DNA of 64,000 nt from contig CAVYGB010000001.1 in the NCBI GenBank assembly GCA_963767925.1, positions 64,001 to 128,000 of the forward strand, read 5' to 3'. Position numbers and translations under genes: made by a program. A model generated the notes under the pieces. The model worked only from the letters and a program-made list of their open reading frames with translations. It made no database searches and was not told the DNA's origin. Origin of the DNA: an uncultured delta proteobacterium. Lineage in GTDB: Bacteria; Myxococcota_A; Polyangia; Fen-1088. Of the stretch, positions 1 to 64,000 are shown in pieces. How positions within the stretch are numbered: the first letter of the stretch is position 1; each line of letters opens with the position of its first letter.

Positions 1-2632
1 CGGCCTGCAGATCGGGATCGTCGATGAGAGGCAAGTCGGCGATGGCCTCGATGGGGCGGTCGCCCAGCAACTCCTGCACGTGGGCCTGGGCGGCGGCCAC
101 GTCCGCCTCGGTGGGGGTGGCGGGCAGGTCGATCCCGAACAGCGCCAGGCAGGCCACCTCGGCCGCCACCGCCTCGGCGGGCTGGCCCTGGGCGTTGTGG
201 GCGTCCCGCTGGAGCAGGAAGGCGCGCACCTTTTCCCGCGGGGTGCGGGCGCGCTCGGCGCCCCGTCGGGCCCGGGCCAGCGCCCCCGCGACGTCGCCGT
301 CGAGCAGCTCGCACTCGGCGGCGGCCAGCTCCAGGGGGTGGGTCAGGCGGTAAAACGTGCTCCAGGCGGCGTCCGGGTCGGCCTCGCCGGCCGCCCGCCG
401 AAGCAGATCTACCCCGGCGACGAGGTAGCCCAGGGCCGAGCGGTAGGCGCTGGCCGCCTTGGCCTTGAGGCCGGAGGTCAGGTTCAGCTCGGCCAGCTCC
501 TCGAGCTCGGCGGGGTGCTCGATGCGGGCCGCCCCCCGGTTCAGGTGGCTCACGATCTCGAACACCGCCTCCGCCCGCTCCGCCTCCGGCGTGTGGGCCA
601 GCAGCAGGCGGCCGACCCGCAGGTGCACCTGCGGGCGCTCCTCCTCGGGGATCGAGGCGCCGGCCGCCTGGCGCACCCGATCGTGGGCGAAGCGGTATGC
701 GCCGGCGCTGCTGGTGAACATGCCCTCGCCGGCGGCCTCGGCCATCAGCTTCTCGATGTCCGCGGTGCGCCGGCGGCAGAGCACGGCCAGGATGGCCCGG
801 TGGCGCAGGTCGCCCACCACCGCCGCGTACTTCAGCAGCTCCTGCAGGGGAGGGGGCAGACGTTGCAGGCGCTCGAGCAGCAGGTCGACGACGTTGGCGG
901 TGGTGGGGCGGGCGGCGGCGCGCGCCAGGTCCCAGCGCCAGCGGCCGCTCTCCGCCTCGCGCGCGGCCAGCCCCTCCTTCCACAGGGTGGTGAGGAACTC
1001 GATGGCGAACAGGGGGTTGCCGCCGGTACGATCGTGGACGAGGGCGCCCAGCGCCTCGACCTCGTCATCCAGGCCGCGGCCGAACATGTCCCCGACGAGA
1101 TCGCGCAGGTCTCCGGCCGCCAGCGCGGGCAGGGCCACGGTCTGCAGGCGCGCCGCCCGCTGCAGCTCGGCCAGGGCCAGGGCCAGCGGGTGCTCCTCGC
1201 CCACCTCGTTGTCCCGGTAGGCCCCCAGCAGCAGCAGCCCGCGCGGCTCGTCCTCGCCGGCGAGCTGCACCAGCAGGCGCAAGCTGGCCGGGTCGGCCCA
1301 CTGCAGGTCGTCGAGGAACAGCACCACCGGGTGCTCGCGGGCGGCGAAGGCGGCGACGAAGTCGCGCAGCACGGTCGAGAAGCGCTGGCGGGCGTCGGCG
1401 GGCGACAGCTCCTCGACGGGTGGCTGCTCGCCGAGGATGAGGGTGAGCTGGGGGACGAGATCGGTGATCAGGCGCCCGTTGCCGCGCAGGGCGCCCAGCA
1501 GCCGCTGGCGCCAGGACGCGATGTGGGCGTCGCTCTCGGCCAGCAGATCGCCCACCACCTGGCGGACGGCCTGCACCACGGTGGAGTAGGGGACCTCCCC
1601 ACCCAGGGGATCGAACTTGCCGGCGAGGAACCGCCCGCCCGCCTCGAGCACCGGCTCTTGCAGCTCGTGCGCCAGCGAGGTCTTGCCCGCCCCGGCCGGG
1701 CCCCGCAGCAGCAGCACCTCCGGCGCTCCGCCCGCGGTGATCCGCCGCCAGGTCTGGCGGAGGGTGGCTCGCTCGTGCAGCCGCCCGTGCAGGTGGGTGG
1801 GGGCGACGGGGTGGTCGGCGCCGTCGCGCTCGGCCAGCGGGAAGCCCTCGATGCGTCCGGACGCCTGCCAGTCCGCCCGGCAACGCGCGAGATCGCGGGC
1901 CAGCCCGGCGGCGCTCTGGTAGCGCTCGGCGGCGTTCTTGGCCAGCAGCTTCATCAGCAGGCGGGCCACTTGCGCGGGGACGCTCCCTTCGAGCGGGCGG
2001 GGCGCGCGGGCGACGTGGCAGTGGATCCACCCCACCGGATCTTCGGCGACGAAGGGCAGGCGGCCAGCCAGCGCCTGGTAAAAGGTGATCCCCAGCGCGT
2101 ACAGATCGGCCCGGTGGTCGACCGGCCGGTCGAGGCGTCCGGTCTGCTCGGGGGCGAGGTAGGCGTATGTGCCCGCGCCGCTGATGCCGAAGTCGATGAT
2201 CCAGGCGCGGCCCGCCTCCTCGTCGACGAGGAGGCAGCCGGGCTGCAGATCCTTGTGCAGGATGCCCTGCCGGTGCACCTGGGCCAGCGCCTCGGCGATG
2301 GGCACCGCCAGGCGCAGGAAGCGATCCACCTCGAGGGGCCCGGTCAAGGCGGCCAGGGGTCGACCGCCGAGGTCTTCGTAGACCAGGGCCGGCAGCCCCT
2401 GGAAGCGATCCAGCCCCAGCGGCCGGGGGGCGCCAGCGCCGGCCAGCTCCTCGGCGATCCGCCGCTCGCGCTCCAGCCGCTCGACGTCGCGAGGGAGGGC
2501 GTGGCGGGGCCCCAGCACCTCGAGGAGGACGCGTTGTTCATCCGCGTCGCGGGTCCCGCGATAGATGATCCGCCGCTCGGAGGCCAGCAAGGTCTCGGTG
2601 ACCGAATACACCCCACGCTGCTCCGCAGCCAT
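1..2632 (-). CDS. Ser/Thr kinase-AAA ATPase multidomain sensor (trifunctional STK/ATP-binding/sensor kinase type), 3' end runs off window
   Basis: My minus-strand translation from ATG 2632 (MAAEQRGVYSVTETLL) gives HKDLQP, IDFG, YLAPEQTGRLDRPVDHRADLYALG, P-loop GPAGAGKT, LFLDDLQWAD and TGGNPLF. Not in the ORF track because no stop falls inside the window. Confidence 0.9.
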   Translation of the reverse strand, partial: MAAEQRGVYSVTETLLASERRIIYRGTRDADEQRVLLEVLGPRHALPRDVERLERERRIAEELAGAGAPRPLGLDRFQGLPALVYEDLGGRPLAALTGPLEVDRFLRLAVPIAEALAQVHRQGILHKDLQPGCLLVDEEAGRAWIIDFGISGAGTYAYLAPEQTGRLDRPVDHRADLYALGITFYQALAGRLPFVAEDPVGWIHCHVARAPRPLEGSVPAQVARLLMKLLAKNAAERYQSAAGLARDLARCRADWQASGRIEGFPLAERDGADHPVAPTHLHGRLHERATLRQTWRRITAGGAPEVLLLRGPAGAGKTSLAHELQEPVLEAGGRFLAGKFDPLGGEVPYSTVVQAVRQVVGDLLAESDAHIASWRQRLLGALRGNGRLITDLVPQLTLILGEQPPVEELSPADARQRFSTVLRDFVAAFAAREHPVVLFLDDLQWADPASLRLLVQLAGEDEPRGLLLLGAYRDNEVGEEHPLALALAELQRAARLQTVALPALAAGDLRDLVGDMFGRGLDDEVEALGALVHDRTGGNPLFAIEFLTTLWKEGLAAREAESGRWRWDLARAAARPTTANVVDLLLERLQRLPPPLQELLKYAAVVGDLRHRAILAVLCRRRTADIEKLMAEAAGEGMFTSSAGAYRFAHDRVRQAAGASIPEEERPQVHLRVGRLLLAHTPEAERAEAVFEIVSHLNRGAARIEHPAELEELAELNLTSGLKAKAASAYRSALGYLVAGVDLLRRAAGEADPDAAWSTFYRLTHPLELAAAECELLDGDVAGALARARRGAERARTPREKVRAFLLQRDAHNAQGQPAEAVAAEVACLALFGIDLPATPTEADVAAAQAHVQELLGDRPIEAIADLPLIDDPDLQA

Positions 2633-3045
2633 GCTCGCTAGCCCGTCGCCTCCCCGGTGCCCATGCCCCTGTCCACGTCGTCTCGCCGACTATGAGAATG
2701 CCGAGCGGCGCGACCACCCGTGTGGCAGGACCGGAAATTCTAGATGAAGGTGAACGCCATACGGCTCTCCGGGCGACGGCTCGCAGCAGCCGCGCAAGAT
2801 TTTCCACGGAGGCCGTTCCGGTGCGCAGGGCGAACCGGCGCAGGCGCCGAGCACGCCGCCGCGGTGATGCCCACGTCGCGGGGAGGTGAGCGGCGGCGCG
2901 CGCCATGGCGGCGGCGGGGTGAAGTCGTCGGGGCGGTAGTGCTCCATGAGCCCCAGGTCGTCCGAGGATGGCACGTCTCCTGTCGGCCGTCGTCAACTCT
3001 CTGGCAAACCGAGTGATCGACCTCAGTTCGTGCGAAAATGCCGGG

Positions 3046-4308
3046 ATGGCCATGGCTGATCACGGGCTGCGGGTGCGCCTCCGAGGTCGAGGGACGAGCG
3101 GGAGGCTGCTCGCGGCGCTCGCGGTCGTGCTCGGCGCCCAGGCTCTCCCGGGGCAGGTGGCCGCGGGGGATCCGGGGCCGATCCCCCAGCGGGCCCCGCT
3201 GGGTGTGAGCTACTCGGGGTGGAAGGGGGGGTTCACCGACGTGGCCCAGCGGCTCGACACCTTCCGGGCGGTCGGCTTTTCCCTCGTCACCTTCATCCCG
3301 GCCTACGCCTACGTGGGGCGCAACCGGATCGACCTCGCCTCCGGCCCCACCCCCGAGGAGCTGGGGCGGGCGGTCGAGCTGGCCCTGCGGGGCGGGCAGT
3401 CGGTCGTCATCAAGCCCCACCTCGAGCCGCTGCTGTACATGCCCGGCTACCAGCGGGCGCTGTCGGACAACCATAGCTGGCGGGCCGAGACCGGCTGGCG
3501 GGGCTTCTTCGACGTCGACCCCATGACCGACGACTACCGGGAGGGGGTGGTGCTCAGCGGCCTGCGCGTGCTCGGGCGGGTGTTCGAGCGCCTGGGGCCG
3601 GAGGGGGCGCGGGTGCCGCCGGTGCGCTTCGATCTGGGGGCCGAGCTGATGAACTCGATCGTCGAGTTCCCCGGAGGGTGGGAGCGCCTGCTGGGCGCCG
3701 CCCGGGTCGAGCAGCGCCGCCTGAAGCTGGAGGGCCGGGTGCTCCTTTCTCACAACTTCTCCCACCACTTCGCCATCCTCGAGGACCAGGTCGAGCGGAT
3801 GGACCCCCGCGCCCGCCGGGCCCTCCGCCGCTACATCGTGGGCCTCGACGCCCTGGCCATCTCCCAGTACATGGACCTCACGGTGGCCGTCCCGGTCAGC
3901 GAGCGGCTGCCCGCCCTGGCGCGGCTGCCGACCGCCGACGAGGTGGCGGAGGCGCTGCGCACCCACGAGCGCGACCTCCGGCGGGTGATCTTGCAGGACG
4001 GGCTGGGGATCCGCCCGGCCCAGGTGCCCCCCTTCCACATCGGGGAGTTCGGGGTGGGCAGCGGCGGCCTGCGCCACCCCAACCTGTGGGGTCCCCTCGG
4101 CACGCCCGAGCAGGAGAAGGCCCGGGCCCTCGAGGTGGCCCGCGGCCACGAGGGGCTGATCCGCTACCTGTCGCAGCCGCAGGGGCGCACCGCCCGCAGC
4201 GCGGTCCTCTGGGTCACCGGCACCCACTTCGACGTCTTCGGGTGGCGCAACCCGGCCTGGGCCATCCCCGCCGCCTCGGCGGCCATCTCGGAGTACGTGA
4301 AGAAATGA
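3046..4308 (+). CDS. Secreted TIM-barrel glycoside hydrolase-like protein (GH113-like)
   Basis: Signal-like LLAALAVVLGAQA; VVIKPHL, LGAEL and FHIGEFG motifs resemble clan GH-A. Start uncertain (2968/3046/3052). Confidence 0.55.
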   Translation: MAMADHGLRVRLRGRGTSGRLLAALAVVLGAQALPGQVAAGDPGPIPQRAPLGVSYSGWKGGFTDVAQRLDTFRAVGFSLVTFIPAYAYVGRNRIDLASGPTPEELGRAVELALRGGQSVVIKPHLEPLLYMPGYQRALSDNHSWRAETGWRGFFDVDPMTDDYREGVVLSGLRVLGRVFERLGPEGARVPPVRFDLGAELMNSIVEFPGGWERLLGAARVEQRRLKLEGRVLLSHNFSHHFAILEDQVERMDPRARRALRRYIVGLDALAISQYMDLTVAVPVSERLPALARLPTADEVAEALRTHERDLRRVILQDGLGIRPAQVPPFHIGEFGVGSGGLRHPNLWGPLGTPEQEKARALEVARGHEGLIRYLSQPQGRTARSAVLWVTGTHFDVFGWRNPAWAIPAASAAISEYVKK

Positions 4309-5582
4309 TCGGGCGGCGGGCCGCCCTGCTGCTCGCGATCGCCCTGGCCCCGGCGGCGGCCGGCGCCGCCCCCGACCCCTTGCCCCGCGGGCGCCCGGAC
4401 GCGCTGGGGGTCTCCTCGGCCCGGCTGGCCCGCATCGGCCAGGTCCTGCAGCAGGAGATCGCCGAGGGGCGCATGCCCGGTGCCGTGGTGGCCATCGCCC
4501 GCCGGGGCAAGCTCATCTACCACGAGGCCTTCGGCTACCTCGACAAGGCGGCCGGCACGCCGATGCCGAAGGACGCGATCTTCTCGATCGCCTCGATGAC
4601 GAAGCCGCTCACCGGGGTGGCGACGCTGATCCTGCAAGAGGAGGGCAAGCTGCACCTGGCCGAGCCGGCCCTCAAGTACCTCCCCGTGCTGGGCAAGATG
4701 CGGGTGGCGGCCGATCCCGCCGCCGCCGACGGGGTGCCGATCCGGACCGTGCCGCCCCGCTCGCCCATCACCATCCAGGATCTCATGCGCCACACCGCCG
4801 GCATGGCCTACGGCTGGGAGGGCAAGACGCCGCTCTACAAGCTGTGGCCCAGCTCGGCCGCCGACTTCGCCCGCGAATTCGAGCCGGCCGAGTTCCTGGC
4901 CCGCCTCGAGGCGCTGCCGCTCATCGACCACCCCGCCTCGGTCTGGGTCTACAGCATCGCCAACGACGTGCTGGGCCTGCTTGTCGAGCAGGTGGCCAAA
5001 AAGTCGCTGGCCGGTCTTCTCGACGAGCGGCTGTTCCGCCCGCTCGGCATGGTCGACAGCGGCTTCGTCGTGCCGCCCGAGAAGGTCCGGCGTTACGCCC
5101 GGGCCCTGGCCAGAGATCCCGAGACCGGCCAGCCGCTCACCGTCACCGACTCGACAAAGCCCCACCGCTGGGCCTGCGGGGGGGCCTGCGCCGTCTCGAC
5201 CGCCGCCGACTACCTGCGCTTCGCCCAGATGTTGCTCGACCGGGGCCGCCTGGGCGGCGCCCGCGTCCTCGGCCGCAAGTCGGTCGAGCTGATGACCAGC
5301 GATCACCTCGGCGGCGAGATCCCCATGCTCGCCGCCCGCACCGACCCCACCCGCCGGGGCAGCGGCTACGGCCTCACGGTCTCGGTGCGGGTCCAGCCCG
5401 GGGTCTCCCCCTTCCTCGGCTCGGTGGGGGAGTTCGGCTGGGGGGGCGCCTACGGCACCCAGTTCTGGGTCGACCCGCGCGAGCAGCTCGTCGTGGTGCT
5501 GATGGCCCACACCCCCGGCACGCAGCGGGTGCACTTTCGCCAGCTCATCGGCTCGCTCGTCCTGCAAGCTCTCGTCGATTGA
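4305..5582 (+). CDS. Serine hydrolase, beta-lactamase/esterase family
   Basis: IASMTK (SxxK), LMRHTAG, WVYS, FGWGGAYGTQFWVDP; signal peptide; ATGA overlap with upstream gene. Confidence 0.9.
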   Translation: MIGRRAALLLAIALAPAAAGAAPDPLPRGRPDALGVSSARLARIGQVLQQEIAEGRMPGAVVAIARRGKLIYHEAFGYLDKAAGTPMPKDAIFSIASMTKPLTGVATLILQEEGKLHLAEPALKYLPVLGKMRVAADPAAADGVPIRTVPPRSPITIQDLMRHTAGMAYGWEGKTPLYKLWPSSAADFAREFEPAEFLARLEALPLIDHPASVWVYSIANDVLGLLVEQVAKKSLAGLLDERLFRPLGMVDSGFVVPPEKVRRYARALARDPETGQPLTVTDSTKPHRWACGGACAVSTAADYLRFAQMLLDRGRLGGARVLGRKSVELMTSDHLGGEIPMLAARTDPTRRGSGYGLTVSVRVQPGVSPFLGSVGEFGWGGAYGTQFWVDPREQLVVVLMAHTPGTQRVHFRQLIGSLVLQALVD

Positions 5583-6492
5583 CCCGGATCGAGGTGAGGA
5601 TCGAGCCCCCGAGCAGGGCGAGGATCACCGCCAGCGAGACCCCGATCGGGATGGGGTAAAGCCCCGCCAGCAGCATCTTGATCCCCACGAAGATCAGCAC
5701 GAGCGACAGCCCGATCTTGAGGTGCCGGAACATGCCCAGCATCCCGGCCAGGGCGAAGTAGAGCGAGCGTAGCCCCAGGATGGCGAAGATGTTCGAGGTG
5801 TAGACGATGAAGGGGTCGTTGGTCACCGCGAAGATCGCGGGGATGGAGTCGACCGCGAACACGATGTCGGTGGCCTCGATGGCGACGAGCACCAGCAGCA
5901 GGGGGGTGGCGAAGCGCCGCCCGTTCTCGACCACGGTGAAGCGCCCGCCCCGGTAGTCGGGCACCGAGGGGACCAGGCGCTGGAACAGGCGAAACAGGGG
6001 GTTGCGCTCGGGGTGCACCTCCTGGTTCCGCTGCAGGAGCAGCTTGATGCCGGTGACGAGCAGGAAGATCCCGAACAGGTAGATCACCCAGTGGAAGCTG
6101 CTGAGCAGGGCGGCGCCGAGGGCGATGAACAGCGCCCGCATGACGAGGGCCCCCAGGATCCCCCAGAACAGCACCCGGTGCTGGAGCGCGGCCGGCACCG
6201 AGAAGGCGGAGAAGATCAGCAGGAAGACGAAGATGTTGTCGACCGAGAGCGCCTTCTCGATGACGTAGCCGGTCAGGAACTGCAGGGCGGCGCCCGAGCC
6301 GAACCAGAGATAGACACCCACATTGAACAGCAGGGCCAGCCCGATCCAGACGCCGGTCCAGACCAGCGCCTCGCGCACCTTGACCGGCCGCTGCGCCCGG
6401 TGAAACACCCCCAGGTCGAGGGCCAACATGGCCAGCACGAACGCCGTGAAGCCGATCCAGAGGGCCGGGTTGCCGATGCTCGGGGCGTCCAT
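5545..6492 (-). CDS. TerC/Alx family membrane protein
   Basis: IEKALSVDNIFVF, QHRVLFWGILGALVMR, DIVFAVDSIPAIFAVT, TSNIFAILGLRSLYF. Confidence 0.95.
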   Translation of the reverse strand: MDAPSIGNPALWIGFTAFVLAMLALDLGVFHRAQRPVKVREALVWTGVWIGLALLFNVGVYLWFGSGAALQFLTGYVIEKALSVDNIFVFLLIFSAFSVPAALQHRVLFWGILGALVMRALFIALGAALLSSFHWVIYLFGIFLLVTGIKLLLQRNQEVHPERNPLFRLFQRLVPSVPDYRGGRFTVVENGRRFATPLLLVLVAIEATDIVFAVDSIPAIFAVTNDPFIVYTSNIFAILGLRSLYFALAGMLGMFRHLKIGLSLVLIFVGIKMLLAGLYPIPIGVSLAVILALLGGSILTSIRVNRRELAGRASR

Positions 6493-6560
6493 CGGGGGGA
6501 AAGGTGCCGCTCGTGGCACACGTCGACAACTACGAAATTTACGAACAATCTGTCGCTTGC

Positions 6561-7484
6561 ATGAACACGACGCCCCGGCCGCCCCTCGAGTGGCTCAACT
6601 ACCACCATCTGCTCTACTTCTGGATGGTGGCCCGGGAGGGGGGGCTGGTGCCGGCCGCCGCCGTGTTGCGGGTGTCCCACTCCACGGTGAGCGCCCAGAT
6701 CCACGCGCTCGAGCGGGACCTCGGCGAGCGGCTGTTCTCCCGCCAGGGGCGGCGCCTGGCCCTCACCGACATGGGGCAGCTCGTGTACCGCTACGCCGGG
6801 GAGATCTTCAACCTGGGCCAGGAGCTGCTCGACGCCACCCGGGACCGGCCGAGCGGGCGGCCCCTGCGGCTGCAGGTGGGGGTGGCCGACGCCGTCCCCA
6901 AGCTGGTGGCCCACCGGCTGCTCGCCCCCGCGCGCGCGCTGGCCGCACCCCTGCACCTGGTCTGCCGGGAGGGCAGTCAGGACCGGCTGCTGGCCGACCT
7001 GGCGGTGCACGCTCTCGACGTCGTGCTGTCCGAGGCGCCGGTCCCCCCCGGTAGCAGGGTGCGGGCCTTCAGCCACCCGCTGGGCGAGTCGGGGGTGACC
7101 TTCCTGGCCAGCGCCAAGCTGGCGGCGCGGGCCCGGGGGCGGCTGCCTGGCGCTCTCGAGGGGCTGCCCCTGTTGCTGCCCACCGACAACACCAGCTTGC
7201 GCCGGGGCATCGACGAGTGGCTGCACCACCACCAGGTGCGGCCCCTGCTGGTCGGCGAGTTCGAGGACGCCGCTCTGCTGCAGGTGTTCGGCGCCGACGG
7301 CATGGGCGTCTTCCCGGTGCCGACCGTGGTCGAGGAGGAGGTGCGCCGCCACCACCCGGTCCGCCCGGTGGGTCGCACCACCGACGTCAAGGAGCGCTTC
7401 TTTGCCCTCTCGATCGCCCGCCGCCTCGAGCACCCGGCGGTGGTGGCGATCGCCCGCTCGGCCCGCACCGACCTGTTCCGCTGA
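6561..7484 (+). CDS. nhaR: NhaR-type LysR transcriptional activator
   Basis: LEWLNYHHLLYFWMVAREG N-terminus, VGVADAVPKLVA, GEFEDAALL; divergent from the TerC gene. Confidence 0.85.
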   Translation: MNTTPRPPLEWLNYHHLLYFWMVAREGGLVPAAAVLRVSHSTVSAQIHALERDLGERLFSRQGRRLALTDMGQLVYRYAGEIFNLGQELLDATRDRPSGRPLRLQVGVADAVPKLVAHRLLAPARALAAPLHLVCREGSQDRLLADLAVHALDVVLSEAPVPPGSRVRAFSHPLGESGVTFLASAKLAARARGRLPGALEGLPLLLPTDNTSLRRGIDEWLHHHQVRPLLVGEFEDAALLQVFGADGMGVFPVPTVVEEEVRRHHPVRPVGRTTDVKERFFALSIARRLEHPAVVAIARSARTDLFR

Positions 7485-7614
7485 CGGCGCTGCGAATCCG
7501 GCACGCGCCGGGTCAGCGCGACAGGACAGGCGGGAGATGATATAGGGCTGCCTGTCCGGGACGACTGGGCGGCGGGGTCACCCCCCGGCCCGCCTCGGGG
7601 AGGAGACAACCGCG

Positions 7615-8949
7615 GTGCAAGATCTCACGCAGGGTTCGCTGGCCCGCAACGTCCTGAGCATGTCCGGCTTCATGCTGGTCAGCATGGTCTTCCAGACCCT
7701 GTATTTCCTGGTCGACCTCTACTTCGTGGGCCGCCTGGGGCGGGCGGCCGTCGCGGCGGTGAGCGTGTCGGGCAACCTGACCTTCGTGGTGCTGGCCGCT
7801 ACCCAGTCGCTGGGGGTGGGGACCACCGCCCTGATCTCGCACGCCGTGGGCCGGCGGGATCGCGCGCAGGCCCGCCTGCTGTTCAACCAGTCGCAGGTGC
7901 TGTCGCTGGTGGTGGGGGTGGCCTTCTTCGTGGTGGCGATGGCCCTGCGCGGGCCCTACGCCCGGGCGCTGTCCGCCGATCCCGAGACGGCGCGCCTGAC
8001 CTCCGACTACCTGGGCTGGTTCATCCCGGCGATGGCCCTGCAGTTCGCCCTGGTGGCGAGCAGCGCCGCCCTGCGGGGGACGGGCAACTTCAAGCCGGGC
8101 ATGATCATCCAGACCGGCAGCGTGGTGATCAACATCGTGCTCGCCCCGCTGCTCATCTTCGGCCTCGGCGGCCTGCCGGCGATGGGGGTGGCGGGGGCGG
8201 CCTTCGCTTCGTTCGTGGCGGTGGCCCTGGGGGTGGTGGCGCTGATCGTCTACGTGGTGCGGTCCGAGACCTACCTCGAGTTCGACCGGCCCGACCTGCG
8301 ACCGCGCCTGCACCTGTGGGGGCAGCTCCTCCGCATCGGCCTGCCCGCGGGGGCGGAGTTCGCCCTGATGGCCGTGTACATGGGGGCCATCTACACCGTG
8401 AGCCAGCCCTTCGGGGCGGCGGCCCAGGCCGGCTTCGGCATCGGCCTGCGGGTGATGCAGGCCGGGTTCATGCCGGTGGTGGCCCTCGGCTTCGCGGTCA
8501 GCCCGGTGGCGGGGCAAAACTTCGGGGCCCGCCTGTCCGGGCGGGTGCGCGAGACCTTCCGGGTGGGGGCGCTGATGGCCTGCGGGTTCATGGTGGCCCT
8601 GACCGTGATCTGCCTGCTGATCCCGGAGGCGCTGATCGGCGTCTTCTCGGACGATGTGGAGGTGCGGGCGGTGGGGGGCGAATACCTGCGCATCACCAGC
8701 TTCAACTTCGTGGGCTCGGGGATCATCTTCGTCAGCTCGAGCATGTTCCAGGCGCTCGGCAACAGCGTCCCCCCGCTGGCCAGCTCCTGTCTGCGGATCG
8801 TGCTGGTGGTCATCCCGGCCTTCTTGCTGGCGGGCGTGCCCGGGTTCCAGCTCCGCTGGATCTGGTTCCTCACGGTCCTGTCGGCGAATCTTCAGATGGT
8901 GGTCAACCTGCTGCTCCTGCGCCGCGAATACCGGCGCAAGCTCGACTAG
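7615..8949 (+). CDS. MATE family efflux transporter
   Basis: DLTQGSLARNVL, LRIGLPAG, VAGQNFGA; multi-TM profile; GGAG upstream of GTG. Confidence 0.93.
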   Translation: MQDLTQGSLARNVLSMSGFMLVSMVFQTLYFLVDLYFVGRLGRAAVAAVSVSGNLTFVVLAATQSLGVGTTALISHAVGRRDRAQARLLFNQSQVLSLVVGVAFFVVAMALRGPYARALSADPETARLTSDYLGWFIPAMALQFALVASSAALRGTGNFKPGMIIQTGSVVINIVLAPLLIFGLGGLPAMGVAGAAFASFVAVALGVVALIVYVVRSETYLEFDRPDLRPRLHLWGQLLRIGLPAGAEFALMAVYMGAIYTVSQPFGAAAQAGFGIGLRVMQAGFMPVVALGFAVSPVAGQNFGARLSGRVRETFRVGALMACGFMVALTVICLLIPEALIGVFSDDVEVRAVGGEYLRITSFNFVGSGIIFVSSSMFQALGNSVPPLASSCLRIVLVVIPAFLLAGVPGFQLRWIWFLTVLSANLQMVVNLLLLRREYRRKLD

Positions 8950-8961
8950 TGCGCCGCGCCA

Positions 8962-9011
8962 GGTCGGCCCGAGCGAAGCGAGGGAACCCGACTACTTCGA
9001 AAACAGTCCCT
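8962..9011 (+). repeat. Short hairpin repeat family A, copy 1
   Basis: Core CCGAGCGAAGCGAGGGAACCCGAC(T/C)ACTTCG also at 15839-15890 (+) and 47294-47334 (-). Confidence 0.85.
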
Positions 9012-9163
9012 GGCAGGCCGCCGCGGGCTGACCGCCGCTCGGGCGTCGACCCGACCGGGGCGCGGCAAAAGACGCCGGGGACGCAGATTCAGGAGTTGCT
9101 TGGAGGTCTCCAGCCCCGCCCGGAGCGCATCCTGTCTCCGAACCCCGACGAGGAGGCAGGACC

Positions 9164-9901
9164 ATGGCTGAGGAGACGGCGAGCAGCAGATCGAGGGCCG
9201 GTAACCGCCTGGACGAGCTCAAGCGGCTGCGGGACGAGATCCGGGATGATCTGCGTCGGGCCACGCTGGAGCTGCGCGACGAGTGGAAGGAGATCGAGCG
9301 GCGGCTGCCCGACCCCACCGCTGCCGCCGAGCAGGTCCGGGGCGCCACCTCCGAGATGGCCGAGCGGCTTGTCGACGAGCTGCGGAGGTTTCGCTCCCGC
9401 CTGCCCGGCGGCGCGGCGACCGGGACCGGGCCCGGCGCCGCGGGCGTGGCCCTCGCCGGGCTGATGTCGCGGCCGGTTGTGACCTGCCTGGAGGTCGACT
9501 CGCTGGCCCGGGCCGTGACCCTGATGTTCGAGCGCGACGTGGGCTTTTTGCCGGTGCTCGACTACGACGGCAAGATCGTCGGCACCCTGACCGACCGCGA
9601 CGCCGCCATCGCCGCGGCCACCCGGGGCCAGCGCTTCGAGGAGATCCCGGTCGAGACGGCGATGTGCCGGGCGGTTGTGACCTGCCTGCCGACCGCCACC
9701 CCCGCCCAGGTGCTCGGCCTGATGAGGCAGCGCCAGATCCGCCGGGTGCCCGTGGCCGAGGAGGGCCGCCCTCTGGGCGTCGTCACGATCAACGACCTCG
9801 CCCGCAACGCCGACAAGGCCAGCCTGACCACCCGGGACATCGCCGACACCCTCGCCGCCATCTCCCGCCCCCACCAACCCGGCGGCAACCTCGACGCCTA
9901 G
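9164..9901 (+). CDS. CBS-domain protein with N-terminal helical extension
   Basis: LMSRPVVTC, DVGFLPV, VGTLTDRD, IRRVPV, GVVTINDL. Confidence 0.9.
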   Translation: MAEETASSRSRAGNRLDELKRLRDEIRDDLRRATLELRDEWKEIERRLPDPTAAAEQVRGATSEMAERLVDELRRFRSRLPGGAATGTGPGAAGVALAGLMSRPVVTCLEVDSLARAVTLMFERDVGFLPVLDYDGKIVGTLTDRDAAIAAATRGQRFEEIPVETAMCRAVVTCLPTATPAQVLGLMRQRQIRRVPVAEEGRPLGVVTINDLARNADKASLTTRDIADTLAAISRPHQPGGNLDA

Positions 9902-9973
9902 GTCCGCTCGGGGATCCTCCCGCGGGGCTGCGCCGGGGGGGCGGGGGCGACGTATACTGCGGGGCGTAGGCCC

Positions 9974-10759
9974 ATGCACAAAGTCCTGATCTTCCTGGCC
10001 GTGGCCCTGGTCGGCGGCCTCACCTACTGGTTCTTCACCCAGGGCCGCCCCGTGCCGGCGCCCCCTCCGCCCCCGCCCGCGCCCCAGGTGGTGGCGCCGC
10101 CTCCGTCGCCGCCCGACGCCAGCGCCGTCCCCCAGATCCAGCACCCCATGGACCGCAACCGGCGGGCCGCCCGCTCGATGCCCGCGCTCGACGGCAGCGA
10201 CGGCGCCCTCCGCGACGGCCTGGCCCCCCTGTTCGGGCCCAAGCGGCTGGCCGAGTTCGTGCTGATGGAGTCGATCGTGCGCCGGACCGTGGCCACCGTC
10301 GACAGCCTGGCCCGCGAGCAGGTCGCCTCCGACACCTGGCCCCTGCGCCCGGTGCGCGGCGAGTTCCAGGTCAACCAGGCCGCCGGCGGCGTCACCCTGA
10401 GCCCCCGCAACGCCGCCCGCTACGAGTCCCGCCTGCGCCTGGCCGAGTCGGTCGACCCGGTCAAGCTTGTCGACCTCTACGCCCGCTACTACCCGCTCTT
10501 CCAGCGGGCCTACCGCGAGCTCGGCTACCCCACCGGCTACTTCAACGACCGCCTGATCGACGTCATCGACCACCTGCTGGCCACCCCCGAGGTCACCCAG
10601 CCCATTCGCCTCACCCTCGCCGGCGACCGCTACCACTTCGCCGACCCCGGGCTGCAAAACCGCTCCGCCGGCCAGAAGATCCTCCTCCGCATGGCCCCCC
10701 AGCAAGCCGCCCGCACCAAGTCCGCCCTCCGCAAGATCCGCGACGAGATCACCCGCTAA
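9974..10759 (+). CDS. DUF3014 family membrane-anchored protein
   Basis: N-terminal TM, Pro-rich linker, YPLFQRAYRELGYP, FNDRLIDVIDHLLATP, SAGQKILLRM. Confidence 0.85.
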   Translation: MHKVLIFLAVALVGGLTYWFFTQGRPVPAPPPPPPAPQVVAPPPSPPDASAVPQIQHPMDRNRRAARSMPALDGSDGALRDGLAPLFGPKRLAEFVLMESIVRRTVATVDSLAREQVASDTWPLRPVRGEFQVNQAAGGVTLSPRNAARYESRLRLAESVDPVKLVDLYARYYPLFQRAYRELGYPTGYFNDRLIDVIDHLLATPEVTQPIRLTLAGDRYHFADPGLQNRSAGQKILLRMAPQQAARTKSALRKIRDEITR

Positions 10760-10862
10760 GAAACCGTCGCCCCTCCCACCCCCGCCCGATCGTTCCCGTC
10801 CCCGTCCCCGAAACCTCGCCCGACGCGCGGCGATGCTCCTGGCGTGTCAGGCTTCACGCTCG

Positions 10863-11190
10863 ATGCTCCGCCCGCGACGCCTCCACCGCTACACCTACGC
10901 CCCCAGCCCGGCCGCCACCGCCCTGAACCCCATGGTCCTCCCTCGAGGTGACGAGCGATTCCTCGGAGGAGTACGACACCGGCGAGAAGCTGGAGCACTA
11001 CCTCACCGTCCCCAGCCTCCGGGACTACCTCGTCGTCTCGCACCGCGAGCGGCGGATCACCGTCCACCAGCGCCTGGAGCACGGGCCCTGGACCGTGCGG
11101 GTGGCGATCCCCGGTGGCCGCGTGGCGGTGGCCAGCCTCGCGACCGAGCTGGTCGTCGACCAGATCTACCGGGCCAGCACCATCACCTGA
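10863..11190 (+). pseudogene. Uma2 family endonuclease, internally deleted and frameshifted
   Basis: N-terminal HRYTY joined directly to NPMVL/EVTSDSSEEYDTGEKLEHYLTVPSLRDYLVVS; central region missing; frameshift near 10940. Confidence 0.75.
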
Positions 11191-11199
11191 GCGAAGGCG

Positions 11200-11649
11200 C
11201 TACTTCTCCGGCGCTTCTTCGCGGATGGCGCTGCCCAGGTTCTGCAGGAGGGGGGCGTTTTCGCAGGCGAGGTAGAGGCAGCGTTTGTCGGGGCTGCGGT
11301 TGATGTGGTGGTGCCAGGCCCAGACCGGGACGTAGATGGCGTCGCCGGCCGACCAGTCGACGTTCTGGTCCTCGATGACCGTGGTGCCGGTGCCCTCCAC
11401 CACGTAGATGATGGTCTCGTAGCTGTGGCGGTGGCGGCCGGTGCGCTGCGCGGGCTCGAGGCCGCCGAGGGTCATGCTCATGGTGCGGGAGGGGAGGTCG
11501 ACAACGGCGACCAGGTGCTTGCGCTCCCGGCTGAAGTCGGCCTCCACCCCGGCGATGACGTTCTTGTGGATCAGCTTGGCCGGCATCTCGACGTTCAGGG
11601 CGGGTCGGGTCTTGCCGAAGTCGCGCGAGCTGAACTGTTTGTAGCTCAT
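11200..11649 (-). CDS. Cupin domain protein
   Basis: HRHSYETIIYVVEGTG and GDAIYVPVWAWHHH metal-binding cupin motifs. Confidence 0.9.
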   Translation of the reverse strand: MSYKQFSSRDFGKTRPALNVEMPAKLIHKNVIAGVEADFSRERKHLVAVVDLPSRTMSMTLGGLEPAQRTGRHRHSYETIIYVVEGTGTTVIEDQNVDWSAGDAIYVPVWAWHHHINRSPDKRCLYLACENAPLLQNLGSAIREEAPEK

Positions 11650-11686
11650 GGTCTTGCCCTCTCGTCTTTCTGATCCGCCGGGCGCT

Positions 11687-12358
11687 TCACTGCAACCCGC
11701 GCATGAACACGGCCCGGGCGGCGAGGGCCCGGCGGCCGCTTTCCCGGATGACCGCCCGGGCGGCGGGATCCCGGCGGGCCTCCCGCTCCAGGATCGCCAG
11801 CATGACCCCGGCGTGCCCGTCGTCGGTCTCCACGTGCAGGTCGAAGAAGTGCATGTCGTGATCGGACCAGCCGCGCGCCTCCATGCCGACCAGGACCTGC
11901 GAATAGAGGTGGGCCACCGCCGCCTCGGCGCCCAGGCACAGCGCGCCCAGCCCGGTGCGGTGGTCGGACCGGCAGCTCGCCAGCATGTGATCGATCAGGG
12001 CCCGGGTCCCGGGCCGCAGCGCCGTCTCGCTGACGTCGATGTGCAGGCGGTCGATCAGGTTCCGATACAGGCGGGCGTGGGGGATGTCGACCGGGCCGCG
12101 CAGGCCCATCTCCTCGAACAGGTTGTCGAGCATCCGCTCGCGGTCCCCCTCCTGCTCGAGGTTCGAGATCAGCGCGGTCAGGTACCGCGTGAACTGGCGC
12201 GAGTAAAAATAGTGCTGCTGCAGGAAGGTCCGGAGCTGCTCCTCGGACACGTCGCCCGCGCGGCAGCGGGCCAGAAACGGTGTCTGATCGATCTCCTCGA
12301 GCCAGGAGCGATCGATCCATTCCTTCCACTCGGAAGCCAGATCGGCGACCAGGCGCAT
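11687..12358 (-). CDS. Heme-oxygenase-like diiron (CADD/PqqC/TenA-like) redox enzyme
   Basis: NLFEEMG...PHARLY, LGALCLGAE, FFDLHVETDDGH give the E/H/E/H/D/H ligand pattern. Confidence 0.85.
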   Translation of the reverse strand: MRLVADLASEWKEWIDRSWLEEIDQTPFLARCRAGDVSEEQLRTFLQQHYFYSRQFTRYLTALISNLEQEGDRERMLDNLFEEMGLRGPVDIPHARLYRNLIDRLHIDVSETALRPGTRALIDHMLASCRSDHRTGLGALCLGAEAAVAHLYSQVLVGMEARGWSDHDMHFFDLHVETDDGHAGVMLAILEREARRDPAARAVIRESGRRALAARAVFMRGLQ

Positions 12359-12503
12359 GGTGCTAACCCCCTCAGTGAAGAACCTTCCTATTCTGGAAGA
12401 CGCTTCCGAGGTTGGCCCTGTAAGAAAAGGTACGCAGTCAAGGGCGATCACGTCTCTTACTGTCAGGGCCTCGGCCGCCCCTTGTCGGGGGAGGTGCTTC
12501 TGG

Positions 12504-13886
12504 TCAGAGCCGGTTCAGGGGTCCCGTGCCGCCCGCGGTGTAGCCGTAGCTGTCGACGCTCACCCCCAGGCTGCGGGCGATGCTGACCAGCAGCTTCGCG
12601 TGGGTCTCGTTCTGGCCCCCTGCGCCCTGGCTGGTGAAGTTGAGGAAGCGCCCGCCCCGCAACCCGGCCTTGGCGCCGCCGGCCAGCACGAAGGGGATCT
12701 GCCGGTGGTCGTGCAGGTCGCCGTCGTTGATGTCCGAGTTGAGGAAGATGACGGTGTGCTCGAGGAGGTTGCTGTCGCCGTAGGGGATGCGTTTCATCCG
12801 CTGCACCAGCTCGACGAAGCGGTTCATGAAGAACAAACGGTTCTTCGTGTAGTTCATGCCCGGGAAGACCTGCACCCCGTAGTGGGAGGCGTCGTGGTTG
12901 CCCGGCCCGCCGACGCCCGGCACCTTGGTCGGGCTGACGGCGTGCGACCACATCAAGCTGGCCGAGTGGGTCAGGCCGCAGGAGAGGGCCAGCACGAGCA
13001 GGTCGGTCTGGAGCTGCCCGACGACGCCGAAGTTCTCGTTCTTGTGGAACGACTTGGGGTAGCCGTTGTCGGTGTTCTGGTAACCCATCCGGTTGAAGTC
13101 GCGGCCACAGGCCTGGGGGTTGCCGCCTCCGCCGCCCGGGGCCGGCATGCCGCCTCCGCCGCCGGCGGCGGGGGGAGGCATCAGCAGGTCGAGGCGCATC
13201 TCGACCTCGCGCAGTGACTGCAGGTGCAGGTCGAGGCGGGCCTTCTCGGCGCCGCCGAGCTTGGCCTGCAGGGCGGCGAGATCGCCCCGCATGACGTCGA
13301 GGATGCTCTTTTTCTGGCGGGGGCGCAGGTCGACAACCGGCATGCCCGTCGGGGGGGCGCCGGGGACCATCGGGGCCGGGGGGGCGTCGCCCATCAGGCG
13401 GTTGAACACGTTGAGCGGATCGTCGTCGGGCTTGACCTCCTGGCCGAGGCCGATGAACGAGACGCTGCCCGAGCCGTTCTCGAAGTTGCTGGCCACTCCG
13501 AGCTGGATCGAGTCGAAGGGGGCCGAGCCCTTGAGCCGCGAGCCGAGGAAGATGTCGAGCGACTGGGGGGCGGTGGCGGTGAGCACCTTCTTGCTGCCGC
13601 CCGGGTGGGTGGGCTCGCCGCCCGGCATGCCCACCCCGGCGAAGAAGATGCAGTCGTTCTTGATCGCCTCGAGCGGGGCGCTCATCTCCCCCAGGGTGAA
13701 GCCGGTCTCGCTCCCCTTGGGATACCACAGGGAGGGGACCACCCCGTCGGGGACGAAGATGGAGACGAAGTTGAGGGGGGCGGCGGCGCGGGCCTTGCCC
13801 GGCCGGCCGATGAGGGGGAGCTCGAGGGCGGCGCCAGTGGCGATGGCCCGGGCGAGGAAGCTGCGGCGAGAGAGATGGTTCGGCAT
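12504..13886 (-). CDS. DUF1552 family protein with Tat signal
   Basis: SRRSFL Tat motif, FVPDG, KSILD, EKARLDLHLQSLREVE, IPFVLAGGA, AKLLVSI. Confidence 0.88.
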   Translation of the reverse strand: MPNHLSRRSFLARAIATGAALELPLIGRPGKARAAAPLNFVSIFVPDGVVPSLWYPKGSETGFTLGEMSAPLEAIKNDCIFFAGVGMPGGEPTHPGGSKKVLTATAPQSLDIFLGSRLKGSAPFDSIQLGVASNFENGSGSVSFIGLGQEVKPDDDPLNVFNRLMGDAPPAPMVPGAPPTGMPVVDLRPRQKKSILDVMRGDLAALQAKLGGAEKARLDLHLQSLREVEMRLDLLMPPPAAGGGGGMPAPGGGGGNPQACGRDFNRMGYQNTDNGYPKSFHKNENFGVVGQLQTDLLVLALSCGLTHSASLMWSHAVSPTKVPGVGGPGNHDASHYGVQVFPGMNYTKNRLFFMNRFVELVQRMKRIPYGDSNLLEHTVIFLNSDINDGDLHDHRQIPFVLAGGAKAGLRGGRFLNFTSQGAGGQNETHAKLLVSIARSLGVSVDSYGYTAGGTGPLNRL

Positions 13887-13896
13887 GGTCGGTTCC

Positions 13897-15726
13897 TCAG
13901 CGTCGGGTCAGGAAGGACTTCTGCCGCACGACCTCGAGCAGCAGCCGTTTGATGTCGAAGCCGCTCTCCTGAAACAGGGTCTGCAGGCGGCGGATGGCGC
14001 AGGAGTCGCGGCCCCCGTCCTCGCCGCCCCGGGCGTAGCGGAACATCTGCCGGGCGAAGCAGGCCTGGGCGTTGGGGCTGGCCGCCAGCAGCCGGGCCAG
14101 GTCGGCCGGGCCATCGAAGGGCGTGCTCGCGTCCGACTCGAGGCTCTCCATGCCGACCACGTCGCCGCTCTCGTCGATCGCCTCACCCGCCTCGATGGTG
14201 CGGTAGGCGGCCACCCCGTCGTAGCGCTCGAACCCGAAGCCGACGGGGTCGATGAACTTGTGGCAGGCCTTGCACACGTCCTCGCTGGAGTGGCGGGCGA
14301 AGCGGGCCCGGGTGGTCAGCCGGGGGTCGAGCCCGGGCGGCATGATGTTGAGGTTCTCGGGCGGGGGGGGCAAGGTCTGGCACAGCAGGCGGGCGCGCAC
14401 GAACACCCCCCGGCGCACCGGCGACGACTCGTTGGCGTGGGCGTACATGCCGAGGACGCTCCCCAGCAGCAGCAGGCCGCCGCGCGTCCCGGCCTGGGGC
14501 GTGGTGCGCCCGGGGATCTGCACGGGGGTGGCGCCGCCGCCGGCCAGCCCGTAAAAGCGGGCCAGGGGCTGGCTGGCGAAGGTGTAGTCGGCGGTGAAGA
14601 GCTCGCCGAGCTTGCCGGTGCCGTTGTAGACCACGTGGCTGACGAAGGCGTCCTGCTCGTCGACCATCGCCCGGCGGACGGCGTCGTCGAAGGTGGGGTA
14701 GACGGCGGCGTCCTTGTTGGTGAAGAGGAAGCCGTCGGTCCCCAGCCACTGCCGGAAGAAGGCCACCATGCCCGGCCGGCTGCGGCGGTCCTCGATCAGG
14801 CGGCGGGCGGCCGCCTCGAAGCCAGCCGGCTGGGCCAGCGCCCCCGAGCGGGCCGCCTCCATGAGCGGGTCGTCGGGGGTGGTGCCCCAGAGGAAAAACG
14901 ACAGCGCGGTGGCGATCTCGTAGCCGCTGAGCCGGAAGGTGCCGTCGGCGGCCCGGTCCCCCATCTCCGAGCGGTAGAGGAAGTAGGGCGAGCTGAGCAT
15001 GGTGCGGATGACCAGCTCCATGCCCTTGTCGAAGGAGCCGCCGGTGTTGGCCGGCGAGAACAGGGTCAGGTAGCGGGTGACCTCGTCGGGGGCCAGGGGG
15101 CGGCGGAAGGCCCGCTGGCCGAAGTTCTGGATGAAGGTGCGGTCGCAGCCGGCCGCCGGGGCGCAGGGGGCCAGGCGGACCTTGCTGGCGCCGAGGGCCT
15201 GGGTGGCCAGCCGCTCCGAGGTGGAGAGGAACTCGTCGAGGTGGCGGTTGGTGACCACCGCCGCACCGGCGTTGTTGTCGAAGCCGTCGACGACCGACTC
15301 GACCGGGAGGTTGTCGACCGAGGGGCGGGTGATGAACAGCAGGTCGGTCACCGCGCTGGCGTATTCGCCGCGGGTCAACAGGCGCAGGCGCCGCGGCCCC
15401 GGCTCCTCCTCGCTCTGGCAGGCGGGGACCGCGCCGGGGGTGGCGGGGGCGGCGGCCGGCGGGGGCGTGCCGACCGGTCCACCGGGGAGGCCGCCGGGGG
15501 TGCCGGGGCCCGGGCTGCCGGGTGCGCCCACGCCGGGCGCGCCGGGAGCACCCACGCCGGGGCTGCCGGGGCTCCCCACGCCGGGGCTGCCGGGGCTCCC
15601 CACGCCGGGGGCGCCGGGCGCCGCCGGGGGGACTTCTCCCTGGATCGCGCCGGTACAGGCCAGCGCGAGCAGGGCGGGCAGGGCCAGCGGTAACCAGGTG
15701 GGGCGGTTGCGGTGCGGCTGCGTCAT
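13897..15726 (-). CDS. DUF1592-type multidomain lipoprotein (DUF1587/1595/1592/1588/1585)
   Basis: Lipobox LALAC, RLLTRGEY, SPYFLYRSE, SSPVRRG, CKACH, IDPVGFGFERYD; AAAGGAGG upstream of ATG 15726. Confidence 0.9.
   Translation of the reverse strand: MTQPHRNRPTWLPLALPALLALACTGAIQGEVPPAAPGAPGVGSPGSPGVGSPGSPGVGAPGAPGVGAPGSPGPGTPGGLPGGPVGTPPPAAAPATPGAVPACQSEEEPGPRRLRLLTRGEYASAVTDLLFITRPSVDNLPVESVVDGFDNNAGAAVVTNRHLDEFLSTSERLATQALGASKVRLAPCAPAAGCDRTFIQNFGQRAFRRPLAPDEVTRYLTLFSPANTGGSFDKGMELVIRTMLSSPYFLYRSEMGDRAADGTFRLSGYEIATALSFFLWGTTPDDPLMEAARSGALAQPAGFEAAARRLIEDRRSRPGMVAFFRQWLGTDGFLFTNKDAAVYPTFDDAVRRAMVDEQDAFVSHVVYNGTGKLGELFTADYTFASQPLARFYGLAGGGATPVQIPGRTTPQAGTRGGLLLLGSVLGMYAHANESSPVRRGVFVRARLLCQTLPPPPENLNIMPPGLDPRLTTRARFARHSSEDVCKACHKFIDPVGFGFERYDGVAAYRTIEAGEAIDESGDVVGMESLESDASTPFDGPADLARLLAASPNAQACFARQMFRYARGGEDGGRDSCAIRRLQTLFQESGFDIKRLLLEVVRQKSFLTRR
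15500..15620 (-). repeat. In-frame 24-bp tandem repeat (PG[AS]PGVG[SA]) about 5 copies
   Basis: Translation PGAPGVGS PGSPGVGS PGSPGVGA PGAPGVGA PGSPGPGT. Boundaries approximate. Confidence 0.8.
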
Positions 15727-15838
15727 CACCGGGGGTGATCCTCCTTTGCATAGGAGACCATCGGGCCCCTTCCCCCAGCCCTCCGAACCGCTCAAGACAC
15801 GGTCCCATTTCGTTCAGGCGGGTAGGCGCACCTGTTCT

Positions 15839-15890
15839 GGTCGGGCCCGAGCGAAGCGAGGGAACCCGACCACTTCGAAAAACAGTCCCT
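15839..15890 (+). repeat. Short hairpin repeat family A, copy 2
   Basis: GGTCGGG...CCCGACC hairpin with the family A core; abuts the family B element at CTAG 15889. Confidence 0.85.
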
Positions 15891-16053
15891 AGTCCCCTGG
15901 AAAGGTGAAGTCTTGCATATGTCGGCGAGGCATCTTCGTTCCTGGCAAGGCGCGAGGAGGGCGAATACCGGGCGTATTTAACCGACGAGCAACGCAGCCA
16001 GGGACGAAGAGGACCGCCGAGATATGCAAGAAATCACCGTTCCAGGGGACTAG
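15889..16053. mobile_element. CTAG-bounded 165-bp palindromic element (family B, copy 1; MITE/RPE-like)
   Basis: Roughly 57-bp imperfect inverted arms CTAGTCCCCTGGAA...TTCCAGGGGACTAG; central loop similar to 29397-29560. Confidence 0.75.
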
Positions 16054-17687
16054 GCGATGTCGGGGTGGGCGGCGGCGAGGCGCTGGCCGTAGCCCCGTTG
16101 CTCCTGGAGGATCTCTTCCAGGATCTCCCGCGTGGTCAGCGGGTTGGCCAGCACCACGCGGAACACCGTCACGACCTGGCCGGCGTGGGCCGCCGCCTCG
16201 AGCCGGGTGCGGGAGACGAAGGTCTTGCCGTTGGCGCGCTGCTCGCGCTGGATCGACTCGGTCAGCGCGCTGAGGCTCTCGTTGGCCGATCGGCGCTGCT
16301 CGGGCGCGCCCTGCGCCGAAGATGGCCCGCGCCGCCCGGCGGGACGTAGCGGTAGGTCAGCAGGTTGAGCTCTGGCGCGGTGACCAGCTCGAAGTCGGGC
16401 GCGGCGGTGATCATCGCCGCGAACTGGCGGGCCATGTCGATGCCCAGGTCGATCAGCAGCTCGTAGCCCCGCCTGCCGATGATGCGCAGGGCGGAGTGCA
16501 CCAGCATGGCCATGCCCGAGCGGGTGCCCTCGAGGGTGTGCTTGCCGATGTCGCGCGAGCCCTGGCGGATGACGTAGTTGGCGTGGTGCTCGACCGAGGC
16601 CAGCGCCTGCACGTCCTTGAACAGCACCATGCCCGCGCCCACCGGCACGTAGAGCTGCTTGTGGGCGTCGATGGTCACCGAGTCGGCCCGCTCGATGCCC
16701 GGCCAGCAGCTGCCGGTGCTGCCGCGAGAACAGGGTGGGGCCCGCCCCAGGCGGCGTCGACGTGGAAGTGGGCCCCGCACTCGGCGGCCACGTCGGCCAG
16801 GGCGTCGAGCGGATCGACGTTGCCGGTCTCGGTGGTGCCGGCGATGCCCACGATGGCCAGCACGCCCAGCCGCCGCGCTCGCAGGCGGGCGATCTCGCGC
16901 GCGCAGGGCGGGGAGGTCGATCTTGTGGCGGGCGTCGATCGGGATGGGCACCAGGTTGCGGTGGCCCAGGCCCAGCAGGTCGGCGGCCTTGCCGAGCGAG
17001 TAGTGCCCGCGCCGCGAGACCAGCACGGCCAGGCCGTCGAGGCCGTGCGTGGCGCAGGGCCGCGGGCAGCCCCTCCTCCGCCACCCCGGCGAAGCCGCCG
17101 CCCGGGCCCAGCCGCCGGTTGCGCGCTACCCACAGGGCGGTGATGTTGGCCACCGTGCCGCCCGAGCAGAACACCCCCAGCGAGTGCACGAAGCTCTGGG
17201 TCCACTGGGCGTAGATAGGCGTCGCTCTGCTGGTAGATCAGGCGGTGCAACATGCCGACCACCTGGCGCTCGAGCGGCGTGAAGGCCTTGCGAGGTCTCG
17301 ATCTTCACGACGTTCTGGTTGAGCGTCATCATGATCTTGGCGAGCGGGAACATGAAGTAGGGCAGGGCCGAGGTCATGTGACCGATGAAGCTGGGCGAGG
17401 AGGTGCGCACCGACTGGGCCACGAGCTTGTTCAGCAGAAACTCGACCTGCTCGGACACGAACAGCGGATCCTCGGGGATCTGGCGTGTCGAGGAAGTCCT
17501 GCTCGAGGTTGGCGGGGGCGACGTCGCCGGCCACGATGCGCGAGCCGAGGAAGCCGAGCAGGTTGTCGGAGATCTCCCGGTCCAGCCGGCTGAGCGTCGA
17601 TTGATCGCTCTCCGGCAGGGTGAAGATCTTGTGCATCGTCTCGAGGGTGGCCTCGGCCTTCTTGCCGGGCGGGGGACTATCGGGCAC
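16050..17687 (-). CDS. panP: PLP-dependent aspartate 1-decarboxylase (PanP-type, group II), broken by several probable sequencing frameshifts
   Basis: Frames join to give [66 protein letters not shown] (PLP Lys), [10 protein letters not shown]. Confidence 0.85.
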
Positions 17688-18222
17688 TCAGGATCTCCTC
17701 GAGGGCGGCGGCGTCGAGCTCGGGCGAGGCCAGGCGCAGGCGATCGCCCAGCGCCGCCAGATCGGACAGCGCGAAGTAGGGGGAGGCGCAGGGGACGTGG
17801 TGGATGAAGCCGAAGGGGGCGAAGAAGCCGTTGTCCTCGAAGTTGCTGAGCCGCAGCCGCCAGGCGCCGGCGGCGATCAGCTCCTTGCAGTGCCGGCAGC
17901 GGGCCCGGCCCGAGCTGGCCCGCTCGGCCCCCGCCAGGCGCTGCAGGCGGGTGTGGGCCACCCCCTGGTCGGCCTCGGCCAGCAGGCGGTCGGCGTCGGG
18001 CAGGGCGGCGGCCGCCTCGGGCTGGCGCAGCAGGGCGGCCAGCTTCTCGGGGCGGCGGTGGGCGGCGCAGCGTGGGTGGAACCAGTACACGCTGCCGCCG
18101 TCCCCGTCGCGGTAGGCGCTGGGCAGCTCCTCGCCGAATCGCAGGGAGCCCTTTTCGATCTTCGCGCCGCACGCGCGGCACTGGGCGCGGCCGCTGGCAG
18201 CCGCCTCGAGGCGGTCACTCAT
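17677..18222 (-). CDS. Protein with two PARP-type zinc fingers
   Basis: ASGRAQCRACGAKIEKGSLR...WFHPRC and ASSGRARCRHCKELI...HVPC (two CxxC...HxxC units). Confidence 0.85.
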   Translation of the reverse strand: MSDRLEAAASGRAQCRACGAKIEKGSLRFGEELPSAYRDGDGGSVYWFHPRCAAHRRPEKLAALLRQPEAAAALPDADRLLAEADQGVAHTRLQRLAGAERASSGRARCRHCKELIAAGAWRLRLSNFEDNGFFAPFGFIHHVPCASPYFALSDLAALGDRLRLASPELDAAALEEILSAR

Positions 18223-18308
18223 GAAAGTTTCGAGCTCCTGATCGGTATCTTTGCCCACCTGACACGCCTTTGCCACCGAGAGCGCCTGGCGGGTGATAAA
18301 ATAGCGGC

Positions 18309-19116
18309 GTGCAAGCCTCCCGCGACGGTGGCCCACCCCGGGCCAAGGACGCCTACCGGGACTACGGCGCCGCGGTCCGCCCCGGCGTGGCCGAGTTCTA
18401 TCGGGCCAACCACACCCACCAGACGCTGGACTTCGTCCGCCAGAAGATCGAGCAATACGCCCCCGGGAAACACGGGCGCATGGGGGTGTGGGAGGCGATG
18501 GAGTTGCTCGACACCCTGGTCGACGACAGCGATCCCGACACCCAGGTCTCGCAGCTCCAGCACCTGCTGCAGACCGCCGAGGCCATCCGCCGCGACGGCC
18601 ACCCCCGCTGGTTCGTGCTGACCGGGCTGGTGCACGACCTCGGCAAGATCCTCTGCCTGCACGGCGAGCCGCAGTGGGCGGCGGTGGGCGACACCTTCCC
18701 GGTGGGCTGCCGCTTCTCCGACAAGATCGTCTTTCCCGAATTCTTCGCCGACAACCCCGATGTGCCAGCGGCCCGAGCTGATGACCGACACCGGGATGTA
18801 CCAGGCCGGGCTGCGGCCTCGACGACGTGTTGCTGTCCTGGGGGCACGACGAGTTCATGTACCGGGTGGCCCGCCCCTACCTGCCCGCCGAGGGGCTGGC
18901 CATGATCCGCTACCACTCGTTTTACGCCTGCCACCGCGAGGGGGCCTACCGCGCGCTGATGACCGAGCACGATCACCAGACCATGGACTGGGTGCGGAGG
19001 TTCAACGCCTACGATCTCTACTCCAAGGGCGCGGCCGAGGTGCCGGTGGCGGCAGGTGAGGCCTTATTACGATGGACCTCATCGCGGAGTATTTCCCTGC
19101 CAAGCTCGACTGGTGA
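18309..19116 (+). CDS. miox: myo-Inositol oxygenase (HD-domain diiron), frameshifted in this assembly
   Basis: [56 protein letters not shown]; ends EYFPAKLDW*. Confidence 0.9.
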
Positions 19117-21050
19117 GGGCGGGGCGGGCCGGGGCGAGCAGTGGGCCCGGCGGGCCCAGACCCTGCTCGTGCTGGCCGCGCTGGTGGTGTTGCTGGGGAT
19201 CGCCTCCCCGCACTTCCTGCGCTCGGAGAACCTGCTCAACGTCGCCCAGCAGTCGGCCATCAACGCCATCCTCGGCATCGGGCTGACCTTCGTGATCATC
19301 TCGGCCGGGATCGACCTCTCGGTGGGGTCGGTGCTGGCGCTGGCCGGGCTGGTGCACCGCCGACCTGCTGGTGCGGGGGGTGCCCGCGCCGGTGGCGGCG
19401 GCGGCCGGGGTGGGGCTGGGCAGCGCCCTCGGCATGGTCAACGGCCTCGTCACCACTCTGGGGCGCATCCCGCCCTTCATCAGCACGCTCGGCATGATGC
19501 TGGTGGCCCGCAGCGCCGCCGCCGTGTACAGCGGATCGACCCCCATCAGCGGCCTGCCCGAGGGCTTCCGCCTGCTGTCGGGCAAGATCGCCGGCGTCCC
19601 GGTCTTCATCCTGGCGGTGGCGCTGCTGTACGGGCTGGCCCACTTCGTCCTCACCCGCACCAAGCTCGGCCGTTACGCCTACGCCATCGGCGGCAACGAG
19701 CAGGCCGCCTGGCTCAGCGGGGTGCGCACGGGGCACTACAAGGTCGCCCTCTACGCGCTGTCGGGGGGCTGCGCCGGCATCGCCGCCGTGTTGCTGACCG
19801 CCCGCCTCAACGCCGCTTCGCCCCTGGCCGGCGAGATGTACGAGCTGTACGCCATCGCCGCCGCCGTCATCGGCGGCACCAGCCTGATGGGCGGCGAGGG
19901 GCGGGTGCTGGGGACGCTGATCGGCGCCCTGGTCATGGCGGTGCTGCGCAACGGGCTCAACCTGCTCAACGTCCCCTCGTCGTGGGAGGGGGTGGTGGTG
20001 GGGGCGGTGCTGATCTCGGCGGTCATCGTCGACCGGGCCCGCCACCGGACGGGGCCGCCCGCCGGGGCCTCGCGCTGGCGGCGGCACCGGGCTCGCTTCG
20101 CGCTGGGGGCGCTGTTCGCGGGGTTGCTGGTGGTGGCCATCGCCCATCGGACCGGCCGCGGCGGCGACACGATCACGGTGGCCTTCGTGCCCAAGCAGAT
20201 CGGCAGCCCCTTCTGGGTCACCATGCGGGCGGGGGCGGAGGCGGAGGCCCGCCGCCTGGGGGTGCGCCTGCTGACCCTGGCCCCCGACCGCGAGACCGAC
20301 GTCGAGCGCCAGCACCAGATCATCGAGAACCTGATCGAGCAGGGGGTCGACGCGCTGGTGGTGGCGCCCGCGGGGGCCAAGGAGGTGGTGCCGGCGGTCA
20401 AGAAGGCCAACCGGGCCGGCATCCCGGTGCTCGTCGTCGACTCGGACATCCACCGGGCCACGGCCGCCGCGGCCGGCGCCGCCACGCTGACCTACATCGG
20501 CTCGGACAACGTCGCCGGCGGGCGGATGGCAGCCGAGGCGGTGGCGCGCTGGCTGGGCGAGCAGGGCGAGGTGGCGGTGCTGGAGGGGACGCCCGGGCAC
20601 GAGAGCACCGATCAGCGGCGCCAGGGCTTCACCGAGGCGCTGGCCCGGCACCCCGGGCTGCGGCTCGTGGCGGCCCAGACCGCCTCGGCCGAGCGGGCGC
20701 GCGGCTTCACGGTGGCCCAGAACATCCTGCAGGCCCACCCCGGGCTGGGCGCCATCTTCGGAGCCAACGACGAGATGGCCCTCGGCGCCCTCGAGGCGGT
20801 GGCCGCCGCCGGCCGGAGCGACCGGGTGAAGGTGGTCGGCTTCGACGCCTCCCCCGACGCCGTCAGCAACATCCGCGCCGGGCGCATGGCCGGGTCGGTG
20901 GCCCAGTTCCCGAGCGAGATGGGGCGCCTGGGCGTGCTGGCGGCCTACGACCTGGTGGTGGGCCGCAAGCAGCCCGCCCAGGTGCTGCACACGAAGGTCG
21001 AATTGATCGACGCCGCGAACGTGGAAAGCTTCGCCGCGAGCCTGAAGTGA
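19113..21050 (+). CDS. Sugar ABC permease (RbsC-like) fused to periplasmic binding protein (RbsB-like); 5' part frameshifted
   Basis: [37 protein letters not shown], then in the same frame [35 protein letters not shown]. Confidence 0.85.
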
Positions 21051-21057
21051 GCGCCAC

Positions 21058-22548
21058 ATGACGGGGGAGGGCAGGCGCGAGCCGCGGGTGGCGATGTGGG
21101 GCATCGAGAAGAGCTTCCCGGGCGTGCGCGCCTTGCGGGGGGTCAGCCTGTCGGTGCAGCCGGGGGAGGTGCACGTGCTGCTCGGGGAGAACGGGGCCGG
21201 CAAGTCGACGCTGATGAAGGTCCTCACCGGCCAGATCGCGCCCGACGCGGGCCACATGGAGCTGGACGGCGGCCCCTACCAGCCGGCCTCGCCGCTGGCC
21301 GCGCAGCGGGCGGGGATCGCCATGATCCACCAGGAGCTGAGCATCATCCCGGCCCTCACGGTGGGCGAGAACATCCTGCTGGGCGACGAGCCGGCGCGGG
21401 CCGGCGTGATCGATGGGCGGGCGCAGCAGCGGCGGGCCCGGGCCCTGCTGGCCGAGGTAACCTCCGACCTGCACCCTGACACCCCCGCCGCCGCGCTGTC
21501 GGTGGCGCAGCGCCAGGTGGTGGAGATCGCCAAGGCGCTCCGGCACGAGGCGCGGGTGCTGGTGATGGACGAGCCGACGGCGGCGCTGTCGGACGGGGAG
21601 ACCGCCCGGCTGTTCCAGGTCATCCGCGGGCTGACCGCCCGGGGAGTGTCCGTGTTGTACATCTCCCACCGCATGCCGGAGATCTTCAGCCTCGGCGATC
21701 GGGTCACCGTCCTGCGCGACGGCGCCACCATCGAGACGGTGGCGGTGGCGGGCACCTCGGTCGCCGCCCTCATCGCCGCCATGGTGGGCCGCCCGGTCGG
21801 CGAGCGGGTCCCCAAGCGCCGGGTCGAGCCGGGGCCGGTCGCCTTGCAGGTCGAGGACCTGACCCGCGGCCCCATCGGGCCGGTGCGCTTCGAGGTGCGG
21901 GCGGGCGAGATCTTCGGCCTGGCCGGGCTGATGGGCTCGGGCCGCACCGAGGTGGCGCGGGCCATCTTCGGGGCCGACCCGCCGAGCGGCGGCCTGGTGC
22001 GGGTGGCGGGCCGCCAGCTCGCCGGGACGGTGGGCGACGCCATCGACGCGGGGGTGGGCTTCGTGACCGAGGACCGCAAGGGTCAGGGGCTGTTGCTCGA
22101 GGGCTCGGCCGCCGCCAACCTCACCCTCGCCACCTTGCAGGGCCTGTGTCGGGCCGGGGTGATCGATCTGCCCCGCGAGGCGTCGGTGGCCGAGGACCTG
22201 CGCGCGCGCCTAACCATTCGCCTGGCCTCGGTGCACCAGCTCGCCCGCACCCTGTCGGGCGGCAATCAGCAGAAGGTGATCATCGGGCGCTGGCTGGCGG
22301 CCCGCTGCCGTGTCCTGATCCTCGACGAGCCGACCCGGGGGGTGGACGTGGGGGCCAAGGCGGAGATCTACGAGCTGATCGGGGACCTGGCGCAAAAGGG
22401 GGTGGCCCTGCTGCTGATCTCGAGCGACCTGCCGGAGGTGCTGGGGCTGGCCGATCGGATCGGCGTCATGCGGGCGGGGCGGCTGGCCGGCGTGCTCGCC
22501 GCGGGCGAGGCCTCGTCCGAGCGGGTCATGTCGCTGGCGGTGGGCTGA
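21058..22548 (+). CDS. Sugar ABC transporter ATP-binding protein (RbsA/MglA-type, two ABC domains)
   Basis: [42 protein letters not shown]. Confidence 0.95.
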
Positions 22549-22623
22549 GCGCCGGTCGAACCGGTCGCCACCGACGGGAGACGGGTTCAGCCGGGGCGCC
22601 CTCCTTCCGATGAGCGGGGGGAC

Positions 22624-23142
22624 ATGCCCGTACTTCCGGCCCTGCGCCTGCGACGTGACGAGGTCTGGTGCCTGAGCTGGCGCAACTGCACCCTCACCCT
22701 CTGGCAACGCGTGACGGTCGAGGGGCTGCAGGCGGTGCACGAGGTGACCCAGCAGCTCCGGGGATCGTTTCCGCAAGGTCTGGTGACGGTTTCTTGCATG
22801 TTGCCGGGAGCGCCGGTGTTGCCGTCGTCCGAGGCGCGGACCGAGTCGCTGCGGCTGATGAACGAGACCCGCGGGGTGGTGAAGGCCTCGGCGGCGGTGT
22901 TCGAGGGGACCGGGCTGGTGCTCGCCACGGCGCGCGTCTTCATCTCGGCGCTGATGGTCGCGGCCACGCGCTCGCACCACACCTTCAAGGTCTTCGCGAC
23001 GCTCGAGAAGGTTCCCTACTGGATCGCCCCCTACATGGAGAAAAATCCCAGTCCCCAGCTCATGAGCGAGCTCGGCGAGGCGCTCACGCGCGGGCGGGCC
23101 ATGCGCCGGGCGGTCGCGCAGGTCGGCCAGCCTGCGCGCTGA
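22624..23142 (+). CDS. Hypothetical protein, possible STAS/SEC14-like fold
   Basis: Coding-like ORF with GGGGGA upstream; AAVFEGTG and FKVF pattern. Confidence 0.6.
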   Translation: MPVLPALRLRRDEVWCLSWRNCTLTLWQRVTVEGLQAVHEVTQQLRGSFPQGLVTVSCMLPGAPVLPSSEARTESLRLMNETRGVVKASAAVFEGTGLVLATARVFISALMVAATRSHHTFKVFATLEKVPYWIAPYMEKNPSPQLMSELGEALTRGRAMRRAVAQVGQPAR

Positions 23143-23174
23143 GCCAGCCCTTCTCTCTCGAAATCGTCAAATGA

Positions 23175-23882
23175 TTGGCGCAAACTAGGGAGACTGTGGC
23201 GGCCGGAGAGTCTTTCCTGGCGACGCAGGTCGCCTTCCTGGTCATCAGCGGTGTATCCGCGGCGGTCCTCGCCGGCGGCGCGGTCTGGACGGTGATTCGC
23301 TCTGCCCGTGCGGCGCTGGCCTACGGGCGGACCGTGCTGCGGCCGCGGCTGATCGGCCGCTGGGTGTCCCGCAAGTTCAGGGCCATCCCGCGGGTCTCGG
23401 GGCGGCCCGCCCTGCCGGTGGGGACGCTGGTGCGGCTACGCGGCCGCGTCGAGGCCGAGTCGATTCACCGGGCCGAGTTCAGCGGCCTGGCCAGCGTGGT
23501 CTGCCGTCACGAGTTCGGCGAGGTCGGCGGCGGCGGCGCGGGCGATGGCTTCTCGGTGCGCGACTTCCTGCTGCGGCTGGAAGACGGCCATGGGGTGCGG
23601 GTGCGCGCGCAGGACGCGGCGGCTCGGCGGGTGCTGGCGCTGGTCGACCAGCAGCCGCAGCGGTGGAACGGGTCGGGCAGCGGCGATGGGTGGTTCTGGG
23701 AGTCGCGGCTGGGGCCCGGGGATGAGCTGGAGGTGATCGGGCGGCTGCAGCAGGAGCTGGACGCGACGATCGCGCGCATCAGCGATCGGCAGCCGGCGCT
23801 GGGGTGGACGGTGGCGGCGGGGCAGGAGGGGTTGTTTCTGTGTTTTGCTACGCGGCCTGGGTTGGCGGCGGCGTCCTCGTAA
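23175..23882 (+). CDS. Hypothetical membrane protein, possible GIDE-like domain
   Basis: N-terminal TM; LVRLRGRV, DFLLRLEDG, ESRLGPGDELEVIG. Start uncertain. Confidence 0.55.
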   Translation: MAQTRETVAAGESFLATQVAFLVISGVSAAVLAGGAVWTVIRSARAALAYGRTVLRPRLIGRWVSRKFRAIPRVSGRPALPVGTLVRLRGRVEAESIHRAEFSGLASVVCRHEFGEVGGGGAGDGFSVRDFLLRLEDGHGVRVRAQDAAARRVLALVDQQPQRWNGSGSGDGWFWESRLGPGDELEVIGRLQQELDATIARISDRQPALGWTVAAGQEGLFLCFATRPGLAAASS

Positions 23883-24035
23883 GGCACGCGTTCCCGGGAA
23901 CGGGGACGGATACGAGGACAGGACGGACGCCGGGGGCTTAGAGCGAGCCGCAGAAACCTGTGAATTACGCATGAGACGCAGCGTTGAAGGCAATCAGGGC
24001 GCAGGCGAGGTGAACGAAAATCACTGCCGCGGCTG

Positions 24036-24212
24036 TCGAGGTCGAGGTCGTGGTCGTGGTCGTGGTCGAGCGCGAGTTCGAGTTCGTGTGTGGTGCGCGT
24101 GTCTCGGCTCGCCGGCCTCGGCTCGCGTAATTCCGCGCACGAGAACCGCGAACCGCTAGCCGCTCGCCTCACACGAACTCGAACTCGAACACGCGCTCGC
24201 ACACGACCACGC
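24036..24212. repeat. Inverted pair of degenerate hexamer tracts (GTCGTG/GTCGAG...CTCGAA/CACGAC)
   Basis: GTCGAGGTCGAGGTCGTGGTCGTGG...GAGTTCGAGTTCGTGTG followed by complementary CACACGAACTCGAACTCG, between convergent genes. Confidence 0.75.
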
Positions 24213-24277
24213 GTACCGATCTCCGTATCTCACGTCCTAGGCTATGACAGATTTCCACAGGTTTCTGCGGCTCGCTC

Positions 24278-24718
24278 TTAGCCGCCGGGGCCGTCGGCCA
24301 TGATGTAGCCCTGCAGGTCATCGACCTTGACCTCCAGTGAGCCAAGCAGGGCGTACAGCAGGTAGCGGAGCGCCACGAGGCCCAGCAGGTCGCCGTCCTC
24401 GTCGACGACCGCGAGGTGGCGAATGTGCTCGGCCTGCATGATGCCGGCGGCGTCGGCCACGGTGGCGTGCATGGAGATGGTCTGGACGGGGAAGGTCATC
24501 ACCTCGCCCACCGAGACGCGATCCGGATCGCGGCCGGGCCAGACGACGCGGACCATGAGGTCGCGCTCGGTGAAGATCCCGACGATCTTGCGGCCCTCCG
24601 TGATGGCCACCGCGCCGACTTCGCCCTCGACCATCATGCGGACGACGGAGCGGACCGAGGCCGCGGGTGGCGCCTCCGGCCGGGCGTGAACGAGATGAAG
24701 CAATTCGCTTTCCAGCAT
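24278..24718 (-). CDS. CBS-domain protein
   Basis: VGAVAI, VGIFTERDL, VGEVMT, IRHLAVVD. Confidence 0.9.
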   Translation of the reverse strand: MLESELLHLVHARPEAPPAASVRSVVRMMVEGEVGAVAITEGRKIVGIFTERDLMVRVVWPGRDPDRVSVGEVMTFPVQTISMHATVADAAGIMQAEHIRHLAVVDEDGDLLGLVALRYLLYALLGSLEVKVDDLQGYIMADGPGG

Positions 24719-24747
24719 TGGGTGCCCCTGGGCTGCATGCAGGGAGC

Positions 24748-24763
24748 TACAACGACCGTGCCA
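24748..24763 (-). promoter_or_regulatory. Possible sigma54 promoter
   Basis: Minus strand TGGCACG-GTCG-TTGTA about 30 bp above the ATG; -12 is TTGT rather than TTGC. Confidence 0.35.
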
Positions 24764-25022
24764 CTGCCTGGTCTCGGGCCTTTCCGCGACTTTCTTCCCG
24801 GCGCGCGGCGGGGTGGTCCGGAGCTCGGTAGCGTTTCTGGTGGCGACCGTCACGAACTCTGCACGCCCCGGTTTCGGCGGGCGGACGGTTCAATCGTCTC
24901 GCTCATCGTGTCGCCGTTTGTCGCGCTGTCCGGGGGGTGTGGTGGTCTTGTACAAGTCGGCGATGGGACATAACTTCTCAACGATCCGGACCGGATTCAC
25001 GAAGACGTAGCGAGGCTGTTTC

Positions 25023-25481
25023 ATGAAAGACCACACGCCGACCCCGTTGCCTCTCAAGCGAACCAGCGAATACGCCCCGGTGGCGTATCGGCCGGACCGA
25101 CCGATGGTGCTCGTCGTCGACGACGACTGGGCGATCTGTGACGCGGTCAAGGAGACGCTCGAGGACGCTGGCTTCGACGCGACCTGCGTCGAGAACGGGG
25201 AGGTCGCGCTCCAGCACCTGTCGCGCGAGCCGGCGCCCTCGGCGATCCTCCTCGATCTGTTCATGCCGGTCATGGACGGCTGGACCTTCGCCGACCGCCT
25301 GCGGGCCAACCCCGGGCTGAACCAGATCCCCGTCATCGTGATGACCGCCTCGGGACCCCACTGGGGGTACCCGGCGGCCCGGGTGTTGCACAAGCCGATC
25401 TACGGCAACGAGCTGGTGGCGGCCGTGCAGAAGGCGATCGAGGCGGGCCAGGCCGGCGGCGGGGCGAGCGCGAGCCTCTGA
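25023..25481 (+). CDS. Single-domain response regulator (receiver)
   Basis: VLVVDDD, ILLDLFMPVMDG, VMTAS, LHKP. Confidence 0.92.
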   Translation: MKDHTPTPLPLKRTSEYAPVAYRPDRPMVLVVDDDWAICDAVKETLEDAGFDATCVENGEVALQHLSREPAPSAILLDLFMPVMDGWTFADRLRANPGLNQIPVIVMTASGPHWGYPAARVLHKPIYGNELVAAVQKAIEAGQAGGGASASL

Positions 25482-25531
25482 GCGCGGGCCAGACCCATCT
25501 TCGAGACCGAGACAAACCAGGGAGGTGCACG

Positions 25532-26047
25532 ATGGCCGAGGGCACGGGACGACGGCGAGGCACGGACAGCGACCTGCAGGGCGACATCGAAGACGAGATG
25601 CTGGCCTCCGGTCGCACCCACTACCAGCCGCGAGAAGGGCTGTCGGGCGCGCACGCTCAGCGCCGCCAGGGCCTCGGCGCCGACCCCGAGCAGGGTGAGC
25701 GCGAGCCGGGCAGCGGCGGCACCCACGTGGCACCCACCCGCAAGGCAGAGATGCGCGAAGCCACGCGGCACCGCCTGGAGCACCAGGTGGGCCACCTGGC
25801 CGCCGGCGAGGCCGAGGGGGTCGTGCGCCAGTACCGCAGCCGCTTCGCCACCCGCGAGGCGCTCGACGGGATCGCGGCCGAGGCCGACGAACTGATGGCC
25901 AGGCTCCGCCTCACCGCCGAGGGCCGGGCTCTGCCCTGGAGCCGCCGCGCCGGCGACTGGCTCTGGCAACACCGCATCGCCGTGGCCGTCGGCCTGGGCG
26001 CTGCCCTCCTCACCACCGGCTGCGTGGCCCTCGCCCGCCGCCGCTGA
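25532..26047 (+). CDS. Hypothetical protein with C-terminal TM anchor
   Basis: GGGAGG RBS; C-terminal IAVAVGLGAALLTTGCVALARRR. Confidence 0.6.
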   Translation: MAEGTGRRRGTDSDLQGDIEDEMLASGRTHYQPREGLSGAHAQRRQGLGADPEQGEREPGSGGTHVAPTRKAEMREATRHRLEHQVGHLAAGEAEGVVRQYRSRFATREALDGIAAEADELMARLRLTAEGRALPWSRRAGDWLWQHRIAVAVGLGAALLTTGCVALARRR

Positions 26048-26055
26048 GACCCCGG

Positions 26056-26219
26056 CCCCCTCACCCCACCCTCTCCCCGCTGCGCGGGGCGAGGCGAACG
26101 GGCAGCGGGGAGCGAAGATTCTCGAGAAGACCCACGGAGCCGGCCTGCGAGGATGAAGGGGGACCTCGCTGATTGTTCGCCCTCGCCCCGCGGCAGCGGG
26201 GAGAGGGGGGCGTCAGGGG
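26056..26219. repeat. REP-like inverted doublet, family C
   Basis: CCCTCACCCCACCCTCTCCCCGCTGCGCGGGGCGAGG and inverted CCTCGCCCCGCGGCAGCGGGGAGAGGG; near-identical pair at 52935-53142. Confidence 0.85.
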
Positions 26220-26247
26220 TCTGAGCGGGGTCGTGCAAAGCCGCCTT

Positions 26248-26970
26248 TCAGGCGGCGTCGTGGAAGATGAGGCCGAGGGTGAGGCGGTGGCCGCTGCGCA
26301 GGACGCTGACCCCGTGGCGCATGGGTGCGGTCGACCACCCGCGGGCGGAGCGCAGGGGGCGGTCCCGGGTGGTGAAGACGATGGCGTGGCCCTGGGGCAG
26401 GGGGGCGGTGGTGCCGCGGGACTGGGCGCGGGGGCGTTGCTCCACCACCAGGAACTCGCCGCCGGTGTAGTCCACCTCCGGGCGGTCGAGCCCGATCACC
26501 ACTTGTAGAGGGAAGACCAGGTCGCCGTAGAGGTCGCGGTGCAGGGCGTTCCAGTCGCCGGGGCCGTAGCGGAGCAGGAGCGGGGTGGGGCGGCTCTGAC
26601 CGGCCTGCGCGCATTGGCGCAGCCAGGCCTCCAGCTTGTCGGGCCAGGGCTGCGGCCGGCCCAGGCGCGCGGCCCAGTCCCGGGCGATCGGCAGCAGGTG
26701 CGGCCAGAAGGCCGCCCGGAGCTGCGTGACGAGCCGGGGCAACGGCCGATCGAAGTAGCGGTATTGCCCCTGGCCGAAGCGGTGGCGGGCCATGTCCACG
26801 GTGGCGCGGAAGCGGCGCTCGTCGTCGTACAGCTCGTGCAGCGCCCGGCAGTCGCCCGGCGTGAGCACCGGTCCGGCGGTGCTGGCGCAGCCCAGCTCGT
26901 CCAGGTCGGCCTGGATGCGGGCCCAGGGGAGCGCGTCGACCCTCCGGCGGGAGGACAGTTGTGTCGGCAC
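26248..26970 (-). CDS. 2OG-Fe(II) oxygenase (DUF2086-type)
   Basis: WNALHRDLYGDLVFPLQ (HxD), GGEFLVVEQRPRAQSR, MRHGVS, GLIFHDA. Confidence 0.9.
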   Translation of the reverse strand: MPTQLSSRRRVDALPWARIQADLDELGCASTAGPVLTPGDCRALHELYDDERRFRATVDMARHRFGQGQYRYFDRPLPRLVTQLRAAFWPHLLPIARDWAARLGRPQPWPDKLEAWLRQCAQAGQSRPTPLLLRYGPGDWNALHRDLYGDLVFPLQVVIGLDRPEVDYTGGEFLVVEQRPRAQSRGTTAPLPQGHAIVFTTRDRPLRSARGWSTAPMRHGVSVLRSGHRLTLGLIFHDAA

Positions 26971-27123
26971 CGGCCCAGCATAGCGAACCGACGAAGCGCT
27001 ACCGCGATCTGTTCATCGGCAAGGGGGCCGATCCGGGCCCCGACCTGCCCTGGGTGGCGGGGCAGGTCGGCGGCACGTCGATCTACCCGAGCCTGTTGCG
27101 CCTCCCCGCTGGCCTTCCCCATT

Positions 27124-27221
27124 CGCTTCCGCTTCCGCTTCCGCTTCCGCTTCCGCTTCCTCTTCCTCTTCCTCTTCCTCTTCCTGCTTCCGCTTCCGCT
27201 TCCGCTTCCTCTTCCGCTTCC
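27124..27221. repeat. Pyrimidine-rich hexamer microsatellite (CTTCCG/CTTCCT)n
   Basis: About 16 hexamer units read directly. Confidence 0.9.
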
Positions 27222-27247
27222 TCTTTCCTGAGGGGAGGGTGGGAGCG

Positions 27248-28045
27248 TCAGCCGGCGAGGCGGGTGAGGTCGAGCGTGGCCCAGGCGGGGGCGTGGTCGC
27301 TGGCGTCGGGCAGGTCCCGGACCCAGTCGTGCACGCCGGTGGTCAGCAGCGCGGGGGTGATCGACGGGCTGAGCAGCAGGTGGTCGAGGCGCAGGCCGGC
27401 GTTGCGGGCCCGGTGTTGCCGGAGATACGACCAGAAGGTGTAGACGCTCTCGTCGGGGTGCTGGGCGCGGAGGGCGTCGAGCCAGCCCTGCTCGAGCAGG
27501 CGCTGGTAGGCGGCGCGGCTCTCGGGCTGCAGCAGGGCGTTCTTGCGCCAGGACTTCGGGTTGTAGATGTCGAAGTCGGTGGGGACGACGTTGTAGTCGC
27601 CGGCGAGCACCACCGGGTGGCCGCTGCCGAGGAGGGCGGCGGCGTGGGCCAGCAGCCGCTCGAACCAGGCGAGCTTGTAGCTGAACTTGGGGCCGGGCCA
27701 GGGGTTGCCGTTGGGCAGGTACAGGCAGGCGACGAGGACCCCGTTGACGGCAGCCTCCAGGTAGCGGCACTGGCGATCGGCGGGGTCGCCGGGCAGCTCG
27801 CGCCGGGTCTCGACCGGGGTGCTGCCGCGGGCCAGGATGGCGACGCCGTTCCAGGAGCTCTCGCCGTGGAAGCGCGCCCCGTAGCCGGCGGCCCGGAGGG
27901 CGGCGACGGGGAAGCGGGTGTCGACGACCTTCGTCTCCTGCAGACAGACCACGTCGGGCGCCTCGTCGGCCAGCCAGCGCAGGAGCTGGGGCAGGCGGCG
28001 CTCGATGTTGTTGATGTTGAAGGTGGCCAGGGTGAGGGGAGGCAT
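27248..28045 (-). CDS. xth: Exodeoxyribonuclease III
   Basis: ATFNIN, CLQETK, NGVAILAR, LYLPNG, GDYNV, YTFWSY, GLRLDHLL, SDHAP. Confidence 0.95.
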   Translation of the reverse strand: MPPLTLATFNINNIERRLPQLLRWLADEAPDVVCLQETKVVDTRFPVAALRAAGYGARFHGESSWNGVAILARGSTPVETRRELPGDPADRQCRYLEAAVNGVLVACLYLPNGNPWPGPKFSYKLAWFERLLAHAAALLGSGHPVVLAGDYNVVPTDFDIYNPKSWRKNALLQPESRAAYQRLLEQGWLDALRAQHPDESVYTFWSYLRQHRARNAGLRLDHLLLSPSITPALLTTGVHDWVRDLPDASDHAPAWATLDLTRLAG

Positions 28046-28395
28046 CGCCGCGCGGGGCTTGTGACAGTTCTGTGCATGGCGGGAACCGGCTCGGGTTCGG
28101 GCCTGCGACCCGCGTATATATCAACCGAACGGGAGGGACGCCTGACCCAGGCCTCGACCGACGACGAGGGGCTCGTGTGCGCCTTCGGGCTCGCGCCGGC
28201 CGTGCGCCGCGCCGAGCAGGCGTTGCCGCGCGACCCGGAGGGGCCGCCGATGTGGTGCAAGAGGAGCTCGGCGCCGGCCTCACCGAGGTCACCAACCGCA
28301 ACCTGCTCGTCCTGTCGATCGTGACGACGATCCTGCTGGTGAAACAGGGCCGGGCCTCATGGCCGGGGGCAGGGCGAAGGCCCAGGGTGGGGGGC

Positions 28396-29400
28396 ATGAA
28401 CCGACGCGAATTCGTGGGGATCCTGGCGGCCGGGGCGGCGGGGGGGGCGGGCAGCGCCTGGCCGGAGTCGGCGGGGGCGGCGCCCGGGGCGATCGCGAAG
28501 CGGCGCCTGGGGCGCACCGGTGTCGAGGTCTCGATGCTGGGCCTGGGCGGCCACCACATCGGCCGGCCCAAGGAGGAGCAGGAGGGCATCCGCCTGGTGC
28601 AGATGGCGATCGACAACGGCATCACCTTCCTCGACAACTGCTGGGACTACAACGAGGGGCGCAGCGAGGCCTGGATGGGCAAGGCCCTGCGCGGGGCCTA
28701 CCGCAAGCAGGCCTTCCTCATGACCAAGCTCGACGGGCGGACGAAGAAGTCGGCGGCCGAGCAGCTCGACCAGAGCCTGCGCCGGCTGCAGACCGAGATG
28801 ATCGATCTGGTGCAGATCCACGAGGTCATCCGGGGTGAAGACGTCACCCGGTCGTTCGAGGCGGGCGGGGCGATGGAAGCCCTGTTCGAGGCGCGCAAGG
28901 CCGGCAAGCTGAAGTACATCGGGTTCACCGGGCACAAGGATCCGAAGTTCCACCTGGCGATGATCGAGGCCGGGCTGAAGGCCGGGTTCACCTTCGATGC
29001 CGTCCAGATGCCCCTCAACGTGATGGACGCCCACTACCGCAGCTTCGAGAAGGAGGTGCTGCCGGTGTGCCAGAAACACGACATCGGCGTGCTGGGCATG
29101 AAGCCGATGGGCGACGGGGTGGTCCTGGAGAGCAAGGTTGTCGACGCCCGGGAGTGCTTGCGCTACGCCCTCAGCCTGCCCATCGCGGTGGTCATCACCG
29201 GCTGCGAGAAGGTCCCCATCCTCCAGCAGGCCATCGACGTCGGCAAGACCTTCAAGCCGCTCGGCGAGGCGGAGCGGAAGGCGCTGCTGGCGCGCACGGC
29301 GCCCCTGGCGGTGGCGGGGAAGTTCGAGCCGTTCAAGAACACCAGCCGCTTCGACGGGACCGCCCAGAACCCGCACTGGCTGGAGACGGCCCGGCTCTAG
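28396..29400 (+). CDS. Aldo/keto reductase with Tat signal
   Basis: MNRREFVG, RRLGRTG, GITFLDNCWDY, SLRRLQT, IGFTGH, GMKPMG. Confidence 0.93.
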   Translation: MNRREFVGILAAGAAGGAGSAWPESAGAAPGAIAKRRLGRTGVEVSMLGLGGHHIGRPKEEQEGIRLVQMAIDNGITFLDNCWDYNEGRSEAWMGKALRGAYRKQAFLMTKLDGRTKKSAAEQLDQSLRRLQTEMIDLVQIHEVIRGEDVTRSFEAGGAMEALFEARKAGKLKYIGFTGHKDPKFHLAMIEAGLKAGFTFDAVQMPLNVMDAHYRSFEKEVLPVCQKHDIGVLGMKPMGDGVVLESKVVDARECLRYALSLPIAVVITGCEKVPILQQAIDVGKTFKPLGEAERKALLARTAPLAVAGKFEPFKNTSRFDGTAQNPHWLETARL

Positions 29401-29560
29401 TGCACCGCTCGCGAAATATCGTCAAGGATCCGCCGACAAGCCTGCGGCCCCGCGAGGCGCGACGACGACGAATATCCGGCATATTCCGAGGAGGAGCAAC
29501 GAAGCGGGGGCGCAGGATCGTCGGCGGAGCCTTGACGATATTTCGCGAGCGGTGCACTAG
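29397..29560. mobile_element. CTAG-bounded 164-bp palindromic element (family B, copy 2)
   Basis: Arms CTAGTGCACCGCTCGCGAAATATCGTCAAGG...CCTTGACGATATTTCGCGAGCGGTGCACTAG; the left CTAG contains the reductase stop codon. Confidence 0.8.
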
Positions 29561-29582
29561 TCCCCGGGCGGCCGGCGGCGGT

Positions 29583-29906
29583 TCAGGCGCGCCGGCGCCG
29601 GCGGCGGCGTGACCGCCGCGAGGGGTGGCGGATCCAGGTGTCGGGCAGGCGGTTGCGATCGGCGGTCGGCTTCGGTGGGGTCTGCTCGGAGGAGGTCTGC
29701 AGGACCACCGGCGGGGCCGGGGCGGTGGCGGCGGCCAGGCCGGGTGCGGTGCGATCCACCTCCCGGTCGGGGGTGACGTAGATGAGGCGGAGCCAGTCGG
29801 CCAGGGTGACGGGCTCGGCGGCGTTCAGGACGGCGGTCTCGGGGAGCACGCCCAGGAAGGCGGCCAGGGCGAGGATCGCGATGCCGCGGCGGAGGAGCTT
29901 CGCCAT
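29583..29906 (-). CDS. Small hypothetical exported protein
   Basis: MAKLLRRGIAILALAAFLG signal-like start; Arg-rich end. Confidence 0.5.
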   Translation of the reverse strand: MAKLLRRGIAILALAAFLGVLPETAVLNAAEPVTLADWLRLIYVTPDREVDRTAPGLAAATAPAPPVVLQTSSEQTPPKPTADRNRLPDTWIRHPSRRSRRRRRRRA

Positions 29907-30108
29907 GCTCAAAAAAATAGCACAGCGGGGTGCGACTGGGCGGGGGGCGAAGCTTCGGGGGTTCGGCGCTGGTCGGGGCCGCTGGCCGGCTGCACTCTTC
30001 TGGCTGCGGGTCGGACGCGGCCTCGGCAGCGCGGCCCGTGCGGGCGGCGGCGAGACCGTGGCGACGGCGCGGGGCCAGCGGGGCGAAGACGCGAAGATAA
30101 GATCAGCC

Positions 30109-30315
30109 ATGAGGGTCGAGCAGCTGATGACGAAAGACGTGGTGACCTGCAGCGCCGACGAGCTCTGCAGCGCCGCCGCCCGCAAGATGTGGGACTGCGG
30201 GGCGCCGGCGGCGCCTCCGCAGGAGCCAGGCATGATCCCCGAGCGCATCCTGCGGTACCTGAAGGCGTCGCGCGCCGCCGCCGCCCTCCCGCCCCGGGCC
30301 CGGGCCCGCGCCTGA
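30109..30315 (+). pseudogene. Truncated CBS-domain gene
   Basis: MRVEQLMTKDVVTC...AARKMWDCG then similarity is lost. Confidence 0.65.
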
Positions 30316-30519
30316 CCCGCCGCCCGGAGGGGGCGTGGCGCCGTGGTGGGCGGCGGGATGGTTCGGGCGGACCGGGCTGGAGAGGGCAGAAACTTGCGAT
30401 CCTGGCGGATCGGTGAGTTGTCGGGCGAGCGCGGTTGGGTGGAAAAATTGCCACGGCGGGTAGGTTGGCGATGATGGCGCAAACGTCTCGCGGCTTTTGC
30501 GCGCGAGCAAGGAGACCAG

Positions 30520-32610
30520 ATGGCATCGTCGTCAAAGAGGGGTCCGGGGATCGGGAACATGAGCCTTTCGTCCGGCTCCCTGGGCAAGGGGACGTCCTCC
30601 TCGAAGCAGGATCGTGCCGTCGAAGGCCTCGTCGCTTCCGATCTGAACGGCAGCACCGGGGAGAGGGCCGTGATCTCCGTCTCGCGCCCGCGCCCGCTTC
30701 CGCGAAAATCCGCCTCCCGCCAGGCCCGGGCCAGGGACGTCACCCCGCCGGAAAAACCTCCGGAGACTCCGCCAGCGAAGCCGGCCAGGACGCCGGCAGT
30801 CGCAGCAGCGAAGGTCCCGGTCTCCGCGCCGGCGAAGCCACCGGCCGTCGCGCCGGCGAAGGCTCCTGGCATCAGGGCAGCGAAGCCGCGCTCCGCACCG
30901 GCGAAGCCACCGGCCCCTGCGTCGACGAAGCTTCCCGTCACCGCGGCTACGAAGGCCCCGGGATCCGCGCCGGGGAAGGGTGCCCCTGCTGAGCCCAGGA
31001 CTCCGACCTCTGCGCCTGGGAAGGTTCCCGTCGTGAAGAAGACCGGCGCGAAGATCGCTCGCCGGCCGGTGGAGGGGGCCCCGGCGCTCTCGCTCGTCCC
31101 GAGCGCTGCGCCCGCCGACCGCGCGGAAACGACCGCGGGCCGGCTCTCGGTGGTGCGGCCGGCTCCGGAGTCAGCCGCCGACACGAGCAAGAAGGCCGAC
31201 CGTCTGGCCCGCATCAAGGCCCTGGCCGCCCGGAACGACCAGCGCCTCCCCCCCACGCGCGCCCCCGCCCGGGAGCCAGCCCCCCTCCCCGCTACCCCCG
31301 AGCTCTCCCCCCCGTCCCGCCCCGCGACCCTGCTCCCCCGGCCCGCGCCACCCCCCAAGGTCCGACCAACCCAGGCCGCCCGGGTCCCGGCCCCGAAGGC
31401 CACCGCCCCCGCCGCGCTGGAGGAGCGCGCCGCGCCTGTCACGCGGATGGAGATCGCCGCGCCCGCCGCGCTGGAGGAGCGCGCCGCGCCTGTCACGCGG
31501 ATGGAGATCGCCGCGCCTGTCCTTCGGGTGGGAATGACCGCACTGGCAGTTGCGGAGACGGCCCCGCCTGTCGCGCCAGTGGGGGCCACGGCCCTGTACG
31601 CGCGCGAGACCGCGCCGATGGAGACGGCCGTGCCCGTCGTTCCGATGGGAGCGACGGCGCTCGTCACGCCGGAGGAAGCCGCAGCTCCGGTGGCCGCGAT
31701 GGAAGCCGCAGCTCCGGTGGCCCCTGGCGCGTCGGCGTGCGCGCCCGTGGCCGAGGAGACGTGGTCGGTGGTGGCGAGCGTGCCCGCGCTGGTTCCGCTC
31801 CAGGACGCGCCCGCCGTGGGTGAAGTACCCGCCGGCGCAGCGATGGAGCTGACCGCCGCGCCGACGCTCTTTGCGCCGGTGCCGGCGGCAACGCCGAGCG
31901 AGGTGGTCCTCCATTCCTCGGAAGACGACCTGCGCGCTGCCACCGCTACCGCCGAGGTCGACGCTTCACCCTTCCTCGAGGCGACGACCGTTCGGAGCGC
32001 CGAGGAGCAGGCGCCTGCCGCGTTCGAGACGCATCCCTTCGAGATGGCAGTGGCGCCCGCCGACGGCTTGATCGAGACACCGGGGGCCAATCCCCCGGCG
32101 TCGGAGCCTTCCGACCCGGTTGCCGGGGTCGTTGTGGCGGTGGCTGAACCCGAGGTGATCGGGTTGGTCTGTGCGACGGCCGCGCCCGAGGAGATGGCGT
32201 CGGCCGAAGCGGTGGCCGAACCGGAGGTGGTCGCGTCGGCGGACATCGCGGGGGAGGGGTTCGTGATCGTCGGGCAAGCGGCGGTGGTGGCTGTGCCGGT
32301 GGTCGAGGGGAACGGGATCGCGGCGGCGTTCGTGTCGGCGGCGGCCATGGGGCACGTGGCGGCGGCTCGAGCGGAGTTTGCCCCCGCGCCGACCAGCGTG
32401 GCCGAGATCCAGACGCAGCCGTTCGAGCGGGCGACAGCCGTGATCTGGCCCGAGCGCACGACCGGCGCGGAGCAGCTCCGGGCGGTGGGGATCCTGCCGA
32501 TGGCCCGGCGGCTCGGTACGCCGGCCGCCCCCCGGCGGCCGGCCCCGGCGCCCCCACCCCTCACCGTGCGCTGGCTGCTGTCGAAGATCCGCCGCTGGGC
32601 AGGTCTCTGA
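30520..32610 (+). CDS. Low-complexity Ala/Pro-rich protein, basic N-half and acidic C-half
   Basis: AAGGAG RBS; PAK repeats; 54-bp tandem duplication; terminal LTVRWLLSKIRRWAGL. Confidence 0.6.
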   Translation: MASSSKRGPGIGNMSLSSGSLGKGTSSSKQDRAVEGLVASDLNGSTGERAVISVSRPRPLPRKSASRQARARDVTPPEKPPETPPAKPARTPAVAAAKVPVSAPAKPPAVAPAKAPGIRAAKPRSAPAKPPAPASTKLPVTAATKAPGSAPGKGAPAEPRTPTSAPGKVPVVKKTGAKIARRPVEGAPALSLVPSAAPADRAETTAGRLSVVRPAPESAADTSKKADRLARIKALAARNDQRLPPTRAPAREPAPLPATPELSPPSRPATLLPRPAPPPKVRPTQAARVPAPKATAPAALEERAAPVTRMEIAAPAALEERAAPVTRMEIAAPVLRVGMTALAVAETAPPVAPVGATALYARETAPMETAVPVVPMGATALVTPEEAAAPVAAMEAAAPVAPGASACAPVAEETWSVVASVPALVPLQDAPAVGEVPAGAAMELTAAPTLFAPVPAATPSEVVLHSSEDDLRAATATAEVDASPFLEATTVRSAEEQAPAAFETHPFEMAVAPADGLIETPGANPPASEPSDPVAGVVVAVAEPEVIGLVCATAAPEEMASAEAVAEPEVVASADIAGEGFVIVGQAAVVAVPVVEGNGIAAAFVSAAAMGHVAAARAEFAPAPTSVAEIQTQPFERATAVIWPERTTGAEQLRAVGILPMARRLGTPAAPRRPAPAPPPLTVRWLLSKIRRWAGL
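31411..31518 (+). repeat. 54-bp in-frame tandem duplication (AALEERAAPVTRMEIAAP x2)
   Basis: Units start at 31411 and 31465. Confidence 0.9.
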
Positions 32611-32826
32611 TCGGCGACCGCTCGCCCTTCGACGGCGAGCTCCCGCGCTCGAAGACGCGCACCCGACGCACAGTCAGAGGTGTCCGTTCCTCCAGAACCA
32701 GCCCAGCGCGTGCAGCAGGTGGGTCTTGCCGAGGCCGCCCCCCCCGCCGTAGATGAGGAGATGAAAAACGGGCGAACCCGCGGTGGCTCACCCACCGGCG
32801 GGACGCCCGTCCGCTCGCGGTGAGCG

Positions 32827-33447
32827 CTACTTCTTCGTGGGCTCGGCGGCGAGGTCGTCGAACTGGGCGACGGTGTCGTCCTTGACCCAGACGCCGACCT
32901 TGCCGGTCTGGGCCAGGGTGGTGTCCTTGGCGTCGAACTGCTTCTTGCCGTCGACGCTGACGGTGATGGCCGTGCCGACGTGCTCGACGGTCAGGGTGTG
33001 CCAGGTGCCGGGCTTGATGGCGGTGGTGGCCACGCCGGCCAGCTTGCGGCGCTTGCCCCCCACGAAGACGTAGAGGTTGATGTTCTCCTCTTCGGGGTTT
33101 ATGCGGGCGACGTAGTAGTTGTCGGGATCCTGCAGGCGCCAGACGACGCCGGCGGCCTGGTAGCCGCCCGCCTGGGTCTTGATGCGGGCCGAGAGCTTGA
33201 GGTCCCCGAAGGCCTGGTCGCCGGCCACCGCCACGGTGTAGCGATCGTCGGTCTTGTCCTCCTGGGACAGGACGAGCCCCTTGCCGACGCTCTTGCCGTC
33301 GGCGCCGCTCGCCGGGCGGAGCACCCACTTGCCGACGGCGCCTTTCTCGGTAGCCGCAAAGGCGAATCCATTCGGCGGGCTGCCCGCCTTGCCGTCATCG
33401 AAACCCCAGCTCGCGGCGAAGAGCACCAGCGTCACAACCAAAGACAT
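32827..33447 (-). CDS. Secreted beta-jelly-roll protein (DUF1080/GH16-like)
   Basis: FDDGKAGSPPNGF, AGVVWRLQDPDNYYVAR, WHTLTV, GKVGVW, FDDL; AAGGAGG RBS. Confidence 0.75.
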   Translation of the reverse strand: MSLVVTLVLFAASWGFDDGKAGSPPNGFAFAATEKGAVGKWVLRPASGADGKSVGKGLVLSQEDKTDDRYTVAVAGDQAFGDLKLSARIKTQAGGYQAAGVVWRLQDPDNYYVARINPEEENINLYVFVGGKRRKLAGVATTAIKPGTWHTLTVEHVGTAITVSVDGKKQFDAKDTTLAQTGKVGVWVKDDTVAQFDDLAAEPTKK

Positions 33448-33574
33448 GAAGAGCCTCCTTTTCGAGTCGTTCCGGGCGCGGGCCCGCCACTTCGAGGCCT
33501 GAATATGAATATTGGTTTCATCTAATGTCAACCCGCCGGGCATATCCAGGCGCCGGTGGGTGACGATCGGACGA

Positions 33575-34387
33575 TCAGAAGACCGCGCCGAAGCCGAGAT
33601 AAGCCAGCGCGCCAACGCGGGTATCGTTCTCGAGGCGCATGCGGATGGCCGAGAGGCCGCCGCCGCCGGTCACTGCGAATCGGCCGAAGGTCACGGTGGC
33701 GGCCGGGCCGGCCAGCAGCTCCCAGTCCGGCTCGCCCGCCGGCTCGTCGCTGTCGCGCTCGAGATCGATGCGGAAGCGGGAGTCGAGGCCCAGGCGCAGG
33801 TTGCCGGTGACCCGGTACAGCGCCGCCAGGCGCGTGTCGCCGTAGTGCTCGCCCTCCTCGAGGCCGAGCCCGTAGCCGGCGTTGCCGAGCAGGTAGAGGT
33901 CGCCGAAGCCGCGCCCGATGGCGACCAGGGCGCCCGCGGCCGGGACCGTGTTGAACCCGTGGGGCTCGTAGCCGGCCGACACGGCCAGATCGATGCCGTG
34001 GCGCTCCTGGCGGAGGGCGTCCAGCTTGGCGGAGACGATCGGCCGCATCTTGCCGTTGGGGCCGACGTAGCTGCCGCCCGCGCGAATCGACAGCGGGCCC
34101 AGCAGGCGCGCCTCGACAACGCTCTCGAAGGCGACCCCGCCCTTGGCGCCGTCGTAGCCGCCCAGGACGTGCGCGAGGCCGCCCTGGCGGTCGCTGCGCG
34201 CGGCCATGCTCCAGGGGGCCAGGCCGCCGCTGTCGGCGGTCCGCGCCGCGCTCGCCGGGCGGGCAGCGCCGTCGTCGCGGGCGAGCTGGGCCAGCGCCGG
34301 GGTCGCGCCGATCGCGATCAGACTTGTCAGGCCGGTCAGGCAGCCGGTGATCCACAGCGAAACGAAGCTTCGGTTTCTAGCGGTCAT
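33575..34387 (-). CDS. Hypothetical exported protein, possible outer-membrane beta-barrel
   Basis: Signal ATPALA; alternating beta-strand pattern; ends YLGFGAVF. Confidence 0.6.
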   Translation of the reverse strand: MTARNRSFVSLWITGCLTGLTSLIAIGATPALAQLARDDGAARPASAARTADSGGLAPWSMAARSDRQGGLAHVLGGYDGAKGGVAFESVVEARLLGPLSIRAGGSYVGPNGKMRPIVSAKLDALRQERHGIDLAVSAGYEPHGFNTVPAAGALVAIGRGFGDLYLLGNAGYGLGLEEGEHYGDTRLAALYRVTGNLRLGLDSRFRIDLERDSDEPAGEPDWELLAGPAATVTFGRFAVTGGGGLSAIRMRLENDTRVGALAYLGFGAVF

Positions 34388-34704
34388 CGTTGGTCTCCCG
34401 TCGACGTGGTCTCCCGTCGGCCGGACCATAGCCCGGGGCGCCCCTCCGGTCAGCGCCGATCTCGACCGCGGAAAGGTTCCCCCGGGCGCCCCCAGGATCC
34501 CTCTGTGATCCCGGCCGGTCCTGGCCCTGGTCGCCGCTCGTAAGAAGAACCGGGCAAACCCGAGCGCCGGGCCGCGGCCGGGTCGGCCGGTGCCTACATT
34601 CGTGGCATGGGCAAGGAGGGTGGCGGTGGGGAGGGGGCGCGTGGCAATGGCGGTGGTGGGGGGACGGTCGGTCGTGGAGAAGACGCCGGCGACCGGGGCG
34701 CCCC

Positions 34705-34875
34705 GCGGACACGTCGTGTTGCCACCGCCAGATCCCAGGTTCGACGGGGTCATTGGCACGACCTACAAGGACTCCCAGCTGGGGGGACCTTCCCTGTCTC
34801 CAGGGCGCCGGAGGGCGCGCCGAACGTGCTGCTGGTGGTGATCGACGACCGCGGCTTTGGCGGCTTCGGTTGCCA
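34705..34875 (+). pseudogene. 5' remnant of an arylsulfatase gene
   Basis: VLPPPDPRFDGVIGTTYKDS / RAPEGAPNVLLVVIDDRGFG in two frames, then ends. Confidence 0.65.
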
Positions 34876-34895
34876 CCTCAGGCGTATAACTGAAT

Positions 34896-35573
34896 ATGCA
34901 AGTCAAAGTCAAGATTGGGCCAGCCCGGCGTCGTGCGTCGGGCGGCCTGCGGCTCGGGCCTCGCCGGTGGCTCGCGGGGGAGCGGGAATGCGGGCATACT
35001 GGTCGACCAGCCGTGTCACCGAACCGACGTGATCTCCTCGTCTCTCCCCTGAAGACAGTTGCCCTCCTGCTCGGGCTCACCCTGGCGTTCCTGCTGCCGG
35101 CGGCGTGCACCTCGCGGGCGCTGAAGAACAGCCGGAACTCGCGGAAGATGTTCATCGAGTCGATCCAGCGCGCGGGGCGGTCGCCGACGGGGGTGTTCGA
35201 CATGCGGGAGCTGCTCCCCTTCGCGTGGGATCGCTTCCTGGTGTTGCCGGCCAACGCCCACGCCGCAGAAGTGAACAGCAAGCTGGGGTTTCAGTGGGAC
35301 GACCTCAACAAGAGCCGCAGCCAGATCCTGCCGCAGTTCCTGCTGCTGGTGTTCGTAAAGGGGCAGAAGGTGGCGGCCTGGATAGATCTCGACCGCAACC
35401 GTTACAGCTTCGAGCCGTTCCTGGACCGGGGGTACGTCGCCCGCGCCGACTCGCTGTTCGACATCCGGGGCGCCGGACGGCGGCGGGTGGAGATCTCCCC
35501 GCGCCGCGGGACCTCCACCACGACCTCCTCGACCCCCCCGCCGCGAGAGCCGGCGCCGAGCGGCCCGCCCTGA
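34896..35573 (+). CDS. Hypothetical lipoprotein
   Basis: LLLGLTLAFLLPAAC lipobox-like; true start probably downstream of 34896. Confidence 0.55.
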   Translation: MQVKVKIGPARRRASGGLRLGPRRWLAGERECGHTGRPAVSPNRRDLLVSPLKTVALLLGLTLAFLLPAACTSRALKNSRNSRKMFIESIQRAGRSPTGVFDMRELLPFAWDRFLVLPANAHAAEVNSKLGFQWDDLNKSRSQILPQFLLLVFVKGQKVAAWIDLDRNRYSFEPFLDRGYVARADSLFDIRGAGRRRVEISPRRGTSTTTSSTPPPREPAPSGPP

Positions 35574-35791
35574 GGGGTGGGCGGCAGGGCGGGCGACGCG
35601 GGGCGGGTCTTAACCATATTGCGTCCCGGCGGGTCGGAGGAGGGACGTTCTGCCGACGTGAGCCCGTCGGTGCGTGCGCGGCGACGCCGACCCGCTCGGC
35701 GCGAAGCTGCGCGGGGGGTGAGATCCCCGCGAAACTCCTCGAAGCGACGCCGGGCCCGCGTTAAACACAAGAGCCCAGCGGCAGGCCCCCC

Positions 35792-36930
35792 ATGATCCTC
35801 ACAGCACAAACATCCAGAATCGCCGTCCTGCTCGCGGGGCTCCTGCTGTCGTCGTGTGGCAAGACCGAGGCGACCGGCGCGGCCGGTCGGGCCCGCCCGG
35901 ACGCCGCGGCCCGCTCGGTGAAGGTGGTGCGGGTCGAGGGTCGCGCCATGGAGCGCTTGCTGCAGGTGGTCGGCACGCTGTCGGCCCACGAGGAGGCCAC
36001 CGTCGCCGCCCAGGTGGCCGGGCAGATCGAGCGGGCGTATGTCGACGTGGGGGATCGGACCAAGGCCGGGACAGCGCATGGCCTCGATCGACACGAGCGC
36101 CTACCAGGCCCTGGTCCGCCAGGCGGCGGCCAACCTGGCCCGCGCCCAGGCCCGCGCCGACAACGTGCGAGCAGACGCTGCGCGCGGGTGCAGCAACTGC
36201 AGAAGGATCGCTTCGCCCCCGCCAGCGAGCTGGACCAGGCGGTGGCCGAGTCGGCCGCGGCCAGGGCCGAGGTCAAGTCGGCGGAGGCGGCCGCCGCCAT
36301 CGCCCGTCTCGAACCTCGAGCGATCGCAGGTCAAGGCCCCCTTCGACGGGGCGGTGGCCGAGCGCATCGCCAGCAGCGGGGACTACGTGGCGGTGGGCGC
36401 GCCGATCGTTTCGCCTCGTGCAGACCGATCCGCTGCGGCTGCGGCTGCAGGTGCCCGAGCGCGAGTCGCCGGCCGTGCGCCTGGGCCAGACGGTGCGGGT
36501 CACGATCGAGGGCGACGCCGAGATCCACCTCGGGCGGGTCACCCGCATCGCCCCCTCGATCCGGGAGAGCGATCGCGTCCTGCAGGTGGAGGCCGACATC
36601 CCCAACGAGGGCGGGCTGCGCGCCGGCCTGTTCGCCCGGGCGGAGGTCGTCATCAGCGATCAGGACCAGGCCATCAGCGTGCCGCCGCGGGCCCTGGTCA
36701 CCTTCGCCGGCCTCGAGAAGGTCGTCGTCGTCAAGGGCGGCAAGGCGACCGAGAAGACCGTCGTCACCGGGCGCCGGGGCGACGGCTGGGTGGAGATCGT
36801 CTCCGGGCTGGCCGCGGGCGACGTCGTCGCGATCGAGCCGGCCGGCCTGCGCACCGGGCAGCCGGTGCGGGCGATCGACACGCCGGCGCCGGGCGGCGGG
36901 GCCGGGGCCGGGGGCGAAGGCAGCTACTAG
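35792..36930 (+). CDS. RND efflux periplasmic adaptor (frameshifted in assembly)
   Basis: Lipobox LSSC, VAAQVAGQI, VKAPFDGAVAER, VPERE, LRAGLFAR, VEIVSGL across several frames. Confidence 0.88.
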
Positions 36931-36951
36931 CCGACCGCGGAACGATAAGCG

Positions 36952-40148
<3,197 letters not shown>

Positions 40149-40156
40149 CGGTCCGA

Positions 40157-40534
40157 CTACTCGCTGAGGTGGGCGTCGACCGAGCTGAGGCCGGGGACGT
40201 CGCGCACCGTGCGCGCGAAGTGGAAGTGCCGGCCGAGGGCAGCCGCCGCGGTGGCCACCCCGAGTCGGACGATGGGGTGGATCTTGGCCCCCACGATCCA
40301 GATGTCGGTGATCTGGCGGCGGTGCCGGGCCAGCCACTCCTGCCACAGCTTGCGTACGGCCGGGTCGTAGCCGGTCATCACCGAGACGTCGGCCACGAAG
40401 ACGTAGCGTCCGGCCGGGTCGAGGAGGTGTTGCATGGCCGCCACGGCCGGCTCCGCGTCGGACAGCTCCCAGCGGCCCGGGGGAATCGTCAGCACCAGCA
40501 GACCGTTGGTGGTCCTCGCGACCCTGGACTGCAT
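40157..40534 (-). CDS. Hypothetical protein, possible STAS/SEC14-like fold
   Basis: FVADVSVMTGYDPAVRKLWQEW, PIVRLG; GGAAAGG upstream. Confidence 0.6.
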   Translation of the reverse strand: MQSRVARTTNGLLVLTIPPGRWELSDAEPAVAAMQHLLDPAGRYVFVADVSVMTGYDPAVRKLWQEWLARHRRQITDIWIVGAKIHPIVRLGVATAAAALGRHFHFARTVRDVPGLSSVDAHLSE

Positions 40535-40712
40535 ACCTTTCCTTCCACCATCGGTGGTTCGGGGGGGCGGCTTGACGGAGCCTCCCGCGACGGGGCGCTC
40601 ACCGAGGGGGGCGACGCGGATCCAAACGCACCCCGGCAGGAAAGCCACACGGGGCGCTGGCCAGGGGTCGCGCCGGTGGAGCAGAATCGACGTCGGGGGC
40701 GGGCGCGCGACG

Positions 40713-41690
<978 letters not shown>

Positions 41691-41737
41691 CCCGCCGCTC
41701 GGGCGGCCTGCGGCGGCCCGGGGTATAAGAGCGCCCG

Positions 41738-42244
41738 ATGCCGCCATCCGAATCGGCCTGTCCGGGTTGCGGCGCCGTGTTGCCGGTGGTGGGTGGGGCG
41801 ACCAATCCCTACCGGGGGGCGTCGCCAGCCTGCTGGGCCCGGGCGGGCGACGTGCTGGCCCGCGAGTTCGGCGAATACGACTACCCGCCGGTGCACCGGC
41901 TGACCGTCGACGCCTATATGGCCCAGCACCCCGGGGGCGAGGTCCCGGGCGCGGTGCGCTCGGTGGCGATCCACCTCATGGCCCTGCACCTGGTCTTCGA
42001 GCGCGGCTACAGCCTGAACGCCACCGACCAGGCCATGCGTGTCCTCGCCCGCCGCGATCAGCCGCTCGTCCACCTGCCGCGCCCCGAGTCGCTCGGCCCC
42101 CTCACCGTCCTGGAGGTGGTCGGCGCGCCCTCGGTCGAGCAGCACACCGAGCGGGTGTGGCTGTGGGCCCGCTCGGTCTGGTCGGCCTGGCACCCGCAGC
42201 ACGCCACCATCCGCGCCTGGTGCCAGGCGCTGCCCCTGCCGTGA
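41738..42244 (+). CDS. DUF5946-like protein
   Basis: CPGCG, GASPACW, LTVDAYMAQHP, SVAIHLMAL, WARSVW. Confidence 0.75.
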   Translation: MPPSESACPGCGAVLPVVGGATNPYRGASPACWARAGDVLAREFGEYDYPPVHRLTVDAYMAQHPGGEVPGAVRSVAIHLMALHLVFERGYSLNATDQAMRVLARRDQPLVHLPRPESLGPLTVLEVVGAPSVEQHTERVWLWARSVWSAWHPQHATIRAWCQALPLP

Positions 42245-42325
42245 GCCGCGGGGCTCGGGCGCGGTCCCTCTCAAGCGCAGGCCTGAGCGGTCCGATGTGG
42301 CCTCCGGTACGAGAAGGAGGCTGCT

Positions 42326-42961
42326 GTGACGCGGAGCTGGGCGTGGGGCGTGATCGGGCTGTGGTCGAGTGTGGGGCTGCTCGGGTGCGATCCGTGTGAT
42401 GTGGACGCGACCAGCCCCGAGTGCACGGGGGTCCATCCCGTGACGGTGACGGTGGAGCTGCAGAGCGCGCTCATCGGGCCGGGCAAGCTGGATCGCACGG
42501 CCTGGGATGGGGACGGGACGATGGTGTCGACGGAGGTGTGGTCGCAGCTCGCCACGGCGCTGGCGGGGGCCAATCCCTACGCAGCGGCGGCGGCGCTGCT
42601 GGTCAACCCGGTGCTGGCGGGAACCAAGGCCCCGGATCCGCTGGGGACGGCGCGGCTCGATGTCGGGCAGGGCATCGGCCTGACGATCACCCTGGCCGAT
42701 CCCGCCACCAACATGGAGGACACCTACGCCACCACCTGGAGCTGGCCGGCCATCTGGCAGAAGGTGCCGATCGACATGCCCCTGCGCATCCGGGTCAGCC
42801 TCACCGACGAGGACCTGGTCAACCACGACGCCATCGGCGTGGCCGAGCTGAACAACAGCCACCTGCGCGCCGCCCTGATGGCCGGGCAGGTCTACCACGT
42901 GCCGGTAGCCGACCAGACCAACCAGCAGATCCTGTTCCTGGGGATCTCCGTCCGTCAGTAG
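42326..42961 (+). CDS. Hypothetical lipoprotein, possible C2-like fold
   Basis: AAGGAGG RBS, lipobox LLGC, AWDG, APDP, LTDEDLVNHDAIG. Confidence 0.65.
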   Translation: MTRSWAWGVIGLWSSVGLLGCDPCDVDATSPECTGVHPVTVTVELQSALIGPGKLDRTAWDGDGTMVSTEVWSQLATALAGANPYAAAAALLVNPVLAGTKAPDPLGTARLDVGQGIGLTITLADPATNMEDTYATTWSWPAIWQKVPIDMPLRIRVSLTDEDLVNHDAIGVAELNNSHLRAALMAGQVYHVPVADQTNQQILFLGISVRQ

Positions 42962-42971
42962 GGCCTGGCAG

Positions 42972-43460
42972 GCCCTGCGCCAGGCGCTGGTCAACGTCGT
43001 CGGCAACGCCCTCGAATACGGCGGCCCGCAGCCGGTGGTGACGGTGCGGATCGCCGAGGTGGAGACGCCGGCCGGACCGGAGGCGCGGGTCGCCGTCACC
43101 GACAGGGGCATCGGCATCCCCGCCTCGAGCTGCGCCACATCTTCGAGCCCTTCTTCCGCGGGCGCGAGGCGCTCGGCCAGCAGATCCACGGCACCGGGCT
43201 GGGGCTGTCCCTGGTGACCCGGGTCATGAAGGCCCACGGCGGCCACGTCTCGGTCGAGAGCACCCCCGCGCGCGGCACCTGCTTCACCCTGCGCCTGCCG
43301 GCCCGCCCCGGCGCCGGGGGGCAGCGGGGTCGACGTCTGCAGCCAGCTCCGCGCCCGGGGCGTGACGACGCCGGTGATCATGTCGACCGCGCGCTCGGCG
43401 GTGGTCGACAAGGTCATCGGGCTCAAGATGTCGGGTAGCGCCACGCCCTTCGAACCGCCG
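42972..43460 (+). pseudogene. Joined remnants of a histidine kinase HATPase domain and a response regulator
   Basis: [41 protein letters not shown], then DVCSQLR...PVIMSTAR...DKVIGL; no start or HisKA domain. Confidence 0.8.
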
Positions 43461-43643
43461 ACCCTCCCCTCACCCTGGGCTGCCTGACCCGTCCCCTGGC
43501 GATCGCCCCGGGGGCGGGTGTTCGCTACCCAGGCACAGTGTTCCCGGTCCCCAGTCACGTGATTCCTGGAGGCTCTCCGGGGAGTCCGCCGGGAAAAGGA
43601 CGTCGTTCCGGGGTTGTCGGGCGCGGCCCGGGCGGACAGGGCC

Positions 43644-43659
43644 TGGCACGGGTTGTGCG
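43644..43659 (+). promoter_or_regulatory. Possible sigma54 promoter
   Basis: TGGCACG-GGTT-GTGC with correct GG/GC spacing just above ATG 43677. Confidence 0.35.
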
Positions 43660-43676
43660 ATGTCCGGGATCGCACC

Positions 43677-44891
43677 ATGAGCCCGGTCGTCGTCACAACC
43701 TGCCCCGCGCCCCTCGAGACGGCGCTGCTCTCGGGCGCCACCCGGCTGAAGCTGTTCTACGCCTGCTTCTTCGTTTGCCAGGGCGTATCGGTGCCGTTTC
43801 TCCCGAGTTACCTGCGCGGGCTGGGGTTCTCCGGCCGCGAGGTCTCGCTGCTGATGTCGGTGGGGCCGCTGTTCTTCCTGGCGGTGCCGCTCGGCTGGGG
43901 CTGGCTCGCCGATCGCACCCGCAAGCCGCACCTGCTGCTGCGGGTGGCCTGCGCGGGCGCCGCCTTGCTGATGGCGCCCGTCGCGGGCGTGACCGCGCTG
44001 CCCGCGCTGCTGGCGCTGTTCGCCGCCCACCAGCTCTTCGCGGTGCCGATCGGCAGCCTGACCGACAGCCTGGCCCTCGATCAGATGCGGCGCACGGGGG
44101 GCAACTACACCCGGGTGCGGCTGTGGGGCTCGGCCAGCTTCCTCACCGTGTGCGCCACCTTGGGGCTGGTGCTCGAGGCCCGCGGCGGCGCGGGTGGCGA
44201 TCCCCTGGTGCCGGGGCTGATCTGCGCCGGCTTCGCCCTGGCCGCCATCGCCGCCCTGGGGCTGCGGGGCGAGCCGGGCCGCCCGGCGCCGCAGCTGCAC
44301 CAGGTGCGGGCCCTCCTGCGCGCCCCCCGCTTCCTCTTCATCCTCGTGCTGGGCTTCCTGCACTGGACGGCGCTGGCCCCCCAGAACGGCTTCTTCGGCA
44401 TCCTCGCCACCGACCGGGGCTTCGGGGCCAGCACCATCGGCACCGGGTTCTTCGTCGGCATGGCGGCCGAGGTGGCGGCCTTCGCCTTTTACCCGCGCCT
44501 GGCCCGCCGCTTTCGCCTCGAGACGCTGCTGGTGCTGATGGCCGCCGCCACCGCCCTGCGCTGGCTGCTCACCGCCGGCGCCCTCGGCGCCCTCTCCGCC
44601 CCGGCCCTGCTGGCCGTGCAGCTCCTGCACGGCCTGAGCTTCGCGGTGTTCTGGGCCTCCGCCCTGACCTGGCTGGGCGAGGCGGTGCCCCCGGCGCTGC
44701 GCGCGACCGGCCAGGCGATGTTCACCGCCGCCACCTTCGGGCTCGGCAGCCTGACCGGCTTCACCGCCAGCGGCTGGCTCTACGACCGCACCGGCGGCGC
44801 CGAGGCGGCCTTCCTGGCCGCCGCCGCCCTCGAGCTCGTCCCGCTGGCCATGGCCCTGGCGGCCCGCCGGCGAACCCTCCGTCCCGCCTGA
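43677..44891 (+). CDS. MFS transporter (MFS_1-like, sugar/nucleoside type)
   Basis: WGWLADRT, YTRVRLWGS, QLLHGLSF, RATGQA. Confidence 0.9.
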   Translation: MSPVVVTTCPAPLETALLSGATRLKLFYACFFVCQGVSVPFLPSYLRGLGFSGREVSLLMSVGPLFFLAVPLGWGWLADRTRKPHLLLRVACAGAALLMAPVAGVTALPALLALFAAHQLFAVPIGSLTDSLALDQMRRTGGNYTRVRLWGSASFLTVCATLGLVLEARGGAGGDPLVPGLICAGFALAAIAALGLRGEPGRPAPQLHQVRALLRAPRFLFILVLGFLHWTALAPQNGFFGILATDRGFGASTIGTGFFVGMAAEVAAFAFYPRLARRFRLETLLVLMAAATALRWLLTAGALGALSAPALLAVQLLHGLSFAVFWASALTWLGEAVPPALRATGQAMFTAATFGLGSLTGFTASGWLYDRTGGAEAAFLAAAALELVPLAMALAARRRTLRPA

Positions 44892-44938
44892 AAACCACCT
44901 GCCCGACAACCCCCGCTCACGAAACAAGGAGACGCACG

Positions 44939-45823
44939 ATGAAAAGGACATGGATGGCCCTCGTGACCCAGCCCGAGTATTTCCCCGGCCTGGAGGTCCT
45001 CGCGAAGGCGCTGCGGGTGCACGGATCGAAATACCCGCTGCACATCCTCGTGACCGACAACATCTCGCACGCCTGGCGCGATCAGATGCGCGACGAGGGC
45101 TGCACCATCAAGGAGATCGAGCGCCTCATCCCCCCCAGCCTGACGCCCGAGGCCTACCTCAACCCGAACTTCGCCGAGGTCTGGACCAAGCTGCGCGTCT
45201 GGGAGGAGGACCAGTTCGACCAGGCCGTCTACCTCGACTCCGACATGCTCATCACCAAGAACATCGACGAGCTGTTCGAGATCGACAGCAAGCTGGCCTC
45301 GGTCCAGGCCTGCATCTGCAACCCCTTCAAGGTGCCCCGGGTCTCCCCCTTCTTCACCCCCGAGGCCTGCCCCTACTCCGATCACAACCTCACCGACGAG
45401 CTCCGCCGCACCGGCACCGTCGACCTGGCCAAGCTCGACCCGCGCGGCCGCTACTTCAACGCCGGCTTTTTCATCTTCAAGCCCGACCGCAACGAGTTCG
45501 CCAAGATGATGGCCGCCCTGCAGACCTGGGACGACTCCAATACCGCCTTCGCCGAGCAGGATTTCCTCAACGTCCTTTACGCCGGCCAGTGGGACTCGGT
45601 GCCCTATTACTACAACACGCTGAAGACCTGGGATCACGCCCACTCGGCCATCTTCGACCTCAGCAAGATCAAGATCATTCACTACATCCGGGCCAAGCCC
45701 TGGCAGGACGACCCCACCAACAAGCGTTACGAGCACCTCAACAAGCTCTGGTGGGACATGCGCAACCTCAACACCCGCCCCGCCGCTCCCGCCCCCACCC
45801 CCGCGACGACCGTCGCGCTGTAG
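44939..45823 (+). CDS. Glycosyltransferase family 8, galactinol synthase/glycogenin-like
   Basis: AAGGAG RBS; WTKLRVW, YLDSDML (DxD), ACICNP, YFNAG, FAEQDFLN, IIHYIRAKPW. Confidence 0.9.
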   Translation: MKRTWMALVTQPEYFPGLEVLAKALRVHGSKYPLHILVTDNISHAWRDQMRDEGCTIKEIERLIPPSLTPEAYLNPNFAEVWTKLRVWEEDQFDQAVYLDSDMLITKNIDELFEIDSKLASVQACICNPFKVPRVSPFFTPEACPYSDHNLTDELRRTGTVDLAKLDPRGRYFNAGFFIFKPDRNEFAKMMAALQTWDDSNTAFAEQDFLNVLYAGQWDSVPYYYNTLKTWDHAHSAIFDLSKIKIIHYIRAKPWQDDPTNKRYEHLNKLWWDMRNLNTRPAAPAPTPATTVAL

Positions 45824-45873
45824 TCTTGCTGAGGATCCGCTCGGAGCAGAGAGGGTCAACCCTCGCGCAGCCG

Positions 45874-46020
45874 CCCCTCACCCTTCCTTCTCCCCACGGA
45901 AGACCGCGGGGAGAGGGCAAACGGGCAGCGGGTTGTCGGGCTGAATAGCGTTCCGGCTAGCCCTCGAGAGGGCAAACGGGCAGCGGGTTGTCGGGCTGAA
46001 TAGCGTCGCGGCTAGCCCTC
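45874..46020. repeat. Single family C REP-like unit followed by a 55-bp tandem duplication
   Basis: CCCCTCACCCTTCCTTCTCCCC...GGGGAGAGGG, then units 45911-45965 and 45966-46020, each ending GGCTAGCCCTC. Confidence 0.85.
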
Positions 46021-47274
46021 GACCGAGGTGCTCAGGCGGGCGGCGTTGGTGAGGAGGTAGGTTCGTTCGGCGAGGCTGAGGGTGCGCTCGGCGGCCCGCC
46101 GGAAGAACGTGCTGGCGCCCGCCCGGTCGCCGGCCCGTTCCAGCAGGTGGGCCCGGACGGCGTCGAGGCGGTGGTTGCCGGCCAGGCGCGGGTCAGCCTC
46201 GAGGGTGTCGAGCAACGCCAGCCCGGCGGCCGGACCCTGGACCATGGCCACCGCGATGGCCCGGTTGAGCGCCACCAGCGGGTTGTCGGAGATGCGGCCG
46301 AGGACCTCGTACAGCGCCAGGATCTGCGGCCAGTCGGTCTTCTCGGCGCTCTCCCCCTCGTCGTGCACCGCCGCGATGGCTGCCTGGAGCTGGTAGGGGC
46401 CGACCGCTCCCCGGCGCAAGGTGGCGCTGATGAGGGCCACGCCCTCGGCGATGGCCGCCTGATCCCAGCGGGTCCGGTCCTGCTTGTCGAGCGGGATCAG
46501 CTCGCCGGCGGGCCCGGTGCGGGCCGTCCGGCGGGCGTCGGTCAGCAACATCAGCGCGAGCAGCCCGGCCACCTCCGTTTCGCCCGGGGCCAGCCGGTGC
46601 AGCAGGCGGATCAGGCGCAGCGCCTCGCTCGACAGGTCGGTCCGCACCAGCTCGGGCCCCCCGCTGACCGCGTACCCTTCGTTGAAGATGAGGTAGAGCA
46701 CGTGCAGCACGTCGGGCAGCCGGCTGGCCAGCACGGCCGGGCCGGGCATCTGGAAGGTCTCGCCCGACTCCTTGATGCTCGCCTTGGCCCGGCTGATCCG
46801 CTGGGCCATCGTCGCCTCGGGCACCAGGAAGGCCCGGGCGATCTCGGCGGTGGTCAGGCCGCCCACCGCGCGCAGGGTGAGGGCGATGGCCGAGGTCGAG
46901 GTGAGGGCCGGGTGGCAACACATGAAGAGCAGGTCGAGGGTGTCGTCACGCTGCTGGGCCCCCTCCGCGTCGGCGGCCAGGGCGACCTGCTCGTCGGCCG
47001 GCACCAGGCTGACCACCAGCTTCTCCCGGTGACGGCGGGCGCTCTCCGCCCGCACGTGGTCGGTGATGCGGCGGACGGCCACCTGGATCAGCCAGCCGCG
47101 CGGGTTGTCGGGCCGGCCCTCGCCCGGCCACTGGGAGGCCGCCGCGATCAGCGCCTCCTGGACCGCGTCCTCGCAGGCCGGGAAGTCCCGGTACCGGCGC
47201 AAGATCGTGCCCAGCACCTGCGGCGCGAGCTCGCGCAACAGGTGCTGGGTCCCGGCGTCGAGGGCAGGTGACAT
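46012..47274 (-). CDS. ECF42-type RNA polymerase sigma factor with C-terminal extension
   Basis: EDAVQEA, LFMCCHPAL, EATMAQRISRAK, LYLIFNEGY, GPYQLQAAIAAVH, TDWPQI. Confidence 0.92.
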   Translation of the reverse strand: MSPALDAGTQHLLRELAPQVLGTILRRYRDFPACEDAVQEALIAAASQWPGEGRPDNPRGWLIQVAVRRITDHVRAESARRHREKLVVSLVPADEQVALAADAEGAQQRDDTLDLLFMCCHPALTSTSAIALTLRAVGGLTTAEIARAFLVPEATMAQRISRAKASIKESGETFQMPGPAVLASRLPDVLHVLYLIFNEGYAVSGGPELVRTDLSSEALRLIRLLHRLAPGETEVAGLLALMLLTDARRTARTGPAGELIPLDKQDRTRWDQAAIAEGVALISATLRRGAVGPYQLQAAIAAVHDEGESAEKTDWPQILALYEVLGRISDNPLVALNRAIAVAMVQGPAAGLALLDTLEADPRLAGNHRLDAVRAHLLERAGDRAGASTFFRRAAERTLSLAERTYLLTNAARLSTSVEG

Positions 47275-47293
47275 CGCGGCCGATCGCGCCTGG

Positions 47294-47334
47294 CGAAGTA
47301 GTCGGGTTCCCTCGCTTCGCTCGGCCCCGACTAG
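47294..47334 (-). repeat. Short hairpin repeat family A, copy 3
   Basis: TAGTCGGG...CCCGACTA hairpin that includes the YciI stop codon. Confidence 0.85.
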
Positions 47335-47714
47335 GCCGGGGCGCTCATCACCTGCCGCACCTCGATCGCCAGGTACAGCGGTTGGCCGCCGGGGCCGGGG
47401 GCGGCCGAGGCCTCGGCGGCGATGGCGTAGGCCCGCTCGGGGCTGGGCACCTCGACGATCCAGTAGCCGGCCAGGTACTCCTTCGACTCGGGGAAGACGC
47501 CGTCGGTGATCGGCTTGCCCTCCTTGCTCCCGCGCACCAGCCGAGCCTGATCGGGGCCTGCCAGGCCCTCGGCGCCGACCAGCTCGCCGGCCGCCGACAG
47601 CTTGCCGGCGAAGCTCTTCATGAACTCGATGTGCCGGACCAGGTCCTCCTTCGGCCACTGCGCGACCTGGAAGGGGCCGCCGCCCGGGGTGTTCATCATC
47701 AGCATGTATTTCAT
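47331..47714 (-). CDS. YciI/DGPF family protein
   Basis: MKYMLM, ITDGVFPESKEYLAGYWIVEV, IEVRQV; usual ECF42 partner. Confidence 0.92.
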   Translation of the reverse strand: MKYMLMMNTPGGGPFQVAQWPKEDLVRHIEFMKSFAGKLSAAGELVGAEGLAGPDQARLVRGSKEGKPITDGVFPESKEYLAGYWIVEVPSPERAYAIAAEASAAPGPGGQPLYLAIEVRQVMSAPA

Positions 47715-47805
47715 GGGTCGCTCTTCCCTTCGTCGTGTTTCAACTCTGCGTCCTCGGGCTCCCCGTCCGCTCCGCTCGCGCTTCCGCGGGGCCCTTCGTC
47801 CGGTA

Positions 47806-47832
47806 GTCGGAGCCGACCCGCCCGCCTCGACA
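47806..47832 (-). promoter_or_regulatory. Probable ECF42 autoregulatory promoter
   Basis: Minus strand TGTCGA-N17-CGAC about 90 bp above the YciI start, matching the ECF42 -35 TGTCGA / -10 CG(A/T)C motif. Confidence 0.6.
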
Positions 47833-48247
47833 TCGGGCCGGTCGATTTTTCGATCTTTCTCCCCGCCGACTCAAGTGACGGAAAGGACGGGAAAATGAGC
47901 CGCCCGCCGGCGCGAGCCGCCGGCGAACCCGACCGACCTGTCGGGTGATCGGATGCGAGGGCGGTGGAGGTCAGCGCTTGGGATCCGTTGTCCCGCTCGC
48001 GCGCACCTGGTTCGCCCCGTCGCTGTTCTCACCGACGGAAGGGTACGCCCTGAATGTGAGACACGACGGGCCAAATCGTGTACGAGGCGCACGCTATCGC
48101 CCTGGCGTTCTGGTACGAACAATTCTGGGGAATCATCGCGGGGACTGCATGAGCGCTGGTAACGAACACGCAGTCACGATGGCACCCCGGCAATTCGCGC
48201 GAGCCGGCAATGCGGATTGTTCCAGAGCCGGATGACTTCGTCCAAAA

Positions 48248-50095
48248 ATGAACGAGAGTCTTCCTGTAACGAGAGGCCCTGTCGCCGCCTTGATGGCGAT
48301 TCCCGGTGCACGCGGGGGGGGCGGCACGGCCGGTGACGGGCGGGCGCGCGACGAAGGCGCCTTGCGACCCGGGACCCGCCTGCGGAGCTACCAGCTCGTC
48401 AACCGGCTGGCGATCGGCGCCACCTCCGAGGTCTGGCTCGCCAAGCTGACCGGCGCCCAGGGCTTCGAGAAGATCGTCGTGTTGAAGGTGATCGCGGCCG
48501 ATCCCGCCCGCCGGGGGGAGCTGGCCGATCTGCTCACCAACGAGGCCACCATCGGTGCGCGGCTGTACCACCCCGGCATCGTCCACCTGCTCGACTTTGC
48601 CCAGGCTGACGCCCGTTGCTTCATCTCCATGGAGCACCTCGACGGCGTGAACCTGCTGCAGGCGGCGGTGCGGCTGGGTGAGCTCGGGCAACGTTTTCCT
48701 CTGCCGCTGGTGGTCTATGTGGCTGGCCAGGTCTGCCGCGGCCTGCACTACGCCCACGAGCTGGCCGATTCGAAAGGTTCCCTCGGCTTTCTCCATCGCG
48801 GGATCAGCCCGGACAACGTGATGTTGTTGCGGTCGGGCGCGGTGAAGTTGATCGACTTCGGCGCCTCCCGCATGCGTTCGGTGCCGACCCCGCCCTCCAG
48901 CGTCGGGACCCAGACCCACTACGCCGCCCCCGAGCGGCTCAACGACCGGGAAGAGGATCGGCGCAGCGACATCTACTCGCTGGGCGTCGTCCTTTACCAG
49001 ATCCTGTGCGGGCAGCGCCCGTTCGAGGGCGACGACGACGTGGTGCGGGCCCGCGTGCTCGAGGGGCGCCCCGCCTCGCCCACCGACGTGGCGCCCGACC
49101 TGCCCGAGGGGATGGCGCAGGTGGTGCTGCGGGCGATGTCCCGCGACCCCGACAAGCGCCAGCCCACCGCCGAGGCGCTGTCCACCGACCTGCAGGCCGC
49201 CTACGAGGAGCACCTCGCCATCGCCCCCGACTCGGGCCACGACGAGCTGGAGCTGCGCATCGGCCTCAACCAGATCTTCGGCAACGGGCTCAACGGCGCC
49301 AACGAGGTGCCCGGGTCGATGCCCCTGCGGATCATCGCCCGCGCCACCAGCGCGGCGCGCTCGCTCGGCTCCGAGCCGGTGGCCCTCGCCCCCGCGGCCC
49401 CCATCGCCGCTCTTCCCCTGCTGGTGGGCGGGGACCCGCCGGCCGAGCCGGGCTGGACCCAGGACGACACGACCGAGCCCTGCTCGATGCCCCTGCCGGT
49501 CGAGGAGCCCGCTTCCTCCCCGCCGGCCCGCGCGCCCGGTCCCGGATCCATGCCGGGGGCGGTGCCCGAGCCCATCCCCACCCAGGAGTCGGCCCCCGTG
49601 CCGGTCTCGGCCCTGTTCGACGGGGGGACCTCGAGCGGCCGCCGCGTCCCCACGGTCTACTGGCTCAAGGACGAGGTGGGGGCCGACCTCACCGGGTCGG
49701 TCTTCGACGTGGCTCTCACCCGCGTGCGCGAGCCCTCGATCAACTTCGTTCCCCGGGAGATCTCCGGGTTCGGCGAGAAGTCCGGAGTGGCCGACATCTT
49801 CGCCATCCGCCGCCGGGGCGAGGCGGCCGAGAGCGGCCCCCGCCACCAGGCCTGGATCACCCCCGAGCCTCCCCCCACGGCCGCCTCGGCCGGGCCGGCG
49901 CCGCCGGCCCCCGAGGACCGCCGTACCCCCCGCCAGCTCGAGGCGGCGCGATGTTTCGATCGAGGGCTGGCCTTTCTCACCGACAAGCAGTACGGGCTCG
50001 CTCTCGACGAATGGGAACGCGCGATCGAGCTCGACCCGTACAACCGGACGTACCAGACAAACCTGAAGCGACTACGCGCGCGCCACAACAAATAG
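48248..50095 (+). CDS. Ser/Thr kinase-like protein with C-terminal TPR; probable pseudokinase
   Basis: VVLK, HRGISPDN (catalytic Asp is Gly), DFG, APE, SDIYSLG; Pro-rich linker; TPR FDRGL...WERAIELDP. Confidence 0.88.
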   Translation: MNESLPVTRGPVAALMAIPGARGGGGTAGDGRARDEGALRPGTRLRSYQLVNRLAIGATSEVWLAKLTGAQGFEKIVVLKVIAADPARRGELADLLTNEATIGARLYHPGIVHLLDFAQADARCFISMEHLDGVNLLQAAVRLGELGQRFPLPLVVYVAGQVCRGLHYAHELADSKGSLGFLHRGISPDNVMLLRSGAVKLIDFGASRMRSVPTPPSSVGTQTHYAAPERLNDREEDRRSDIYSLGVVLYQILCGQRPFEGDDDVVRARVLEGRPASPTDVAPDLPEGMAQVVLRAMSRDPDKRQPTAEALSTDLQAAYEEHLAIAPDSGHDELELRIGLNQIFGNGLNGANEVPGSMPLRIIARATSAARSLGSEPVALAPAAPIAALPLLVGGDPPAEPGWTQDDTTEPCSMPLPVEEPASSPPARAPGPGSMPGAVPEPIPTQESAPVPVSALFDGGTSSGRRVPTVYWLKDEVGADLTGSVFDVALTRVREPSINFVPREISGFGEKSGVADIFAIRRRGEAAESGPRHQAWITPEPPPTAASAGPAPPAPEDRRTPRQLEAARCFDRGLAFLTDKQYGLALDEWERAIELDPYNRTYQTNLKRLRARHNK

Positions 50096-50122
50096 GCGCC
50101 GGGTCAAAGGACGGACACAATC

Positions 50123-50494
50123 ATGAGCACCAAGAGCGAAAAGATCAGCGAAGTCCTGCGGGGCCTTCGCACCAGCTCGCCGGAGGTCATCGGCGCCTGC
50201 GTGGTCAGCACCGAGGGCTTCATCGTCGCTTCGGTCGTCCCCAGCGAGATCGACGAGGACCTCATCGGCGGTATGGCGGCCTCTCTGCTCGGCGTCGGCG
50301 AGCGGATCGCGGCCGATCTGATGCGCTCGCAGATGGAGCAGGTCTACGTCCGCTCGCCCAAGGGGTACATCATCGTCAACGCCGTGGGTCCCGACGCCGC
50401 CCTGGTGTTGCTGGTGACCCGGGAGGCCAAGCTGGGGCTCATCTTCCTCGAGCTGAAGCGAACCACGGTCGAGCTGGTCAGGCACGTCGCATGA
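50123..50494 (+). CDS. Roadblock/LC7 (MglB-like) protein
   Basis: ACVVSTEGFIVAS, GGMAASLLGVGER, AKLGLIFLELKR. Confidence 0.92.
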   Translation: MSTKSEKISEVLRGLRTSSPEVIGACVVSTEGFIVASVVPSEIDEDLIGGMAASLLGVGERIAADLMRSQMEQVYVRSPKGYIIVNAVGPDAALVLLVTREAKLGLIFLELKRTTVELVRHVA

Positions 50495-51216
50495 TGGGAA
50501 GCGCCCGCGCCACGCTGCTGATGACGGGGTGCCTGGCTCTGGGACTGGCCGACGTCGCCGTGCTGAACCTGGTGCTGTTTCCCCGGGTCCGGCAGCAGGG
50601 CAAGGGACCGCCGCCCGCCCCGACCGAGCCGCTGCCCCGGGTGGTCCCGCGGCCGGCGCCGATGGTGGCCGCCACCCCCGCCCCCCTGCCCGATCCCGAG
50701 CCCGCCGCGGCGCCCGAGCCCGCTGCGGTCCCCGAGCCCGCCGCGGTCTTCGAGCCCGCCGCGGTCCCCGAGCCCGATCCCGTCGCCATCGCCGTCCCCG
50801 AACCTGCTCCGGCCCGCGCGCCGGCGGAGGCGCCTCCCGCGATCAACGAGCAGGTCCTCGCCCGCCTCGAGACCGAGGCGCCGCAGATCATCCTCTTCGA
50901 GACCAACCAGGCGCGCCTCGACCGCGAGGCGCAGGCCGCCATCGACCGCCTGGCCGCCCGGCTGACGGCGGTGCCGGCCACGGTGGTCCTGATCGAAGGC
51001 CACACCGACGTCCGGGGCCCCGAGACGGCCAACTACCGGCTCAGCCGGGCGCGTGCCCGGGCCGTCTTGCTCCGATTCACCGCCGAGGGAATCCCCCGCA
51101 GCCGCGTGGTGCTGCGGTCCTTCGGCTCGCGCCGCCCGGCCGCTAGCGGCAGCCACTCCGAGGCGCTGCGCCGCAACCGTCGGGTGGAGGTCTCCGTGCG
51201 GCGAGGGACTTCGTGA
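50491..51216 (+). CDS. Membrane-anchored OmpA/MotB-type peptidoglycan-binding protein
   Basis: ATGA overlap; N-terminal TM; PEPAAV repeats; IEGHTD, NYRLSRARA, NRRVEV. Confidence 0.9.
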   Translation: MMGSARATLLMTGCLALGLADVAVLNLVLFPRVRQQGKGPPPAPTEPLPRVVPRPAPMVAATPAPLPDPEPAAAPEPAAVPEPAAVFEPAAVPEPDPVAIAVPEPAPARAPAEAPPAINEQVLARLETEAPQIILFETNQARLDREAQAAIDRLAARLTAVPATVVLIEGHTDVRGPETANYRLSRARARAVLLRFTAEGIPRSRVVLRSFGSRRPAASGSHSEALRRNRRVEVSVRRGTS

Positions 51217-51220
51217 CATC

Positions 51221-52375
51221 ATGAACGCCACCAATCCGGTCATCGTGGTCTGGATCGCCTCTTTGATGGGGGCGCTGCTGTTCTTCGCCGCCGGCGCCTT
51301 CGCCGCCCGCCGGCGGGCCTACGCCGGCGGCCCGGTCGCTGGCCTGGGCGCGGTCAAGCGCAACACCCCGGTGCCCTCGGCGGCGGCGGGGGGCGTGTTC
51401 GATCAGCCCGCCCGCCCGCCGGTGCCCAACCTCGACGCCAAGATCGCCGCCATGGAGGCGGAGGCCACCCTGCTGCAGTCGGCCCTGGCCACCGCCCAGG
51501 AGCAGCTCAAGACCCGGGAGGGGGAGCTGCAGCGGTTCCGCCGGGCGCTCGAGGAGGTGCAGAGCCGCAGCGGCGAGGAGGCCGGGCGCTGGCACAGCGA
51601 GCGCGCCGACCTGGAGGACCGGGCCGCCCGGGTGCCCCGCCTCGAGGCCGAGCTCGAGCAGCGCCGTCAGGAGATCGCCCGCTGGCGTCAGGAGCTGCGG
51701 GAGGCGGAGGGCCAGCTCGCCCGCTCGCCCTCGGCCGAGACCGAGCAGACCCTGAAGCAGGACCTGGCCATCAAGGTGCAACTCTTGCGGGCCAACGAGC
51801 AGCGCCTCGTCCACCTCGAGGAGGAGAACGCCAAGCTCCGCCAGGACACCGGCGGGGCCGCCGGCGTGCGCGAGGAACGGGACCGGCTGCGCGCCGAGAA
51901 CGCCCAGCTCCGGGCCAAGGCCTTCGCCGGCCGCCCGGCCAGCAGCGGCTCGTCGATCCTGGGCGGCGGGGGGACGGTGCCCCTGCAGGCGCCGCCCAAG
52001 GGCGCCGGTCGGGGCCACCTGTTCCAGACCTTCGTCGAGCAGGTCAGCCGCATGGCCGACGTGCGCTGCGCGGTGGTGGCCGACGAGCTGGGCCTTGTCG
52101 TGGCCAGCCACGGCAGCCTCGGCGACGAGGTGGCGGCGGTGGGGGCCCTGCTCTCCCGGGCGGGCGGAAAGGCCATCGAGGTGCTACCCCTAAGAAATGT
52201 GCATCGGGTGACGGTCGAGGATGACCAGCGGATCATCCTGACCCTGAGACCCCTGCCGACCCGGGAAGGCCGGGACAGCGACCTCTCGTTGATCACGCTG
52301 GCGGTCGGCGTTGCTCCGGATCCCCAGGCACTCACAAAGCTCATCAACGAGGGTCCGCGCAACATTCTGACGTGA
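51221..52375 (+). CDS. TM - coiled coil - roadblock-like protein
   Basis: N-terminal TM, long heptad region, C-terminal CAVVADELGLVVAS...EVAAVGALL. Confidence 0.8.
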   Translation: MNATNPVIVVWIASLMGALLFFAAGAFAARRRAYAGGPVAGLGAVKRNTPVPSAAAGGVFDQPARPPVPNLDAKIAAMEAEATLLQSALATAQEQLKTREGELQRFRRALEEVQSRSGEEAGRWHSERADLEDRAARVPRLEAELEQRRQEIARWRQELREAEGQLARSPSAETEQTLKQDLAIKVQLLRANEQRLVHLEEENAKLRQDTGGAAGVREERDRLRAENAQLRAKAFAGRPASSGSSILGGGGTVPLQAPPKGAGRGHLFQTFVEQVSRMADVRCAVVADELGLVVASHGSLGDEVAAVGALLSRAGGKAIEVLPLRNVHRVTVEDDQRIILTLRPLPTREGRDSDLSLITLAVGVAPDPQALTKLINEGPRNILT

Positions 52376-52393
52376 TTGCCAAAGGAGTTACCA

Positions 52394-52909
52394 ATGCCAT
52401 TGCCAACCTCACCCGCCAACGCGATACCCTCGCTGGACGCGTCCGCCTACAAGGGCGTGGATGTCACCAACGCGCTCAATATCGTGCGCCCCACCCTGGG
52501 TGATCAAGCGGGCATCGCCCTCTACCGCCTGCTGCGCCTGGTGGCGCTGGAGGACATCATCGGGCGGGGCGCGGCGGGCACCGCCTACATCGCCGGCAAG
52601 AAGCTGGGGATCGCGCTGGGGCTGACCAAGCTGGAGGACTTCCTGGCCCTGTGCAACGCCCTCAAGATCGGGATCATCAAGGTCCCCGTCCTCAAGGCCG
52701 AGCAGATCCACATCGACGTGTACGAATGTGTGACCTGCTCGGGCATGAAGAAGGTGGGGCGGACCCTCTGCCACTTCGAGGGGGGCCTGATCGCCGGCGC
52801 GGTCGAGCACATCCTCAAGAAGCGGACCCGGGCCCACGAGATGACCTGCATCGGCGGCCTCGGCCACGAGGCCTGCGGCTTCGACCTGGAGTTCCGGGGA
52901 GCGGTTTGA
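52394..52909 (+). CDS. Stand-alone V4R domain protein
   Basis: AAAGGAG RBS; RPTLGD, AGKKLG, YECVTCSG, LCHFEGGLIAG, EMTC..GHEACGF. Confidence 0.9.
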   Translation: MPLPTSPANAIPSLDASAYKGVDVTNALNIVRPTLGDQAGIALYRLLRLVALEDIIGRGAAGTAYIAGKKLGIALGLTKLEDFLALCNALKIGIIKVPVLKAEQIHIDVYECVTCSGMKKVGRTLCHFEGGLIAGAVEHILKKRTRAHEMTCIGGLGHEACGFDLEFRGAV

Positions 52910-52934
52910 AAGAGACCGAGCTGTCTGGCCGGAG

Positions 52935-53142
52935 ACCCCTCCCTCTCCCCGCTGCGCGGGGCGAGGGCGAACAGGTGAGGAGGAGCGGAGATTTCGGCCG
53001 AGTCCCGGCGCCTGGCCGGTGGTCAATGGGAGGGGAGCCTTCGGCTGGATCCGGCAGATGTTGGGGCCCGGGGGATTGTGGGGGCACCTGGCCGGTCGTT
53101 CGCCCTCGCCCCGCGGCAGCGGGGAGAGGGCGGGGTGAGGGG
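52935..53142. repeat. REP-like inverted doublet, family C
   Basis: CCCTCTCCCCGCTGCGCGGGGCGAGGGCGAAC...GTTCGCCCTCGCCCCGCGGCAGCGGGGAGAGGG between convergent operons. Confidence 0.85.
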
Positions 53143-53213
53143 TCCTCTGGCGTTCGCGAGACCGGCTTGCTGCTGTCGTCGAGCGAGGTCCCCTCTCCCG
53201 GGGGGCTCCGGCG

Positions 53214-53798
53214 TCACTGGGCCAGGGCCACCCGGATGACGATGCCGCCCATGACGTCGCCGAGCTTGAAGTCGGTGCGGGGGCTGTCGGGGTGGCCGTT
53301 GTGGCAGTCCACGCAGGCCTGCGAGACCGCCTTGTCCGGGTAGACGGCGGTGAAGTAGCGGGCCTCGCCCAGCACCTCGTCGGTGTAGTGGTTTGTCGCC
53401 TTCTGGGTCACCTCGGCCAGGCCGACCTTCTCCGCCTCGGTGCGGGGGCGGTTCTGCTTGTTGATGGGGTCGAGCGACAGCAGGCTGTAGGAGAAGTCCT
53501 TGGTCTTCTCGCGCACCCGCTCGGCCCCCATGCGGAACATCTGGGCGGGCAGGGGGAGGGTCTTCTCGTCCTTCCAGTGTTCGGTGGCCTTGAGGACCTT
53601 GTCCTCGTTCTGGAGGCGGTTGACCACCTCCTTTGTGTAAACCTCCCGGTCGGCCGACATCACGGCGTAGAGAGCGTCGGTGAAGGCGCGTTTGCGGGCG
53701 GCCTCGTCGGGCGGGGCGGGCGGGGGGGTGGCGCGGCAGGAGGAGCCCAGGAACGCCCCGGCCAGCAAGGCCGGTATAATCGAGTCGGTTGCTTTCAT
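53214..53798 (-). CDS. DUF3365 (Tll0287-like) monoheme lipoprotein
   Basis: Lipobox GSSC, LPLPAQMFR, YSLLSLDPIN, ACVDCHN, FKLGDVMGGIVI. Confidence 0.85.
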   Translation of the reverse strand: MKATDSIIPALLAGAFLGSSCRATPPPAPPDEAARKRAFTDALYAVMSADREVYTKEVVNRLQNEDKVLKATEHWKDEKTLPLPAQMFRMGAERVREKTKDFSYSLLSLDPINKQNRPRTEAEKVGLAEVTQKATNHYTDEVLGEARYFTAVYPDKAVSQACVDCHNGHPDSPRTDFKLGDVMGGIVIRVALAQ

Positions 53799-53858
53799 CA
53801 GTCGTCGTCCTTCGCAAGGTGTCGGCACGGTAGCGGCTGGCGCCGGGGGGGGCCGGCG

Positions 53859-55250
53859 TCAGCGGGGAAGCTTGTCGATGAGGTCCATGCTGGTGACGGC
53901 GGGCGCCGGGCGGCCCTGGAAGTTGGTCTGCACCAGGGCGGGATCGGCCAGCGCGTCCAGGGAGAAGCTCGCGCCGTGGCAGTGGATGCAGACGTCTCGC
54001 CACATCCGGTCGCTGGGGCGGAGGTTGCCGTTCTGGTTGTGCTCGACCTTGATCACCTGGGCGCCGTCCTTCGTCACGAGCTGCCGGGGCAGGTGGCAGG
54101 TCGCGCAGGAGACGCCGGTGCCGGGCGCGGCCTCGTGCCGCTGCTCGTCCCGCCAGGCGTTGAAGTGGGCCGAGGTCCGGTAGGCTCGGGTGTGGCTGTC
54201 GTCGTGGCAGCCCTCGCAGGCGGTCACCGCGGCCTGCACCCGGTCGAAGCGGTGGGACCCGTGGCAGGTGGTGCAGCCGAGGGTGCGGGAGGCGCCCTCT
54301 TCCTTCGCCTGCGGCTTCATCGGGGCCCGGGCCAGGCTGGGGGACATGGCGCTGTGGCCGGCCACCAGCCGCATGCCGTGTTTGCCGTCCCGGAAGCCCA
54401 GCCGCTCGTCGCGGTGGCAGTTGGCGCAGACGGTGTCGTTGACCGTCCAGCTCCAGCTCGGGCTGGGGGCGTTGACGCCGGGGGCCCGGTCGCCGTCGAG
54501 GGGCCGCTCGTGGCAGCCGGTGCAGTTGACCTGGGCCCGGGCGTGGGCCGACGCCGTCCACTCGCTGATGCTGGCCATCATGCGGCCGTTCCACTGCTCG
54601 GGCTCCATCCCCTCGGGCCCTGGCTCGCTGCCCGAGGTGGCGGGAAAGTCGGGCGGGGGGGGGATGGCGGCGGCGACCGTGGGGGCCAGCACCACCGGCG
54701 GCAGCGGGACGCGGGGGTCGGCCCGCAGCTCGGGAGCGCCGCGGTCCTTGAGCAGGAAGTCGCGGTACAGGCCCCGGTTGTCGTGGTAGTTGTGGCAGCC
54801 GGCCGAGGCGCAGCCGGCGTCGTCGAAGGTGGCGTGGCTGGGGCGATCCTCGCGAACGTCGGCGTGGCAGGCGATGCAGAAGGTCTGCGGCTCGCTCACG
54901 CTGCCGCGAAGCCGGGCCTCGGCCCGGTGCTCGCGGTGGCAGGCCACGCAGGAGCGGGCGTCGACGTGGGTGAGCTGCAGGGCCCGCACCGGGTCGTCGA
55001 ACTTGGCGGGGGCGTGGCTGTCGTTGCGGGCGCGCAGCGATTCGCCGTGACAGCCCAGGCAGGAGGCCTCGCTGACCCCGCCGAAGGGGGTGTGGCAGGT
55101 GGCGCAGTCGTTCTCGATCTGGTGGTGCCCGTCCGAGGTGCGCCCGGGCAGGAACAGCGCCTGCTCGGCCCGCCAGTGGCGGTTGCCGGCGAAGCCGACC
55201 GGCGCGCAGAACAGCAGCCCGAAAAACAGTCGGCGGGGCCAGGTCCTCAT
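53859..55250 (-). CDS. Multiheme c-type cytochrome (10 CxxCH plus 1 CX4CH)
   Basis: CATCH, CLGCH, CVACH, CIACH, CASAGCH, CTGCH, CANCH, CTTCH, CEGCH, CATCH, CIHCH. Confidence 0.93.
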   Translation of the reverse strand: MRTWPRRLFFGLLFCAPVGFAGNRHWRAEQALFLPGRTSDGHHQIENDCATCHTPFGGVSEASCLGCHGESLRARNDSHAPAKFDDPVRALQLTHVDARSCVACHREHRAEARLRGSVSEPQTFCIACHADVREDRPSHATFDDAGCASAGCHNYHDNRGLYRDFLLKDRGAPELRADPRVPLPPVVLAPTVAAAIPPPPDFPATSGSEPGPEGMEPEQWNGRMMASISEWTASAHARAQVNCTGCHERPLDGDRAPGVNAPSPSWSWTVNDTVCANCHRDERLGFRDGKHGMRLVAGHSAMSPSLARAPMKPQAKEEGASRTLGCTTCHGSHRFDRVQAAVTACEGCHDDSHTRAYRTSAHFNAWRDEQRHEAAPGTGVSCATCHLPRQLVTKDGAQVIKVEHNQNGNLRPSDRMWRDVCIHCHGASFSLDALADPALVQTNFQGRPAPAVTSMDLIDKLPR

Positions 55251-55257
55251 GGCGGGA

Positions 55258-55905
55258 TCAGAAGTAGTAAGAGGCGAGGACGTGCAATCCGATGAAGGCG
55301 ATCACCGGCCAGAACAGCAGGACGTGCAGCCGGCGGCCGATCTTGAGCCCCCGGTGGACGGGGGGGCTGCCCCCCATGGCGAGCGAGCAGTAGGCGCCGA
55401 GCACGCACAGCGCGAGAAAGAGGATCGACAGCCAGAGGTTCAGGTTGGCCCCCAGCCGCAGCCCCGTGTGCGAGACGAGCCCGGCGATGGCCAGGGTGCC
55501 CACCAGGGCGTGCACGGTTCGCCACAGCCAGAGCTGCTTGCTGCCGGCGCGCAGCTTGCGGGCCAGCGGCAGAAGCATGCCGATCACGAGCAGCCCCACC
55601 ATGGCGAAGCCGGTGATCTGCTGCTCGAGCGGTCGGCGCAGGAAGAACGCCCACTGGGTCAGCCAGTTGGGCTGGTAGATTTGCAGCAGCTCGCGGCCGC
55701 CGGCCGTGACCGCCACCAGGAGCAGCCCGAGGAGCCCCATCGCGCCCATCGCGCGATGACCGCGGGACCGGGTGGGCTTGCCGGTGGCGGCGCTCGGCTC
55801 GCGCTGGGCGGTGCGGGTTTGCCCTGGGCGCGCGGCGATCCTGATCCCGGACGCAGCCGTCGCCAGGGTCGGAACCGATTTGGTGGGGTTCGCCGACAAG
55901 GACAC
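55258..55905 (-). CDS. Membrane protein with His residues in TM helices (cytochrome b-like)
   Basis: WRTVH...VSHTG and RRLHV...GLHV His pairs in hydrophobic helices. Start uncertain (55749/55905). Confidence 0.6.
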   Translation of the reverse strand: MSLSANPTKSVPTLATAASGIRIAARPGQTRTAQREPSAATGKPTRSRGHRAMGAMGLLGLLLVAVTAGGRELLQIYQPNWLTQWAFFLRRPLEQQITGFAMVGLLVIGMLLPLARKLRAGSKQLWLWRTVHALVGTLAIAGLVSHTGLRLGANLNLWLSILFLALCVLGAYCSLAMGGSPPVHRGLKIGRRLHVLLFWPVIAFIGLHVLASYYF

Positions 55906-56074
55906 CTCTACCCGCTGAATCCGTCCCTTTTTCAAAGCCGGACGGGCTCGTTTCTTCGTCGATCGTGGAACGACAGGTACGCGTCGCACGCACTCCCCCT
56001 TGCCCTCATACCCCCGAGTACCGTTGCCAAAAACTTACCGTTCCCGGCGGCCAAGTCAACGAGCGACCGGAGCC

Positions 56075-56343
56075 TTCTCCGACGGACAGTGCCCTGAGAA
56101 CCCTGATGCGAGGGCGGTGCGTGGAGGTGGATCGCGAAGGTGCGCGAAGCATTTCTCCGACGGAGAAGCCTCAGCCCCTGATACGGCGAGGGAGCATTCG
56201 CGTGGGATCGCGCGCGGCAGGCAGCTTCGATCGGCGGCGCAGCGCTGAGGCCCTGAGGCGTCAGGCGCGCGGCGCTGGATGTGGTCGCTGTCCGAAGATG
56301 TAGTCATCCACAGACAACGCGCGCTGAGGCCCTGAGGCGTCAG
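56075..56343. repeat. Degenerate array, about 75-79 bp period, 4 units
   Basis: CCCTGA at 56101, 56176, 56251, 56330; exact 23-mer at 56242 and 56321; TTCTCCGACGGA at 56075 and 56153. Confidence 0.6.
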
Positions 56344-56514
56344 CCCGCCGGCGCGCCCCGCCGTCGCTACGCACGCCCAGCGATCGGCGAGGTGCGCACG
56401 GCGCGCGGGGCGATCCGCGCTGAGTGGGGGCGGCTGGGACGGGGAGCAGAGTCCGGGGCCGGACGGCTGCTTGCTTCATTGCTGGTACGCCTCCGCTGGC
56501 GGGGCCGCGGCCGA

Positions 56515-57297
56515 TCACACCGGGTGGGGGGAAGGGGTGGTCTCGGGGTTGGTGGTGCCGGGGAGGTCGAAGGGGCTCTTCAGGGTGCTCCGGCGCAGAG
56601 AGGCGGGCGGCAGGGAGCGGCGGTCGGTCACGTCGACGGACATGCCGAGGATGCCGATGACGGCGCCGCGATCGTCGCGCAGGGGGACCTTGCTGACCAG
56701 CAGGGAATGGGGGCCGTCGGGGCGCTGCTGGATCTCTTCCAGGTTGTGGACGGGCTCACCCGACTCCATCACCCGGCGGTCGACCGAGAGGGAGCGGTCG
56801 GCCTCTTCCCGGGTCGAGCAGAGGTCGTGGGGACTCTTGCCCACGAGCTGATCGAGCGAGGCCAGGCCGAGGGCGCGCAGCTGGTTGTGGTTGGCGCCGA
56901 GATAGACGCCGTTGCGGTCGCGCCAGAACACGCAGTAGGGCAGCCCGTCCACCGTCAGCCGCACCACCGCGCGCTGCCGTTCGAGATCGTTGATCGTCTT
57001 CTCGTGGCCGAGGATCTCCTCGGCCAGGCGATCTTCCATCTCGGTCAGGGCCCGGTCGAGCTCGGCTCGTTCGAGGCTGGCGGCCTGGGCACGCGCCTCG
57101 GCGCGCTCGAGGGCCTCCAGCAGGGCGTTGCTGGCAGCGGCCAGCTCGCGCAGCGACGTCTCCTCGAAGGGGCCGCGGATGCGCCCGAGCGGGCGGCGAC
57201 CCAGGATGCCCCGGAGCTGCGCGCTGAGGGAGGTAACCGCCTGATCGAGTGGGACCGCCGGATTCGCGCGACCGCCACGACCAGGTGGGTTGCCCAT
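56515..57297 (-). CDS. Coiled coil + PAS/PAC protein without output domain (possibly truncated)
   Basis: LPYCVFWRDRNGVYLGAN, LVGKSPHDL, SKVPLRDDRGAVIGILGMSVDVTDR, then a low-information tail. Confidence 0.8.
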   Translation of the reverse strand: MGNPPGRGGRANPAVPLDQAVTSLSAQLRGILGRRPLGRIRGPFEETSLRELAAASNALLEALERAEARAQAASLERAELDRALTEMEDRLAEEILGHEKTINDLERQRAVVRLTVDGLPYCVFWRDRNGVYLGANHNQLRALGLASLDQLVGKSPHDLCSTREEADRSLSVDRRVMESGEPVHNLEEIQQRPDGPHSLLVSKVPLRDDRGAVIGILGMSVDVTDRRSLPPASLRRSTLKSPFDLPGTTNPETTPSPHPV

Positions 57298-57453
57298 GGC
57301 TCGACATGATGGCACGCCCCGCCACGCCGGTAGCGACGATCGTCGGGCGCGAAGGCGCGTCGGCGACGGGGGCTGGCGATCGCGGGCCCGCAGCGCAGAG
57401 TGGATGTGATGGAGGCCCCGATCGGACGGATTTGTCCTGGCCGCAACCGACAG

Positions 57454-57483
57454 TGTGGATGTGGATGTGGATGCGGATGTGGA
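57454..57483. repeat. (TGTGGA)n hexamer tract
   Basis: Five units read directly. Confidence 0.8.
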
Positions 57484-57622
57484 CGCCAGCCAGTCCCCTG
57501 GAACGCATCAGGCGGCCGCTGTCGGTGCCCGGCTCGCCCCCCTACTTCTTCCACTGACCGGGGAACCCCGAAGGGCGCCGACCTTGCCCCTATGTGTCAG
57601 ATGGCGCTATGCTTGGAGCCAG

Positions 57623-58051
57623 ATGGCACTGAGGAGCGCTGTCGATTTTCTCGGTGGCAGGCGTGTCATGGGCCATCGTGTCGAGGAGGTTCAGATCCGG
57701 GACGCTGTGCGGAAGGGCCTGCCCTACGCGGCGCTGGACGCTCTGGCGGAGGCGCTGGCCATGGGGCAAGGCGATCTCACTGACGTCGTGGGGCTCTCCC
57801 GGCGCACGACTGTGCGTCGCCGGAGTGAGGGCCAGCTCTCGCCCATCGAGTCGGACCGGCTGTACCGGGTGGCCCACATCGCGGAGTTGGCGGTCGAGAC
57901 CTTCGGCGGGTTGCGGGAGGCCCGCCTCTGGCTGAGCCGTCCGAACCGAGCGCTGGGCGGTGAGGTTCCGCTGCAGATGCTCGATACCGGGATCGGCGAG
58001 CAGCAGGTGAAAGAGGTTCTGCTGCGCCTCGGCCATGGGATCCATAGCTGA
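57623..58051 (+). CDS. Xre/MbcA/ParS-type antitoxin
   Basis: VRKGLP, LSPIESDRLYRVA, ARLWLSRPNRALGGEVPL, G...V...L.RL.HGI. Confidence 0.92.
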   Translation: MALRSAVDFLGGRRVMGHRVEEVQIRDAVRKGLPYAALDALAEALAMGQGDLTDVVGLSRRTTVRRRSEGQLSPIESDRLYRVAHIAELAVETFGGLREARLWLSRPNRALGGEVPLQMLDTGIGEQQVKEVLLRLGHGIHS

Positions 58052-58510
58052 GTGCAGGTGTGGCGCATCCTGCGGCGACGGTACCTGCGCGAAGCGCTCA
58101 GCGGCCGCGGAGGCCTTGCCGTGGCAGGCCGCTGGCACAGCCGGGGCCGCCTCATTGTCTACGCATCGGAGTCACTGTCGCTGTCCGCGCTCGAGGTGCT
58201 GGTTCACACGGAGCCCGATGTGGTGCCGCCCGACCTGATGTCCGTGGTGATCAACATCCCCGACGACATCCGCATATCCACCATGCACCTCCGGACGCTG
58301 CCCGTCCGATGGCGGGGCCATCCAGCGCTCCGCTCGCTTCAGGTGCTGGGCAACCGGTGGCTAGACGCCCGCCGGACGGCGATTCTCCAGGTGCCGTCGG
58401 CCGTCATTCCCGGTGAGCGCAACTACCTGATCAATCCCTCCCACCCCGACGCCGGGCGCATCCGCGTCGTCGGTGCTGCGCGTTTCGCCTTCGACTCACG
58501 GTTGATCTAG
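58052..58510 (+). CDS. RES-domain toxin (NAD+ phosphorylase family)
   Basis: VWRI, GRW, VYASESLSLSALEVLVH, LQVPSAV, NYLINPSHPD, FDSRL. Confidence 0.93.
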   Translation: MQVWRILRRRYLREALSGRGGLAVAGRWHSRGRLIVYASESLSLSALEVLVHTEPDVVPPDLMSVVINIPDDIRISTMHLRTLPVRWRGHPALRSLQVLGNRWLDARRTAILQVPSAVIPGERNYLINPSHPDAGRIRVVGAARFAFDSRLI

Positions 58511-61500
58511 GTCGCCGACGCCATCTGCGCGCCGGCGTCAGCGAGGTGGGGGGACTCGTCTTGCAGGAGGAAGCCGGCGGCGGCGAGCTGGGGGCGCAAG
58601 GTCGTGGCGTCGCCGACGATGGCCAGGACCTCGCGGTCCTGGCAGGGTTGCAGCAGGGTGGCGACGGCGGGGGGGGTGGTGGCGGCGAGGTTGGTGGGGT
58701 AGTCGTCCCAGACGGTGAGGGGCCAGCGGTGGTGGAAGGCGCTGCGGATGGCGCTGGCCTGCACCGAGGCGAGGGCGAAGCGGCTCATGAAGGTGCGGCC
58801 CACTTCCCAGCGGGCGTCGGCGAAGCTTGCGGGGTCCAGGGCGCCGCGGCCGATCTCGCCGATGACGGCCAGCAGGTGGGTCAAGGCGCGCGCGACGGCG
58901 GGGTTCTCCACGGTGCCGCCGAGCTGCAGGTGGGCGGCGTTGCCGGGCATCACCACCACCCGGGCGTGCAGGCCGTAGCTGGCGCCCCAGCTCGCGCGCA
59001 CGCTCCAGGCGCGCTCGCCGGCCAGCTCCTCCAGCACATCGTAGGCCGGGCGCCGCTCGGGGGCGGCGTCGGCCAGGCGGCAGCCGAGCGATAGGCTGGC
59101 CTGGGTGGCGCCGGGGCGATCCACCAGGTAGGCGGCGCGGTGGGTGGGACCGGCGGGCGCGGGGGGCGCGGCCATCGGCAGGGCGGGTGGGCCGGCGGCG
59201 GTCCAGGCGCCGAGGTAGCGATCAGCGAGCGCTTTTACCGCCGCCGGCTCGACGTCGCCGTGGACCACGACGACGGCGTTGTCGGGGCGGAAGTGGGCCT
59301 GCACGAAGGCGCGGGTCTCGCTGGCCGGCGCTCCGGCCAGGGCCAGGGGGTCGACGTAGCCCGCCTCGCCGAAGGGGTGCCCGGGGTAGAGCGCGCCCCA
59401 CAGGCGCTGGCCGGCGGCGAACTCGGGGCGGCGGCTGGCCCGGCGCCAGTGCTGGCTCTCGTCGCGCAGCCGGCTGCCGAGCAGGAGCAGGGCCTCGTCG
59501 TCGAGCTCGCGGCAGCGGACGCTGTCGGACAGGACGGCCAGGCCGTTGGCCAGGTTGCCGGAGAAGACGCGCACGAAGGTCTCCGATTCGGTGAGCCCCT
59601 GCAGCCCCAGCATGCGGCCGCCCACCGGCTGCAGGCTGCCGTGGGTCCGACAGCGGGAGGGGTGCAGATCTGCGGCCAGGCGGGCCAGACCGACCGGCCG
59701 CAGGCTGGCGTCGCCGCCGCGCAGGCCGAGCTCGATCTGGGCGATGGGGGCGGCGGGGCGGGGGATGAGGTGCAGCTCGAGGCCGTTGGCCAGCCGGAAG
59801 TGGGGCAGCCGGGCAAGGCCGGGCGAGGGGACCGTCTGGCGGATGCGGGCGCCGTCGAGCGCCTCGGCGGGGGCGCCGGTGCGGGCGGGGATGGCGGCGG
59901 GGTCGCCCAGCAGGTGGGGCGCGGGGTGGAGGGGCTCGGAGGGGGCGGCGGTCCCGCTCGACACGCCGGGGATTTGGCTGCTCTCCGGCTCGAGGTAGAT
60001 CGCCACCGCCCGGTCGCGCCCCAAAAAGTCGATCCCGAGGTCGCGCACGCGCGCCGGCTTGATCGCGGTCAGCGCCCGGAAGTTGTCGAGATAAAACGTG
60101 GCGCGGCCGGTGGCGGCCAGGTGCTCGGCCAGCGCCAGGGCGCGGGTCAGCGGCTCGACCGAGGTGGCCAGCAGGTCGGTGGCGGCGTACCAGCGGCTCG
60201 TCGCGGTCTCGGCCAGGCGCTCGCCGGTCCAGGCCTCGCCGAGGATGTCGAGCAGACGGGTGCGGGCCCAGGCCGGGTCCGACCCGGGCCGCAGGGAGGC
60301 CTGCAGCAGGATCACCGAGGCGTGTTGCAGCTCGAGGCTCTGGGCGTCGACCCGCTCGATGTCGCGATCGCGGACCGGATCGAGCGCGGCGGCGAGGGCC
60401 TGGTCGAGGCGGGCGGTGGTCAGGCGCAGCAGGGCGCCGTCGTCGCGGGGGCCGGGCGGCAGCGACCAGGCCAGCAGCAACTCCGGCTGCACGAGGGGGC
60501 CCCGGTGCCGTTGCAGGGCGCGCTGGTGGGGGGGCATCGCGGGGGAGGACGTGCGCGCGCGCAGCGGCGGTCGCGGCTCGCTGGCCGGGCCTTCGGGGCC
60601 GCGGGGGCCGAACAGGACCTCCGCCGGCCAGACCCCGACCAGGCGGCTCACCTCGGCGGGGCCGACGTCGCCGGCGATGACCAGGGTGAAGTTGTCGGGG
60701 CGGTAGTGGCGGGCGACGAAGGCGCGCGCGTCGGCGGCGGTGGCCGCGTCGAGGGAGGCGTCGGTGCCGCTCACCGGTCGGGCCAGCGGGTGACCGGGCG
60801 GGAAGAGGGCCTGCAGCACCAGCTCGAGCCCGCGCTGGCCGACGGTGGTGTCGCTCCGTTGCCGGCGCTCGTTGCGCACGACGCCCTTCTCGGCGGCGAA
60901 CACCTCGGGCGAGACGCCCTCCAGGGTGCGGGCCAGGCGCCAGCCCTCGAGCTCCATCAGGCGGGGGAGCTGGTCCCGGTGGGCGATCGAGTGATAGACG
61001 GTGCGGTCGCTCGTCGTGTAGGCGTTGAAGGTGGCGCCCATGCGCTGCAGGTGATCCCAGAGCTGCGGTCCGCCCCCCGGCCGGGAGCGGAAGGCCAGGT
61101 GCTCGACCAGGTGGGCCAGCCCCTCCCGCCCGGGCGGATCGGCGGTGCCGCCCGCGCCGAACACCGCCACCGCGGTCACGATGGGGGCGCTGCGGTCCTC
61201 GATCACGAGGACGCGCGCTCCGCTGGGCAGCGGCACCAGCCAGTGCGGGTGCTCCTGCGGCCCGATCACCGGTGAATCCGGCAACCCGGTGGCGCAGGCG
61301 CCGGCGAGCAGCAGGGCGGCCAGGATCGGTGCGGGCGCCCGGCGGGGGCGATCGCGATAGGGGGCGGCTGCCCGGCGGGGACGATCGCGATCGCTTGCGG
61401 GTGCCCGGCGGGCGTGCTCGCGATCGGTGGCGGGTGCTCGGCGGGCGTGCCCGCAATCCGTGGCGGGTGCCTGGCGGGCGTGGTCGCGATCGGTGGCGAC

Positions 61501-61551
61501 GGGGGTCGGGAGGCGCGCGGAGGGGGCGGTCCGCGGGGCCGCGGGGGTCAT
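58507..61551 (-). CDS. M16 (insulinase family) zinc peptidase, lipoprotein-like
   Basis: GLAHLVEHL (HxxEH), FNAYT, EKGVVRNERRQR, HYRPDN, second half RLANGL...HFRPDN; lipobox LAGAC. Confidence 0.92.
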   Translation of the reverse strand: MTPAAPRTAPSARLPTPVATDRDHARQAPATDCGHARRAPATDREHARRAPASDRDRPRRAAAPYRDRPRRAPAPILAALLLAGACATGLPDSPVIGPQEHPHWLVPLPSGARVLVIEDRSAPIVTAVAVFGAGGTADPPGREGLAHLVEHLAFRSRPGGGPQLWDHLQRMGATFNAYTTSDRTVYHSIAHRDQLPRLMELEGWRLARTLEGVSPEVFAAEKGVVRNERRQRSDTTVGQRGLELVLQALFPPGHPLARPVSGTDASLDAATAADARAFVARHYRPDNFTLVIAGDVGPAEVSRLVGVWPAEVLFGPRGPEGPASEPRPPLRARTSSPAMPPHQRALQRHRGPLVQPELLLAWSLPPGPRDDGALLRLTTARLDQALAAALDPVRDRDIERVDAQSLELQHASVILLQASLRPGSDPAWARTRLLDILGEAWTGERLAETATSRWYAATDLLATSVEPLTRALALAEHLAATGRATFYLDNFRALTAIKPARVRDLGIDFLGRDRAVAIYLEPESSQIPGVSSGTAAPSEPLHPAPHLLGDPAAIPARTGAPAEALDGARIRQTVPSPGLARLPHFRLANGLELHLIPRPAAPIAQIELGLRGGDASLRPVGLARLAADLHPSRCRTHGSLQPVGGRMLGLQGLTESETFVRVFSGNLANGLAVLSDSVRCRELDDEALLLLGSRLRDESQHWRRASRRPEFAAGQRLWGALYPGHPFGEAGYVDPLALAGAPASETRAFVQAHFRPDNAVVVVHGDVEPAAVKALADRYLGAWTAAGPPALPMAAPPAPAGPTHRAAYLVDRPGATQASLSLGCRLADAAPERRPAYDVLEELAGERAWSVRASWGASYGLHARVVVMPGNAAHLQLGGTVENPAVARALTHLLAVIGEIGRGALDPASFADARWEVGRTFMSRFALASVQASAIRSAFHHRWPLTVWDDYPTNLAATTPPAVATLLQPCQDREVLAIVGDATTLRPQLAAAGFLLQDESPHLADAGAQMASAT
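61340..61500 (-). repeat. 33-bp in-frame tandem repeat x5 (e.g. TDRDHARQAPA)
   Basis: Five imperfect 11-aa units before the signal hydrophobic stretch. Confidence 0.8.
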
Positions 61552-62069
61552 GGCCGGCGGGCCCGCGCGCGGTCCCTGTCGATGGCGTCGGGGGTGGTTC
61601 CTCGGGCAGGTGGGCGCGCGACCTTCGTCGCCGGGGTGCGGATCGACGGCTGCATCGGTCGGGTGGAGGTGCTGCTGGACGATGAAGCGGGGCTGGTCAC
61701 GGGGCTCGTGGCCGGGCCGGCGCTTCCGCGGCGGGCGCCGGTGTCCTCGATCCGTTCGGTGCCCTTCTCACCGGTCACCTGCGCGCACTCGGCGCCTGGC
61801 TGGTCGGGGTCGGGGCGCTCGCCGGGCAGGTCGTGGTTGAAGAACGCGCCGCGTGTGCGGCAGATGAGGGTCACGTCGGGGCGGGTGCGCACGGTGATGG
61901 TGATGCGCATCTCGGACGTCACGGCGGGCGCGGGGACGCCATCGGCCGTGGCGGGCAGGCGGGTCGCGGGGCGATCGAGGTTCTGCAACACGCCGCCCAG
62001 CGAGGTGGGGATGGCCCAGCGGCCAGCCCAGGGCGTGTTGAGCATCAATAGCAGGAGCAGGGATTTCAC
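61548..62069 (-). CDS. Hypothetical exported protein
   Basis: GGAGG then GTG 62069; KSLLLLLMLNTPWA signal; ATGA overlap with the M16 gene. Confidence 0.55.
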   Translation of the reverse strand: MKSLLLLLMLNTPWAGRWAIPTSLGGVLQNLDRPATRLPATADGVPAPAVTSEMRITITVRTRPDVTLICRTRGAFFNHDLPGERPDPDQPGAECAQVTGEKGTERIEDTGARRGSAGPATSPVTSPASSSSSTSTRPMQPSIRTPATKVARPPARGTTPDAIDRDRARARRP

Positions 62070-62624
62070 GATTCCTCCAGAAGGTCCGGCGGTCCGGCGG
62101 AACATCCGCACGGCATCACCGAAACAGAGACGTCGGTCGAGGCAACGACGTGAACAGGTCGTTGCCGGAAAAGGAACAGGGGTTGCCAGGCTTCCCGTGT
62201 GAAACGGAAATGAAGCTCAGCGGTATTGGCCGCCAGAAAACGGCCGGTGCAGGCTCTCGCTCGGTCCTGGATCTCCTTGGATCACCAGGCGATGGGACAG
62301 CGATGATAAGGAGCTGGATGCGCTGGCTTCGACCAGGCCTGTCGGGGCTTGAGCGCGATCGAGAGGGTCGTGACAACCCCGAGGATCCCGGTCATTTCCG
62401 ATGCCTGTATGTCGATGTCGCCAGAACGCATGTCAATTCTCCCTCCTGCAGAGGCAAACGTACGACAAAGGCTTTCTTCTCACGAGGGCAATTTGGCGAC
62501 TAATCCGCATGAAGGCGTGATGGTCCGTACAATTCCCGGTGACTCGGGAGAAACGGGCCCGGATCATTTTCCGCAGTTTCCGGCCTGAAATGGCGGAGCC
62601 CGCTCGGTTTCAGGATGAATTCGC

Positions 62625-62742
62625 CAGCTCGACACCGCCGCGGGTGACCTTGGTCCCGGCGATCTCCTTCAGCGGGTGGGTGAATCCGACGGCTCGACAC
62701 CGTCGAGGGTGACCTTGGTGCTGGCGATCTCCTTCAGCGGGT
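62625..62742. repeat. 65-bp period direct repeat x2
   Basis: GCTCGACACCG..GGGTGACCTTGGT..GGCGATCTCCTTCAGCGGGT occurs twice. Confidence 0.75.
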
Positions 62743-62809
62743 AGACGCAGGTCGGTCCCGTGCCGGTCAACATGCAGCGCCGCGCGGGTGGTGTTTTCGA
62801 GTCTTCGCC

Positions 62810-63502
62810 GCCCTCGGCAAGCGCATCCGCCTCGGCAAGCTCACCCAGGAGTTTCCCTGGGCCACCATCGTCGGCATCGTCGGCGACGTGCGGGGGCGCT
62901 ATGGCCTCGACCGCCCGCCCCGGCCGGAGATGTACCGGCCGGCGGCCCAGATCGGCGGAGCGTCCGCGCTGGCGGTCGTCGTGCGCACCCAGGGGGACCC
63001 CACCTTGTCGCTGGGCGCGGTGCGGGCCGCGATGGCCGAGCTCGACCCGGGCCAGCCGATCTTCGGCCTGCAGACCGTCGAGCAGCTCGTCGCCACCTCG
63101 CTGGGGCAGCGCCGGTTCACGCTCACCCTGCTGCTGGTGTTCGGCGTGCTGACCCTCGCCCTGGCGGCGGTCGGCATCTACGGCGTGATGGCCTACACGG
63201 TCGCGCAGCGCACCCGCGAGATCGGCATCCGGGTGGCGCTCGGCGCCCGCCCCGCCGACGTGCTCGGCATGGTGATCCGCAACGGTATGACCCTTGTCGC
63301 CATCGGCTCCGCCATCGGCACGGTGGGCGCCCTGGCGGCGACGCGCGCCGCCTCGTCCCTCCTGTACGGCATCTCCAGCACCGACGCGGCCACCTACGCC
63401 GGCATCGCCGCGGTGCTGGCGGCGGTCGCCCTGCTCGCCACCGTGTTGCCGGCCCGCCGCGCGATGAAGGTCGACCCGATGCGCGCGCTCCGCACCGAAT
63501 AG
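62810..63502 (+). pseudogene. 3' remnant of MacB/FtsX-type ABC permease
   Basis: LGKRIRLG, TIVGIVGDVR, LAAVGIYGVMAYTVAQRTREIGIRVALGA, PARRAMKVDPM; no N-terminal portion. Confidence 0.85.
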
Positions 63503-63564
63503 CCGCGGCGGCGAGCCGGTGACACTTCCTCCCCCCGCCGGTGTTGACCGAGGGAGGAGTCACC

Positions 63565-64000
63565 ATGCCCGTCCCCGCGCTCGAGGCGCCCCCTGCGCCT
63601 CGCTCTGCCCTCGTCCCCCGCGATCTCGTCCGCCGACTGGGATCGTCGCCCTTCAACTACTGGTTCGGCTACCTGGCCAACGCCGGCCTCATCGTCGGGC
63701 TGGCCGCCCAGGCCCGGGCCGGCGGCACCTTGTTGCTATCGCCGCTGGCGCTGGTGGCGCTGGCCATCGGCGGGATCTTCACCTGGACCCTCGCCGAATA
63801 CCTGCTGCACCGGTACGTGTACCACGAGCTCCCCTCGTTCCTGCGCGTCGGGCACGGGCTGCACCACGCCACCCCGCGCGCGCAGATCGGCGTCCCCTGG
63901 TGGCTGACGAGCATGATCGTCCTGGGGGTGTTTTTTCTCGTCAGCCGGGTGCTGGATCCCGCCGCGGTCGGCGTGTTCCTGGCGGCCACCTGGCTGGGCT
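63565..64000 (+). CDS. Sterol desaturase / fatty acid hydroxylase family, runs off window
   Basis: GGAGGAG RBS; my translation gives WTLAEYLLHRYVYH and GHGLHHATP His boxes. Confidence 0.88.
   Translation, partial: MPVPALEAPPAPRSALVPRDLVRRLGSSPFNYWFGYLANAGLIVGLAAQARAGGTLLLSPLALVALAIGGIFTWTLAEYLLHRYVYHELPSFLRVGHGLHHATPRAQIGVPWWLTSMIVLGVFFLVSRVLDPAAVGVFLAATWLG

Follow-up and report, generated by a model that had tools for sequence, protein, structure and literature searches.

A run of five co-oriented genes in the window (the whole 64,000-nucleotide stretch of DNA analysed here), whose host is a soil myxobacterium, brings together a kinase-like protein, a roadblock protein, an OmpA-like protein, a membrane-anchored second roadblock and a V4R protein, with no GTPase gene among them. 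Do these genes form a unit, and what would a roadblock system do with such partners? The genes and their flanks, as given by the ORF list, Pfam and the searches named, are as follows.

47715-48247, no strand: intergenic region of 533 bp between a divergent YCII-like gene and gene 1, the presumed promoter region (ORF list)
48248-50095, + strand: gene 1, 615 aa, Hanks-type kinase-like protein with a C-terminal TPR-like tail (Pkinase 8.1e-33, Pfam)
50123-50494, + strand: gene 2, 123 aa, roadblock/LC7 protein, one of the two putative core partners (Robl_LC7 1.5e-13, Pfam)
50491-51216, + strand: gene 3, 241 aa, OmpA-like peptidoglycan-binding protein (OmpA 1.3e-17, Pfam)
51221-52375, + strand: gene 4, 384 aa, membrane segment at the N-terminus, then a coiled-coil spacer, with a second roadblock domain at the C-terminus (hhalign, AlphaFold2, Foldseek)
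52376 (TTG) or 52394 (ATG) to 52909, + strand: gene 5, stand-alone V4R/DUF2507 protein, 171 aa from the ATG at 52394 (V4R 1.7e-13, DUF2507 1.6e-8, Pfam)
52935-52972 and 53098-53136, no strand: REP-like element in two inverted copies (inverted-repeat search)

The layout described in the earlier note was borne out, with gaps of 27, -4, 4 and 18 bp if the ATG start of gene 5 is assumed, and with 533 bp measured for the non-coding DNA upstream of gene 1 that had been put at about 500 bp. Within 47715-48247, an Rfam search at E<=0.1 gave no match, and a sigma-70 consensus was looked for and not found. The REP doublet seen downstream was confirmed: in the gap between gene 5 and the convergent gene that follows, a 38-nt palindromic element occurs twice in inverted orientation, and it has about 54 copies genome-wide when up to 6 mismatches are allowed.

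Gene-neighbourhood analysis revealed the five genes as a conserved syntenic unit in 32 of 53 related V4R loci, where V4R and roadblock genes are adjacent in three gene orders and three phyla; four further loci end at contig edges yet show a homologue of the kinase or of gene 4. The V4R-roadblock pair is found in Myxococcota, in Fibrobacterota (L052, L053) and in two MAGs labelled Clostridia (L049, L051). Across the module loci, identity reaches 60-82% for V4R and 65-82% for the gene 2 roadblock, and just 26-48% for the kinase, OmpA and gene 4. Judged from sequence, the core of the module is the V4R protein together with the roadblock protein. The recurrence of the same genes in these 32 loci argues that the operon composition is more than chance. 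Full-text literature searches gave no description of this five-gene unit, in keeping with the earlier statement that no operon of this composition is known to be characterised, and on sequence grounds it looks like an undescribed signalling unit. A role in anti-phage defence, or a mere chance gathering of unrelated genes, is highly improbable. A V4R sensor is proposed for ParA-linked immune systems in the accessible part of a preprint (bioRxiv 10.64898/2026.10.19.760177), and PADLOC gives kinase and ZorB matches for genes 1 and 3 via generic kinase and OmpA/MotB domains, whereas it gives none for the roadblock or V4R proteins and effector domains are absent. The synteny and the housekeeping redox type of the neighbours argue against both versions, as do natural V4R fusions (below) against chance.

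The lack of a GTPase gene in the operon proved to hold here and at all related loci. By tblastn, none of 56 loci contains an MglA-type GTPase; phmmer at E<=10 returned no GTPase match in the loci, in which there is no conserved Walker A motif; no GTPase families appear among the neighbours of the 18 Pfam-scanned loci; and none lies within about 7 kb in the 56 loci across the three gene orders. Since none of the homologous loci holds MglA, the idea of a simple loss of MglA in this genome is refuted as far as the locus goes. However, MglA-family GTPases are encoded elsewhere in 6 of 6 module-bearing genomes tested, so that GTPase independence is not established by their absence from the locus, and V4R may act with one of them, the other option that the earlier note raised. 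One tested genome has an mglB-mglA pair about 16 kb from its V4R-roadblock pair.

We consider as possible, though doubtful, that the roadblock pair still regulates, as a GAP, GEF or adaptor, an MglA-family GTPase whose gene lies elsewhere. The target here would be the single MglA of this genome, on contig 8, and V4R and the kinase-like protein would be inputs tying polarity or motility to a signal, the whole unit resembling MglC as an arm detached from the MglA polarity network. That MglA is encoded in an mglB-mglA pair (C8:2708217-2709305), which offers a target but one already paired with its own MglB. All five module-bearing genomes of other lineages give 2-3 MglA-family matches each, a count that lacks a control for MglA frequency in those lineages. 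Four Pseudomonadota with the same V4R subfamily, standing alone, carry a GTPase-roadblock cassette at another site in the genome, and a class sample of 300 genomes includes 30 with roadblocks of this cassette type; yet 29 of 30 roadblock-bearing gammaproteobacterial genomes are without this V4R, and the absence of any GTPase around the module loci also tells against such a role.

Phylogeny bears on the same question. The nearest relatives of the module roadblock sit in MglA-PATAN-roadblock-roadblock cassettes, in the order MglA-like GTPase, PATAN, roadblock, second roadblock in L092 and five other loci, which favours a link to MglA; MglA-PATAN-roadblock cassettes are noted in the accessible part of Wuichet and Sogaard-Andersen (PMC4316618). 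In a roadblock tree whose root rests on a single long MglB branch, V4R-linked roadblocks fall into one main clade of 31 rows (support 99/94), with five V4R-linked rows outside it, and the MglA-linked ones branch below. Probable descent from MglA-PATAN cassettes is a feature that the earlier note overlooked.

Also overlooked was a tail common to kinase and PATAN proteins. In gene 1 this conserved TPR-like tail spans about residues 560-612, with a weak TPR_2 match (0.0025, below the Pfam cut-off). The tail motif of about 45 aa marks the protein encoded directly 5' of the roadblock gene, whether a kinase (this window, L015, L016, L052, L096 and L101) or a PATAN protein (REC-PATAN in L005 and L093, PATAN in the MglA cassette of L092). 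Most likely, the TPR-like tail of the upstream-encoded protein is a docking tail for the roadblock pair. The retention of a PATAN-type tail by the kinase, and the REC-PATAN protein that holds the kinase position in L005, are also consistent with a regulator of MglA. The kinase domain of this genome's copy carries HRG at the HRD position, and its Gly loop (IGATSEV) is degenerate, while the catalytic Asp, missing only here, is kept in 26 of 26 orthologues; the name pseudokinase thus suits this copy but not its relatives. Without the catalytic Asp, the protein in this genome would have a scaffold role only.

Regarding the roadblocks, the closest solved relatives of gene 2 are Asgard roadblocks (8e-25 with the module roadblock profile) and CvnB5 (3leq, 1e-14), not MglB (1e-5). 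MglC (1.6e-4) and LAMTOR2 (about 6e-4) are likewise just distantly similar, and the distance from MglB and MglC counts against a regulator of MglA. The C-terminal roadblock domain of gene 4, whose Pfam matches are all sub-threshold (LAMTOR5 3.2e-4, Robl_LC7 0.0075), was upheld by hhalign against the gene-2 family (probability 90.8%, E 1.2e-6), by an AlphaFold2 model (pLDDT 87.9) and by Foldseek, with roadblock structures 3kye, MglB 6hjm and 7f8m as top matches. According to a hydrophobicity scan, which stands in for a dedicated topology predictor, a single hydrophobic segment precedes the roadblock domain in 19 of 24 gene 4 orthologues, and an N-terminal one is present in 17 of 23 orthologous ORFs of gene 3, a protein that also has a Pro/Ala-rich linker. 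The proposed membrane anchors are thus retained as single-pass segments. The long coiled coil fails as a conserved feature, with a spacer of 46 to 351 residues between membrane segment and roadblock domain in gene 4 orthologues.

As for gene 5, residues C112, C115, C126, C152, C161, E111, E129 and E149 are invariant among 52 sequences. Its predicted model (pLDDT 88.8) matches the folds of YslB, PoxR/MopR, MJ1460, Bet3 and H-NOX, and lies nearer to YslB, PoxR, MopR and MJ1460 than to Bet3/TRAPPC3, the latter matches including the Thorarchaeota protein 7yh3. The V4R profile matches MJ1460 (2.1e-8) and YslB (7.1e-8), and in the alignment with MJ1460 its last two Cys fall on Cys. A fusion scan of 24 of the 150 best V4R relatives, picked by length, yielded kinase-TPR tail-V4R (P0005), kinase-V4R (P0002) and roadblock-V4R (P0029) proteins, together with V4R as the N-terminal input domain of GGDEF (4), SpoIIE (3), histidine-kinase (3) and sigma-54 (3) proteins. 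Because close relatives are fused input domains of classic signalling outputs, gene 5 reads as a Cys-rich ligand sensor rather than a GTPase stand-in. Further points against the earlier proposal that V4R stands in for the GTPase are its co-occurrence with GTPase-roadblock cassettes in the four Pseudomonadota and a V4R-like gene inside the MglA-PATAN-roadblock cassette of L089, a cassette that also speaks for a tie to MglA. The same subfamily occurs alone, with no adjoining roadblock, in 17 loci, which tells against a fixed V4R-roadblock partnership. It is quite unlikely that V4R is a switch element replacing the GTPase on a roadblock platform, as a prokaryotic counterpart of Bet3-longin (TRAPP) or Ragulator. 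The Bet3/TRAPPC3 match, the closeness of the roadblock profile to Asgard roadblocks and the P0029 fusion would suit such a switch, but the model is closer to the bacterial and MJ1460 folds, V4R relatives are ordinary N-terminal sensor domains for many output types, V4R-like and MglA-like genes stand together in L089, and V4R has no nucleotide-binding motif. In the V4R-kinase-roadblock order, V4R sits where MglA-PATAN-roadblock cassettes have MglA, although operon position is weak evidence.

Linkage to multihaem cytochrome c and haem-Cache genes is a further feature overlooked before. In the window these genes lie downstream, on the opposite strand.

53214-53828, - strand: stand-alone Tll0287-like (haem-c Cache) protein, 204 aa (PF11845 1.5e-19)
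53859-55250, - strand: multihaem cytochrome c, 463 aa, 10 CXXCH motifs (Cytochrom_c3_2 and related families)
55258-55989, - strand: His-bearing membrane protein of no known family, 243 aa (homologues adjoin the cytochrome in L005, L008, L009 and L017)

The 243-aa protein gave no Pfam match and no useful match in an Atlas search. Tll0287-like homologues adjoin the module in 9 loci, and cytochrome orthologues with 42-45% identity occur in L005, L008, L009 and L017. An ORF carrying 4 or more CXXCH motifs is present in 14 of 32 module loci versus 5 of 400 random 14.5-kb windows, the control being drawn from this one genome and the module loci from related genomes; among V4R-alone loci the count is 1 of 17. 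No multihaem gene was seen in the other 18 module loci, several of them on short contigs. The neighbours in L107/L051 are PTS-EIIA and TatD alone, so that the tie to redox genes does not hold everywhere. Variants have redox-type neighbours, namely a pair of [NiFe]-hydrogenase genes (L096), an ODP protein (L101) and Hcp (L052). Since the multihaem cytochrome c and haem-Cache proteins are periplasmic, their linkage suggests that the unit may signal the redox or electron-acceptor status of the envelope.

Several known systems resemble parts of this unit. The Myxococcus xanthus MglA-MglB-MglC-RomR system and the MglA-PATAN cassettes share the roadblock fold and two roadblock domains encoded together, and the PATAN tail of the latter is the TPR-like tail of the module kinase. 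Unlike them, the module has no GTPase at the locus, has a Hanks-type kinase in place of PATAN, and carries V4R, the OmpA-like protein and a membrane anchor as additional parts. The actinobacterial conservon (CvnA histidine kinase, CvnB roadblock, CvnC, CvnD GTPase) likewise couples a roadblock to a membrane-associated kinase, and its CvnB5 is a close solved relative of gene 2; the module differs in having no histidine kinase, DUF742 or GTPase gene, in its Ser/Thr-type kinase, catalytically dead in this genome, and in V4R and OmpA, which have no conservon counterpart. MP1-p14 scaffolds MEK. By analogy, the module may resemble Ragulator/MP1-p14 (LAMTOR2/3) as a roadblock pair tethered to the membrane and possibly scaffolding a kinase, with weak LAMTOR5 and LAMTOR2 similarities, and the TRAPP core (Bet3 with longin-fold subunits) in its V4R fold; yet these similarities are at fold level alone, the module is without a Rag or Rab GTPase, and its V4R retains a Cys cluster as in bacterial sensor V4R domains. 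Gene 5 shares its fold with the V4R domains of PoxR/MopR/DmpR, B. subtilis YslB and M. jannaschii MJ1460, but is stand-alone with five invariant Cys and is partnered with roadblock proteins, not fused to a sigma-54 activator as in PoxR/MopR/DmpR. Finally, the accessible parts of two preprints describe an NO receptor of the haem-Cache type (DUF3365/Tll0287) to which a Ser/Thr kinase binds (bioRxiv 10.64898/2026.05.25.727664; 10.64898/2026.02.01.703092) and contain no occurrence of roadblock, V4R, OmpA or myxobacteria. There, as in the module, the genes for a haem-c Cache protein and a soluble Hanks-type kinase are linked, and that kinase docks via a C-terminal helical module, as the module kinase would; here, in contrast, the haem-Cache protein is stand-alone, lacks TM-HAMP and is encoded on the opposite strand, and the kinase tail is a single TPR-like motif.

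Taken together, we favour, at a probability of roughly 0.5, a roadblock-pair signalling cassette with a V4R sensor, an upstream partner and an OmpA anchor, derived from MglA-PATAN cassettes. Direct results are the domains and their folds, the synteny and fusions, the common tail, the roadblock tree and the linkage to cytochrome genes; every physical contact is inferred, as are the topology, the kind of signal and the output. Gene 2 would be soluble and gene 4 tethered to the inner membrane via one N-terminal helix and the spacer, and their roadblocks would most likely form a membrane-proximal platform docking two partners. One would be the protein encoded just upstream, docked through its C-terminal TPR-like tail, a kinase-like protein here and an active Hanks kinase or PATAN response regulator in relatives; the other would be the stand-alone Cys-rich V4R protein, sensing a small molecule, a metal or redox. 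The OmpA-like protein would tie the assembly to peptidoglycan. The cassette would have arisen from an MglA-PATAN-roadblock-roadblock cassette of Myxococcota by loss of the GTPase gene and gain of V4R, kinase and membrane anchors. The neighbouring genes suggest that its signal is the redox or electron-acceptor status of the envelope, and the output in most relatives would be Ser/Thr phosphorylation.

The five-gene unit in the window represents a real and conserved signalling cassette that is apparently undescribed. The ORF list and Pfam both recovered the five forward-strand genes with the domains and gap sizes that the earlier note had read from the sequence, the intergenic gaps being 27, -4, 4 and 18 bp when gene 5 starts at its ATG.

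Genes of the operon (E-values from Pfam)
48248-50095, + strand: gene 1, kinase-like, 615 aa; Pkinase 8.1e-33, TPR_2 below threshold
50123-50494, + strand: gene 2, roadblock, 123 aa; Robl_LC7 1.5e-13
50491-51216, + strand: gene 3, OmpA-like, 241 aa; OmpA 1.3e-17
51221-52375, + strand: gene 4, membrane segment, spacer and roadblock, 384 aa; LAMTOR5 and Robl_LC7, both sub-threshold
52376 (TTG) or 52394 (ATG) to 52909, + strand: gene 5, V4R 1.7e-13 and DUF2507

The non-coding DNA upstream of gene 1, put at about 500 bp before, measures 533 bp and has no Rfam match, and promoter and terminator scans of the operon found nothing. The reported REP doublet downstream corresponds to a 38-nt GC-rich palindromic element present in two inverted copies (window 52935-53136); the genome carries about 54 copies of the element at no more than 6 mismatches, 29 of them on its contig C2. 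None of the five proteins reaches the cut-off of any NCBIfam model, and for the OmpA-like gene 3 no equivalog exceeds its own cut-off. A run search returned no RNA sequencing runs covering 48000-53200; one soil metagenome DNA run carries 0.14 of the sampled words from this interval. Divergent from the operon, the - strand at 46012-47714 encodes an ECF-type sigma factor (DUF6596) and a YCII-like protein, neither of which recurs beside the module at other loci. Also on the - strand, at 58507-61551, lies a gene for a 1014-aa protein whose M16 peptidase domain is accompanied by an inactive one, as far as seen unrelated to the module.

We scanned one genome per species for V4R and obtained 53 loci (L003-L055; L numbers denote loci in other genomes), with locus counts taken from HMMs built on our own alignments and the positions of some coiled-coil genes in high-GC loci taken from tblastn/HMM coordinates. 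A roadblock gene adjoins V4R at 32 of the 53, and the unit is syntenic in other genomes, in three gene orders: kinase, roadblock, OmpA, gene 4 and V4R, as in the window; V4R divergent from kinase, roadblock, OmpA and gene 4; and V4R, kinase, roadblock, OmpA and gene 4. Contig ends cut four more loci, two of which show the kinase (L007, L012), one a gene-4 homologue (L032) and one V4R alone (L027), and at 17 of the 53 V4R stands alone. The pair also occurs in two Fibrobacterota loci (L052, L053) and in two MAGs labelled Clostridia (L049, L051), and a divergent Myxococcota group (L038, L046, L047) combines V4R with two roadblock genes. Close to home the distribution is sparse: V4R is present in 2 of 40 close relatives, and the source genome (9.3 Mb, 13 contigs, 83.8% complete) holds a single V4R match over the Pfam cut-off. 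Across module loci, identity is 60-82% for V4R and 65-82% for the roadblock, and only 26-48% for the kinase, OmpA and gene-4 proteins. On sequence, V4R plus roadblock is the core of the unit. In the V4R tree, stand-alone Pseudomonadota rows are mixed among roadblock-adjacent rows, and at least four state changes are required. In one Polyangiaceae MAG the module is present twice, on separate contigs (L014 and L018). The stand-alone V4R of a gammaproteobacterial MAG (L034, 4606-7998) sits between hemerythrin and cytochrome c genes, in a neighbourhood that directly follows cytochrome cd1 nitrite reductase and NirT-type genes.

The V4R protein scores 50.8 bits against PF02830 (cut-off 31), and its predicted structure (pLDDT 88.8) resembles YslB, PoxR, MopR, MJ1460, Bet3/TRAPPC3 and H-NOX, with Foldseek E-values of 1e-7 to 1e-5 for YslB, PoxR and MJ1460. 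Five Cys and three Glu do not vary across 52 V4R sequences, and two of these Cys align with Cys of MJ1460. According to the accessible text of PMC10933270, PoxR and Thor-TRAPPC3 bind Zn through four Cys and possess ligand cavities. Relatives are few: a profile search covering 1.84 billion representative proteins gave 32 at E<=1e-30, rising to 403 at E<=1e-10 and to 1212 at E<=0.001. Among the 150 best matches we scanned 24, picked by length, for fusions. Three of these, P0005 (kinase, TPR tail, V4R), P0002 (kinase-V4R) and P0029 (roadblock-V4R), link V4R with the kinase as well as with the roadblock, and elsewhere in the 24 V4R is N-terminal in GGDEF (4), SpoIIE (3), histidine-kinase (3) and sigma-54 (3) proteins and in a TrkA channel. 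Such fusions mark V4R as an input domain and make it a candidate sensor.

The roadblock/LC7 fold is present both in gene 2 (by its Pfam match) and at the C-terminus of gene 4. Since the gene-4 C-terminus scores only 16.4 bits against PF03259, under the curated cut-off of 23, its superfamily membership relies on hhalign and the predicted fold. A profile of its C-terminal 134 residues, built from 14 orthologues, matched the gene-2 family with a probability of 90.8% and an E-value of 1.2e-6; the model (pLDDT 87.9) runs alpha, two beta, alpha, three beta, alpha; and its top Foldseek matches are the roadblocks 3kye, MglB 6hjm and Thorarchaeota 7f8m. In a PDB profile search the module roadblock matched Asgard archaeal roadblocks (7f8m 8e-25, 9jue 3e-20, 7yh1 2e-16) far better than myxobacterial MglB (1e-5). 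We read the core of the cassette as a V4R sensor together with two roadblock domains.

With respect to anchoring, gene 3 scores 64.4 bits against PF00691 (cut-off 27.2), and 17 of 23 OmpA orthologues have one N-terminal hydrophobic segment. Among gene-4 orthologues, 19 of 24 likewise have one hydrophobic segment, lying 46-351 residues ahead of the roadblock domain. We infer from these segments that the gene-4 body would be cytoplasmic and the OmpA domain periplasmic. The architecture drawn in the earlier note, a roadblock heterodimer held at the membrane by a long coiled coil, fixed to peptidoglycan through the OmpA protein and scaffolded by the kinase-like protein, is plausible.

The kinase-like protein had been called a pseudokinase, and for the window's copy this description stands: the catalytic Asp of HRD is absent (the motif reads HRG) and the Gly-rich loop is degenerate (IGATSEV, against GGMGEV in orthologues), while the VAIK Lys, the alpha-C Glu and DFG are retained. 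However, the Asp is kept in all 26 kinases adjoining the module at other loci (HRD, HGD or HCD), and the label is therefore limited to this genome. The window copy has Ser at the position of the catalytic-loop Lys, which is Ser or Thr among 23 of the 26 orthologues; the family as a whole is atypical yet probably active.

Gene 1 ends in a TPR-like motif of ~45 residues, which is also C-terminal in the kinases of L015, L016, L052, L096 and L101 and ends the REC-PATAN proteins of L005 and L093 and the PATAN protein of an MglA cassette, L092. Every tail-bearing protein is encoded directly upstream of a roadblock gene. In kinases of the other two gene orders (L008, L024, L031) a short conserved WPW motif replaces the tail. 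The tail is a putative docking element joining the upstream-encoded protein to the roadblock platform.

The earlier note described the operon as free of any GTPase, and this holds for homologous loci as well. With the source genome's own MglA as query, tblastn (E<=0.01) matched 0 of 56 loci and phmmer (E<=10) matched none of their six-frame ORFs; no Walker A motif is conserved at module loci, and no GTPase families occur among the Pfam-scanned neighbours of 18 loci. By the criterion given in the accessible portion of PMC4316618, an MglA-family GTPase within four genes of the roadblock, the module would fall outside the MglA/MglB systems.

Its ancestry nevertheless points towards such systems. 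Relatives by roadblock profile occur in 53 of 401 Myxococcota genomes, with the module itself as top scorer. The next-best tier has the order MglA-like GTPase, PATAN (DUF4388), roadblock and second roadblock, clearest in L092, and an MglA-like gene lies within 1.5 kb at 6 of 30 loci examined. In a tree of 63 roadblocks, whose root depends on one long MglB branch, the V4R-linked sequences form one clade of 31 rows (support 99/94) with the Fibrobacterota rows nested within, and MglA-linked roadblocks branch below it; five V4R-linked rows (L038, L046, L047, L049, L051) fall outside on long branches. At L005 the kinase position is taken by a REC-PATAN protein. The module most likely derives from MglA-PATAN cassettes, as far as these comparisons of sequence and gene order reach.

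The proposal that V4R replaces the GTPase found no support, because a V4R-like gene sits within an MglA cassette (L089) and MglA is encoded elsewhere in module genomes. The module may have a GTPase partner encoded at a distance. Consistent with this, all five module-bearing genomes of other lineages have 2-3 MglA-family matches each, one module genome carries an mglB-mglA pair ~16 kb from its V4R-roadblock pair, and the source genome encodes MglA at 2708217-2708804 of its contig C8. This MglA is the sole small GTPase detectable in that genome at 83.8% completeness. Candidates for others were set aside: Ras-family matches lay only within ORFs of 513-832 aa, ATP_bind_1 matches were marginal and in large ORFs, and a proteobacterial cassette GTPase used as query matched only MglA (E 0.001). 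Over the Pfam cut-off the same genome shows two roadblocks, one of them MglB, encoded beside its only MglA gene.

Genomes with a stand-alone V4R also encode a roadblock gene elsewhere (5 of 5 tested). In four Pseudomonadota (L103-L106, genomes G436-G439) a cassette encodes a small GTPase (ATP_bind_1/Ras), a 212-215 aa protein with a weak roadblock match in 2 of 4, and a 120-aa roadblock, followed in 3 of 4 by a PAS protein and a phosphonate-type periplasmic binding protein; the stand-alone V4R of these genomes lies far from it. A same-class sample of 300 genomes had the roadblock in 30 and this V4R in 1, the centre genome itself. Since the genomes are related, the co-occurrence of stand-alone V4R with the GTPase-roadblock cassette is suggestive only.

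Downstream of the operon, on the opposite strand, lie three further genes.

Genes downstream of the operon
53214-53828, opposite strand to operon: Tll0287-like haem-Cache protein
53859-55250, opposite strand to operon: cytochrome c with ten CXXCH
55258-55989, opposite strand to operon: membrane protein of no known family

The 243-aa membrane protein reached a best score of 0.83 in an ESM Atlas search, with no family. Homologues of the haem-Cache protein adjoin the module at 9 loci, on either side, those of the cytochrome at 4 loci with 42-45% identity and more weakly at 5 others, and those of the membrane protein at 4. An ORF with at least four CXXCH is found at 14 of 32 module loci, against 1 of 17 loci with V4R alone; in a random control confined to the source genome, 5 of 400 windows of 14.5 kb had one. 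The other 18 module loci have no multihaem ORF within the DNA examined, and in one Clostridia-labelled MAG (L107/L051) no redox-type neighbour was seen. At two loci of V4R-first order, L024 (8841-10400) and L031 (12950-14452), the Tll0287-like domain lies in a 500-520 aa protein ending in RodZ_C. Redox-type genes also accompany variant loci: L096 (G148:C545, 3910-10219) encodes a tail-bearing kinase, a V4R-like protein, the small and large subunits of a [NiFe]-hydrogenase, a roadblock and a second roadblock, and possibly represents a hydrogen-sensing variant of the module; L101 (G147:C23, 4665-9418) has a tail-bearing kinase followed by a roadblock gene and, ~1.5 kb further, a second roadblock gene, which is followed by one for an ODP-family di-iron protein; and L052 carries Hcp. 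The envelope redox state is a candidate signal of the module. Stand-alone haem-Cache proteins are presented with no association to signalling genes in the accessible text of 10.64898/2026.02.01.703092, and neither there nor in the accessible text of 10.64898/2026.05.25.727664 are roadblock, V4R, OmpA or myxobacteria mentioned.

Among known systems, the actinobacterial conservon comprises CvnA (histidine kinase), CvnB (roadblock), CvnC (DUF742) and CvnD (GTPase), whereas only the roadblock is found in our operon; Pfam detected no HisKA/HATPase, DUF742 or GTPase there. PADLOC left the roadblock and V4R proteins unmatched and returned only generic kinase and MotB/OmpA models; with no system-specific component matched, an anti-phage defence reading was rejected. 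Our literature search found no description of the unit, in line with the earlier note, to which no characterised operon of this composition was known, although the supplementary tables of PMC4316618 might list the clade among orphan MglB homologues.

A broader idea, which we consider improbable at present, is that the V4R-roadblock pair is an ancient multi-phylum platform, nearest by sequence to the roadblocks of Asgard archaea and equivalent to the Bet3-longin core of eukaryotic TRAPP, or to Ragulator. In it a membrane-tethered roadblock dimer with a ligand-binding V4R would act, according to lineage, on a GTPase of the MglA type or on a protein kinase. For a direct complex of a V4R-fold subunit with longin or roadblock subunits, as in TRAPP, the fusion P0029 offers indirect support only. 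If so, the myxobacterial operon would be the first such platform acting on a kinase without any GTPase.

In 2014, as the accessible portion of PMC4316618 states, 328 'orphans' lacking a GTPase were counted among 749 bacterial MglB homologues, and none of these orphans had been characterised. A large orphan clade now gains defined partners, namely V4R, a kinase or PATAN protein with the TPR-like tail, another roadblock that is tethered to the membrane, and the OmpA-type anchor, together with a likely origin in MglA-PATAN cassettes. The TPR-like tail as a docking motif and V4R, with its five invariant Cys, as a sensor candidate are the leads that it offers, and the locus may supply a signalling context for stand-alone haem-Cache proteins. 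If V4R and the roadblock bind each other, bacteria would have a pairing comparable to that of Bet3 with longin subunits in eukaryotic TRAPP.
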